From Dicyema japonicum (taxonomy: Eukaryota > Animalia > Dicyemida), in NCBI GenBank assembly GCA_011109175.1, contig RDEW01000003.1, positions 1,161,071-1,225,070 on the forward strand: 64,000 nucleotides of DNA, in the 5' to 3' direction. Below the pieces are notes generated by a model. The model had not been told where the DNA came from and searched no databases. It worked only from the letters and a program-made list of their open reading frames with translations. Made by a program: the position numbers and the translations under genes. This document shows positions 1-64,000 of the stretch, in pieces. Numbering within the stretch: the first letter of the stretch is position 1; each line of letters begins with the position of its first letter.

Positions 1-400
1 ATTGCGTGGGGACTAGGAGCGGCCGGATTCCCTGTCCAGTTGGACCCTTTCGGACTGGCCCCAGCTAACAAAAGGCTTGGCGGAACAACTCTCTTTTCAT
101 GGAAAGTGGTAGATACTTCTCCTGTGGTGCCACCTGTGTGTAGCTTCTCTCCCTCCAACCATACAATGACAGCAACTAACCCACAATGAGCTTCGGAGAA
201 ATCTGAGACACTAAAGAAGAAATATAAATGTCTGGGTCAACAGTTCATCTTTGAGCCAGTCACCTTGGAAACATCAGGACTAATACAAAGCAGATCACTA
301 ATTCTGCTGTATCGCAAGGAGGAAAAATTAAAAGAACTTGCTCATTGATTGCATTTCCTCGGAGATCGTCAGGGAAAATGCGCTCTCGATTCTGAGTGCA
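1..400 (+). mobile_element. Degenerate 3' fragment of a CRE-like (restriction-like endonuclease) non-LTR retrotransposon
   Basis: Broken frames read AGIPCPVGPFGL...TTLFSWKV and FIFEPVTLETSG, matching the better-preserved copies at 455 and 23359. Boundaries approximate. Confidence 0.55.
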
Positions 401-454
401 ACCAGTATTTTTAACTGTCAGTTTTTATCAAGATATAATTTTAATATTATGGTG

Positions 455-1050
455 AGGCTGTGAGAATAGCTACCTCGCTTCGTCTTGGTCTTAAATTGTG
501 TGCCGAAAGAAAATGCCGCTGTGGACGTTGGATCGATCCTTTTGGTTATCATCCCTTGTCATGCAAGATGAGTGCGGGTTGTTTCCCCAGGCACTCCTGT
601 CTTAACATGGCATTAAAGAATTCCCTTGCCTCTGCTGGACACCATTACCTGTTAGAACCTGCTGGTCTTTCCCGAAACGATGGAAAACGCCGTGATGGGA
701 TGACGACTTTTCCATTCGCCAACGGACGAAACCTGATCTGGGACGCGACGTGTGTCGATACTTATTCCCCATCTAATTTGGTTGCTTCTGCTTCGATCCC
801 AGGACATGCTTCGAAGCAGGCCGAGGAACGAAAGAGAAGGAAGTACCAGAGAATTTCGAAGTAGTATCTTTTTGTTCCATTCGCGGTGGAAACGTCAGGA
901 ATCCTTGGCCCCCAAGCAGATGAGTTGGTTCGTAAGATCGGCTCCATGATTCAAGCTGTGACCAAGGATCCGCGAGAGACTGGTTGTTTCCGAGAACGTA
1001 TCTCGTTGGCTATTGTTAGGGGAAATAGCATGGCCATTCAGATGCATTAA
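455..1050 (+). mobile_element. 5'-truncated CRE-like non-LTR retrotransposon, zinc-knuckle plus RLE endonuclease end
   Basis: CRCGRWIDPFGYHPLSC...RH, GKRxDG...WDATCVDT, FVPFAVETSG, RERISLAIVRGN. Near-identical to 23560-24155. Confidence 0.85.
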
Positions 1051-1190
1051 TTTAATTTTTATTCATTTATTGATAATAAAACCATTTATTAAAAAAAAAT
1101 TTATTACGAACAAGACAGATATTAATTATAAAATAAAAAAATAAAATAATTATTCAATTTCATGAAAAGAATAATAATAGAATTATGTGT

Positions 1191-1506
1191 GGCATAGTGG
1201 TTAGGTGTCGGGCTTAAGTGGCTTAGGCTACGGGTTCAAATCTCGCTGCTGTTCACCTGGTGAAAGGTTCCACGCATCAACGATGCAGAAATGGTTTGAC
1301 GAGTGACGCCGTCATCAGTGAATACTCACTGCTGAACTGGATTGTCTAGAAAGGACACTCACACAAGAAAACGAAAAAAAGAAGTGAAGATCATTCTTGG
1401 TTCTACGATTAGTTAAAATTAACTGTTCTTTACTTAAATAAAGTGTGTGTCCTGCCTATGCGGAGCTATAAATACTATGGCTCTCGTGAAAAGGCTTGAT
1501 TATTAT
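1191..1506 (+). mobile_element. tRNA-derived SINE (family A), full-length copy
   Basis: A-box TGGCATAGTGG and B-box GGTTCAAATC, TTA-type tail, flanked by a perfect 19-bp direct repeat TAATAATAGAATTATGTGT (1172-1190 and 1507-1525). Dispersed homologues elsewhere in the window. Confidence 0.82.
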
Positions 1507-2669
1507 TAATAATAGAATTATGTGTTCATATTGCTCTTCCCATGTCCAATGAGAAGAGCTGTTCAGGATTCCCGACCCCACTGGACTCGTCCTCTCCCTT
1601 GTCGGTCTGGGATCATTTAGTCAGTTGAGAACTTTTTATTTTTCTTTTTAACCCAGTGATCCTGGAAATAATAATAAAATCAAATTTTGAATATGTGATC
1701 GCCTGTCTCAGGTGGCGCCCAGTGACAGGCTGGGACGAAAAGTGAACATTTGCTCTCCTCCATTCTACTGAAGGGGTTTCCACAACTGCAAGGAATGGAT
1801 GTCTTTTACTTTTTATGCTGGTTCCGGATGGACTTGTGTGACGTTGAAAGACTCTGTTTTATTGACTGTGGAAACTGGATACACATAATTAGTTGTTTAC
1901 TGTTAACTTCTTTCTCGGTGTATCGGGGATTTTTTGGAGACATTAGAAGCTCGTTGGAAAAATCAAATTGAAGACAGACGTGTCGCAAAGTCTAATATTT
2001 TCAACCTGATTATCTCAGGGACTCACACACAAAAAAAAAAAATAAGTGCCAGATACAAAACCATTTGGCAACAAGGTGCGGTCGTATGTTAAACAGCGAC
2101 TACCTGCGAAGGCACAATGAGGTGGTTAAATGCATACATCTGCACCTGTGTTATATCTCAATAATCGACAAAGCACGTCGAAAATCCAATAATCGATAAA
2201 GCAAGCACGTCGAAGACAGAAGGCACAGTATGATCTCTGCAAACAAACTCGGATTAATACACAAAGCAAAAGTGTAAATAGTCTCGGTAGTTTTGACTTG
2301 GGATGGGATCGAAAGCCTTGAAGCAGGAATATCCACGATTAATAAGACAGCAGAGAATATTCTTAATAGATAAAAAGATGAAGTGGGAATTTCGAACGAG
2401 TAGAAGGAGTCTAAGAGTAACCCCCACAACATAAATATTGGTTGGGCATACCAAAGGGTTGCGGGAATAGGATATCTTTATTGGAATGATCTACAAAATG
2501 CGTGCTGTTAAACATGTTATTGCTTGAAAAGGACAACCTAACTCATGACTTCCCAAACTATTTAATAAAAAAAACGTAAAGTGTGAGTGGGGTAGGGTCA
2601 AAAAAGACGAATTGACACAAAACACATCAATTTATTGTAATAAATATGGATGATTGAATGAAACGAATG

Positions 2670-2741
2670 TCCCCTGTAGTATAGTGGTTAGTATACCGCG
2701 TTGTCATCGCGGTGACCTGGGTTCGATTCCCAGCGGGGGAG
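2670..2741 (+). tRNA. tRNA-Asp: tRNA-Asp (anticodon GTC)
   Basis: 72 nt cloverleaf: acceptor TCCCCTG/CGGGGGA, anticodon arm CCGCG-TTGTCAT-CGCGG, T arm CTGGG-TTCGATT-CCCAG. Confidence 0.93.
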
Positions 2742-3089
2742 TTAATATTTATTCAAAAAAAACACATAAAAATTTTATTATTTCAACATCTATTTTTTTA
2801 CTTTTTATTTATTTAATGGCTACTGCATCGACGAACGTGTGGAAGAATGTATTTAATTATACTCTCATGTGCGACGAATGTACACCAAACTATTTTTGGC
2901 TTCACAAATCGCATTTACAGCTCATTCTGACTTCCCAAATGCAGACTCTACCAAGCGAAGGTAACCGGAAAAATACTCGTCTTTTGGATATCGTTATCGA
3001 AAACCTCTGTAGCGGGTTGAAAAAATCAATAAAGTAGTTATTAAAAAATGACTCAGAGATCCTCGATAGTTCAAAAATCTTGGATGACT

Positions 3090-3310
3090 TGAAGTTCGCA
3101 ACCCTGTTTACATTTCTCTCCCTGCACATCTCTCGTCGCTAATGGCCTTTCAAGAGGATTCTACACTCCCTCCTAATTTCTATACTGAACAGGACGCCGG
3201 TCATGCCCGTGAGGCCTGGAGCCGTACCTATCAGATCGACTGTTTGGCCTACACCGTCTCTCATGCAGGAAGAGTGCAGGCAGAATAGCCACACAGTCAG
3301 GGCAACCGCT
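3090..3310 (+). mobile_element. Degenerate CRE-like fragment
   Basis: GLHRLSCRKSAGRIA corresponds to the HPLSC...GR..RH block of the other copies. Confidence 0.5.
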
Positions 3311-5761
3311 GTATGACTATTTTTTCATTTTTTTGTTTTAAATAAAATAATAAAAATTGGTCTGTAGCTTGCCGGATCTCTCTTTGGCTTCCCTGGTTTT
3401 GGAATCATCTTCACAACAGCTTTCTTCATATTAAAGGGAGATGGCCAAATCATAAACACATCAAAAAACATCTTAGATAGTCAAATAAAACATCCTGACC
3501 CTCTTTGATAAATTTCATTGATATGTGGTCATATCCTGGAGCATTAACCTTGGATTCCCTGATAGCCGTCATCACTTCAATTTTTGCGCCTCTTTCTCAG
3601 CCTAAACTCATTCTTAACCGGTTACAATTATTAATGTTTTTTTTCTAAGTCCAATAAAAAATGGACAAAATAAGAAATTGTTAAAATTCCTTCAACGGAC
3701 GGTGACATATTATTTTCGGCAGAAACAATTATTTAATACAAAAAAAGTTAGTGAGATAATTTTTTTCATTTTTGACGAATTTTTTGAAATCTCGGTGTCA
3801 TTGAGGCAAGTGCAACTCGTAGTGCACTAATAAACGAGTTCGATAGATTTCATTGCATCTAGTGCAAAAAATCCAGTTTCGCAACAAAACTTAAGACATT
3901 TGTGCAATAAAAATATCTCAACACCTTACCATAAGACCAATTTATTATTTAATAATTTTACTTCCTATTTTACCTGTTTCCATGGTAACATTTTTGCGGT
4001 TTTAATTTACGATTTTAATAAATGGTTCAAATGAAACTTATTAGACTCATCCCTCTTTCAATACTTTGGGTTTTAGATATCTCCTGAGTTCATCATCACC
4101 CCAATACTCACAAAAAGAAAAAAAGACAAAAAATTTAATTTATCGTCTCATGCAATCATAAAACTATAATGACATTAATTTTCCGACGATAAACAACTTG
4201 GTGTACTAGAATAAGCCTTAAAAATTTGATTTTTTTGAAAAAGATCAAAAAATTATAAATAAGATAATTAGTGACTTATTTTTTAGTTTCGTATTTTCTA
4301 TATAATTAACAAAAATTTTAACCCCCATAGTTGTTGAGATAACTGGAGGAATAAGCAGGTAATCGCTTAAAAACTGGGACGTCTGGCTAACTAAAAAGCC
4401 ACGATGCAAGTGAGACTCGGAAAATTTTAACTAAAAGTCGGTAAAATAATTTATTCGACTTAAAAAATATCAAAAATAACTCAAAAAAATTATTTACTTT
4501 ATTTTAGAGGAAGGAAGTTGTGGTTACTTCCCAGGAAGTAAGTTTTTATTTACTCTAGAAACCTCTTTGAATAACAATTTGAATAATATTAAATAATTTT
4601 GAGTTTTTACCAAAAAAACAACTTTATGTTATTTTTATTGGTAATCTTGTTGCACGTGCATAAATCCATCACTACCATCAAATTTTAGCTTAAAATCAAT
4701 TTTAATAAGAAGCAATGTTTTATTTATAAAAATTAATTAAAATTCACAAATCACTATTATCGGACTTAAATAATAGTAGAGGGAATAGAAAAAATATCAG
4801 TCAATTAAAATATTGCTATATTGCAGTATGGACATGATCTACGGTACTAGAAGTTAATATTAAGCAAACCTTTAACCATTTTTTTATGCAGAAAGTGTGA
4901 TATTTGTGACCACAGTGGAGAACTATAGCGATTACATAAGGCGAATAAATTTCCCTGCAAATTGGACAAAAATCATCCTTATCCCAAACTGTCATTTATC
5001 CCGGAACTATATCTTCGTTTTTATAACCAAGATCGGCGTAAAAATCCGTAACATTTGGAATATTTTGCCGTAAAACGAACGGAATGTTACAATTTTCGGT
5101 ATAATAATGAAAATGACAATTTATGCGTATAACCTAGCATTTTGAATAATTATTTATTTTTATAATTTTATTTTTTATTTACAAAAAAAAAAGAAAAAAT
5201 TAGAATTAAGGAAATCAGTCTAAACTTAATTACCATTCCCTTCTGTCTGCCGAGTCAACGCTAGGTTCAAGGACGTCCTCTGAGTGGGAAGAGATGAAAT
5301 TTCTGAGTCTTTTAGGTAAAGCGCAAGGCGAATGTCAGAAGGTTTTAAAATTTACCACAGCGAAAGAGCAGATCAGCTTACTTCATCCACTTAAATGTTT
5401 CTGTTTTCTCAGGGAATAATGATGTATACAATCTGAAAGATGCTGGACATCCCAACATGTGTGTCAGTACAAGTGATTATTATCTCATCTCCTTGTCCCA
5501 ACACAAGTCAACTGAGTCATCAATTTTAAGTTTATATTTATTAATAGTTTTTTCTCTCTTATTTTTGTTGACTCATTTTGGCCAGAAAACCCTGTATAAT
5601 TGACTAGCGACCTGAGTCTAACGGCACTCGCAAAAATATATACATGCTCAAGCCTTTCACTATCGATACACCTGACACTCAACATGAACATCAATAACAT
5701 CACAAAACACGATTCAGTGATTGTCGACTCCTACTTATAATAACAATATTCGCACTTTCCG

Positions 5762-6050
5762 AGGAGCCATATCAGTTATAGCTTCCCTCAGGCAGAACGC
5801 ACTTTATTTTAGCAAAGAACAGTTATAATAGCTAATCGAGGGAGGATCAAGGAATGCTCTTCACTTCTTTGTTTTCTTTTTTTGGGTGTATGTCCTTTAT
5901 AGACAATCGATCCGCAGTGAAGTTCACTGATACGGCGTCAAGCCAAAGCATATTGATGCGTGGAACCTTCAACCAAAATGTGCAGTATCGGATTCGACTA
6001 GCGACCATCAGGCCTCTTGCCCGGCAACCGTCACCCGGCCTCCATGCTTA
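5762..6050 (-). mobile_element. SINE family A copy
   Basis: Reverse complement shares GGTTCCACGCATCAA...CAGTGAA...GGATTG and AAATAAAGTG...CCTG...GAGCTATA with 1191-1506. Confidence 0.7.
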
Positions 6051-6189
6051 TCCCAAAACGTTTATCTTATGTTTTTTTTTCAAATTTAGTGGTTCGGGAG
6101 AAGATTAAATATGTGAATCAATTTTATATACGGAGAATAGCTATAACTGTCCATAATTGTTATTCTATTGACTATCGACGATAAAAAAT

Positions 6190-7778
6190 AAGGGACGTTA
6201 AGGTAATCAAGATTCCTTGAGTTCAAATTTTATGATTTCCATTTCTAATAAACCCAGTATATTCCACAGCCGTCTTTGAGTTTGCATAAAAAATGAATTT
6301 TTAGAATTTGAAATGATTTTTATTAGCTCACCACAGATTGAGTGAATTTTCAAATTCTCTTCTAACCTGTTCGAAGGTAAAATTCTTTTATCACTCAGAG
6401 TTTTTTTTGCGGCTAAAGCTAATTTTTTAGTCATCCAAAGTCCTAAAATTTTCCATCGGTGACTAGTTTCATCTAACAACTTGAACAAAGTCAAAAATTA
6501 AAAATTGCTTAAAATTAATTTGATCACATAAAGAGTGTGCAATAGTGATACGAAAGTTAGTTAAAAAAAAAAAGTCCAATAGAACGAGATTTATTAAGAG
6601 AAAGCAGGTATTCCAACCTCCAAATATATAGCTTTAAGTATAAAATCTGATTTGATTTCCAATAGTTCCATTTGTAAGCAATCTTTTGTATTGGAAACAT
6701 TAAAAGAGAATTGCGCTGTAAATAATAAAAATGTTGTTCAAAAGACGAGAAATCATTAAATTTTTTTGAAATTCCTTTAATAACGATTTTAGTTGTTTTT
6801 CATACTTGGAAAAATTTATTACAGTATGTGCACCAACAGTACTCCTGAGCTCTTTGAACGTAGGAAAATGAACTTAATCTTCATTAATAGCTGAGACTTC
6901 CATAATTTCAAATTCAAAGACATTTCATTAATTTGTGCGGCAACAGTGTCTCTGGTTAACAAATAATTTTTACAAGGCATTGCTTGATGAAATCAGCATC
7001 GAAATATGATTTTCCATTCATTGCAAGCATTCTGCCGATTTCATAGCTTGCAGTAACTGATGCAGTACTTCGATCATGAATTTTTTTCTTAATTGAGTTT
7101 GTAACGATTATGAAAATTTTTTTGCTTAAATCTCCTTTCAATGAGCATACAATTTCTCTTAAACATCTGTAGCTCACAATTGTTTTATGTATAAGTCTTT
7201 CAGATTTTATCCATTCAACCGTTTCTTCCAAAAGTTCCTAATTTACGTGAAATGGTTTGTTTTTATGAATTTGACAAATTTGTATTATTTTTTGCATTTG
7301 CAATGTTTCCACTGCACTCTGACAAATTTTTTAAAGCGGAAAGTTTTTCTTTGACTAACTAACTCATTGATCCTGACTCGTTCCAGCGTTCCAGAACTTG
7401 TCTCCAGGAAACGACATTGTCCCCGAGAAAACAATAGCTGGATCCTCTTGATGCCGGCCAGACATTGGGCGTCTCCTCAGTATTGTGGATCCAATGACGT
7501 CATCGGAGGGAAGAAAAATATTTTTCTATCATCCGTTGTACAAAAATAGAGAAGTTACCATTAATGTTCATAGTTTAAACACCGTTTCTTAGTTCCAGAA
7601 GAAGCACGTGACATTGAAAACCAAGGTTTACAAATACTATTAAGAAAAATTTAATTAAATTTAAAAAAATAACAAAATGATTTTTTGTTTTATAGCCATT
7701 AAATTGAGCCGCACTTAAGCTTGTCAAGGTCCGCATGAAGGCCTCTGCTTGTCGAGGACCGCATGTTTGACACATCTG
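6190..7778 (-). mobile_element. Degenerate hAT transposon (GTF2IRD2/SPIN-like transposase) with one terminus, interrupted by a family B insert
   Basis: SVTASYEIGRMLAMNGKSYFDADFIKQCL at 6956-7231. hAT-type terminus CAGATGTGTCAAACATGCGGTCC reading leftward from 7778. Other terminus not found. Confidence 0.6.
7352..7520 (-). mobile_element. Short LINE-derived element (family B)
   Basis: About 150 bp nearly identical to 8855-9010, ending GAACGAGTCAGGATCAA-TGAGTTAGTTAG on the minus strand. Confidence 0.7.
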
Positions 7779-7979
7779 TTCTAGACTCACCCTTCCGCAG
7801 TCCTGCAATCCGTCTGATTAACCTGATAAACTCAGACGTAGTCAGCCCAATAACGACAGACGCCCCAAAGGAGATCGGCTAGAAAGTGAACCGGTCACCA
7901 ATGCCCGATGCTTCCTCCTTTTTAAATCTTCAGCAGTGCCCGCTGCGGTACCCATGCGCAACGATCAATTAAGATACCA

Positions 7980-8793
7980 TAAATATTTTCCTAAAGTTTA
8001 CCTTTAATTTTTCTTATGATTTCTTTGAAATTGCATTTTCTACAATATCCCCATTAATCAAGCCCATTTTGAACATGATATTGCATCTAGTGACCCTTTT
8101 TATAGCTTCATCTATTTTAGCTACAGGATTTTTATCATAGATAAGTTTTTTCATCGTCCAATTATTAATATAATTTTTAAACGTTTTTTATCACTTGGTC
8201 ACGTGGCTGTATTAAAGAAGTTGTAATTTTGGAAAAAAATACTATTCGATGATTAAATAGTGGATAGACGTACCATGGCAAGTTGCATTATCCATCAGAA
8301 ATGCTATTTTTCTTCTTCTTTTCCTCGTTCTTCGTTAATACGAGATAACCAATTATCAAATATACTTTTTGTTATCCAAGCTTTCTATGAAGCAACCCAT
8401 TCAATGGCAATGACTTTTAGATTTACTCTTCTCAATACTCTTGGCGACTTTGACCGCCCTATTATAAGTGGTTCATATTTTTCTCCAGTGTAGCTGCAAC
8501 ATGAAAGAAGTGAGATTTTATGTCATGGCTACTCGAGGCGGCCGGAATCACCTGACGACTATGTCTTCTTATTTTATGTCAGATGGCAAAAAGCTGGATG
8601 ATTCACTTTTTTTAACAAAACTTTTTTCGACAAAGATTTATAAATAAATTGCCGTTTCATCAAAATCGAAAATATTTTCTTCACCATATTCTTTAAGAAA
8701 TCATTAAATTTTTTATCAAAAGTTTTCTGCTTCTCCTTTTTGCTCCTTTAAGACTTCCTTTAGAAAATGCGTCTTTATACAGACCTGACTGTA
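7980..8793 (-). mobile_element. pogo/Tigger-like DDE transposase remnant
   Basis: Minus-strand GEKYEPLIIGRSKSPR...KAWITKSIFDNWL...TTSLIQPRDQ (DDE_1 motifs). TA-CAGTCAGG terminus at 8793. Related copy at 30700-31450. Confidence 0.62.
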
Positions 8794-8849
8794 TTTCCTA
8801 CATATTATATTTTTTTAATTAAATTAAAATAGTTCCAATGACCAATGGT

Positions 8850-9060
8850 AACCTAACTCTTTGATCCTGACTCGTTCCAGCGTTCCAGAACTTGTCTCCA
8901 GGTAACGACATTGTCCCCCGGTGAAGAATAGTTAGATCCTCTTGATGACGGCCAGGCATTGGGGGTCTCCTCAGTAACGTGGATCCATTGAAATCATCGG
9001 AGGGAAGGAAAATAATTTATGATAAACCATCCACATAGCACTACATGGCGGCACGTGGTT
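8850..9060 (-). mobile_element. Short LINE-derived element (family B), both ends present
   Basis: 5' CCACGTGCCGCCATGTAGTGCTATGTGG, core GGATCCAC...CAATGCCTGGCC...GAGGATC, 3' GTCAGGATCAAAGAGTTAG. Confidence 0.72.
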
Positions 9061-9329
9061 AATCAATCAATTTATTAATATTAAACAAATATTTCGATAC
9101 ATATTTTCCCCACTTGAAGGTTTATTACTAAAAAAATTCATTAAAATGATGAAATCCCAAAATTGCGGTATCCCCAAAACAAGGTCGGACTGTATTACGA
9201 ATATTTAACATTATTTTTTATTAAAAGTTCTTTTTTGAGTATTTGTGCAAATATTGCAATGGATCGCCCAATATTGCTTAAAGTTGATAGTCATTTTTCT
9301 AATGCAAAAGTACGTAATTTATAAAGTAA

Positions 9330-9520
9330 AATCGTTCTAAAGTCCAGCGGATATGATCGAGTGGCTGTTACCTCTGACTACTGCCAGCGATATCCTTTGG
9401 AAAAGCCACTCGGTTTCCCTACGCTCCCACGAGGCTTTGGTCAATAGACACCCAAGTGCTCTAAGGAAAGAAACCGTCTTGGGGCCAAAGACTCCGCTCG
9501 TCTCGACGACGACTGGCTGT
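9330..9520 (-). mobile_element. CRE-like 3' end
   Basis: PVVVETSGVFGP...WLFQRISLAVVRGNSHSI. Near-identical to 21990-22187. Confidence 0.8.
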
Positions 9521-10420
9521 ACATTTTTATAATTAAAAATATTTTTTAATATTAACATTTTTCAAGAAAAAGTTATGAGACAGATGTTGGTTGCAAGGTC
9601 CTCGTTATCCCAATTGTAATGACTTAAAAGGAATTGCAACAAAGTCCCAGACACGGATATCTAAGAAAGTTAGAATTAGATAGGAAGTTCCAGGTCTACC
9701 TACAGTCCACTGTTTTACATCGAACCCTAGAGAATCTTACACTGGAGTACAGGAGGCAGACCCCGGAGATGGTATTATTAACATAAAAATTATATTTTTC
9801 AATTTTTTGAGTATCAACCACAAATAATAATCGAATTATTTACAGCGCTAGTTTAAATTCTTCTTGTTATGCCAAAACGAAACGATTCTGTGTTTAGAAA
9901 AGCTAGAAGAACAGTCTCTAAATTCAAAGATGAATCTTGCGTTACCGATGATGGGATTCTATTTTATCTGCTTTGCTTATCTGTAAAAAATAGTAAAAAA
10001 TATGTAAAAAATAGTCAACTGTTCTAAAATTTTTCGATTAATATTCATAAAAATGACTTTTCCTTGAAAAATGGCATTTTATGGAGGAAATTTTTATAGT
10101 TATGACCTCGTTGCTTGTGCATCAACATTTTTTAGTGAGAACCCTCCACACTCTTTCGAGAATAGGATTTGCGGTGAACATCTAGGACCTCTGCTTTATT
10201 TAGCTTTATTTGCTTTAGTTTTGAATTCCTTTGGTCTTCTTGAATTGCAACAGATAGTATGTGTCTCGGTTGTCCTCGATTCCGCAAGTGCGCTAGAATC
10301 ATGTTTTATTAGATTGTTAGCAGATATTTTTTTATTTTTACGCGAAGTTTTTTTTTAGGTTTTTTTTCGAAATTTAAATTGAAAAGTTCAATTTGTATTA
10401 AAATTAACTGTTAAAGTAAA

Positions 10421-10899
10421 TTATTGTTGATTATCTGTTTCTTGCAGAATTGTGAGAACATCTGGTTCATTTTGACAACCCGTATTCACCACTATGACGT
10501 CATCGTTTTTCTGTAATAAAGAATCAATTAACTTGATTTTTTGTTCTCGATTGCAAGTTCTTCAATATCTCTTTATTTGCTTCGTGAACTTGGTTTTGTA
10601 ACTTTTCTACTGCCCTGGGCCTTCTACTCGTAGTGTTCGCGGCGTTATTCCCAGGAATTCTGTTGGCCATATCCCACGTGCCAATGAATGAACTCCACAA
10701 AGGCTTCGAGGACTTTAAATTTTGGTTGAGATGTCCTCTGTCGTCCGTAATAACTTGAGTAAATCCGTCCAACATTTTTAGACTCTACCACGTGCTATCA
10801 CAAACTTACATTGCGAGACTCAACCGGTACCTCCCAGTTTCTCAGTCTTTTCGGTGTATATGCGTCTTCGTATTGTGAAGCACTAAATAGGATTGACAT
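10421..10899 (-). CDS. CFAP126: Flattop / CFAP126 ciliary microtubule inner protein, 3 exons, 143 aa
   Basis: Spliced over GT-AG introns 10785-10809 (25 nt) and 10511-10532 (22 nt): MSILFSASQYEDAYTPKRLRNWEVP...FTQVITDDRGHL...WSSFIGTWDM. These match the Flattop motifs YSAxQY, LQNW, TQIIANDRGHL and WGSFMGTW. Spliced length 432 nt. Confidence 0.87.
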
Positions 10900-10989
10900 T
10901 TCTGTTGCTATGAAAATATATTTTTATTATTTTAATTTTTTAAGTTTTATTAAAACTTTATTGCAAAAACTAACAGTTAACATGATACG

Positions 10990-11125
10990 AATAAACCATG
11001 GAACGCGCCGTCGTTACTACGAAGGTCCAGTCACTCGACCGATACGTGCTTGTGTGGGGTCGAGGAAGGAGCATCGAGCCAAGATGAGGTCCCTGCTAGT
11101 GCGTGCTGGGATCACTTGATTAGTT
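10990..11125 (+). mobile_element. 3' end of the 2A-bearing LINE family (family C)
   Basis: KEHRAKMRSLLVRAGIT-stop followed by TTAGTTAG, matching EHREKMARLLRDAGIT-stop at the 3' end of 19275-21917. Confidence 0.7.
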
Positions 11126-11399
11126 AGTTTATGTAACCGTGGTCTCTGATGTTATTATTATTACTACGAGCTCCTCTCATGATTGAGAACGCATTTCTGA
11201 CCATTTGCAAGAAAATGGGGTCTCTGAGCCAGCTCCTTTCTCTCCTATCATTTTTTTCGCGATGAGCGATCCTATTCTGTTTAGCAGGAACAGTGACCTG
11301 TTTTCCATGATTCCACGGCGACTTGTTGAAAAATGAACTGTCCACCGAGACATACGCATTTCTTCATCTTTAGGGTCTCAGCCTTCTCCGAAGCAGAGC

Positions 11400-11880
11400 C
11401 TTGGTTAGTTGCTGTCATAACGAGGTTGAAGGAAGAGAGGCTATCCACAACTCTGGACTTGGATAATCTCTAAACGGGAAATGAAACGCCTAGACTCTTT
11501 CCACAGAGCTCAGCTCAAATCGGTGATCAAAATCAACTGGCCTATGAAGATCTCTAATGCAAACCTTTATAATAAATGCAAATCCGGCAATGAGTCAGAT
11601 GATATGTTCCAACCAAGATGGAGCCTCTTTGGCCACGTGTTATGTCTAAATGATCAGGTCATCGCAAATATCTCAATGGACAACTAATTCGAACACACAG
11701 GAGTCGGATTCCGTGGAAAACCAAGAACGACAATTCCTACTATCTTAGATGAAGACCTATCAGCGGTTGATATGAGACTAACTGTGGCGGACGACCTGGA
11801 CGATCCAGAGAACTAGCGCGAAACAGAGATCATGGTCGAGGCTGACGAGAGGATGATTCAGAATACAACACAAGGGAAAC
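11400..11880 (+). mobile_element. RTE-like non-LTR retrotransposon 3' fragment
   Basis: LDSFHRAQLKSVIKINWP...RWSLFGHVL...FRGKPRTTIPTILDEDL, typical of the RTE-clade C-terminus, with stops. Confidence 0.68.
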
Positions 11881-12326
11881 TTAATTAATTTCATATTTTT
11901 TCGGGAGTGCGGAGACATTTCACCGACTACACACAAAAATACCCTTTAATAAGAATTGTAGAAAAGTATATTTCCAAATCAACAAGTTACGGCAGTTTAA
12001 TCACTTATTGATTGTGAATAATAACCTCATTTAGTCAAGTTTTTAATTGGTCGGAAAATTCAGGAGGTGTGTACCTCTATTACACAAAAATGTCTACATT
12101 CTTCATTTTTATCTGAATATAGCCGAAGTGATGGACATAGAAGACATATAAATCAGATGTTCAGAACAAAAGAAGAGTTAAATGCTCGTAGGATCGGTTT
12201 TGAAAATTGCTTATCACAAAATCGAAAGAATTTAAGGAGGTCGTCTGTCAGAGGTATGACTTATAGAATGCGGTTTAAATAACCCCATTAAGGCAAAATT
12301 AAATTATTAAAATATAGAAAATTAGT

Positions 12327-12725
12327 AATTGAGCTTATAATTTTAATCGATTTTGTTTGGAAATTTCCAGCGGTAAAAATACTATATAAAGAATTTTTAG
12401 CGGAGGAATTGAAATGTCAACGTCTGTGTGGGTGTGCAGGAGTGGTTCTTCAGTCTATGTTGTCCCAACTGTTTCTGAGGGACAGGTTGCTATCTATGAC
12501 GGACAATTTTCTGATTCCTCTGAAGGAATGCAAATTTTGGCAAGACGACTTTCAGATGCGGGACTCCAACAAGTGGCGGACTTTGAGTTTGAGACTGAAC
12601 TTCCGGATGATGCAATTGTCTCTGCTCTTACGGAAAACGTTGATTAGTTTTTAGTGATTCTTTGTTTTCTAGTTGGTTTTTTATTCATTCTGATTATTTC
12701 AATAGAAAATTAAGTTTTCGATAAC
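12327..12725. repeat. Left arm of an ~400 bp inverted duplication (partner 16145-16557)
   Basis: Direct comparison with the reverse complement of 16145-16557 shows identity across the ORF and both flanks. The partner carries a 13-nt duplication upstream. Confidence 0.92.
12414..12647 (+). CDS. Orphan 77-aa acidic protein, copy 1
   Basis: ATG to TAG ORF MSTSVWVCRSGSS...ENVD. Two of the three changed codons versus copy 2 are synonymous. No family recognised. Confidence 0.65.
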   Translation: MSTSVWVCRSGSSVYVVPTVSEGQVAIYDGQFSDSSEGMQILARRLSDAGLQQVADFEFETELPDDAIVSALTENVD

Positions 12726-13541
12726 AATGGCACTTATTCAAATATGTTGAAGTGTTACTTATTTAGAAAAGGGTAGCTACTTGTCAGTATAAAAATCAAT
12801 ATAGTGCATTTTTTAGTATTTTATATCTCTTAATTTTTTAACAAGAACACTAAAACTAACAGTTAGCAACTGCTGGCTGCTCTCATTTTTGGTAAATTAA
12901 TTAGTTGAAAGCTGGGGGCTGCTCGAGTTAAGAGAATTTCAAATACGACAGCCTCTACACCAGATTCCGTGTACATTCGTTGTTGTCGAAACGAGAGGAG
13001 TTTTTGAGCCAAGACGGTTACTTTTCTAAGATCGCTTGGGTCAATGATATCGAAAGTGAGTAATGAGCGTCGAAAACCGAATGGCTGTTCCAAATGATTT
13101 CTCTTATTTGTCGGGAAACAGCCATTCCATACTCTCAGCTGGATTATTTTTTATTTTTTGTTACGTAATAAATTTTTTTCCATTAAATTAAATTATTCCA
13201 TACACCAAGAGTAAAAACAAATTGACTAATTCCTCGATCCTTAAGTTTCCATAGAAACATCATCCAAGAACAGTGACCAAATGGACAATGTCCGGAAAAC
13301 TGAGGTTGAAGCTAAAATTCGTCACCTGGGAGCGAAATAGTTCCTATAGATTATTTTGAATGTCGGCCTTGGGCATTTTATGACTAAGGCTGATCCGATG
13401 ATGCCGCCAGAAGAGGAAAAATCTTCAATCAAGCAGCCACGTGGAAATAACGCTAATATGAAATTAAAAATTTCCTACAATTAATTTACTAAAAACTATT
13501 TAACTTTAAATAAAAAAAATCAATTAAAAAATAAAATAAAA

Positions 13542-14319
13542 TCGCCACATCGTGGCTCACCTACGATGTGGTGACATTGCATAATTTATGTGAAAAAGAG
13601 CCGCAAAATCCCTTTCCCCTCTTCATTGATACGTGGATGGTGTCGTGCATTACTACTTTCTTCCGGCGATGTCAAACCGAATCCAGGACCGCCATTGATT
13701 ATTGCCCAACATGGCTTCAGATCGGGATACTCAACTGCGGTTATCTCCTCCTACAGGAAACATACATCCTTCGATCCTAAATTAACTTGGAATGGAGAGC
13801 TTATCCCAGGTAATAAGAACCCATCAATCCTTGGAGATACATATGACCGTTGATGACGTTCACACATCATGTGGACACAATAATCTCAAGAGTTCAAAAA
13901 AAGACGGGGATCCTCAAGACCTTTTCTAGATCTCCAATATCTTCACTTTCTCATCTCAAATTATTATACAAACAGTTTATTCTATTGACAATGGACCATG
14001 CATGGACCACGCAGAACAAATTAGAGGTCATACAAAACCAATGCCTCCGGATCCTTCTTAAATGTGACAGAATGACACCTACGTCAGAAATGAGGAACAC
14101 ATTAGATCTCAAAAAGTTATGGAACATCTCGGTGACGAACAACAAAAATTCTTGAAAATGGTACGATCTTCTGGTAGCCCCCTTGAAGATGAGTTTCTTG
14201 CCTACCAGAAATATGCTCGCAAATTTGAGATAAAACTTTCCTCTTTTGGACGATCATAAAAGATTGCAGACAAAATCGAAACAAAGGAGGACGCACTGAC
14301 ACCGGGATCACTTAATTAG
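13542..14319 (+). mobile_element. Internally deleted Ingi/Vingi-like LINE with a 2A-like motif (DVKPNPGP)
   Basis: Structured 5' leader, then LLLSSGDVKPNPGP, then directly QHGFRSGYST, then the post-RT region (KLTWNGELIP..NPSILGDTYD, FTHHVDTIISRVQKK), ending GGGATCACTTAATTAG. Confidence 0.78.
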
Positions 14320-14461
14320 ACGATAACTTTTTCCTCTTTCCTGTGTTCCCGGGGTTATAATAATAGTAACATGGCGAGAGCGTATTTTACGCTATGTGGA
14401 TACTTAAATGGAAGATTTTTTTTCTATTCTTCCTCCCTTTTTCTCCAGGAGCTTGAATTTT

Positions 14462-14637
14462 TAGCGTGCGTCATGTGGTTCGCTATCTCTGGTAGTGCTA
14501 GATATACTCCTAAATTATATCCAAAAAGGACTATTAGTAAACAACTATCCAGAGGAGTTCTCCTTGGACGGTACTTCCTTCAAGTCCGAGCATGCGAAGA
14601 CTGCTGAAAGAGGCCGGGATCACTTGAACATTTTAGT
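14462..14637 (+). mobile_element. ~175 bp non-autonomous derivative: 5' leader of the 2A-LINE fused to its 3' end
   Basis: Starts TAGCGTGCGTCATGTGGTTC, identical to the 5' end of 19275-21917. Ends GAGCATGCGAAGACTGCTGAAAGAGGCCGGGATCACTTGA. Confidence 0.78.
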
Positions 14638-16224
14638 TCTGTCTATGACGATGTTCAGTTACTTTTCTTCATTAATTCATGTAGTGATATGATCTACTTG
14701 TCTCAGGAGGTCCGATGCTAGGACCCTATCAAAAACGATCATTTATTGCTTCCCACTCTAATATATCATTTTTGGAGAGATTTCCACGACTTTGGTTTGG
14801 GAGGACTAAGTTACCGCTTAACAAGTAACATGGACATCGATGCATCATCTCCAATTTATTTCGAAAAATAAAGAACCTCCGCTTCTTCTCAAATATCTGA
14901 AAACAGCCTTGTTGAGTAATCTCCACCTGTTAGTATGTCCACCTCATATCATATCCGGTAAGATGAGCTTTACAGCAGCTTACAATCTTGGAATATCATG
15001 TTTTGCTGTCTTCAATCTTTGTTCTCATTTTTTGACAATTAAAACTTGAACAGCTATTGATCCTTCCGTTGTTTTATTTTAGCCCAATCTACGTTAAAAA
15101 CCGCCTGTTTGCAAAATTATGTAATGCGGAACATAACTGCTTTTGGAACCTTGAAAGTGACTTTTTTGATGAAATTGACATTTCAGAAAATAAATTCAGA
15201 AAAGTACATAAAAATTGACCTCTTTTCCACATTAATTTAAATTCCTGTCGAATATGTGAAAGATTAGGTACAAGTTATTCTTCCTCGTCTTGATAGTGCA
15301 CCAAAGTATCTGAAAACCTCTAAATCATTCGTATCCATGTAACTTCGAGACGACGCTATTATAAAGTTAAATACCAAATCCCCCGAACTTAGAGAATAAT
15401 CTGAATCTTGGCTAAGTACTTTATACTAATTCTGACCCCAGAGCTCTTATCTGTGATGCTTTACAATAACTGATGAGTTTATTTGGAGATCTTAGGCGTC
15501 CCTCGTGTTTTATGGTCATTGATATTATCCCTCATATAGGTTTCCTCTATAATTGGCGTTTAAATAAAGTTAGAGCACTGAGATTTTCTATTTGAGGATA
15601 CCGGAATCCTGGGATCCCTTTCAGAATTTGGGTTCAAAAACGTTCATGAAAACTCGATAAATTATTTTGAATTGCCACTTATGAAATGACAATTCAACTA
15701 CTTGATGAATTAATTATGTATAATTATGCGTTATCGACAGAGGATTATAGTCATTTTTTGGTAAATTTCATATTCCTATAAAGAAATATCTTGTCGTTGC
15801 TGTAAAATTTGATTTATTAATCTCTTTCCATTGGAAGACAATTATTAATCTCTTTCCATCGTTTCCTCGAGACAAGTTCATCGCTGGAACGCGTAAGATC
15901 AAGGGGTAAGTTAGTTTGGTTTTACCCTCGGTCTTTGGAATAAATTTATATATTATTGTCTTCACGAACAAGCAGAGAATCAGCGATTATTAGGAAGTGC
16001 GCCATAAATTCAGATCAGTCCCAAAGATCCTTCACAACACAGTCGGGGGTGTTTTGCGCAGGAAAATAAATGACAGCTAACTTTTTAAGGATATTGTCTT
16101 CCACTATTAGGAGACAACTTACAATCTACAAAGATGGGCGGCATTTCTATTAAAAACTTAATTTTCGATTGAAAGTAATCAGAATGAATTGAAAACCAAC
16201 TAGAAAACAAAGAATCACTAAAAA

Positions 16225-16458
16225 CTAATCAACGTTTTCCGTAAGAGCAGAGACAATTGCATCATCCGGAAGTTCAGTCTCAAACTCAAAGTCCGCCACT
16301 TGTTGGAGTCCCGCATCTGAAAGTCGTCTTGCCAAAATTTGCATTCCTTCACTGGAATCAGAAAATTGTCCGTCATAGATAGCAACCTGTCCCTCAGAAA
16401 CAGTTGGGACAACAACGACTGAAGAACCACTCCTGCACACCCAAACAGACGTTGACAT
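16225..16458 (-). CDS. Orphan 77-aa acidic protein, copy 2
   Basis: Same ORF as 12414-12647 with one amino-acid change (Y15V). Confidence 0.65.
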   Translation of the reverse strand: MSTSVWVCRSGSSVVVVPTVSEGQVAIYDGQFSDSSEGMQILARRLSDAGLQQVADFEFETELPDDAIVSALTENVD

Positions 16459-17085
16459 TTCAATTCCTCCGCTCAAAATTCTTTTTATAGTATTTTTACC
16501 GCTGGAAATTTCCAAGTAAAATTTCCAAACAAAATCGATTAAAATTATAAGCTCATTAATTTATTACATATTTTTTGATTTAATTTACTTGGCCATGTTT
16601 TAATGAGATTATTATTAGCAACATACAAATCACAAACAAGCACCTTAGATCAATATTACTGGACATACTGGTGGCAGATGGTGAAGAATATTGATGATGC
16701 CAAATATCAAGGCTGTTTAGCTGAAACATCGATGCTTTTACAGATTTCCACGTAACAAATTTTGAATGCATATATATCACCTGAACAATTTTTATGAATA
16801 CAGCGAACAAATATCATTCGAATGAGGGATTGCTGAATTTACACGACGAGTTACAATGCGATTTCATTTTTGCGGAAAATTACAGATTTTTGTTTTCGTG
16901 TTTATTCATCCCATAAGAATACAAAATATCCAGGAGATTGTCTTTAGTTAAATTAAATATTTTATTCTGTTTATCGCTCGTGGTATTTGTTGCTACAAAG
17001 CGGTCTTCGAATCTCTCACAGCCTTCAAGCTTCTGTGAATACCATTCACCACCGATTTAGTTTATGCATTATTTCAAATCTAGCT

Positions 17086-17340
17086 CAGTGTTTCTCAACC
17101 TGGGCGTTTTATATTTTTGGGCGATGGAATTCTAATTTGGGCGATAGAATTTTTAATGATCTTGAAAAATAAGTTTCAAGTATTATAAAATGAGTTCTGT
17201 TCGTAATTTCAAATTTGTATCATTTGGCTTAATCCAAAGTCCCAGTGATAAAATAAGCCGTATTGCTTAATATCCAATATTACTTTGTTGAAGGAAAGCC
17301 GTCAAGGTCATTGTTCCATCTGCAAAGCATGCATCCGTCT
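17086..17340 (+). mobile_element. hAT (Charlie-like) transposon terminus
   Basis: CAGTGTTTCTCAACC terminal motif followed by GGGCG subterminal repeats. No partner end identified. Confidence 0.45.
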
Positions 17341-17439
17341 AAACGAGTAACTTAAAAAATTAAAGGAAATTATATCAAAGCGATTACTCTAAGCAAAAAC
17401 AAAAAATAATAGTTTTCTTTTTAAAAATTATTATGCACA

Positions 17440-17720
17440 TTCGCAACAAGAAAGTTAATCCATTGACGTCGCTTGTGCCGCACCCGGATAATCTGCAGTC
17501 AGACCTGCTCCTCTTGATTTCCATTTTTTGGAGGTCGTCTAAGTCATCAGAATTTTCAAGTCGCGTTTTGACATCTTTAGATCATTGTTTATGGTCAGTA
17601 GAACGGTTGTCCGAGATCTGCCCCGAAATGGGCCGGGGCTTAGAAAATACGATTCCATAATGTTATTTTCTTGAGCACCAAAGTCCAAATAGCCCCCCTC
17701 GAGTAATTTTTTATAGTGGT
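17440..17720 (-). mobile_element. RTE-like 3' fragment
   Basis: Minus strand MESYF...FRGRSRTTVLLTINNDLK, same motif as 11400-11880. Confidence 0.55.
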
Positions 17721-18114
17721 CTCCAAGCTTTCAGATTTACAGATAGTGTGTAGGTTCTGATCACCTTCACATAGCGCATGTCCAATAGGGATTTCAGTTG
17801 TTTTCTGTGAAAAGCATTCAGACTTTTTAAAACACTTTATGTTAAAAAATAGAAATTAAAAGTTAGAAAGCTTGAATGGCCATACTGTTTCCTCTGACAA
17901 TAGCTATCGAGATACGTCTCGAAGCCATCAGCCTTTTAGTCACTTTTCATTTTAGAAGATCTTGAAATTTGTATAAGATATCTGAAATAAATTTGGAGAT
18001 TTCTACACCTTACTTTTCATCATTCAAAACTGAACTTATTTTTTATAAAAAATTGATTTGTTGAATGTTAATATGGCTCAGTGGATCATCAATCCATTTA
18101 ATAATGCACTTTGC

Positions 18115-18500
18115 TAAGAGACATATTAGCTATAGCTCCTCCCAGGCAGGACCACTTTATTTAAGTAAAAACAGTTAGCACAACTAATCATTGAGGAGAA
18201 CAAAGGAATGCTCTTCGCTTCTAATGCCTTTATTGACCAAAATAATAACAGCCATTTCAAAAGACCAATATTATTTCTCCGCAGGGAACACGATTTATTA
18301 AAGCGAATAATAGTTATGCTAACAAATTGTTGAGAGGGAGGCAAAGAATGTTCTTTAACTTTTTTTCTTTTTGATTTGTGTAGGTTTTTATAAACGATCC
18401 GGTTCAACAGTGAGGTATTCGCTGATAACGGTGTCACTCATCGAAACCGAAGCATTGTAGATGGGTGGAACTTTCTGCTAGAATGTATTTGAAATATTCG
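18115..18500 (-). mobile_element. SINE family A copy with an internal insertion
   Basis: Shares both the head-proximal and tail blocks with 1191-1506. Confidence 0.62.
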
Positions 18501-19274
18501 AACTTTTTAAAGGGATTTATAACATTGACAAAAAATCGCCTTAATTATTGTCCCATGCATCACATCCGCTTGTGCCACAATGTCCAGTCAAATTCTTAAG
18601 CTTGAACATCTCACAACCAATGTTTAATCACCAAGTAAAAATCTATTTTTTTATTTTGAATAATATTCATTTAAATGATTTAAATTTTTTCTTAATTAAA
18701 CACGTTTTATTTAACAATAAAATATTATTTATTAACAATAACGGGGGAGAGAGGCTGCTGACATTACGGAGTAAGAGTTTCCGCGGACAATGCAATTCCG
18801 ATTCGTTGCCTCAGCCAGACCGCTTAATGATTTAAATGATTAATTTTTTTACTGGAATACGTATACATACACTTTGGTCAGCCACAATAGGCTTAGGGTA
18901 AATTTTACATATTTGAGATCTTGTACACATCAATAGATTTTGATAATAACTCAGATATAAAAAAATGATGTTATATAGTCATTTTTCAAGTGAAATTTAT
19001 ATTGTTACATTCGAAAATTCGCTCCACACATTAACATTAAAGAATGCGATAATTATATTTAAAATTTAAAGATATTATTTCAATTTATCCGAAAATTTAA
19101 ATTAATTGCCACGTGAATATTATTCATGTTTTTATGGTGAACTTTGGTAATTTTTTACTCTTATAAAATTCACGGATTATGTTCCACATGTCTGACTCTA
19201 TTTTTGAACTTTAAATTCACATGCAAGTTAAGGATTCTTTATTATTATTATTTAAGCCAAAGAAACACCGTCTT

Positions 19275-21917
19275 AACCAATAACTAATATTCAGGTGATC
19301 CCGGCATCTCTCAATAATCGGGCCATTTTTTCTCGATGCTCCGACTGTGATCCCACGCATTTTCTATACGGACGGGGGTCTTTTTCCTTTTCTCTTCTGA
19401 AATTGCCTCCAGTTGCCTCTATGATAGACTCGAGTGCTCTGGGGCAATTTCTTTATCTGTATATTTTTCTAGTAACTTTTTTGCTCTTGACTGGATATCT
19501 TGAATTTTTGTTAGGTTCGTTGCCGACAGGTTAGATCCCCATGCAGCACATGCATAGCCTATTGTTGGCTCGACATACTGCTTGTAGAGGGTCCCGATAC
19601 CTGGCGGATAAATTCCTCCACAGTTCCAAAGGAAGGCCTTTACAAAATTGATCTTCTTTGCACAGGTTGATATGATAGATTCCACATGGGCTGAGAAGCA
19701 GAGGAAAGTATCAAAAGTTACTCCCAGTATCTTCTGCGATTTCTTTTGTGGTATAGGTACTCCATTTAACGTGACATCAATTGTTTGCGTTCCCATCTTT
19801 CTATTCTTAGTAAATAGAGTGACTGCTGACTTTTCGGAACATGCATTTAATCGATTTCGCACAACCATCCAAATATGTTATTTAGTATTCCTTGTAGTCT
19901 TTCTTAGCATGTTCGACGTTTACGTCTCTAGATGCGACAACTATGTCATCGGCATAGGAAAGTAGTATGTCATTATTATTCATAGGTACGGGAGATCACT
20001 CAAAAACAAATTAAAAAGGATTGGTGAAGAGGAGATCCTTGGGGTACACCATTGGGTAATAATCCGATCTGGAACTCTTGTTTCCGACGGATACTTTCCC
20101 TCGGCGTCCACTTACGAAATTTGCTAACCATAACTTTAATGGTGCATCAATTTTTGTCAAAAATATTTTTCGTATGAGGATCTTCCTTGGGACAGAGTCG
20201 AAAGCTTTTTGAATGTCGATCGTACATATGACCGATTTTTCCTGTTTTGGCTTGTTCTTGTGTCCTTCAGTTATGAACTTCATTAATGTTGTTAGGAAGG
20301 AGGTTGTTGATAATCCTTCCTTGAAGCCATGTTGGAATGTTTGTGGGAGAGAAGGGCGAATAACTTTTAGGACCAGTTTCTCCAGGATTCTCGAAAACAC
20401 ATATAAGGGAAACTGGTCTGTAAGAGCCGGGATCGTTCTTCGGTCTTCCCGGCTTCAATATTGGTCGAATTTTTGATAGTTTCCATAAAGTCGGTATGGT
20501 ATTTGTTCAGCGATGTGTTGTAGATGTTTGTTAATGCATTTATTGATGCTGGGCCCAAGTGTTTCAGCAGAATAAAAGGAATTCCGTCTGGGCCACATGA
20601 GTTTGTTTTTTCTAATTTGACATTGCTTTGGATACATCTTTGGGAGAAAATAAATCAGCGGGGCAAATTTGGATGGCTTTCTCTTTATTTTCGTTTGTGA
20701 GTTAATCTTTTTATAAGGAATGTGACTGATTCGAATACAATGTTTCATATATTTATTCAGATTGAGCTGGCATTGTTCTTTGTTATCTTCGTATTCTGGG
20801 TTCTTCAGACGCCTCAACATCTTCCACATGTTGGAAATTGAGGTCTGGTTATTCATGGCAGCAGAGATTCGCCTGAGTTTCTTCCTTTGGGTGTTGTTTG
20901 TGCTTTTCGTGATAAGAATGTTTAGGTCTATGGAGGAGAAATTTTCAGATTGGAAATGTTCCAGTTTTGAATCAACGAAATTTGTAAAGCCAGTCCAATT
21001 TGCATTTTTTGTAATCATAGAAATGAATAGGCTTCGGTACAAGCGTGGCTCGCAGTTCAGCTTCATTAAACATTGAATGGTGGTCGCTCCGGAGTCATAA
21101 ACGGACCGTCCAATTAATGATCGTGGAAAGACGAGGTGAGCAGACGGATAAGTCCGGAGATGTCACCATGTCCTTCGCGTTGTATGGTGTCCTAGAGTTC
21201 TTTATCGGGTTGTTGATGATTATTAAGTTTTGCATTTGGGATAGTAGCAGGTTCCTCTGTTATCAGCGGATTGGTAGCGGAACCAAGAAGGGTGCTTCGC
21301 ATTAAGGTCTCCACATAAAAGCAAGTTCTCCAGTTTGTCCAAGGGTAGATAGGTCAAAGGAGAAATTTTTCTTGCAGGAGCCAGGAGGAGGAACATAAAC
21401 ATTCGCAATTTCAATTTTTCCAATGGAAGTTATAACAGAGATTCCAATTATCTCCGTGTTTCGAGTCTTCCATTAAGCTCTTGTAAAGAGAAGGGTTCTC
21501 GAGGTATTTTATTCCTTTTCTCACAAGAGTCAGTAGACCCCCTCCTTGACCAGATGGGCGGTCGGATCTTACTGTGTTGTATCCGTTAAAGAGAGAGTAG
21601 GAATGTTATTTGAAAGTTTCGTTTCCTGGAGAAGGCAGATGTCCACTCTGTTCCTCTCCAAGAATAAGGAAAGTTCGGCAATTTTTCCTCTGATCCCGTT
21701 TATGTTTAAGCTTTGGATTGTTAACTTCTTTGGGCCTGGGTTTTGTTCCACGTCTCCTGAGGTCAACAGTCTCAATCGATAGAATGTTCCAACAGTGAGA
21801 GAATACCGTCCAGTGGGAAGTCCTCTGGTTTGGTAGAGAGCAAATGGTTCTTTTTTAGATATAGTTTAGGACTATATCCGACGCCACCAGAAACGGTGAA
21901 CCACATGACGCACGCTA
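19275..21917 (-). mobile_element. Near full-length single-ORF APE-type LINE (Ingi/Vingi-like) with an N-terminal 2A/StopGo motif, frameshifted
   Basis: LLTSGDVEQNPGP, then APE motifs (SLNINGI, LLQETKL, LCGDLNAKHPSW), then RT (KPGRPKNDPGSYRPVSL, QHGFK, IDIQKAFDSV, SYADD), then LGVTFD...AGIT-stop. No ORF1 and no RNase H seen. Clade assignment is inference. Confidence 0.85.
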
Positions 21918-21984
21918 ATATACTATAAAGAACCCTAATTTTTAATATTTAATTTTTTTTATTTAAAGACATATTTATTTATAA

Positions 21985-22190
21985 CAATAAAATCGTTCTA
22001 AAGTCCAGCGGATATGATCGAGTGGCTGTTACCTCTGACTACTGCCAGGGATATCCTTTGGAAAAGCCACTCGGTTTCCCGACGCTCCCTCGAGGCTTTG
22101 GTCAATAGACACCCAAGTGCTCTAAGGAAAGAGACCGTCTTGGGGCCAAAGACTCCGCTCGTCTCGACGACCACTGGCTGTACATGGAAA
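21985..22190 (-). mobile_element. CRE-like 3' end
   Basis: Near-identical to 9330-9520. Confidence 0.8.
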
Positions 22191-23339
22191 CGGTAATATT
22201 TAATTATATACTACATTAAATTTTATTTGTATCTAAAATTTGGAGTGTCATTTTAAGCGATAAATTGTGAATCTTATTAATGTCACAAGGGCCATTCGTG
22301 TAATAAAAAGAAGAGACAAGCTAGACAGGGGCGTTGCCAAAACTTTCTGTTCTCCGGGAGAGTGTATGATAATGGTGTGCCTTATAACTACTTAAAAAAT
22401 CGGTAATAAATGAATCGATGCTTATCAAATTAACCTGACATGCGCTGATTTGACATCAAAAACCTCAAATATGATTGTATCTGTTTTAACTTTGAAAAAG
22501 AACGTTCACAACTGACAATTGAGTAGCCAAAGTCTTCAGCGCTATCAGTAGAACGTGTGATCGCTAGAAGCCAATTTTGTCTATGATGAAAAAACATCGA
22601 GAAAAAAATGAGTATAACATAATAACATGAACTCTATGACTTGGATCTGTTTCTTCCTACAGGTGCTGCTATGGGTGGCTGCCTTTATGGTCCCCTCTAG
22701 GCACGCCCATGCAGCTGGACGATACAGAAGCAACCCTCGATAGAAATTCCAGAAGAATCAATCACATTCCTCTCCAGACATCTCCACCTCTTGGATACAT
22801 CAAAGTTTTGGCACCCTCACTTGACCAGCTTGGTTGATATTATCAATCAAATCCTTTTCCAGGTCCACCAATACACTAAGGGACTTGTGGGTACGCCTAA
22901 ACTCTCTTTAATACGTTTCAATGTCTCTGACAAAATATCGCTTGCCATATCTTAAATTCTTCAAAATATCCTATCATTCGAAGGGAAACCTACTTAAATT
23001 TAGATGCGATCACCTCCAAGAACAAATCTGCTATGGAGACAACAGAAGGTTTTTTTAGAAATTCACCTTAAGCGTTTTATTTTTCGCAATTATATAGGCA
23101 AATTATTTTGCAAATAAAAAAATAATTTCATAGGATGCCCAAAGAGTAGTATTGTTCTTTGAAAACATTGCCAGTGACAAAATTTTAGAGGTCATATTTT
23201 AACGTTTAATAAAATGCCTGGTTTGGGTCTTTCTCTTCCTTCGGACGTTGCTTTGGGCGCCTATTTATCTTCGTTCGGCTCGTCAAGGCGTTTAGTGGAT
23301 ACGGTCCTTCACTCTATTTCCGGACTAAACGTACCGCTG

Positions 23340-24155
23340 ACGCCGTCGGGAGCCTGGGATGAATTTATACCTGAATACTCCGGCCAGTTGTGATAAGCAA
23401 AAGTCCTATTTGTTTTGTGTCTTCGAAAAGAAGAAAGAGTCCCTTGAAACGACGGAAGATGTAAGAAGGCTTGCTTGCCTCAAAACGGCCAGTTGTCACT
23501 CGACGGGGGCCTGGATGAACGCTTATCCATCTGCCGAAATTGGAAACCTGTTGGATGATGAAGCTGTGAGAATAGCTACCTCGCTTCGTCTAGGTCTTAA
23601 ATTGTGTGCCGAAAGAAAATGCCGCTGTGGACGTTGGATCGATCCTTTTGGTTATCATCCCTTGTCATGCAAGATGTGTGCGGGTCGTTTCCCTAGGCAC
23701 TCCTGTCTTAACATGGCATTAAAGAATTCCCTTGCCTCTGCTGGACACCATTGCCTGTTAGAACCTGCTGGTCTTTCCCGAAACGATGGAAAACGCCCTG
23801 ATGGGATGACGACTTTTCCATTCGCCAACGGACGAAACCTGATCTGGGACGCGACGTGTGTCGATACTTATTTCCCGTCTAATTTGGTTGCTTCTGCTTC
23901 AGTCCCAGGAAATGCTTCGAAGCAGGCCGAGGAACGGAAGAGGAGAAGTACCAGAGAATTTCGGAAGAGTATCTTTTTGTTCCATTCGCGGTGGAAACGT
24001 CAGGAATCCTTGGCCCCCAAGCAGATGAGTTGGTTCGTAAGATCGGCTCCATGATTCAAGCTGTGACCAAGGATCCGCGAGAGACTGGTTGGTTCGAGAA
24101 CGTATCTCGTTGGTTATTGTTAGGGGAAATAGCATGGCCATTCAGATGCATTAAT
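23340..24155 (+). mobile_element. CRE-like non-LTR retrotransposon 3' portion
   Basis: GAWMNAYP...RIATSLRLG...CRCG...HPLSC...RH...KRPDG...WDATCVDT...VETSG...RGN, with frameshifts near the end. Confidence 0.88.
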
Positions 24156-25424
24156 ATATTAAACAAAATTGAGTTGTTTGCGTACATTCTTTAATTCTCA
24201 TATTCTATTTAAAAAAATATATAAAAAAATATAATACTGTTCAAGAGTGAGGTTGATATTCGGATGGTAAAGATTAATCAAATTTTTATAAATATGATTT
24301 TATGATTTTTAAATTTAAAATTCATGGTGCTCCATGAATTTTTTCTCTAGACCCAGTTTGAAAACGTTGTTTTAACTCTTGCAAAAATGCGGCCTTGGTA
24401 GATATTAAGGTATCATTCAGAAAACCTCCTGGAAAATTGATTTTTTTGATAAGACGCTTTTAAACTCTACGAGCCTCCTACTAGTTAGTGAGACCGGGGT
24501 TACTTAATTAACTAAACTCTACTACCCACTTCCATTCTACCAACTTCTGTGCAGCTCTAAAAGACGGTTGATATTTATTAGAATCTTTCAAAATAGTGTA
24601 TTTTTTCAATAAAGGATTACTTTTGTTTTTGATATCGTCTTTCGAAGCAAGTGCAAAATCTATCCACTGATTACTTGCACAAAATAAAATCATTTTATAA
24701 TTTAAAATTTGAGTTTTTTCATTAAAAATAAGACGTGTATAGCGTACACGCGAAGCACTTAAATTCATGTGCTAATAAAATTTTAATTTTTTTCATTTTA
24801 TATTATATTAAAAATTAAATTTAAATTGTTTTATATTAAAAATTAAATTAAAAATTGTGGGCAATTTAAAAAGTTGGCCAATTAATAAGGAGAATAGGAT
24901 TTTTGTGGCCAATTTAAAAACAGGCCAATTTGCGAGGTTTGACTTTACGTGAGTTAGAATCAATAATTCGAATTATCTATTTAAAACAAATGCGGATTCA
25001 TAAGGTGCAATCTGTAGTTGAAAACACCAGGGTCCAGATCAAGGTAGAGGGTATTATCCGAACCTTGATGTTAGTCAAGCGAAAATAAAGCTGAGATTGT
25101 GGTACACGATAAGGAGTATGGCCAAGTCCTCATTATAGAAGTTGGCATTACGTCACAAGACCGTTTGCAGACTGTGGAGGTGGAGAAAAAATGAACTAGG
25201 ACTTCATTGCAAACGAGATGTGGCAGATGTTTAGTTTGCAAAGTCATCACTAGGGCAAGTTGTTTCTAGCACTTAAAAAAATTTTTTTAGCGCTAAAAAA
25301 TCACAAAATCTAGCAATTATAATTAAAAAAGTTAGCACTTAAAATGATAAAATCTAGCATTTAAATTTGTCTAATCTATAACTTAAAATAATAAAATATA
25401 ACATTTAAATTTTATTTGGAAGAA

Positions 25425-25875
25425 TGAAATTGTCAGGCGAGCTATGGATGCCGCTGGATACTTGGCCATTCTTGAACCGGTCGGGTTATGCAGAAGTGTC
25501 GGGAAACGACCGGACGAGATGACCATATTTCCATTTGAGGCCGGGAAACCACTGGTTTGGGATGCGACATGTACAGACACGTTCGCCCAGAAAAATCTTC
25601 ACGAGAGTGCTACAAGGGCCTGTTCAGCATCTGTAAAGGCGGAGAAGGCCAAACTTGTTAAATACGTCGACCTTCCCGATGATGTCAAATTTGTTCCCCT
25701 TGCTATGGAGACTTCCGGATCCTACTCCCCCTCTACACTCGAGTTTCTCGGACGTCTTGAAAACCGGATCACCTCATGCACTGGAGATCTCCGTGAACGC
25801 CGCTGGCTATTTGAGCGAATTTCGCTCGCAATTTTGAGAGGGAACAGCCACGCAGTGAGGGCGGCAACTACCTGA
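25425..25875 (+). mobile_element. CRE-like 3' fragment nested in the hAT element
   Basis: LEPVGLCRSVGKRPDEMTIFPF...WDATCTDTF...FVPLAMETSG...FERISLAILRGN. Confidence 0.85.
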
Positions 25876-26164
25876 CTTCTATTGTTTAAATGTCCTTTCA
25901 TCACTTAAAAATGGGATTTTTTCAATTTTATTTATTGTAATATAATAAAAGTTAATGCCTGATATTGTCTGGATGGAAGTTCCTATTTTTTTTTAAATAT
26001 TTTTTAGCATTTTAATTGCTCTTTCAACAGATGCATAGGATGCCTGACAGCGTGAAAGAGAAAAATAATCTTGTTAGCTAATTTTTGGTTCAGTCATTTC
26101 AATAATAAGTTTAAATCCATTTTCCTCCATTCTTTTATTTATATAATTTTTGATATTTGCCTTG

Positions 26165-26825
26165 TCATTATCAAAATGTAGTCCTTGTATAATAGTAATC
26201 TTCCATCATTTGATTGCAAGGAATCACTTCGTCCATTCTCAGAACATGTCCGATAAGTAGCCAGCGTGAGGTAATTACTTCTCTGCTTATCGGTTTGCAT
26301 TTACATAATTTGTAGAGAGTGTCTTTTTTGATAATCTGTGGCCATTTAGTTCCCGCAATTTTTATCAATTGATTTCTATGAAATGTGTCTAGTCAGTCAC
26401 GGTCCGTTTTTGATGTTCCCCATGTTCCCGAGTTATATAATAGGACTGGTTGTATGAACGCGCTATATAAGCGCATCCGAAGATTTAAGGAGATAAGTTT
26501 TCTGCGAGTCCAAATACTCCACATCTTTTCGAAAAACATGTTGTAATCGACAATGTTTTTCGCAAAGTGGTCAAATGCACGATCGCCTTGAAATTTTCAA
26601 TTGGACCTGCAGGTTTGCCAGGTTTTTGTAAAGGAAGTAGAACTCCCATCGCGATGTCAATTGAACAATGAGTCCTGAATATCTTGTTGAATATGAAAGT
26701 TATCTTTTCTGCTAGCTGGGTTGGTGCGTATTTTAACAACTCCTTACAAATATTGTCATAGCCAGTTGCTCTGTTGTTATTCAACCGAAGGAGTGCTCCG
26801 CGAATTTCGGAATCCGTAAACACAT
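26165..26825 (-). mobile_element. RTE-like fragments nested in the hAT element
   Basis: NNRATGYDNICKELLKY...PLQKPGKP, and RWLLIGHVLRMD. Confidence 0.75.
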
Positions 26826-27699
26826 TATTAACTGCAATTTAAATTAGCAGTTAAACAAAAATTAGCATTTAAAATTAAAAATAGCACTTATAGCATTTAT
26901 AATGTATGTTTTTTTAAACAAAATTAAAAAATAATTATTCCAAATTCAATCGTATATTTAAAAAAGTATAAATAATAAAAATAGCATTTTAGCACTTAAA
27001 TTGCCCTAGTCATCACAATTCCATTAGTAATGACGTGGGAAGGGGGAATTTCAACAAAGTACTACACGGGTTATCTACAAAAGGGGTAGATAGGAAGCTC
27101 CAAGTCCACCAACAGCCCCCTGTTTTAAAGTGAACCCTAGAGAGCATGCCATTGGAGTATAAGCTGAGTCCGGAGATGTCATATAGGCAAAGGTCTCAAG
27201 TGGACAATGCGCTCTCAGAGCTGTTCGAACCGACCTGAGAAAGCTGGCGATCAGACAGAAGAGAAAGGCTGCTAATTTTTTAAATATTGACTTTTTTAAT
27301 AAAATAAGCTAAAGTTAGTTGAGGTTGAAATGTTGATTTTTTATTGTTATGAGGTTGAAATGTTGATTTTTTATTGTTTTTAGTTGTTATGGCATTATTT
27401 TTTAGATGCCATATTCTGAATTTTAAGGTGCGATAGAAAACATCCCTAACTAATCATTTGCTGGGTCCCTAATGCAAAATCTAGTCTCCGAAGATTGTGC
27501 TGTGATAAAAGCGACCTGGAAATATACATATTAATGAAAATTATTTATCTGATTTATGTTAGCATTATCGATTATTCAGACATCACATGAAAGCAAAAAA
27601 TAAGAAGTTAATTCGCTTGATGTTTTGGATTTATTTTCATTACTGTTCTTTTTTTCTTAGATAAATTGCGAGTTCTACTTAATTGGAGGTTCAAGTAAT

Positions 27700-27860
27700 A
27701 AAAACATTACTAATCCTAGCAGGTGAGTTCTTATAAAGAGATCCGGTCCCACAGTAAGGTATTCACTAATAACGGTGTCACTTGTAAAATCTTAAGCATC
27801 GTCGATGCATAGAACTTCTACCGGAATGTACAGCAGTGAGATTTGAACCCGGATTTATTA
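27700..27860 (-). mobile_element. SINE family A partial copy
   Basis: GATCCGG...CAGT...TTCACT...GGTGTCAC...AGCATCGTCGATGC...GGAAC-like block shared with the other copies. Confidence 0.55.
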
Positions 27861-27948
27861 AACTTGATTAAACGAATTTTATATAAATTAATTATTTTTA
27901 GTAAAAGGGAAATATTTGAAAATATATTTTGAAAAAATTGTATAAATT

Positions 27949-29409
27949 ATGAGGTCGTACAAACCAGGTGACGTTGTCGATCAATCTTTTCCTTTCGTCC
28001 ACGTTCTGACACAAAAATTGCTTGCGAAAAAATGTTCTTGGTAATTTGAAGAATCAAATCTCAAAATATGTAAAAACTGCAAAACCCTTAAATACTGTAG
28101 TATAGCCTGCCAAGTTTTACAAATGTTTAAATTTAGAAAAAATCTTGGCAAATCCATAAATTTGAGTGTAGCAAAATTGCTAAAGAAGTCCCCTCAGATC
28201 ACATTCGCTTATTCTTCCAACTTATCGTAAAAGTATTCTGTACATTTATTTGAAGCACAAATTAGGGATTTTGGACCAAAAGGAAGATTCAGATGAAAGA
28301 TCATTCAATGATTTGGTCTCAAGTTTGTCTGATTATATTTTTTTAGATTCTGAGATTTCGGTCGATACATATAAGTTAACTTTCATTTTTGCCTTAAGTC
28401 ACTACGTAGATATACACGAATCCCTGAGTGTAAAAGCAGCATTCGACATTTTCTGTAGAATGTGCACCAACGTATTCACAATTGATGAGAATATGGATTT
28501 CACGATAAAGGGGCTTGGTATTTACCTAAAGTTGTGAATATTTTACGGTTATTCTAGCAGCACAAAATATAATCATTCCTGTGTGCCTACCGCAATTGTT
28601 AGATACGAAGGAATTCAGCAACAAATTGTTGCTATCCATAATATTTCTGTGGAGGTTGATTTATCGTAACTTTCAGAATATTTACATATCCTATATTGCC
28701 TAATTAAAAATAGAGCAGAAAGGCATGCCAACTTAAAACATTATTGCTTTACTTGTGACTGTCCCCGTTGCAAAGATGATGACTTTGATGCTGAAATCAA
28801 TGCTACTAAATGCCCTTAATGCCAGACAGGTTTGGTAGACTTATCAAATCGGTGTAAACGTGTGATTTCCAAGTGGATGATAAATATTTAGAACAGCGTC
28901 GCCAGATGTGTAAAGAATGCAGTGAATTAATATCCCAAATGTAATTTATTAACAAATTCGTAGAGAAACAGATTCGGATGTGTCTGCTATCCCAAAAATT
29001 AAAGATATTTTAAACAAATGGACTCCTTCTATGCTACCGACCACTCACATTCATTATACGAATTTGAAAATATTTCCTAGCAACGTTTCTCATCAAGAGT
29101 GAGGATTACCGAGAAGGCTTAACTTCTTTTGAAAGCATATACGATCGATTCAAGTTGATTTTTTATCAAATTAGAATGTTTTATGGGATAACTTCCAATA
29201 TGTCTATGCTGGCTTATAAAATAATAACTTGTAGGGATATCTCGGGCTTCCGGTTTCAAAAAAGTTATATTCGGAGGTGAGAAAATATTGGAACTATTTA
29301 GACCGTGAACATGCTTAAGATTACTCATGGAGATAAGAGTGAACAACTCGACTTTTTGAGGACATCCGTCTTAAATGTTTTGTGGTTCAAAAAATTACTT
29401 ATTAAGTAA
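27949..29409 (+). pseudogene. SMYD-family (SET + MYND) lysine methyltransferase pseudogene retaining tiny introns
   Basis: Spliced: YKPGDVV...PFVHVL, MYND CKNCKTLKYCSIACQ...W..HK.EC, SET NHSCVP and ISYI, post-SET FTCDCPRC, C-terminal MLKITHG. In-frame TAA at 28042-28044 and 28817-28819, a 1-nt deletion at ~28699, and further stops downstream. Confidence 0.85.
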
Positions 29410-30699
29410 TAATGGTCTCTTTCCTAAAAAGTTTGATTTCTTTTATAAATAACCCGTTTTAGTTTTCTAGTTGCCATTATAATTGTAGTGTTACATTCTA
29501 TCACCGTACATTTTCGTTGATTCTTTCTCCGCCCGACAGTAATAGGATCGTTTTGGTTGAGTAGTTGCCGCCCTTTATGATAGCAGTGTCATATTTAGTT
29601 TTGATCTTGCAAGGTCAATTATTCTGATTAACAAAGTTCATCATAAAAACATGAAATAAAGATATTTTGAGTGTTCCAGTTTCAAATCCAGTCAAATCGG
29701 ATATTTTTCATTGAATCTTTCCATTACTGCATTTTTTATATTTCCCTATAAACTTAAGTCTTACCAATCTTATGGTCAGTTCCAAGTCATCAAACTATGG
29801 ATAACACAGAATTCATTGATTATTCTCAATTCTAATGAGATCTCCCGATAAGCACGTGCAAGTTCATATTACATAATTATGCTTTCATTTTTGACATTAT
29901 AATTAAAATACCGCTTCTTTCTGATTTAGCCTTTCAGGAAATATTGTTGTTTCCAACAAAGATTTGTTTGCATGCCGAGTCGTTGGAAGTAAATAGCTTT
30001 TTGAAGTAATTTGCAATGTTTGTTGCCAGATCCGTCTAGTCGCCGATTTCACTGCTATAGTCACTTTATAGAGTTATGGGTGGTTTATGCTGGAAAGAGC
30101 ATAAATTACTAGTAAAACTTTCGGTTGCTGACAATCATTGCTAATTTTTCATTTGGCTTTCATTCATACTATAACAAAGTCCTGGGTTCGATTCCCGTCG
30201 CTGGATACTTTACTGAAGGTTTCTCTTCCTTTCCTCTGTATTTTTGTTCACTCGTCCAAGTAGAGCAGAGTCATACGATATTAAAAGGTTTCTGCATCTG
30301 TACCATGGAAACTCTTCTCTTAAATGAAGCTTACAATCTTGGTAAGTCCATTACAAAGTCACAGGTTATTAATCCAAGGAAGGAACCCAATGGAAACATC
30401 TTCTTGTGTCAACTAAATCCATTACAGGTTTCCTCTTCCGTGAAAAGTGGAGAAGTAGGTCCGCCTTCTTCCATTTTCATCGCACGTCCTACGCTTATCA
30501 TTGTGAAAGAGTTTTCATAATGTTAATCTTCACCAATGGATTTGGTCAGGGAGAATGTAGGGAGACCCTTTCAACAACTATGTCTTGGCAGAAGGACTCG
30601 TCGCCTCACGGGTGGAATCTTTTGACAAGAATTGACAATCGAAAAGTCCATCTCTCGGATTCGAACCCACGACTGTCAGATCCAATGTCCTGAGTCCGT

Positions 30700-31450
30700 T
30701 TTAACAAATTTTGTTAAATTGCTCGTTAAAGTAATGAATTCTGTCCGTTCTCGAAATGGAGCAAAAATTCCCAAATATTAACTATTTTGTTAGTTAAATA
30801 ATACTGAGGGTTCTTGTTTAGTTGATGATCGCCACTTTCCTGCAACAAAATCAATGAAAATTAATAATAAATTGTTTACTCGACACGTGTTTAATATTGT
30901 TGGTTGATGGGTTTAAGGTTTTTCCAGAAAATGAGGGTCTTTTTAAAAACCTTATAAAAAATGTTTTAATTTGGACACCGTTGGATAAAAGTAGACAAGT
31001 TCATTATTATCAGTAATGCTATTTTTCTTCTTTCTCTCGTTTCTTTGTTAATACGAGATAGCCAATTTTCAAAAATTAAATACTTTTTGTCATCAAAGCT
31101 TTGTATGAAGCAGCATATTTTTGGCGACCTTGATTTTTATCTGCTGATCCTCTTAAGGTTTTGAATTTTATATCAAATCGTTTTTTTTAAATCGGTAAAA
31201 CCACCCATGCAAAAAAGTCTTTATTAAAATACCTATTATCAATTTTACAAGCAATAAGTTTAATGTCGGTCTATTGACCGGAAAAACCTTTGAATCTCAG
31301 AGAACGAAAAAATCATAAACTTCCGCATTTAATTTGTGCCCATTTACGCAATTTGACGTAAAGCAGCCTTCACGAGGAATTCTTCCATTTTTAGACTTTC
31401 TTTAGAGATGCCATACTTCTCACAAATAAATTCACATTTATACAGATCTG
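30700..31450 (-). mobile_element. pogo/Tigger-like remnant
   Basis: Homologous to 8260-8460. TA-CAGTCAGA terminus near 31455. Confidence 0.55.
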
Positions 31451-32243
31451 ACTGTATTTCCTTAAAATTCTAACTTCCTCGTAATATCCCTAAATTTACT
31501 GAGATAAATTTAAAAATTAAAATTGTGACATTACTTACAATTGAACAAGCTTTTAAACAAATAATTGATGTTTCGTTACTAATTTTCCCATTTGGGGGTT
31601 TATTACTAAAAAAAATTTTATTATTACTATTAAAAATAAATCTCCCCAAATTCGAAATTTTCTAAAAAAGAGGTTTTCCCGCAGTTTGGGTTTCCTTGAA
31701 ACGAGGTCGACTTGTACTATCTTTGTAATAAAATATTTCTGGTTATGAGCATTTTTCAGCTTCATGGTCCGATTGACTTGTAGGACACAGAATTAGATTC
31801 ACCAAACTTTGCAGTTTTTTACGTACTTAATCACAAGTAATTTGTCATTGAAGCTTTGGTTACTAAAAGGCTTTCACTTCGAGGAAGTCTTGCGAATCTT
31901 GTCTGAGACCCTTAGAAAACTTTTGTCGTGCAGTCATTTTGTCCTCACTATTTACCTGGTGATGATCGCTTGCAGAGGTATGAGATTCGTGGGCAGTCCA
32001 TTTTAGACAAAATATGGGAGTCTTGGATCAATTTCATGAGTGCCAAACAACCCTTGGATCACTACACCTAAGTGAACACAATTTTAAGTAGGCACTAAGG
32101 GGATGTTGACTATGATCAGTAAAAACAGATGTACTAATCACCACAAAAATTTTATTTCGAACGCGCAATAAATTTACCTTTTTGATAAATTCGAAAACCA
32201 TGAAAATATTTAGCAAACAATTTTGATTTGAAACACAACAAAA

Positions 32244-33892
32244 TTAAATTGAAAAATCAGTCATCTCTTTATTCCATTCTCCGAGTTTCTTGTCTTTCAA
32301 AAGAGACACAAATAACTCAAATCTTCTATTATACTCCACATTGAGCTTCTTTGCTTCCAAATAACTTTCCACCACCAAGTTCTCTCGACTTTTCAAAGTT
32401 TGTTTAAACAGCCTAGCCATCTCTGCAGTGGTTAATAGAGGATGCAAAGCCTAATGTTAGGACTAATGACTTACTTGGGTGTCAAAATGGGGTTTTTCTT
32501 CTCCCAGAAACCAAGACATTTTATGGTTAGAGATAGAATCGGTGTTCCTCGAATCACGTGCACTTCCCAAACAGAGGATCGTCGGTTTTTTTGGTCCGAA
32601 TTCTACGAGGCGTCCGTAAAAGGCGTTCTCGAAAAGTTCCTGAGGGGCTAAGTACGACTGTTCTGATTTTAAACGAAATAGCCTACTAATAAGAATGGAA
32701 GACATGAAAATGGGCTCTACAAAGTTCCCCAGGAGGTTTCCCTGAATGCCTAGGCAATTCCACTTTAAAATTTTATCGGAGGAACTCATTTGTGACTTAT
32801 TAACAGCGTCCGTCATAGAAATGGTACCCTCACCTGGAGGTCACTGAGACTATTACCTTGTACATTAATTCTTCTCAGTTCAGAAAAACGTGTTGTATAA
32901 GGAATTAGTTCTAGCATTGATCGACCTAACTTACTAAGACTTATCTATTAACATTACATTTCAAACAAACAGGCACAGCCAGATGGAGGGCTACTTAAAA
33001 ATAAATGAAAAAGCCCGCCTAATTTAAATTTCACACGGGTCGTTGTGGTCGCTAGTTGATTGTACACAAATCTATTTCTATCATAAACTACCTTAGAAAT
33101 GCTCGTCTCGCTAGATATTCCGCTCTCATTCCCATCCCAGCAGCAATAACTTGGAAATCTCCATCCAATTCCTGGACGATGAGAGCAAAGTTTTTCCGTC
33201 CAGCGGTAAATTCGGGGTACGTCTTTTGAATTCCCAGTATAAAGGCCTGACAGACATCATCCACGGAAAGATCGCTACTACTGTCCGTCTCTTCCTGTAA
33301 TTCTGGTTTTCCGTGATAATTGCTCAGCACAGAAGAAACCGCCTTCTCAGCCGCATTTCGTTTCGCATTCTTGGCGTTGTTCCCGTTAGCCTCCATGATT
33401 GGTTTTCCGTCGAGAAAAATAACGGCTTTGTAACTGATTGTAAAATTATAGAAACTTGGATCTGGTTAACTTTTCGACCTTCCACGTGCACATTATCCCA
33501 TTTTTTTGAGAGTAGTTTGTCACAAAGGACACTGGATTGCGAGAAAGGTACTCATTAGATTTATCACAGTCTAGTAAATTGAATAGATCATGTCATACTT
33601 AACTTGGTTGCTGAATTTGAATAGAAATCGGTTATTTTTTCAATGGCATTCTGCGCACACACATACTTGGCGGATTTTTTTGTTGAAGAATATGCAGTAG
33701 AAATTTCGTCGTTAATTTTGCATGAATACCCATATTTGGTATTTTGTTTGCTCAGTTCTTCAAATGATACTAAATATTGCAAAGACAATTACTGGATATT
33801 CCTCTTTTCGAGCAATACTCATACAGTGAACTTATCGGGTTTACTAATTTGTTTAACATTAATATACCACAGCATTTATCAACGGGTTCCAT
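32244..33892 (-). CDS. ADAR/ADAD-like protein: two dsRNA-binding motifs plus an adenosine-deaminase-fold domain lacking zinc ligands, 9 exons, 486 aa
   Basis: Eight GT-AG introns (24, 23, 28, 22, 20, 24, 23, 24 nt) give a 1461-nt open frame. dsRBM1 NPISSLYEY...[13 protein letters not shown], dsRBM2 NPVSFVTNY...[13 protein letters not shown]. Deaminase motifs [59 protein letters not shown]. Confidence 0.9.
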
Positions 33893-34099
33893 ATTATTTG
33901 GCTCTATTAAATAATATATTTATTTAGTTTAGGTTTCCCAAAGAAAACTATAAAAATATCATATAAATTAAGTTTTGATAAAATAATAATGTTTATTTTG
34001 TCTATATATATAGTTTTGAATTATTAGACGATTAATAAATTTTAAAATAAAATTATCGGATAATACATAAAAAAAATTATCTCGCAGTTTGTAAGGGCT

Positions 34100-34370
34100 A
34101 TCGGTCGATATGTCCGAATAGATCCCAAGGTACTTCATTAAATCCAAAGCGACTGCTACGTAAGCTGAGGTCGATTCCACAACTCGTCGTCAGGGAAAGA
34201 AATTGTCTCACGGTGGAATAAATAGATAGATCCTTTTGAATGCTGACTAAGCATTGACCGTTTCCTGAGTAAGGTGGATCCGATGACACCACCAACCCGG
34301 CGATAATTTTTAAAACTTGTTTGACTGAGAATACTGCCTGGAACCTCTCCTCGGTTTATGGAACTGCGCC
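34100..34370 (-). mobile_element. Short LINE-derived element (family B)
   Basis: GGATCCACCTTACTCAGG...CAATGCTTAGTCAGCATTCAAAAGGATC...GATCGACCTCAGCT matches 62207-62330. Confidence 0.62.
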
Positions 34371-36039
34371 CTTATGTCCAAAATTTTTATTTGAGTAATC
34401 AAAAATTTTTAGTTATAATAATTATGTAATTATTAATTTTTAAATAATTATTTTAAAATAATTTTGCACGTTGCTCTCATTGTTTGTGGTGTTTCTCCTT
34501 TAAAAACAGTTGGTCAAACTTCTGTTCGCTGATGGAGATACATAATATGGTATTTAATTGCGTGTGCTTTTGCTCACGTTTCATGCATGCCATACATTAC
34601 TATATTTTTATTTTTTTATTTTAACAGTAACGGAGAATTTCCTACTCATGTACCTCGTGGGGTTCATTTATCCACTGTACAAACGTCGAGAAGATCTTGA
34701 ATATCGGAAAAGGGCCTACACAGATGAGGAACAGTAGATCACTTGGAAGAAATCTCTATTGCCAATCTTAACGGAAACGGTTATACTCCTAAACGGAGCG
34801 ATGTGGCTGTGAAGTTATTTCCTCGTAAGGGGCTTATGTGGGCACAATGGGGACATAGATCCAAGTTGTGAGCGTTGTTGAAAGTGCTGAGATCACGTGG
34901 TCGACTATTTCTGGTCATAACCTAGATTTAGGTTCATCAGTAATGCCGGTAGTTAACATTAACTGAATGCATATCGTTCCCATGGTTACAGTAGGAGAAA
35001 GACCTTTCACTACCACATAAATGGTTCATCCTAACCAAATGCCAAGAAAAGAGCATATCCAGTCCTTGCAGTCGTGGACTACTCCAATTGAGTGAATAAG
35101 GACAGATGATCCTCTTTCATGTTATTCCAGACGTCTAACTCATTAAGAAAGAAAAGCATATCACTTCAACTGTCTCGACAGTAGTTGCATGAGAGATTGC
35201 AGCAAAATCTCTCACTCCACCATTAAATAATGAAAAAAATGGCAAAATACCTCAAATCCGTCACACTTCTGATAAAAATTACGGTTTATATTAATCACGT
35301 TTTTATTCGCTTTTTGTGAAATTCTAAGGCCATGTGGTGCCATCTGGCTACTTTATCAAAGATTTCTCTCTTTCTCCTGCTGGCGTCGTTGGATTCACCT
35401 TATTCGGGAGACGTCCAATTCCTGTCCCCCATTCAAAAAAATCCATGTATTCAATCCATCAGGTGACAATTCCACATGCAACCCGTTGTCGCCTAGACGA
35501 GTAGATTCTGATTTTCAGATCACTAGGGTGAAGATTTCCAAAGTGACAGAAGACCGTCGTAAAATAGTGGTAGTTCCAAGTATTATTCTGACAGTTGTCA
35601 AGGGATTTTTTCAATTTTCATGGTCCGTGATATTAAGAAATTATTTTTCGCAATTTTCGTAGCAAATCCAACTTGTATACAAAAATTACTAACCTGGATG
35701 CGACTATTGGACAGAAATGATTTTACTGTCGCCACAGAGTACTATGCACATTTAAATTTTTCCAGTCTTAACGCTGGATTCGTGCCTCAGTCTTTTTAAC
35801 TTTAATTTTAAGATTTAATAAAAAAAAAACATGTTCTCTCACTTTAACAAAATTTTTGCTGTTCTTCGTTAAGATTATTTCACACAGAACCAATTAATGC
35901 TATGTAAACTAAGGTGGAGTTTGTGCCACACGATTCAAGATCCTCATCACCAAAGGATCTCCAGCAAGCTCTGTCCATGAAATACAATCGTAGGTCTTCT
36001 AGGTTCTACGTACTTTCAAATTTATTTCTAATCCTATAC

Positions 36040-36400
36040 GGAAAATTGCAAATTTAAAAAAGTTAAATTGCTAAAAAAACATTATATTAATTGCTAATCA
36101 CTTCCTCGACCTCTTGATACAAAAATAGAACTGGTTGCATAAGTTATGAATCTTGTTCATTCCTCTATGGACTTCTTTGTGAAGTGCCTTCATCATCCGA
36201 ATTTCACTTTCATTTGACTGAACAACAATCTTCTCCATTTCTTTTTCTTAAGTACAGCTTTTCATTTTTTATGACGAACTTTTTGGATTTTTTTAAATTT
36301 TTATCTGTTCAGTTTGGACAAATTTGGTAAATGGTTCTGTAAAGTATGCCTTGTTTCATGAGATTCGCGTATCGGAGACTACGCTCAACAGACTCAATTC
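36040..36400 (-). mobile_element. Degenerate retroviral-type integrase zinc-binding region (Ty3/Gypsy- or GIN-like)
   Basis: FVIKNEKLYL...KALHKEVHRGMNKIHNLCNQFYF resembles the HxxxHxG..K...FY block. Broken by stops. Confidence 0.45.
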
Positions 36401-37367
36401 AAACACCTAACAACTATTCATATGTTGGGCCTTCACACTGAATCAACAGTCACCCCTTATTCGCTGAAGCTACGATCCATAGTTGCGTATCTGGGATTCC
36501 TTCCCATTTGTGAGGAATATGGAAACCCACTTCACCTGTACATTTCCAAGGCAAAAGAAAACCGATGTTCAAAAGTTCCCTTCTCCAAACGAATTCACCT
36601 GCAGGAATGAGAGAAGGTTCTTTCACGTTAATAAAAACAATGGAACATCACAGACTTGGATGGCACAGTTGATTGCAGAACTGGGATCACCTAACTGTCT
36701 GACATTATTCTGTCTTGCTCAGTGATTCAGGTTATAAATAAATAGGACACACTGAGTTAACATACTGTTAACATTTTATTATTAAAAATTAAATTAAACC
36801 TTTTATTTAAAAAAATAAAAATAACAAACAAAAAATTTTATACAAAAATTATCAAAATTACCAAGAATTAAGCCTTACGATAATTGAACATAGATCATAC
36901 GGGATTACCCCACTAGAATTTCATATTCGTAATTATGATGAGACACCGCATTCCCTTCGGTGAAAAGCCCCGGTACGTGCACGTGACTACATATGACATA
37001 ATATATTCGATTAATATTGTTCCCCTTTGCTGATATGTTGATTTCAAATCCAATCTACGTGTCAATGTGATTGCGTATCCTCGGGTTCTACCCAGTAGCT
37101 CAACAGATTAATTCCCTTAGTTCCACATTATTTTTGAAAGTTTTATGGCAAGACGGTTCAATGCAAGTTTTTAGACATAAATGAATGTCTGGGATTTAGA
37201 CGATAGCCATTAATATTCCTCTTGTGCCATCTTGTCGAAGATCTCACCAACCAATATTTTTCATGCCCCTATGATGTGCCCATTCTTAGGAAAAGTTTCC
37301 AGATCTTCGGGCATACACCGATCAAAATGAGATAACGAATAAATTAGAAAAAATAGACTCGACACTA

Positions 37368-37712
37368 CAGGCAAATAATAACAACCTTTTCACGAGAGCC
37401 ATAATATTTATAGCTCCGGATAGGCCGGACACACACGTTATTTGAGTAAAGATCAGTTATATTGACTAATCTTAGAAAGGGAGGAAGGAACAAGGTCCTT
37501 TGATTTCTCTTCTTCTTTTCTTGAGTGTGAGTTATATTCAGACGATCCGGTTCCGCAGTGAAGCATTCACTGATGACGGAATCACTCGTCATACCCAAAG
37601 CATCATAGATTCGTGGAACCTTCAGCCAGAATGTACAGCAGCGAGATTCGATCCCGGGACCATCAGGACTTTGCCGGCGCTTATGACAGAGCCAAGTGCC
37701 GGGAAAATGTTA
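37368..37712 (-). mobile_element. SINE family A full-length copy
   Basis: Colinear with 1191-1506 from the B-box (GGATCGAATCTCGCTGCTG) to the GGCTCTCGTGAAAAGG-TTATT tail. Confidence 0.8.
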
Positions 37713-38460
37713 ATAAATTATTTATCACCTGAAAATAGAATTTTACGAAATTTTCTAATCATATCAAGTTTAAAAACCGATGTTCATCTATAATTCGTAA
37801 ATTCTTAAATTAGCCAATTTTTATAAAGTCCCGAAAATTGCGGATATATGAAAACATTTTAATGAGTTGGTACCGAAAATATAAGTTTGATCCTTTACTC
37901 TTCTGAATCAGGATTATGCACGAATTCAGGGACAACTGAAAACAGTGGATAGCTTAGATAAAATACGGAAACTTATAAGGAAGAAATTGGATGGAAGCAA
38001 CCTGTAGTAAGGATAGTAAGGAGTACCACACAAGGTAAACTCTAACTATTCATTTGGTTATGTGAAATGGGAGAGTGTTTTAACTAATAAACATAAGAGA
38101 ATAGTCATTTTGGCTGTCCCCAAACAGGAAGCGATAGTTTTTCCAACAGTTGAGGCTATGAAGCCAATCGGAAGGAAACAGATTCTTCCGTACGGTATTT
38201 TTATCAACTGAAGCTAACAAAGAGAACGAGCAGCAGATGAGGTATCTACGCACGTGATATCCAATACCAGAGATCCTTAGAGTGAAAACGAAAGGATTTT
38301 CATCTCTTGTCCTTATTCCATGCCAGGAGAGTTCGATAAATAAAGCCAGACCACGGAAGATGTTAAAAATCGTTAACAATTTTTAATGACTCATAAAGTT
38401 AGTGATTTAATTTAATTAATAAATTCCATAAATTATCCCTAAATTTTTAAATTAATTTTT

Positions 38461-41400
38461 TTACTTTTTTATTAGCTTAGTTGTCAAATTCATAAAATAC
38501 ATCACTAAAAACAGTGTTGCAAGGAAAACTAGAATAATTGAACCTTTTAAATCGAATTCGATTGAAAATTGCTTTATTTTTACATTAATGTCTTCATCTT
38601 CGTTCACCGCAACATCCGCGAGTATTTTGAGCACTTTATATTTTTTGTTGTTGAGCTAAATTGAGGATTACCGCTACTTTGTTCAAAACTCTTAGTGTTC
38701 TATTGCTTCTCGAAATATTTAAAATAACGTATTTTGATATAAATTCAATTTTTCGAATTTTGAAATATTTTGAACGGCGTAAATCATAATTCTAATCATT
38801 CATCATTATTTTACTTTGCATTGTGGGAATATGAGGATCTCGGATAACCGACGGCTACCTTTATTTGGCCTTCATCACCGCAGATGTGCGTTTGTCTATT
38901 TTTTGACTTCAAAATAAAATCAACCGATAATTATAGGCATCATAGCATTTATTCTCGTGGCAGAATTCATTCATCATCAAACACAATGTTCGCTTGAATG
39001 CGCTCTGAATTTTTTCCCACTTAACGTATCGCCAATGAAATGTTACCTGGGTAATCTTCAATCCGACCAAAATGAGAATTATCGAATTTGTCACTTCCGT
39101 GGTGGAAACTAAACGTATAAACTGCTGCTTTACTTTTGCAGTTGTATTCATACATATTGCACATTGCATAATTTGTTTTTTCGCCGATACAGAATCTTTC
39201 GAGTCCACTGGGTGGGGGAGAGTCGCAAAATCTTTCTCGATGTTTTATTCCGTGGCATGTCTCACTGCAGTTGCTCCATCTCCCCCATAGACCCCAATTT
39301 CCGTTTCTTTCTTTGGTGGAGTAATTAAACTAAAAACCACTACAGGCTGCTTTGTCAGGATCATGTAAGTAATATTGGCTGCATTGACAGGAATAATGCC
39401 CGATTTCATTGTGACAATAACTGTTGACCCCACAGCGGTTACTTACCTTGCACTCATTTATATCTGAACACAGAACAAAGCTAAAATACCAATACACCTC
39501 CCAGAAGGGGACATTTCAAATCCGCTATGGCAGATGCAGACATCAGAGCCATTTATTTGCGCGCACAGATGATCGCATTGGAGATGACCCTTGCACTCAT
39601 TGGTGACTAAACTAAAATATTTGAATATACCTACGCACGTGACGCCATCGTTAATGAGATGCATCCCACCAGGGCACGTGCAGTGATAACTCCCTATCGT
39701 GTTAACGCAAATTTCCGAGCAATTGTGGTAGTAAATGCATTCGTTAAAATCTGAATTTTAAATAAAAAAGACCGCCTTCACATTCGCCATTAAAACTACG
39801 CTTGAATCCGTGCTCACAGGCACATTCATAACCGCCCATTTTATTGACGCAAATTTGATGACTTTTATTGCACGTGTTTAATGTACTATCAAGACACTCG
39901 TTGATATCTTTTAATCTTAAATCCCAGCACAAACCATAACACTGATACCCGTTTCCGTAAAAGCCGGATTTACAGTAACAACCGTACGAGGAATCATAGT
40001 TAACACAATGTCCATTAACGAGATCACAAAACTGAAATTTATACGGCAAGATTTTGTGCTTGATTTTCATGATCAAGCATTCGTCGATATCTTATCGTCA
40101 CTAAGTAACCAACCAGCACACAGTGTTTTGTCACCGACAGTATATTTTTCATATCCGTCCCCACATTCGCAGTGATACGAGCTACCATTACTAACGCAGA
40201 TCTGATTTACTCCACATTTCGCTAACGTCGACTCGCATATGCTTCCTGTGATGCATAATTTCATGAAATTGGTAATTTATATGAACACAGTAAAGTTACC
40301 TACGCACACATTATCCTTGTTTGGATAATATCCCCCAGGGCAGACACATTTGAAGGAACCGAACGTGTTAATACACCTCAATTTCATATTGGCTTGTTGA
40401 CAAACGCTAGGATTTCCACATTCATCGATGTCTGTGGGAGTTATAGCTCAGGGGTACCAATACACTTATTATCAACAAATTCAAATCCTCTTCCGCACAA
40501 AAATTTGTTTTTATTTTCAATCCGGAAACATGTAAAATTGCTACTTGAAATATTCGTGCATTTTGAATCCGCTTTTTATAAAAAAATAAAAACCGATGCA
40601 ATCAATTTTATTTTTTGCCAAATGGAATCCAGGACGGCATCGGCACTCGTAGGACCCGTTTGTATTGGCACAAATTTGCTGGCACTTATCGTACCCCATC
40701 AGGCATTCGTTTACATCTTACAATCACATTCATTCCTACCAACACACTGATTACTTGTAGGGTCCTTAAAATATCCCACAAAACAAGAACAATAGTACGA
40801 TCCTTCTGTATTTACACAACTCTGTTGGCATGGATTATTTTTGCACTCGTCGACATCTAAAATGCTCAAAAAATAGGAACCGATGCACGAACTTTTGTGT
40901 TTTACGAATCCACCTTTGCAAATGCAGGAAAAGTCTCCATAATCATTTCGACAACGACTATTTGAAGGGCAGATTTTAGGATCCTCACATTCATTTATAT
41001 CTCGAATTCACTAGAAACTAGTTTACCGACACATTCGCCATTAATATCGGCAGTACCCTTTGAGCACTCACAAGCATAAGATCCCTCCGTATTTTTGCAA
41101 GTTTTATTACCTGCACAAAGACTGGGAGAGGTTTCACATTCGTTAATATCTGCCAAAGTAAAATATCAGGAAACCAATGCATCCCCCATCCAACTTTCGT
41201 TTGTACCCTTTTTTACAGAGACATTCAAATTTTCCTGGGAGATTAATGCACCGTTCATTCCGTGAACAATTATGCCAGGATATTTTGCATTCGTCGTAAT
41301 CTAAGGTTTCAGAATTTCGAAAACCTATGCATTTGTTGTTTAAGGGGTTCAGGTAATAGCCACTTTTACACGTGCATGTTTCACTTTCTTGAACTTTTCG

Positions 41401-44400
41401 ACAATATCCATTAATAGGGTCACATTGTTTCTTTGTACATTGATCGATTACTGCGATTATGTTATCGAATCACTACAAGAACAAGACCCATCACTTAGCA
41501 GCTTGTAACCCTTCATACAGGAACATTTAAAACTTCCGGGAAAGTTGGTGCATTGCTCAGAACACGTGTTGTTCATCAAGCATTCGTTGATGTCTATAAT
41601 TATAGGTATCTCAGATTTGTAAACCATAACAGTTAGAAGGATCAGATTTTGCCTGCAAATAGCCTGTTCTGCATCCACATTCATAACCTCCATGAGTATT
41701 AAAGCATAGCTGTTTGCATCCCCCGTTATCAACAAGGCACTCGTTTATGTCTGAAAATAAATAGTGCGTATTTCAAATGTATGTTTCAACAACTAAACAT
41801 ACCTATGCAGTCATCATTGTCTCCTTTTAGAAATCCTTTCTTGCAGTGGCATCTGAATGAACCAATCGTATTTTCACAAATCATGTTTTCATGACATGCA
41901 GTACTATTCGAACATTCATTTATATCTTAATTTAAAATTTAAATAAAATAAAATTTAAAATTTAAATCAAATAAAAAAATATACAATTTAAATAAAATAC
42001 CTTTGCAATGGTTACCATCCAACTTGTACCCTTTGGACAATCTACTGCTCTGTTTGTATGGCACACTAAAATAGTGTTTTTATATCACATTTACAATTTT
42101 TATCTTTAATTATCTCATTGTAGTCTTCTTTTTCTTTATCGAGCGAAAAATTGTCAATGTATGTCGTACATTCTTAAATAATGACTCCTTATACCCGACG
42201 AACATGGATACAAATTACATGGATTATATAAACGCTCGCATTGACTACCAGAATACCCATTTTCACAAATGCAGTCAAAATGTAAGAACCCATCATTCAA
42301 ATTTCGCTGAATAAGTTTAAATACGTTAAACCCTCGGTTTGTTCAAATTGCATTTTCCGTTGTTTGAGCAATCACAAATTGTAATTTCAGGTTCTTCCTT
42401 AGAGTATAGCCGAGCTGAATGATCGAAAAAATAGAAGCGCAGAAATAAATTAGAATTCTTCCAAAATATGTTAAATCGTATTTTATAAGTATTCTGACTT
42501 TTTCCGATTTTTTTTAAATTTTCCTTAACCGTGGTGTTTTCAACGACATTGTTGTTTTCGTACATAATGAATCGAACCTGCGAAATTTTTCTGTTCACTT
42601 TGCAAATAAGTGGGACATACCCATTAACCATTACAGTAAGGCTTTTGTTGCAAAATATTTCCTTTTTACGATCTGACAATTATTCTCAGCGACATTACCG
42701 GAAATATTCAGTTTTCTCTCATAAATCGTCAAAAATGATATAAATTCACGGTTTTGTGGTGTTTCCGCGTTTATGCATTTCGGTAAAAACCTATATTTTA
42801 CGCAGCTCTTCAAGTTAAATTAAAATTATACCGAATCATTAGGTTTCTGGTCATTCCTGTCCGGTAAGTGGTCTACAAATAAAATAATAAAATGCCTGCT
42901 TTTTTGCCTTCAGTTAACACCCCGCTTAAGAGCTTGAAGTATCGGGTCTAACGCTGACTATAAACGCAAGGTTCGCACCATATTTGTAGGCAACCATGAG
43001 TATTTCATGTCCGATTATAAATTTGACTTCAGTTTCTGCTGATAAACACAAATATCGACCAGTTATTATATAAGCGGTTTTGTTTTTGATTCCGTAGTAA
43101 GATTTCTCGACATGTTTATTGTTTACCAAATATATCAACCTCGACCCAATGTTTACCACTTCGTAAACATGTTTTATAACGGAATCTTTGATCGTTATTT
43201 TGCAAGATCTAAAATCACCACCTAAATACTTTAGGTATCCCATTTTTGTTTTAGTTTCTTTGATCACTTTTATTTGAATCCAGTAGTTGTATAATAAGTA
43301 TCCCTCCAGAATAACATGTTCCACAGCATTATCAAGTTTTAAGAATGCGTTTTCGAATGTGACAACAGTCCCGTCGAAAAATATTAACGCTGTGATTAAA
43401 AATTCAAAATTAAAAAACCATTTAAATAAGGTTCATACAATGATGAGTCCACAAGCGGTCTGACAAAAAAGAAGTCCGTCCATAATCCTTGATGATGCAA
43501 CATTTGTTAAACATTTGCGAATCATTTTCAAATTTCTATTTTATCAAAATTATACGATCGATCCAAAAGTTTCAAAATTACTCAAATACTGATTATTCTG
43601 AATCAAAACGCCATCAGAGATCTTATAGCAGCACGTGATTCTAAAATCTTTAATTATGAGCTTTTAACTTACCATTTTTCAAATCGACGTTGATGTCTGT
43701 GTAACATCTCACGTATTTATTGTATGCTGATAAAATTTTAAAATCAAATTCTTTCGCTTGGATCTCTAGCGAAGGACAGGATAATTTAAAATTGTCAATT
43801 TTCTTCCGAATTTGATTATTTTTCTAGGCAATTGAATCGACCAATACTTTTATCCAAATTCGGCAATCAGCCAAATCCGAATTGTCGGAGGAAAATATTA
43901 AAATTTTACATTCACTGTTTTCCTTTTAACCAAAATATTCTTCGTTCCATTAAAATTTTCAAAATTAATAAATTTTACTTTGTTTTGTCTCTCAAAAACA
44001 GTATATCCCATTTTAGAGTCAAATTTCGGTACCACGCTGTAATCTCCAAACAAGCAAACCTTGTATTCGTACATAAACTGTGATTTGGCGTAATGAGCAA
44101 TGCATATAAGTCATAACCACTCACTGAAACCAACAGTTGAAATGGCGTAGTCTAATGGGTTTTATCAGGAGAGTACCTTTCTAAGCGAATTATTTAAGTC
44201 TTTGGTATTTTCCCAGTTGACAATTGTCGTGAAAGTTATGTGGTCTATCTTCACTCCAAATGTTCTGATTTCATTCAAAATCAGATCACGGAATTTATTC
44301 GGTAACTTATCTTTGATGACTTGCACCTAAGGTTGTATGGTAAAGCAACCTTTCCTTTATATGATTTATTTTCTGTCCAAGAAACTGTCAGTAGTCCCAC

Positions 44401-46722
44401 CATTTCATTGATTAAAGCGACTTTTTTCTGAAATTCATATAACGTGATTATTTCGTTCAAGACTTCCTTCGTTATGTCCTTAGAGAAGGATGAGGAGAAC
44501 ATGATGAATCCATTTTGTGATATCTGCAATTGACTATTTAAATTCACGTAAAATCCTTCAGCAATTTGACCATCAAATGTTTTAATTTTATAGGGAAATT
44601 TTATGTACAACTCGTCCAAATCGTTTGCTATATCCAATTCACGTAAAGTCGCTAAAATTTAAAATTTTTGCCAAACTCGGAGCATTTTCCTTGAAACAAA
44701 TGATGGAACCCAAGTAGCATCGCTCAGAATGACTCTTTCTACTGATTTTCTCTAAATAACGCTTAATATGGTTCTTACCTGTAATGGTAATACATTCGTA
44801 ACTTCCAAACGTGTTTACACACCTTTTACTATTACCCCGCAAATATTGGGGATGCTCTCACATTCATCAATATCTGTTCAGTTAAAATGCCAAAAACCAG
44901 CACAGCGGATAAAATTGGTTTCATCATCTTCTATGAGTTTATATCCTTTGCGGCACTCACATTTAAAGCCTCCACCGTGATCTGTCGTTGTACAGAGTCC
45001 TCCGTTATTCCAACCACATGGATCACTCCCACATAAATTGAAATCTAATATTACTCCTATTATTACCCGTTCGACATGGGGGAGATGAACAAAGTTTATA
45101 ATCATAGAGCCAACTGTTACCGAAAAATTCGCCACAGCCGATTTTGTTGACGAGACAGGTTCTATTTTTCTCGCTAAATCTGAACCCGCATTCTGAGCTA
45201 CATATCCCCCAACTATTCCAGGCTCCTAAAACAGGATTTTCTGTATATCAAAGTTTGATTACCGTGTTCACAATTATCTCCATAAAAATCATCATAGCAA
45301 CGACAAAAAGGAAATTCGCCCGTACATTCGCCCCTGTTGTTGCAAAACGCTGACGTGCACTTAAAAATTTCTTTAGTTACGCAAAAAAATAACTTCTACA
45401 CTTGTTTTGTATTTTTTTATAACCGGAATCGCATTTGCATGAAATTTCACCGTGTTTCATACTACACTTTTCGTTTTTTGAGCAAAAAGTATCGCTGCAC
45501 TGAACGATCTCTAATTTGAACTAAAAAAATTTACTTTGACAGAATTTGAGGTTTTTATAAACCATTAACTGATAGCCGCTAGAACATTCGCAGTTGCTTG
45601 AGTTTATGGACTTTTTGCAGTAAGAACCGTTAAAACTATTGTCTTGACTAGTATTTCTGCCATACAGTTTTTATCTAAATTTAAACAAGCACTAAGGATC
45701 ACAGTCGCTTTGATTGCATAAAATACATTCATCCTTATTTTTAGACTGAGTTGATTGCAAACTCAGCTTGATAGAGTTAATAGCTAAATTAGTTAATTAA
45801 ATGACACGTGTTACCGTCGCATTCAAAATAAACTTTATTTTTCATGTAATTATTCTGTAAATTTACATCGAACAGATTATATTCAGCAAAGGAGATTTTG
45901 AGCTCAAAATAGACTGTTTGGTTGCAGAATCTGAAATTTTCTTCAATTTCTGGAATTTCCGAGTTATTTATTTCAAAGTTCAAAAAATAATATTTTTTTG
46001 AAATAAAATTCTAAATAATTTTAAATTAACCACATTGTTGTCTTTTTCGTTCATATAGTTTACAAGTTTTATTTTTCTTAGTAATTTCAGTGACTGATTG
46101 CACGTGTACAAGTTCAGAATTGGGTGAAAAAATGGTTTGTTAAAATCAATGAAGTTAAACGAGAACGCACTCATATTTCCAATAATATTGAAATTCTGCT
46201 CCTCATTAAAATTTTTTGAGTGGGGGATGATCCTAAAGTCATCAATTCTCAGATCAAATCCCGCTGAAAATTAAAAATGAATTTACAAGGACACGATGGG
46301 TTTGTGTGCTTTTTAGTCACATTGATAGTAATTTTTGTGGATAAAATCGAATCGTATAATCTACAGTCGACAAAGTTGGACAAGTCGTATATACATACAT
46401 CTGGATGTTTGTCCAGGTCAAGTCTGAATTTGAGTACAGTCTCCTGAAGTATATTTAAGAAATTCGATTTACTTGCTTTAATTGTAGCCTTTCCTTCAAA
46501 ATTACTCTTCCGTTGGGGTTCAGCGTGCACTCAATCTAAATAATCCATCATTTGATCTTACAAGTGTTTTGTCATTCGGTGGAACGTTATTATTTAACAA
46601 AATCATGTCGTTTTCTCCGATAAACAGATTTCCGTTGTAGTTTATTCTCACTAATATTTTTATAACTGCCAACTTTTTATATCCAAAGATAGGACAAGGC
46701 TGATGAGAAAAAACAGCTTCAT
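38461..46722 (-). CDS. Large multi-exon mucin-4-like / fibrillin-like surface protein: signal peptide, cadherin-like region, EGF, TSP1, EGF x2, NIDO, AMOP, vWD, ~17-20 EGF/cbEGF, TSP1, juxtamembrane region, TM helix
   Basis: [13 protein letters not shown] leader. [13 protein letters not shown] and [19 protein letters not shown] (TSP1). [14 protein letters not shown] (NIDO). CRIW..SCP..CCY (AMOP). FFDGTVVTF (vWD). Repeated D(I/V)(N/D)EC exons with phase-1 introns. [17 protein letters not shown] helix before the stop. Two apparent -1 frameshifts in G runs. Not every junction was traced. Confidence 0.85.
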
Positions 46723-46879
46723 TCGATTCTTTCAGCAAAAATTTATTTTATATAGTAAATTCAGATTAAATCGATAGATTTGAATCTAATGCCCAGTTAC
46801 AAATACATTATCACGAAATCACCTAAAGCTTTACTTGATGATTGATTCGCTAATGATTTTTATTCATTAATTGATAACC

Positions 46880-47080
46880 TTGAATATGCTGGGATTGAGT
46901 GACGTCGTTATCTGTGATTCACAGGATTGTCTCAGGGACTCACATGCAAGTAAAAAAAAGAACAAGAAATCACGAAAGCCTTCAATGTCTTGGATTGATG
47001 CCTTGGATTAATCACCATAACTGTTTTTTTCGTAAAGTAAGTGTGAGTTCTGCCTAGCTGAGATGAGTAATGGAAACATT
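46880..47080 (+). mobile_element. SINE family A partial copy
   Basis: GAGTGACGTCGTTATCTGTGA...GGATTGTCTCAGGGACTCACA...AAAGTAAGTGTGAGTTCTGCCTAGC. Confidence 0.6.
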
Positions 47081-47534
47081 ATTACTTCCTCACGGAAAGG
47101 CTGAACAATGTGCTGGAAGAGGTTAACAGATAATTAACTTCTAATTAAGGTATATCCAAGTCCCACGGTTGGAGTGAGGCCCATCTTATTAAAGCATCTT
47201 GTCTATCCATATCCGCTATTGTGAGACTCTCCATCGCATGAATAGGGAGGGAAGTGTGTGAGGGCAGCTATTCTACCTGACAACCCTCTCTACGAAGCCA
47301 TGACCAAATACCTTAAAAACATCCGAGGTACGAGATAACTATTTGTCCCTTCTGGAGAGCCAGCCAGGATTCTCGTTCACATCGGATAGGACCTCCCCAT
47401 ATCGGTCTGTGGTAACTTTCTTTGTTTTTAACCCGAACCGTCAAATTGAATCCGCTTTTATTGTTATTTTGTTTAATGAACCCACTGATCTCTTGATATT
47501 CGTTATTAAATTATTCCAAAGACTAAGAGTAAAA

Positions 47535-47790
47535 TTAAGCTAACAAATTCATTGATACTGACGCGTTCCAGCTGAACCCCTACCTAAACACAGTGATCCA
47601 GTGGACGTTCTAGAAGCTTATGTCGATCCAGAACACGTTGCCGAGTAGCGAAATTGCCTCCCTGGGAATGAATAGATTGATCTTTTTGAATGCCGGACAT
47701 GAATTGGGAGTCTCCCGAGTAGGTGGATCCACTAGTGGGAAAGAAGAGAATCTTCAATGATCAAGTAGACACATGGCGCCATGCGACAAG
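47535..47790 (-). mobile_element. Short LINE-derived element (family B), both ends present
   Basis: Colinear with 62152-62410, ending GGAACGCGTCAGTATCAATGAATTTGTTAG. Confidence 0.68.
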
Positions 47791-47869
47791 TTCCAAATTT
47801 CCTCTGATATTCGTCGATGTGTGAATTTCAAAGCATTTATAAAGATAACTTTAGAGATCTGCGGCCACC

Positions 47870-48115
47870 GGAGCAGAATTGGCCAAAATTCAGAAGTACT
47901 CAGCCATTGGAGACTGATGGCGATTCACACCAGTGGCCATAGAAACGTCTGGAGCAGTAGGATCCCTCACTGCGGCCTTTCTGAAAGAAATATGAGGGAA
48001 ACTAGCGAGCAGAAAAAAAGAACTTCGAGAATTTTTCTGGCTAAGACACCAAATCGGGATTGCCGTATTACGTGGAAACGCATACGCAATCCTATCTGCA
48101 AGAGCTTAATTATTT
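47870..48115 (+). mobile_element. CRE-like 3' fragment
   Basis: AELAKIQKYSA...FTPVAIETSGAVG, same subfamily as 63240-63540. Confidence 0.7.
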
Positions 48116-50699
48116 AAATCTTTTTTATTAATAAATTGTTTTCCATAAAAAAAACTTTAACAATTTTTTAAAGTTTTTCCATTTAAATATTGATATCGTC
48201 AATGTTCTTTTAAAAGAATAATTGGTCTTCCAATCATTTACCCTTACTGTTCTCCTCATGGAAATCGTTGAGACCTCATAACAATGGTGTCAGCTTTACA
48301 TGATGGTAGATACATATATCTCTTTAGAGACTTAAGTCCTCGAGCTCTCTCAACATCGCTGTCGTCTTTACTCGGATTTCAATGGTAAAACTTTTTTTTT
48401 TAATTTTTAAAATAATTTGAGATAACATCATGCAACGTTAAGTGGACAATCATAATTGACATTAAGAACCGAAGACACTTGTATGAGTACATTGATTCCA
48501 TTCGGTTTTAAAAGATAAGCCTTTGATATAAAATGTCTTGACTAAATATTTTCTCCAGATTTAGCATGTTAGTTGGCGGGTTTATAGGAAACGAAATTTA
48601 TTATCAGCCAAGTTTAAAGTATTTATGCGCATCCAACATCTTCTTAAACAGGGGAGATGGGTAGAAACCAGATGGGATGTCATAATTTCCATACTCCCAC
48701 AGGAAATCACTTGTGTGGACACCTTTTCTGGGACTTGGTCGCTACCGTCGACGCACTCACCTGAAGACGCAGCAGACAAATTGGAGTACGGGAACATCTG
48801 AAAATCGGATCCATCCAGGAGAACTATTATTTCGTACGTATAGCAAAAAAGACTTCCGGAGTCATGGGAGATGAAACGCCTTTGTCTCTAAGATCGAGCG
48901 AAAGAACGCTTCGTAGATAAGCAAACCACGCGACGGACTTTGACTTTAACAGAGGCTCTAAATGTCGGTAATCATAAGGAATGCTCACACAATCTTGGCA
49001 TTTTAACTTGTCTTTCTTTTTTACGGAAAATAAATAATTTATTTCAAAAAACAATCAACTGATAGTCATACAGTAGCCGCCTTTACTGCGTGGATGTTCT
49101 CTCTATGGCGATCGAGATTCTTTCTAATAGTCAGCAGCGGTCATGGAGACTCCTGTGCGTGTAGAACTCCGATTCTCAGACGACCCTGGAACTGAGAAAT
49201 GGAAAAGTAACTAGCTCTCTATTAACTTGATGCAAAATCGATATCGATGACTATTAGCTAAGATCCCAAAGCAAATCATATTTACTCCTTATGCGGGATA
49301 GATGAGTTGGTAGAAGACCACAGTAAAATTCAGTTAACGTCCTTAAATTTTCAGAACATAGAACTGAGAAGAAAACCAGATAATTCACAAATCTAGTTAA
49401 AAGGAAACGAATTTAATTTTCTTAGAAAATTTTTGCTTTCGCACATGATGAGTCAAATAATTTGGTTGTCCTATGCCTTTGAACGTGTGGTACTTGGATG
49501 ATTGCACTATGAGCGGCCAACTGGACAATGTGTCGGAGAATATCTCAACTGGAAAATATCAGTCTATCTCTGAACGACTCAAATGTGAGGTCACTTGAAC
49601 TGGAATCTGATACTTTATACGTTTAGAGAGATCATTCATAAGGCCTTTGAGACCTCAGGACCCCTTCTAGAAGTACCTTGATGCTCCCTTTTAAATCTGC
49701 AGACACAAAAGAAGGCACTGCCAGATGGCAGTTGGGTCGCTGGCGAAATATTCAAGGAGAGTTTGGGAGATGTTGGAAACTGGGATCACCTAATTATTGA
49801 GTTTAAAATTTCTTGGTGGTTTTGGTGTTTAAACAAATAAAAATAAAGGAGGACATTTCGTTACCCCTTACATTTGAAACCTTTGGAATTTTTTAAGCTG
49901 ATAAAATAGTCGAGCATCACAACCATCCGTATCCGCCAGGAACCCCTTTCACTAAAGTAGGAAAAAGAATGCTTCTTTTTTGGATGTTAACCAGACACTG
50001 GTCATCTCCTTAGTCGGTGGATCGTATGAACCACTGTTTCTATTCGTCGGGGCTATGACCACTTTTTAGACAGTAGGAGATCACATTTAAAAAGTCGGCT
50101 ACTATGCTTTTGTCGCATTGACCAACAGGTATAGGATCAACATGAATTCATCCTGTAACCACTGGATTATTGACATGTTAATCTGTCACCTTGCTTCGAT
50201 GATTACTGACCATTTTCAATATTTTGAGCGATATGTAGACTTTTGTATAGTTTAACATAAATATCTCAGAAATTTAAGAGGGAAATCCCCATTTAAGGTC
50301 TTTCTCATTTTTGTTATCTTAAGATGTCTTCAGTTTGCGAAATACGTTATTTTTGGTAGCGTCAGAGTCCAATCATCCTCACCCCATAGGAATAACGTTT
50401 TCGGTGTCCCTTCCTTCTTATGGTCTTTATTTGAATTCTCGAAGAGTAGGGACCTCTCTATGTAGTTCTTCTTCAATCTACTTGAAATGGGAATCCTCTA
50501 GCATTTGTTGGTGGAAAGTATCCCATATTTGTATTATATACAGGATTTTCAAGACTAAGTGAGGAATGCGTCAAATCAATCCGAGAAATGTTTACATCTA
50601 AGCTAGAATCGATCACATTTACTCGCCACGTGACCACGTAGCTCTATATATTTTATATCTCACAGTTATCCCTAATTTTGTGTATTTTGCTCGGTGAAT

Positions 50700-51110
50700 C
50701 TTAAAAATGAAAATAGACAGGTTATCAAAAACTAACTCATACTTTGATCTTTAAGATCAAGAAACATCAATGTTTGCTGTGAAATGAATAAAACAGGAAT
50801 GACTTTTTTACAAAATTCCAACTAACCAACTAATTCCGAAATTTTTATGGAAAGCATAAGTGAAGGATTTGATTTTTCAATTCATTACAAAAAATAAAAT
50901 TGCTGAAAGATTCTCGACTAATGGAAATAAACTGAAATTCCCTTTCCATATTCCCCCATGCTGAACCCGATAGAAAACAGGTTTTCAAAATGGAAAACTA
51001 GTAAAGGATTTAAAAAAAAAGGAAAATATTTGACTGTCAATTGAAGATGGTCTCCAAGTAATTGGAAGTGTTGCCTGTGAATCGTTTTATATGAAAATGA
51101 TTAATGAAAT
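50700..51110 (+). mobile_element. Tc1/IS630-like transposase remnant
   Basis: PYSPMLNPIENRFSKWK (the YSPxLNPIE motif of DD34E transposases), upstream frames disrupted. Confidence 0.7.
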
Positions 51111-51479
51111 CAGTAAATTAATTTCTTAAAATTATGGTTTTCGTTTTTTGAAAATCTCTAGGATTGATGTGATGAATTCTCACGGAGATGTGAAAGTGTT
51201 TTCACTGAAACTTGAACACCCTATGAGCATACTATCCAAGGTCTAGTGCCATTCTATATTAGCAATATTGGTGCTGAGTACTTTATGCTGACTCACTAGC
51301 AAACTAGTCGTATTTGTGAGTATCGGAGTAATTTTCATTAAAAAGTCAATCTAAGATTTCAAAGTTTTTTATCGAAATGAAAAGATTTACGATTAGAAAA
51401 TGCGGTTATTTTGAAAAGTTGACAAAATCGTTTATTTGTACAATATTTTTATTTATTTTATTTATTTACCCAAGACCAC

Positions 51480-51700
51480 GGTAAAACCAAACTAATTATC
51501 ACGTGATCCCGATGCATTCTAACAGAGACCTCATCTTTTCCCGGTGTTCTTCCTTAGTGCCCGCGCATAAACGGATGCCTGAGTTTTCAGGGCCACCTTC
51601 CCGTGATCTGGAGTCTAGTCTCATAAGGGCTTCCAGAGGCGTAGGTCCGGTTCGGTGATCTTCACAAATCTAACGCTCCGTTAATCTATAAGCCCTCTTT
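51480..51700 (-). mobile_element. 3' end of the 2A-LINE family (family C)
   Basis: KEEHREKMRSLLECIGIT-stop followed by TAATTAGTTTGGTTTTACC. Confidence 0.65.
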
Positions 51701-53292
51701 TGCATTTCCTCAATTTTCATCATATAACAAAAAACATTTGGTTTTTTTTTAATTTAAATTCTTTTATTTAAAAATTTATTACTAAAAATAAAAATTTACA
51801 AATAATTTGGTTTTTTATAATTTAATTTTCATTTGAAACGTCTGGCATGTTTGTTCGCAACATGTCAAAGTTTGTGTAACCGTGGACTCTAGTGTTACTA
51901 TGGCATGATGACTCTTCCAGAAGCTTTGTTTTCGATGAAGAGTTCACTTGCAATTTCAAACCAGTTTGTGTCAGTGGCATTTGGTTATTGTAAGAACTTC
52001 CAATTGTGTGAATAAATGAGAAATAATTAACAAAAAGGGATGGGACAAAAATTAGCCGACAGTTAATTCCTATAGGAGGAAGAAATATAATCTAGTCCAG
52101 ACAGAAGAGGCATAGTTCTCTGCCGTTGACGAAAGCCCCCAGTTACTGAGTATAAGTTGATTTTACTTACTTTTAGAGCTGTAAAAATCCGAAACCTTCA
52201 CACAAAAAAACTATTAAAAATATTGAGTAGAGGTAAATTGAAGAAATCAAAAATTTTAATCAAAGATATGTGTGAAGAGATCGTAAACCTGCAGTGGGTA
52301 TGTGGATTCGAATCCCATACTGGAGTCAGTTGGCCTGAATTGGGTAAGCCAATAGTATGTGACACCACGTGTCAACCCCATGTCTTCAAGGAATTTAGTA
52401 CAGGCACTATCTGCTGTGGCTATCAAGACGTTGCATCAAAGGACAGACGCTCCTACATATGTATTTGGTTCTGTGCAGAACTCGTAGTTATCTTCTGGTC
52501 GTCAAGAAGACTCTTGATTCTATACGACAAAAATTATTAGAATTTACAACGGCCGGTTGGCTGGACAGATTGGTAAAAAGAATTGGAGATTGTCGTAGAT
52601 TGGCCACAAAATGAAAAAGGCTACCAATAATTTTTAAAAGTAATATTTGTAGGATTTAATATATATTTAAAAAATATTTTTTTATTAAAATAAAAAACGA
52701 TTAACCGATGGTTGTTCAGTAGCCACCCTGACTACGTGGATATTCCCTGTCAGCATCCAAAGCATCGTAGATACGTGGAACCCTAAGTTGAAATGTACAG
52801 CAGAGAGATTTGAACGATCAAATATTTCTCCGGCAAATATGACATTGGGTCATCCCAAAAAAGTAATAGTACACCGATTGAACAATCATTCCTAAATATT
52901 TTGCTAAATAAAATTTTCGTTATCTTGGACCAATCCCTTGGATTAATTACCACGACCGCCTAAACTGAAGAGTAACTATTTCTCTGCGGAAAAGTGATAA
53001 TAAAAAATACTAGAGACACTACAAAGTCAGTCAATGTTGAATAATATTTTTTGAGTACCTTTATAATTGTCAATTTGATTCTTCTTATTTGTGGAGATAA
53101 ATAAATGCAGTACTATTTTAAAAACTCAAAGAATCACAAATATCACTCATCAACTGTTTTCGCATCCTTGGGGAAGTCAAACCGGATGATAACGGCGTGA
53201 ATTTCAGTCAGCATAGATCGCCTATACGGTAAATTGGAAGTAAGGAAATGGAAGACGCGCTAAAATACCATAGATAAGAGTAATGCTAGTGA

Positions 53293-53868
53293 TTAGTGAG
53301 TCAAGTTAATCTGATAGGCGCAATCATCCGCTGTTTCCACCGATTCAGCTACAACTAATAAATCATTCACTCGATATAACCATCGACTTCACATAAAAAT
53401 CCCTTCTTGCGATCACAACTTAAATCATTCCATTTCCCTTTACTAGTCCTCATAACAACACAGTCTTCTTCCCCGAGATTGTTCGGCTCTCTCTTATCCC
53501 AATTAAAGTATTTCTACGTTGTACATTGATTTACCTGTTCTCTCCCCTTGGAATCCAAGAATTTTCCTTCTTCTCCGATATCGTTGGGGGCAAGCCAAAT
53601 ATCCTGCTTATTCGGCTTATAAATTGTCTCTACAAAGTCTGTACTGCAAAGTATACCGAAAATATATTTATTAGTTTCCGCATTGTGAACATCGGCTATG
53701 TCTCCGCCAATTTTTTTACAGAACTTTTTGGCATTCTCGTAATTTTGCTGATCTTTGATGTATGTATAGCATTTCCCCTTAAAACAGTCTAAATTTCACC
53801 TCAAAACAACTTTTTGACGAAATTACTGTCGAAGCTAGTAAAACCGACAATGCTACAAGGTTGAACAT
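53293..53868 (-). CDS. Secreted C-type lectin (single CTLD, EPN/WND motifs)
   Basis: Introns of 22, 21 and 26 nt give a 507-nt frame: MFNLVALSVLLASTVISS, CFKGKCY, AKKFC, IW...ND...EGKF, YFNW..REPNN..EDC...WNDLSC....FLCE. A probable fourth, in-frame 27-nt intron lies at 53630-53656. Confidence 0.9.
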
Positions 53869-54059
53869 CAATCATGTTTTCACGCCCCCTTATATATGCG
53901 AACAACACAGCACGTGTCATTCTAGACCACAACAGTCTCGAATTATATTATAAATAATTAAAAAATACAAAAGCAATAATATTTTATTTATTAATTTTGA
54001 AAATTCCAGCAGCTGTCGTTAATTGTTATACATGCATTAATTATTATTAGCTGCCTTCT

Positions 54060-54385
54060 GGAGGTCACTCGTCTCTCCTGGGGCGATGAAGACCGTTCAT
54101 TTGCTAATAGTCGAAACTTGGCATGGGACACTGTGTTCTAACACAATTCGTCAGATCGGCTCGATGATCCAAAGGGTCACAGTGGATCTATGTGAGACTG
54201 GGTACATTCGAGAGCGTATCTCAATAGCACATAGCCCCGGTGGAATGAATAGCTGGATCCTTTTGAATCCCGGCCAGGCATCTCTCTTCTCCAGAGTATT
54301 ATTGATCTATTGACACAATCAGAGGGGAGAGAAATTTTCAACCAATTAGCCACATAGCACCATATGGCTCCACGTGGCTTATCTG
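54060..54385. mobile_element. CRE-like 3' fragment (+, 54060-54240) abutting a family B element (-, 54240-54385)
   Basis: CGTCAGATCGGCTCGATGATCCAA...GAGAGCGTATCTC matches 24036-24110. The minus strand begins GCCACGTGGAGCCATATGGTGCTATGTGGC. Confidence 0.62.
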
Positions 54386-54714
54386 TTGTACGGAATGTCT
54401 ACTTAGCTTAACATGAGCTAAAGTTATTACTACCTAACTGTCTGATATTTCTTCTGTCTATCTTTCTCGGAAATCTTGGGGTTCTAAATGAGATGAAAGT
54501 CCTTGTCTCCTTACTTATTGTAATCTTGGATGAAGTGATGGATTCTGAAAAGATCTTAAATTTCTCCATCAACTTTAACGCCAAATATCCTTAATATTGA
54601 GTGAAACGGTAAGAAAGACATACATTCACGAGTTTACAGCTAAAAACAATCGATTTTCTATCAAAGTGTCAATCAATATTGAATAATATTTTCTCTTATT
54701 TATCCTCAGTGTAA

Positions 54715-54950
54715 CGGGTGTTGGACAAGAGGTCTCTAGCCCATAGTTTGAATTCCGTTGCTGTACATGATGGTTCCGCACATCTACGATGCTTTGGCTT
54801 GACGAGTGACGCTGTCGTCAGTGAACATTCACTGCGTAATCAGATCGTCTATAATGAACATACACCCAACAAAATGAAAAAAGACTTAAATAAAGTGTGT
54901 CCTGCCTGAGCGGAGCTATAGTTAATATGACTCTGCGTATAAGTGCAGTT
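54715..54950 (+). mobile_element. SINE family A copy with an internal deletion
   Basis: GGTTCCGCACATCTACGATGC...GACGAGTGACGCTGTCGTCAGTGAA...TTAAATAAAGTGTGTCCTGCCTGAGCGGAGCTATA. Confidence 0.75.
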
Positions 54951-55649
54951 TTTTATCCTCCTATAAATACGATCTTTTATAAGATTTCTTAGTCGATTCC
55001 GGTTATCGGCTTAACAAAATGTTGAAATCCGAATAAGGAAGATTGATGGTATTTCTATGAATCAATAATGTCTTTCGATCGACAGCTTATAAATCTCATT
55101 TTAAAGAATCAAAGAACCCAAAAGGTAAATTTTTTATATTTTAGCTAAATTATAAAATGGATCAACGAGAAGTGTTCTGGCTTAGACAAAAGATTGGAAT
55201 AGCCATACTCCGAGGGAACTTGTTCGCAATCCACGCAGCAGGCTTCCTCAACTGACATTTGTTTAATTGTTAAAAAAAATTTTTTGTTTAAAAAAAAGGT
55301 AAATTATAAAATTTCGATATTCTGATCATGTTAATAGTAGGTTGGGAATCGATGTAGTTGACGTTCTATGCTAGTGGAACTAATCTTCCCATATACGTCT
55401 GATGTTCCTTATACGTCATCACTCGACTCACTAAGTTCATGCATAACATAACTTTTTTTTATTAAACCAAGAAATAGCGATAGTTATGGTGGATTACGTT
55501 ATTAAAAATCTTGTTGCAAGGCCTGGATTCTTTCGCAGTTTTACCTCCCTTCACCCCCGCCGTTAGCTTCACAGTATTTTTTGAAAGAATGTGTCATCCA
55601 CTTTGGTCCTCAGGAAAAAACGAAAGATAATCGATTTTCTTGATAAAAA

Positions 55650-55716
55650 TCCGCGTTGGTGGTAAAGATTTCGGATTTTCATTTCGAAGACCCGGGTTCG
55701 ATGTCCGGACGCAGAA
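55650..55716 (+). pseudogene. tRNA-Glu (TTC) degenerate copy, D-arm deletion
   Basis: TCGGA-TTTTCAT-TTCGA anticodon arm, CCGGG-TTCGATG-TCCGG T arm, lacks CTAAT present in the neighbour, followed by a T run. Confidence 0.75.
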
Positions 55717-56071
55717 TTTTTTGGGTCCGGATTGCTTTTTCGAGATCCTCTGTTACCTATTTGGAGAAAGTCTCAATATGGAATATGTACCTTAAGTTTG
55801 GTAGGATTCCGTTATTCGGGTGATCCCAAAACCAGGAAATTCGAGGACGGATCAGACATCTCGAAAAGTCCGGTAGTTTCGGAGGGAACGCGGATTTTTG
55901 GAGGAAATTCTCTGGTGGTGTAAATCCCGTGTTTTAAGTCTCTCAATATAAAAGTCAAAAGCCATGAGAATTTCACATTATAGAAAGTTTTTTTTAATTT
56001 CCTGCAACAAACGATCAGAGGGTTTGAAGGTAGTGTAGAAAATGATAAGTGAAGAACATCACTTTAAAAAA

Positions 56072-56143
56072 TCTGAGTTAGTCTAATGGTAAAGATTTCG
56101 GGTTTTCATTTCCAAGACCGAGTTCGATTCCCGGACGTGGAAT
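56072..56143 (+). pseudogene. tRNA-Glu (TTC) degenerate copy, stem mismatches
   Basis: Full 72-nt length with intact A and B boxes, but mismatches in the acceptor, anticodon and T stems. Followed by a T run. Confidence 0.72.
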
Positions 56144-56192
56144 TTTTTTAACTAGAAATTTATTTAAGCCTATCATGATCATTGGTCTATTA

Positions 56193-57176
56193 CAGAGGTT
56201 GTTAAACGGTGTGCCGCCTGCCAAATACAAATTTGAATAAATTTATATACATTTTTTGACCTAATTAATTTAAAAAGATAAACAAATTAAAATAATTACT
56301 AAAATTAAAATAATTATTTTTTTATATTAAATGACATTTACATTGGTTAACCATTATTTATTAATTTTTTAATAACGTGCGCATCAACGTGCTTAAACAA
56401 CTAAAACCTCACACTATTGGCGAAAACTTGATAATCCCTGTTTGTTTTATTATTGCTCGGACTATGTTTGGTCATAAATATGAACAAAAAATAATGAAGA
56501 TACCTTTGTCACATAACACTGTTTCTCGTCGGATTTGTGCTTTGTCGGAGAATATTGAAAATAATGTCTCATTTTCTATTAAAGAAACTCGGTTTTCATT
56601 ACAACTTGATTTTCCAGACTTAAAAATTGAAAAATTCGATTAGGTTATTATTTTTTAATATTTTTTCGATACGAAATCCTTTTCTTGTGTCAGAATCAAA
56701 ACACTTATCTGTTAAAGAAAATGAAGAACTTATTGCACTGTTTAATGATCGATCCTTAAAATTAATGATGACGGAGTTAAACATTGGAGAATTCTGGATA
56801 TATATTCGAAACATATATCCCAGTTTATCAAAACAAACACTGACCATAATTTTACAGTTTTCTACGACCTATTTATGCGAAACAGGTTTTTCTACGCTGC
56901 ATAATATGAAATATAACAAACGTGAAAGTTTGAGAAACATTGATGCTGAAATGCGGGTGGCTTTGTCAACCATTCGACCTGATATTGATGATATATGCAA
57001 AAACAATAATAATTAAGATTTCATTTTTTTATTAATAAAAATTTGGGCATTAAATTACCAATTTTAGTACTTAGTTTTACACATCTTAAAAATTTAATTT
57101 TTTATTTTTTAATGTGTGCCGTGGATTCTTTTTTTACGATTAGTGTGCCGCGAGAATTATTTTTTGAAAAGCTCTG
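56193..57176 (+). mobile_element. Internally deleted hAT Buster-family transposon (ZBED8/SCAND3-like)
   Basis: Perfect 8-bp TSD GTCTATTA (56185-56192, 57177-57184) with central TA, termini CAGAG...CTCTG. KPHTIGENLI...PLSHNTVSRRI...FSLQLD fused to FSTTYLCETGFS...DAEMRVALSTIRPDI. Confidence 0.92.
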
Positions 57177-58738
57177 GTCTATTACGTTATGGAATCACGT
57201 GAATGGTATAATGGAGGAGACAACTATTAGAAATAACCAAGTTCCGTGGTTCGATGTCATTAAATGAATATTTCTCTTATAAAGGTACCAATGACGCTTG
57301 GAAATTGGATAATAATATGATTCCAGTCGTCTGGCGTTCTTGGCCCGAGCACGTCTGAGTTCATCAACTTAATCGGGCGGCTTGCAAGATTGCGAAAAAA
57401 GCGTCTAGAATGACACGGTGGCTCTTCGATAACATTGGGCTCAATCATTATTCTTGTTCGTTATAATTCCAACCACAGACACTTTTCCTGATTGTAGCTC
57501 TCGTCATTAAGGAGAAATAAGCGTCCAAGGATAGATACAATGTTGGTGACGTATGCCGACAACCTTGGGACCACAAAACGAGGAGAAAAACACTTAAGAG
57601 GATCTTTTTGCATCATCACCATTAAAAAAAGTAAACCGAAATCAATCAACATCGGCAGACATGCATAGCCTTAGCATCTATAAATGAAAGCGGTGTGACT
57701 CAAAGCTCTTCTCTGCGTATTGTTCGAAAAACTCTTGGATAAGGAGTTACCGCAAATAGAAATCTGTCTACGGTTTTGACTCAATGTTTGTATGATCCTC
57801 AAGGGCAGATGGAGAAGATGGTGACATTAAAAGACTTCAGGTACTTTCCTGTCGACGAAGTGCCGGAAGGAGCAGGAGGTAGAGGGTCATGAATGAAGTA
57901 ACTATGGGAGGGCTCGAGACCGCTGGATATCCTATACAGCTGGAATCGATCGAGGCCACGAACAAAATACCATACGGAACGATTCTTGACTGTCTTTTGA
58001 GTTAAGTGGGTTCAATAACGTCTTTGGGAATTGAAGAAGGCAAAAAGGAGAATGTAAATTCTTCGACGAACTAGGTTGCGGTATGAGAATTGAACTGACA
58101 TTTTAGTTAATATAGTTAAATGCGACGCAGGGGATATGACTAACCAATATGCAACCTGGTCGAATCAGTTTTTAGTCCTCGCATATTAGAAGAACGCAGA
58201 TGATAGGTTGCATGGATCATGGGACTAACTCATTTAGTGCAATAGAGCTTCGTCATCAGATCAGCTGTTATACCAAATAACAGATTGGGTAACCAAGTGC
58301 TAATAATTTATATGGTAAGCGTCCAAACGGAAGACTTTCCTATTTGCCAATGGCCGAAACCTGGTTTGGGACACTACGTGTGTTGACAATTAACTACGCG
58401 AGCCTGGATAGCTTCGATGGTGTATCACGATAGCTATTGTCAAAGGAAACGGTCTTGTTATGATCAACAACATAGACAGGAAGCTATAATTCTATCTGTA
58501 CTAGTCTCTTCGACCCTCTCCTGTTCGATGCCAGGCTCCGCAGACTACTGAGGTTTTCACCGTCCCTTATTGTTATGTTCACTGGTATCAGGTCACCATT
58601 CAGAATTAAAATTAATTTTGTTTTTATAAATAAAAATATTATTCTAAACTAAAAAAAAATATTTTTAAATTAAATCAAATAAATAATTATTTCCTAGAAA
58701 CACTAAATTAAGTGAAAATTGTCCTTTCCTTATTTGAA

Positions 58739-59895
58739 ATGGAGGAGATGAGAAACGATACGCTTATCGTGGAGAACTTCATTTTTGACGATCGCGTAAC
58801 GCCACGTGAGATGGTACAGACCCGGCTAATCACTAGAGAAAAATAACAGGAATATATAATTTCAATGCAATCAGAAACTTAAAATTGAACGTCGACTGCT
58901 CTGAAATAAATCTCAGCTGCTTTGAAGATATGTTCCCCAACCTTGAAGTCTTCGACGTCTCCGGCAGTGTTGTGCCTTCTTTGAGGTAAAATTCATATTT
59001 GATGCATCAGACAGATTGGACTCGATTTTGAGCCTCTCACGACCCTCATTCTTGCAAATTGCCAGCTTCGGGACTTACATGGACTGATCGCCGTCCAGAA
59101 TTTACACGTGCTTGAAGCCCCGAACAATTTTATCGTGGATACTTCACCAATCACTTTTCTGGAGAAAGTGAAAGTCGTAAACCTGGAAAAGCTCGAAAAT
59201 TAATTAACGTTTAGCAACCTAATAACTTCGATTGTGCACGTGGAGTATTTGAAAATGTGCCGAAATTTGAAAACCCTAAAATTATCTGGGAATCCAGTTT
59301 ACTCGGAAATACAAGAATTGGATAATAAGCAAAATTCTGCCACCAAATTAACGTTTTTAAGTAAATCTGGTAAATAAAAGTCAAAATTTAGAATTTCCAG
59401 AAGAACCGACAACTTCAAAGATACGGACCTCTTCAAGGAATTTATTAAAAGCTGAGAACGACAATATGACATACTTCAACATGAATGACGACCAAAACAA
59501 AACTTGCACCACTAGGGAAAGGTTCGAAATTCAAAATTATTTATTTTTTAATTAATTTAAATATTGACATTAATTTATTATATTATAGTACAAATATTCA
59601 AAAATATGATTCTCAGTCTTCTCTATCAGATGAGAGCTCTGTAGATATTTCAATCAAACAAATTTCTACTAATAAAGGCCATATTGGTAACAGACCACGT
59701 TTGCTTAGCAGAAGAAAAATTTGTTCTCCAAATTATTCAGTAAAGAATGCAAGAAATTCAACGCAAGAAACAAATTCTTCAATCTCGTATTATTTTTGAC
59801 TTAATTTTAGTGAAGATCTTGCCGACTCGGCGATTTTGCCTTCTATCAGTAATGTCGGGCTTCCGAGAATTAACAAGAAAAAAGCTGGTAAATAG
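58739..59895 (+). CDS. LRRC56: Leucine-rich repeat protein LRRC56-like (outer dynein arm transport factor), 7 exons, 320 aa
   Basis: Introns of 23, 25, 24 (GC-AG), 31, 67 and 24 nt give 963 nt. FPNLEVFDVSGSVVPSLRQIG...LTTLILANCQLRDLHGL...PNNFIVDTSPI...NLENNLI...YLKMCRNLKTLKLSGNPV is colinear with the LRRC56 LRR block as I recall it. Confidence 0.8.
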
Positions 59896-60206
59896 TGAGT
59901 TTATATGTACGTAGTATGCAATAATAAATTATGACTAATTTTATGACTTTATAAAATAATATTTTAAATTTTTGTCTAAATTCCTATGAAATCGTAAAAT
60001 ATTGATATTTAAAAAATAGTTACTAAAAATTAATTTTTATTAGCCAAATAAATCATAACGGGGAAATCACGTGTGTTCGCTGTTAAGATCCCTCTAAGAG
60101 AGATCAACAACAATGATGTATATTTTGTGTGTATCATCATGGATCCCCTTTGAAACTTAGCGTCGAGAGGAAAGAGTTCCTTTATCGGCATGGTCCCCTT
60201 TGAAAC

Positions 60207-60726
60207 NNNNNNNNNNNNNNNNNNNNNNNNNNNNNNNNNNNNNNNNNNNNNNNNNNNNNNNNNNNNNNNNNNNNNNNNNNNNNNNNNNNNNNNNNNNNNN
60301 NNNNNNNNNNNNNNNNNNNNNNNNNNNNNNNNNNNNNNNNNNNNNNNNNNNNNNNNNNNNNNNNNNNNNNNNNNNNNNNNNNNNNNNNNNNNNNNNNNNN
60401 NNNNNNNNNNNNNNNNNNNNNNNNNNNNNNNNNNNNNNNNNNNNNNNNNNNNNNNNNNNNNNNNNNNNNNNNNNNNNNNNNNNNNNNNNNNNNNNNNNNN
60501 NNNNNNNNNNNNNNNNNNNNNNNNNNNNNNNNNNNNNNNNNNNNNNNNNNNNNNNNNNNNNNNNNNNNNNNNNNNNNNNNNNNNNNNNNNNNNNNNNNNN
60601 NNNNNNNNNNNNNNNNNNNNNNNNNNNNNNNNNNNNNNNNNNNNNNNNNNNNNNNNNNNNNNNNNNNNNNNNNNNNNNNNNNNNNNNNNNNNNNNNNNNN
60701 NNNNNNNNNNNNNNNNNNNNNNNNNN
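60207..60726. other. Assembly gap (520 N)
   Basis: Run of N. Confidence 0.99.
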
Positions 60727-61827
60727 CCTCCAATCCAGATTAAAACTGGACACACAAATGTTATGTACTTTTGCTAAATCGTAAAAAACTGCAATATACA
60801 TTTTTGACTTCAATAAAGTACAAATCAGTGAGTAAGGAAGGAACCAATGCAATGACTACAGTCGAACTCCACGTAGAAACTGTATGGCAAACGATGATAC
60901 TAAGCAGGGGTTTTGAGGTGAGCGCTGCTTTTATTGGAAAATTCTAATAATCCGGACATTTTACTCGAATGTATGAGATCAACTTTCTTTCTACATTTTG
61001 AGTGATATATTGCTTCTCCTCTATGCCTGTCCACTTATTTTTCATCGGATCGTCCGTGTAAAAGAAATAAAATGAAATAACCCACAGCATTCCTAACCCG
61101 CCTTGGTAATTATTCACACAAAACCAAACAAATAGAATGACACAGGCCACAAGCTCGGGTCTGCCGCTAAAGCTGATGGGATGCTCATAGCTAGCATACT
61201 CCCAATATACGATCCTTGGAACATAACAGAGATATTAGAAACCCGGAAAACTCAATCCTATGGCAGAAGACCGACAGTTTTCGGGATACCAGTTTGCCAT
61301 AACAACGAGGGAACATGGTGGATAGATTCCCTTATAGGTTTGAATAAGCTTAAACCTGGAAGAGTCCGACCATTATTCTCATTCCAACAGAAGCCCACCC
61401 AGAATGCCGAATTGCCAGAGGAGTGACGAGCGTGAACAGTGAAGAAAAAAATAGTGATATGGAGAGGATTATTTTTAATCCATATCTTTCCCCCAATGCT
61501 CCCCCAGGTACTTGTAACAAAAAATATCCGGCGTAAAACGACATGAGAGCAGTTGACTTTTCCAACTGCGACCAAGTAAATTTCTAATTTTTTATTTGGA
61601 AGATATACATTTTTATCTGGGCCATTAATGCTCACAACTTCAGGGACGACGACATTAAAGTTAGTCCTCTGCATGTAGAGTACCCCCCAGCTTGTAAATA
61701 TGTGCATCGCAATAATTATCCGCCCGACTATGGAAACTCCATCAAAAGTCGTTATTCTCTTCAAAATTGACACTTTTTTATAAAAATTAAATGCACCTCT
61801 TTTATCCCCTTCTGATTCTTTAGACAT
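60727..61827 (-). CDS. SLC17-family (sialin/anion:cation symporter, MFS) transporter, 5' part, 3' exons in the gap
   Basis: Introns of 25, 25, 28, 23, 21 and 26 nt: MQRTNFNV, FTWSQLEKSTALMSFYAGYFLLQVPGG, MRIMVGLFQGIYPP..NWYP..RS, GSYIG, WPVSFYLFGGLG.LW, EKQYI, FPIKAALTSKP. Confidence 0.9.
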
Positions 61828-61929
61828 TGTAGTTTTAACTTTACGTTATATTTATATTATTAATTGTTTTAATGTTCAGGAAATAAAAATTAATGTCAAA
61901 TGTTATTAAAAAATGATAAAAGTTAGGAA

Positions 61930-62050
61930 GCGTCAATGGCCGTGCTGTGTCCTCCCACGAGAGCTTTACGCTCTCGAAACCATCCAGTCTCACGTGGATC
62001 CTTGGTGATCCTTGGATCATTGAGCCGATCCTACGGACTAGATCGTCATT
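61930..62050 (-). mobile_element. CRE-like 3' fragment
   Basis: Reverse complement matches AGATCGGCTC..ATGAT..CCAAGGATCC.CG.GAGACTGG..GGTT of 24040-24095. Confidence 0.65.
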
Positions 62051-62151
62051 AATAGAAATTAATCAACATTAAAAAAAAAAATTAATTCATAAATTTTTCG
62101 AATTTGTCGCAAGCCTCAAAAAACAATTAATACATTTTGAAAAATTAAATT

Positions 62152-62410
62152 AATGGCCACGTGGCGCCTTACAGTGCTATGCGGCAAATTGACTAAAAAT
62201 ATCTTCCTTCCCTTTGATGGCGCCATTGGATCCACTATACTAAAGAGACGCCAATGCCTGTCCGGCATTCAAAGGGACCCATCACTTCGTTCCACCTTGA
62301 GACAAGTTCTGGGATCGACCTCAGCTCTCCAGACAGAATCTCTGAATTACGTTTCTTGAGTGAACATTTTTCAGGAACGCGTCAGGATCAAGGAATTAGT
62401 TAGTTTGGTT
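62152..62410 (+). mobile_element. Short LINE-derived element (family B), both ends present
   Basis: GGCCACGTGGCGCC...GTGCTATGCGGC...GGATCCAC...GGAACGCGTCAGGATCAAGGAATTAGTTAGTTTGG. Confidence 0.72.
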
Positions 62411-62531
62411 TTACCCTTAGTTTTTTTGAAACAATTTTATTAAATCGCCTTAAAAAACTTACCCACCTATCATGGAAGTAAAACTCAGGATCTCTGCGCT
62501 AAAGAAGAATCGAATTATTGTGGAGGTTTGA

Positions 62532-62898
62532 TGCAGGAATACAGTTTAAAGGATCTAATACAGTCCGCCCACCGATTGGGGCAGACCTAGGGGGTAAGCC
62601 ATCATCAAATATTGAGTGAATAAAATAAAATCGAATAAAAATCATGAAGAAATTAGGGCATCATAAATCACAAGGCATCAAATTATAAAAAATAACGATT
62701 AATCCCCTCGCTGTNTGCAGGAATACAGTTTAAAGGATCTAATACAGTCCGCCCACCGATTGGGGCAGACCTAGAGGGCAAGCCACCATCAAATATTGAG
62801 TGAATAAAATAAAATCGAATAAAAATCATGGAGATTTTAGGGCATCATAAATCACAGGGCATCAAATTATAAAAAATAACGATTAATCCCCTCACTGT
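62532..62898. repeat. 183-bp tandem duplication around a single N (probable scaffold-join artefact)
   Basis: 62532-62714 and 62716-62898 differ by only a handful of substitutions. N at 62715. Confidence 0.85.
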
Positions 62899-63239
62899 GG
62901 AGACTTTGTGCCGCATTACGACCGTTTTTGTTTCGCCTAAAAACTTCATCGCATTTGATTTTTCTTCTGATAGCTTTAAACCTTAGAGACCGCACCAGTT
63001 TCTTATCTCTTCCATGTATACATTTAGTCTCCTCTCCGAGGTCATACGTAGAACATTAGTACCTCATCTGGATTTTTCAGATATGTAGACCGGCAATTGG
63101 GCATCAGCAAGTTAAACAGCATAGGACTCAAAATAGATCCTTGCTGGAATCCTTTCCTAATACATTAGAAAGGTCAGCTCCGTAATCTAATATTAGAGTT
63201 TCTTCATTTTGTTATATTTTTTTAATGGAAAACTATTTG

Positions 63240-63900
63240 TTTACAAAAAAGATATAAATAGGTTGAAGGGTCCTACGGCTCCCGACGTTTCTATAGTCAC
63301 GGGTGTGAATCGGTGTTGGTCTCCAACAGCCGAGTACTTCTGGATTTTGGCCAATTCTGCTGCGTTGGCCGCAGATCCAGGTTTCTGATCAGAAGTGGAG
63401 AAGATGTCCACACAGAATACATCCCAGACCAATGATTTTCCGTGTGAATATGGGAAAAGCGTCATTCTATCTGGCCTCTCGCCATCTCCACGATCCAATC
63501 CAACAGGTTCCAGTTGAGCTAGGAAGCCTCCTGCCTAAAAGGATCGCAGAATAAAATTATTCAATGCTGTGCGACGAGGTAAGAGATCTGCACTCCTTTT
63601 GTATGACAATGGATGTAAACCTTTGTAGTCAGCTGTTCCTCCATAACGGCATCTGTGTTTCTGATAGATGTCAAGTCCTAATCGTTCTGCTATTTAGATT
63701 CTCACACAATCGTCGTCCATTAGAGTTCCGAAAGAAACACACCACTCCCATGTTGTACACCAGATAGCTAGCAGGCATGCCGGTGTTGGTTCGACTCTTG
63801 TTTTAGGCTATCAGCGATAGCATTGCAGGAAGCTGCGTCCCATTTGTTCTGATTCAAGACATCATCTGGGATTAGAAATCCTGCTTACTTCCACTGCAAG
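63240..63900 (-). mobile_element. CRE-like 3' fragments
   Basis: ERPDRMTLFPYSHGKSLVWDVFCVD...RFTPVTIETSGAVG, with a degenerate RLG...CRC...HPLS-like block upstream at 63560-63900. Confidence 0.72.
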
Positions 63901-64000
63901 CAAGCTACGTCAAATTCTGTGTCCAAGGAAAGTCCAGTAGGGTGACGTAGGATTTCCCCGACGAGATAACTACAGCTCGAAAGCGACGATAAGTAAGCCG

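What the first reader, a model, noticed from the sequence alone, without database searches (positions are those of the whole stretch)
32244..33892. Intact ADAR-like gene with all three zinc ligands replaced but RNA-binding and IP6-pocket features kept
The frame is fully open (486 aa). The catalytic motifs read RAE instead of HAE (33118-33126), PSG instead of PCG (32978-32986) and MSSSDK instead of MSCSDK (32772-32789). About 17 residues between the GxG and HAE motifs are missing, with no intron to hide them. The Glu, the GEG base-flipping loop, ARR, SDK..KW, Y..AK.....Y and GxW are retained; these correspond to inositol-hexakisphosphate pocket positions in ADAR2. This points to a folded pseudo-deaminase acting as a dsRNA-binding scaffold or editing regulator. 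Inactive relatives are known (vertebrate ADAD proteins, C. elegans ADR-1). Whether this is an ADAD orthologue or an independent inactivation, perhaps of the only ADAR in a transposon-rich reduced genome, is open.
Basis: partly seen in the sequence, partly recalled or inferred. Interest (0 to 1): 0.74.

Follow-up and report, generated by a model that had tools for sequence, protein, structure and literature searches.

The report
Catalytically dead ADAR gene in Dicyema
This is a real, intact gene of the tiny cephalopod parasite Dicyema japonicum. It encodes an RNA-editing-enzyme look-alike that has lost its zinc catalytic site, sits beside one normal editing enzyme in the genome, and belongs to a known kind of protein.

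Summary
The motif observation holds at the exact coordinates: RAE 33118-33126, PSG 32978-32986, MSSSDK 32772-32789. The frame is not open as it stands. The minus-strand gene needs seven GT..AG mini-introns of 20-28 nt, giving about 494 aa: two dsRBDs plus an ADAR-type deaminase domain.

The genome matches Dicyema japonicum (67.5 Mb, 377 scaffolds). DNA contigs from three runs of one sample show no change at the ligand codons. All seven clean coding variants are synonymous (p about 6e-4), so the gene is under purifying selection and is not a pseudogene.

An 18-residue hairpin before the His site and about 12 residues holding the TWDG dimerisation helix are deleted. Glu396, R400/R401, GEGT, R481 and most IP6 ligands remain.

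It is not the only ADAR. A second locus (scaffold C212) encodes a 536-aa ADAR2-type protein with HAE, PCG, SCSDK and TWDG intact.

Origin is unresolved. Maximum likelihood favours a sister relation to the active Dicyema gene, but long branches are involved and an ADAD grouping is not rejected (AU p 0.52). Mollusc ADAD-like sequences could not be obtained.

Expression is untested, and the spliced model was not folded.

Verdict: a new member of the known class of dead ADAR paralogues, of moderate interest.

The parts
32244..33892 (-). Whole coding region of the dead ADAR-family gene (ATG 33892-33890, TAA 32246-32244). It has 8 exons and 7 mini-introns and encodes a 494-aa model.
   Evidence: Three-frame reading and intron search. 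Spliced model built in a script from the window.
33793..33892 (-). Exon 1: N-terminus and start of dsRBD1.
33770..33792 (-). Intron 1, 23 nt, GT..AG, phase 1. The active paralogue has an intron at the same alignment position and phase.
33599..33769 (-). Exon 2: rest of dsRBD1, with a canonical KKSAK motif at 33680-33666.
   Evidence: Pfam dsrm 2.8e-4 on this exon; motif coordinates.
33571..33598 (-). Intron 2, 28 nt, GT..AG, phase 1.
33456..33570 (-). Exon 3: linker and first half of dsRBD2.
33434..33455 (-). Intron 3, 22 nt, GT..AG, phase 2. An alternative 37-nt donor further upstream is also in frame. Position and phase are shared with the active paralogue.
33092..33433 (-). Exon 4: second half of dsRBD2 (AKNAK at 33375-33361), an acidic/Ser linker and the start of the deaminase domain. 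It includes GMG-M-RAE (33138-33118) and the RR pair equivalent to R400/R401 (33108-33103).
   Evidence: Pfam dsrm 6.6e-4; alignments; coordinates.
33118..33138 (-). Site of the 18-residue hairpin deletion. GMG is followed by Met, then Arg-Ala-Glu. The His394 ligand is absent, and the Arg is the equivalent of either H394 or K376. Glu396 is kept.
   Evidence: contiguous DNA.
33072..33091 (-). Intron 4, 20 nt, GT..AG, phase 2. Position and phase are shared with the active paralogue.
32958..33071 (-). Exon 5: holds PSG (32986-32978), i.e. Cys451 changed to Ser, with G452 and F457 kept.
32934..32957 (-). Intron 5, 24 nt, GT..AG, phase 2. It is specific to this gene, and an insertion polymorphism lies at 32951/32952.
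32857..32933 (-). [quoted passage not shown]
32834..32856 (-). Intron 6, 23 nt, GT..AG, phase 1, splitting the first Gly codon of GEG. Position and phase are shared with the active paralogue. SNPs lie at 32844 and 32854.
32475..32833 (-). Exon 7: the GEGT base-flipping loop (32857/32833-32823), then a shortened segment lacking TWDG (32822-32790), then [10 protein letters not shown] (32789-32760), where Cys516 is Ser, K519 is kept, R522 is Lys and W523 is kept.
   Evidence: Pfam A_deamin 1.5e-15; PDB ADAR2 5.5e-9.
32451..32474 (-). Intron 7, 24 nt, GT..AG, phase 0, with an in-frame stop. It is specific to this gene.
32244..32450 (-). Exon 8: C-terminal helices of the deaminase domain, with the IP6 ligands Y658, K662 and Y668 (32363-32331) and W687 (GEW 32282-32274), followed by the stop codon.
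   Evidence: Pfam A_deamin 9.7e-4.

Best explanation
This is a functional, selectively maintained gene of Dicyema japonicum. It encodes a non-catalytic member of the ADAR family: two dsRNA-binding domains followed by an ADAR-type deaminase domain.

Shown:
- The zinc site is destroyed. The His ligand is lost together with an 18-residue hairpin, or replaced by Arg. Both Cys ligands are Ser.
- The TWDG dimerisation helix is deleted.
- The domain still keeps the residues that hold the fold and its inositol-hexakisphosphate core (R400, R401, K519, W523, Y658, K662, Y668, W687).
- It also keeps the catalytic Glu, the G-E-G-T base-flipping loop, R481 and a canonical KKxAK in dsRBD1.
- The same genome has exactly one other ADAR locus, an ADAR2-type gene with all catalytic motifs.

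Inferred mechanism:
- The protein binds double-stranded RNA but cannot deaminate.
- It acts on the editing system of the active ADAR, either as a competitor for substrates or as a dedicated non-catalytic partner.
- My preferred version is the partner. In the asymmetric ADAR2 dimer the auxiliary monomer uses G452, F457, R481, residue 488, G489, T490 and R590 to receive the TWDG helix of the catalytic monomer.
- The dead protein keeps those residues and has lost TWDG, E485 and E693.
- The active Dicyema ADAR keeps TWDG, E485 and an acidic 693, but has lost F457, R590 and R455.

Origin:
- It is most likely an old duplicate of the dicyemid ADAR2-type gene that was inactivated independently.
- Orthology to the lophotrochozoan ADAD-like lineage is not excluded.
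For: Gene structure and family:
- Seven canonical GT..AG mini-introns give one 494-codon frame. Introns are tiny in this genome (mean 38 bp, 6.2 per gene; PMC6736024).
- Pfam dsrm matches on two exons and A_deamin on three. The best PDB matches are ADAR2.

Sequence reliability:
- No sequence difference appears at the ligand codons in DNA contigs of three runs.

Selection:
- 7 of 7 coding variants are synonymous, against 34% expected for transitions (p = 5.6e-4).
- There are 4 variants in 164 bp of intron.
- The branch is very long (3.2-4.9 changes per site) yet the frame is open.

Residues and partners:
- Residue mapping to human ADAR2, using ligand lists from PMC10278661 and dimer contacts from PMC11334849.
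- A second, active ADAR locus, and only that one.

Sister relation to the active gene:
- Quick tree, SH-aLRT 96.
- The constrained tree is 5.5 lnL better than the free search.
- 96/95 support without ADAT1.
- 4-5 shared intron positions with the same phase.
- The 7-mer GNLLGNF is found in neither of the other 350 fetched family members.
Against: - Expression is untested. No RNA run held the stretch, and the laid contigs are colinear DNA without joints. The splice sites are therefore inferred.
- No structure was predicted, because the spliced protein has no reference. 'Folded' rests on conserved residues and on selection.
- Two deletions next to the active site and three IP6 ligands not kept at the aligned column (K629T, K672F, K690E) could mean an altered or IP6-free fold.
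- The partner hypothesis rests on alignment columns, some in variable regions (R590, E693). R455 of the acceptor pocket is Cys.
- The sister relation may be long-branch attraction. The tool flags 'long branches meet'.
- With the active gene left out, the dead one sits between the ADAD1+ADR-1 group and the active ADARs.
- With ADAT1 included, the free search put it at the root.
- Pairwise, the active paralogue is only about the 19th best hit.
Confidence: 0.7

Rival explanations
1. The gene is the dicyemid orthologue of the ancient bilaterian/lophotrochozoan ADAD-like lineage (mollusc ADAD, squid sqADAR/D-like). It would then have been inactivated long before dicyemids arose, not by an independent event. 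Its function would be that of those proteins: dsRNA binding, and inhibition or modulation of ADAR2.
For: - ADAD-like genes are reported as mostly single-copy across lophotrochozoan phyla (PMC6651903) and as old as bilaterians (PMC9989829).
- Squid sqADAR/D-like has two dsRBMs, C451S, R522K and most IP6 ligands. It inhibits sqADAR2 in vitro (PMC10278661).
- A tree with the dead gene held with ADAD1 is not rejected (AU p 0.52) and is only about 4 lnL below the tree with the active gene as sister.
- With the active gene removed, the dead gene attaches next to the ADAD1+ADR-1 group.
- Its dsRBD2 scores best against ADAR1-type dsRBDs, as reported for squid dsRBM2.
Against: - The ADAD1 profile scores 44 bits, against 85-89 for the ADAR2, ADAR1 and ADR-1 profiles.
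- The GEGT loop, R481 and Glu396 are kept here but lost in ADAD1. The squid protein has E396A and keeps His.
- R522K and S531N are shared with the active Dicyema gene, so they do not point to ADAD.
- The signature GNLLGNF is unique to the two Dicyema genes.
- ML and bootstrap favour the active gene as sister.
- No lophotrochozoan ADAD-like sequence was in the tree, so this rival was never tested directly.
Confidence: 0.33
2. The gene is a decaying pseudogene. It would be a duplicate of the active ADAR that lost its catalytic site and is drifting, with the open frame kept by chance.
For: All three zinc ligands are lost, there are two deletions in the catalytic core, the branch is very long, and no RNA evidence was obtained.
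Against: - A frame of 494 codons across eight exons is intact, with seven canonical splice sites, despite about 70% divergence from every relative.
- 7 of 7 segregating coding variants are synonymous (p = 5.6e-4), while introns carry roughly five times the variant density.
- Fold-critical and IP6 residues are conserved.
Confidence: 0.05
3. The His/Cys replacements are assembly or sequencing errors in an otherwise active ADAR.
For: Each Ser codon (TCT, TCC) is one base from a Cys codon.
Against: - Short-read contigs from three runs cover all three sites with no difference. They come from the same sample as the assembly may have, so they are not fully independent.
- The Arg codon AGA is at least two changes from His.
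- The 18- and 12-residue deletions cannot be base-call errors.
- The surrounding variants look like normal alleles.
Confidence: 0.02

Closest known systems
Squid sqADAR/D-like and the mollusc 'ADAD-like' proteins (PMC10278661; PMC6651903; PMC9989829)
   Same: Both have two dsRBMs plus an inactive deaminase domain, carry C451S and R522K, and keep most direct IP6 ligands. Both coexist with active ADARs in a spiralian. The squid protein is shown to be inactive and to inhibit ADAR2 in vitro, which is the kind of role proposed here.
   Different: The squid protein keeps His394 and has E396A and C516A. Its residue numbering shows no shortening between the two Cys positions. The Dicyema protein lacks His, keeps Glu396 and GEGT, has C516S, and has two deletions (the 377-394 hairpin and the TWDG helix).
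Caenorhabditis elegans ADR-1 and nematode ADR-1-like proteins (here P0003, P0101, P0097, P0279)
   Same: Both have two dsRBDs plus a dead deaminase domain with MSSSDK and a Ser or Asn in place of C451. Both lack TWDG and sit beside one active ADAR. From general knowledge, ADR-1 binds ADR-2 and its substrates and modulates editing.
   Different: The nematode proteins keep the hairpin, have Tyr or Asp at the His position and have lost the GEG loop and R481. The profile score is equal to that of the ADAR2 profile, and no tree grouped them with the Dicyema gene.
Vertebrate ADAD1 (TENR) and ADAD2
   Same: These are inactive A_deamin proteins with a dsRBD, MSSSDK or MSASDK at the second Cys, and IP6 ligands kept.
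   Different: They have one dsRBD, HAV (His kept, Glu lost) and PKG, and lack the GEG loop and R481. The profile score is half that of the ADAR profiles. They are testis-specific, which has no counterpart in an animal of about 30 cells.
Vertebrate ADAR3 (ADARB2)
   Same: It has two dsRBDs plus a deaminase domain, has no detected activity, and is reported to inhibit ADAR2 (as cited in PMC10278661).
   Different: ADAR3 keeps all zinc ligands, Glu and the IP6 ligands (Table 1 of PMC10278661) and has an R-domain. It is a vertebrate-specific ADAR2 duplicate.
Human ADAR2 (ADARB1; PDB 1zy7, 5hp2, 6vff) and the active Dicyema ADAR (L001)
   Same: They share the domain order, the same fold family (A_deamin), the IP6-pocket core, the GEGT loop and R481. 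The dead gene shares 4-5 intron positions with the Dicyema gene.
   Different: Both are active-type: H394, C451, C516 and the TWDG helix are present. Identity to the dead protein is about 30%.

Membership tests
ADAR family in the broad sense (dsRBD + A_deamin, PF00035 + PF02137) | Adenosine-deaminase (editase) domain detectable by profile | tested here: met
   Exon 7 scores 1.5e-15 (58 bits, cut-off 27), with exons 8 and 5 weaker. The six-frame genome search gives 3e-20 at this locus.
ADAR family in the broad sense (dsRBD + A_deamin, PF00035 + PF02137) | One or more dsRNA-binding domains N-terminal to the deaminase domain | tested here: met
   There are two dsrm matches, each split by an intron (E 2.8e-4 and 6.6e-4). 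Each exon alone is just under the 23-bit cut-off, and it reaches 23.3 bits with its neighbours in the genome search. KKSAK and AKNAK motifs are present.
Catalytically active ADAR (ADAR1/ADAR2 type) | Zinc ligands His394, Cys451 and Cys516 (human ADAR2 numbering) | tested here: not met
   They are Arg or deleted, Ser and Ser. DNA contigs agree.
Catalytically active ADAR (ADAR1/ADAR2 type) | Proton-shuttle Glu396 and the G-E-G base-flipping loop | tested here: met
   E234 and G307-E308-G309-T310 of the model align with these residues.
Catalytically active ADAR (ADAR1/ADAR2 type) | TWDG dimerisation helix | tested here: not met
   The columns for T501-V505 are gaps. Eleven residues stand between GEGT and MSSSDK where ADAR2 has 23.
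Catalytically active ADAR (ADAR1/ADAR2 type) | Deamination of adenosine in dsRNA | not testable with these tools
   This needs an enzyme assay.
IP6-containing A_deamin fold (ADAR/ADAT1) | The 12 direct IP6 ligands listed for human ADAR2 (PMC10278661, Table 1) | tested here: inconclusive
   R400, R401, K519, Y658, K662, Y668 and W687 are identical. R522 is Lys and S531 is Asn, both as in the active paralogue. K629 is Thr, K672 is Phe (Arg-Arg adjacent) and K690 is Glu (Lys adjacent). IP6 binding itself was not tested.
Vertebrate-type ADAD (ADAD1/ADAD2) | Single dsRBD plus inactive deaminase domain | tested here: not met
   There are two dsRBDs here. ADAD1 proteins carry one dsrm (and the literature).
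Vertebrate-type ADAD (ADAD1/ADAD2) | Phylogenetic grouping with ADAD | tested here: inconclusive
   No free tree grouped them. The constrained grouping is not rejected (AU p 0.52). The ADAD1 profile gives 44 bits against 89 for ADAR2.
Lophotrochozoan ADAD-like / squid ADAR/D-like | Orthology by sequence | not tested
   The capped searches returned no such sequence. Sequences printed in papers were not typed in. Only published residue tables were compared: C451S and R522K are shared, while the states at H394, E396 and C516 differ.
Nematode ADR-1 | Phylogenetic grouping with ADR-1-like proteins | tested here: inconclusive
   The profile score of 89 bits equals that of ADAR2. No tree grouped them. 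With the active gene removed, the gene attaches beside the ADAD1+ADR-1 group with weak support.
ADAT1 (Tad1) | A_deamin domain without a dsRBD, active zinc site, long insert before the second Cys | tested here: not met
   The protein has two dsRBDs, no zinc ligands and no insert. The root-side placement is weak (67/82) and is beaten by the constrained trees.

The most novel reading that the evidence does not exclude
The asymmetric ADAR homodimer has been split between two genes in dicyemids. The active ADAR2-type protein keeps the donor elements (TWDG helix, E485, acidic 693) and catalysis. This dead paralogue, inactivated independently of ADAD, ADR-1 and ADAR3, keeps only the acceptor surface (G452, F457, R481, GEGT, R590) and its dsRBDs. 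It would then serve as an obligate auxiliary monomer that chooses or tunes substrates in a genome that is half repeats and has only about 5,000 genes.
Probability: 0.2. Interest if true: 0.65.

Novelty: new member of a known kind. Interest (0 to 1): 0.38.

Why it matters
Dead ADAR paralogues that regulate editing have been described in vertebrates (ADAD1/2, ADAR3), nematodes (ADR-1) and cephalopods (ADAR/D-like). Finding one under purifying selection in a dicyemid suggests that the pair 'one active ADAR plus one dead partner' is hard to lose, because this animal has about 30 cells and has shed most of its gene set.

The pattern of what this copy kept and lost is unusual. It kept the flipping loop, R481, Glu and the IP6 core. 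It lost the zinc site, a hairpin and the TWDG helix. That pattern gives a concrete, testable idea of what such partners need: the auxiliary-monomer surface and the dsRBDs, not catalysis.

If the inactivation proves independent, it adds another convergent case. If the gene proves an ADAD-like orthologue, it extends that lineage to the most reduced spiralians. It also shows that D. japonicum has the machinery for A-to-I editing.

Tried and rejected
- Single open frame: rejected. There are stops in all frames.
- Fewest-intron solution of an automatic search: rejected. It removed conserved dsRBD and linker residues. The homology-guided introns were kept.
The laid contigs showed no joints. Expression and junctions stay untested.
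- Close orthologues: the exhaustive representative search with exon 7 gave no relative above 34-48% identity and no self hit.
- Word searches seeded with a rodent ADAD1 and a nematode ADR-1-like protein returned vertebrate ADAD1, nematode and ADAR2 proteins, but no mollusc ADAD-like protein. The third word search was not spent, because no suitable seed was in hand.
- Tracing the dead-type exon-size ORFs P0063, P0051 and P0033 to their contigs gave unnamed metagenome or Logan contigs. This line was dropped.
- dsRBD-level comparison was too weak to classify (7-17 bits).
- Third A_deamin locus: L004 (E 0.69) is a chance match.
- The scan's earlier notes had nothing on ADARs in this genome.
- Left out on the operators' rule: the joined 494-aa model has no reference, so it was never sent to any search, structure or complex tool. 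It was assembled only inside scripts from the window file and used there for local alignment, profile scoring and trees. No structure prediction, fold search or complex prediction was therefore run. Exon-size pieces were judged meaningless to fold.
- Sequences printed in papers' supplements (squid ADAR/D-like, oyster ADAD) were not typed in.
Full report
**What is in the sequence**

The region 32244-33892 has stop codons in all three minus-strand frames, so it is not one open frame. Reading the DNA shows short GT..AG segments exactly where the frame shifts.

Removing seven of them gives a single frame of 494 codons from ATG 33892 to TAA 32244. The seven are:

| Intron | Coordinates | Length (nt) |
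|---|---|---|
| 1 | 33792-33770 | 23 |
| 2 | 33598-33571 | 28 |
| 3 | 33455-33434 | 22 |
| 4 | 33091-33072 | 20 |
| 5 | 32957-32934 | 24 |
| 6 | 32856-32834 | 23 |
| 7 | 32474-32451 | 24 |

- An automatic fewest-intron search found other paths, but they cut out conserved residues.
- The third intron has an in-frame 37-nt alternative.
- The window belongs to an assembly of 67,542,437 bases in 377 pieces. That matches the published Dicyema japonicum genome: 67.5 Mb, 377 scaffolds, 36.7% GC, 6.2 introns per gene, mean intron 38 bp (PMC6736024).

**Check of the observation**

- By Pfam, exon 7 is A_deamin (1.5e-15). Exons 8 and 5 match it weakly, and exons 2 and 4 carry the second halves of two dsRBDs.
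- Against solved structures the best matches are human ADAR2, with MSSSDK aligned on MSCSDK.
- GMG and RAE are separated by one codon of contiguous DNA. The hairpin present in every other family member is therefore deleted in the genome. It is 19 residues between GTG and HAE in ADAR2 and in the active Dicyema gene, so 18 residues are missing here.
- In the best alignment the Arg falls on K376 rather than H394. The His may have been lost with the hairpin rather than replaced.
- A second deletion of about 12 residues between GEGT and MSSSDK removes the TWDG helix.

**Is the sequence right, and is the gene alive?**

- The one run search returned four runs of one sample that hold the stretch, plus a trace in another organism's run. 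None is on record as RNA.
- Laid on the window, three of them (X1-X3) and the other organism's run (X5) give colinear DNA contigs without joints. No difference appears at any ligand codon.
- They probably come from the sample that was assembled, so they exclude assembly slips, not strain differences.
- They do differ from the window at allelic sites (the genome has 1.24% heterozygosity). Seven coding sites differ, all of them synonymous third-position transitions.
- In 164 bp of intron there are two SNPs and two insertions.
- Only 34% of possible transitions in this frame are synonymous. Seven of seven therefore has p = 5.6e-4.
- One further nonsynonymous and one synonymous change sit on a divergent contig that runs off at 32310. 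They may belong to another copy.
- The frame and seven splice sites are intact on a branch of 3-5 changes per site. Together with the polymorphism, this argues strongly for a protein under purifying selection.

**What is kept and what is lost**

I mapped the protein onto human ADAR2 (P0291).

*Lost:*
- H394
- C451 (Ser)
- C516 (Ser)
- the 377-394 hairpin
- TWDG (501-504)
- E485
- R510
- K594
- R455 (Cys)

*Kept:*
- E396
- G452 and F457
- R481
- G487-E488-G489-T490
- R590 (in a variable region)
- KKSAK in dsRBD1

*Direct IP6 ligands (list in PMC10278661):*

| State | Residues |
|---|---|
| Identical | R400, R401, K519, Y658, K662, Y668, W687 |
| Changed as in the active paralogue | R522 to Lys, S531 to Asn |
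| Not kept at the aligned column | K629 (Thr), K672 (Phe), K690 (Glu); a basic residue is adjacent to the last two |

Vertebrate ADAD1 and nematode ADR-1-like proteins have lost the GEG loop and R481. Keeping them is a distinctive trait of this protein.

**It is not the only ADAR**

- A six-frame search of the whole assembly with PF02137 finds this locus, one strong second locus on scaffold C212 (1.5e-47, whole profile) and one chance match.
- A search with exon 7 finds the same two loci.
- The second gene (L001:736-2481, six introns of 22-23 nt) gives a 536-aa model with two dsRBDs, HAE, PCG, MSCSDK, GEGT and QTWDG.
- It falls in the ADAR2 group (87/90) and scores 249 bits on an ADAR2 profile against 223 on ADAR1.
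- No ADAT1-like locus was seen.

**Origin**

Literature:
- ADAD-like genes are reported across lophotrochozoans (PMC6651903) and are dated to early bilaterians or earlier (PMC9989829).
- Squid has an inactive 'ADAR/D-like' with two dsRBMs, C451S, C516A, E396A and R522K that inhibits ADAR2 (PMC10278661).

Searches:
- The exhaustive search with exon 7 found 494 relatives, but none close and none above 48% identity.
- I obtained ADAR2, ADAR1, vertebrate ADAD1, nematode ADR-1-like and ADAT1 sequences. I obtained no mollusc ADAD-like protein.

Trees of the deaminase domain:
- Quick tree: the dead gene pairs with the active gene, SH-aLRT 96.
- Careful tree with ADAT1: the dead gene sits at the root (67/82). 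The tree with the two Dicyema genes held together is 5.5 lnL better, and the one with ADAD1 is 1.6 lnL better (AU p 0.52).
- Careful tree without ADAT1: the dead gene pairs with the active gene at 96/95, with a long-branch warning.
- With the active gene removed: the dead gene attaches between the ADAD1+ADR-1 group and the active ADARs.

Profile scores for the dead domain:

| Profile | Bits |
|---|---|
| ADAR2 | 89 |
| ADR-1 | 89 |
| ADAR1 | 85 |
| ADAT1 | 72 |
| ADAD1 | 44 |

Other characters:
- Four introns share the same alignment column and phase, and a fifth lies within three columns.
- S531N and R522K are shared by the two Dicyema genes.
- The 7-mer GNLLGNF in the most conserved block occurs in both Dicyema genes and in none of the 350 other fetched proteins.
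- Pairwise, however, the active gene is only a middling hit for the dead one. Any duplication is therefore old.

I put about 50% on an old dicyemid-lineage duplicate, about a third on an ADAD-like orthologue, and the rest on neither.

**Mechanism**

Without zinc ligands the domain cannot activate water, so loss of deaminase activity is a safe inference. Two dsRBDs, one with canonical KKxAK, together with the kept flipping loop and R481, point to continued engagement of dsRNA.

The ADAR2 structural review describes an asymmetric dimer (PMC11334849):
- The TWDG helix of the catalytic monomer docks on G452, F457, R455, R481, residue 488, G489 and T490 of the auxiliary monomer.
- R481 and R590 of the auxiliary monomer form salt bridges to E693 and E485 of the catalytic monomer.

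The two Dicyema proteins are complementary on these positions:
- The dead one keeps the acceptor set (except R455) and lacks TWDG, E485 and E693.
- The active one keeps TWDG, E485 and an acidic 693, and has changed F457, R590 and R455.

I therefore propose that the dead protein is a non-catalytic partner of the active ADAR, bringing dsRBDs and an acceptor surface. Simple competition for substrates, as shown for squid ADAR/D-like and reported for ADAR3, is the alternative. Both are inference, and nothing here tests binding.

**Limits**

- The spliced model has no reference. It was joined only inside scripts for local alignments, profile scores and trees.
- No structure was predicted.
- Expression is untested.
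- The key comparison set (lophotrochozoan ADAD-like proteins, other dicyemids) is missing.

**Verdict**

This is a real gene and a real loss of the catalytic site, but it belongs to a known kind of protein and sits beside a normal ADAR. The kept-and-lost pattern and the setting in an extremely reduced animal give it moderate interest.

Noticed in passing
L001:736-2481 (= G000:C212, about 120804-122549, + strand): This is the active-type ADAR of the same genome. It has 7 exons and six introns of 22-23 nt, and gives a 536-aa model with two dsRBDs, HAE, PCG, MSCSDK, GEGT and QTWDG. It falls in the ADAR2 group. At positions that the auxiliary monomer uses in the human ADAR2 dimer it has Leu for F457, Thr for R590 and Ser for R455.
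   Followed up: partly
whole assembly G000; L004:1100-2100: The six-frame search with PF02137 finds only two real A_deamin loci. The third hit (E 0.69) is chance. No ADAT1 (Tad1) homologue was seen in this genome, which may be a loss or a miss of the exon-by-exon search.
   Followed up: partly
window 32200-32310: A divergent contig (X1 record 3, 3217 nt; X3 record 18, 864 nt) matches the gene's last 65 coding bases and 3' flank with 6-7 differences, including M489I. It then runs on into unrelated sequence at 32310. It may be a second partial copy or a structural allele.
   Followed up: no
window 32680-32928: A run labelled as another organism (X5, organism B) holds a 249-nt contig at depth 2 with only two differences. 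This is a trace of the same or a very close dicyemid in that sample, perhaps a host sample.
   Followed up: no
window 33434-33470: The third intron has two in-frame donors, giving introns of 22 nt or 37 nt. The longer one would remove five residues (KLTRS) from dsRBD2. Only RNA data can tell which is used.
   Followed up: no
L007:10001-10252, L006:102-452, L005:678-1088: Exon-size ORFs of dead-type A_deamin domains (MSTSDK or MSSSDK in place of MSCSDK) occur in unnamed metagenome and Logan contigs (P0033, P0051, P0063). They are probably ADAD- or ADR-1-like genes of unidentified animals.
   Followed up: partly
trees (no window coordinates): Vertebrate ADAD1 and nematode ADR-1-like domains group together (SH-aLRT 94; 92/51). 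This could be attraction between fast-evolving dead domains rather than common descent.
   Followed up: no
P0001 (moth protein, 1286 aa): The top hit of the exhaustive search has four separate stretches matching the conserved MSCSDK block, i.e. a repeated partial A_deamin segment. This may be a gene-model artefact or a tandem duplication.
   Followed up: no
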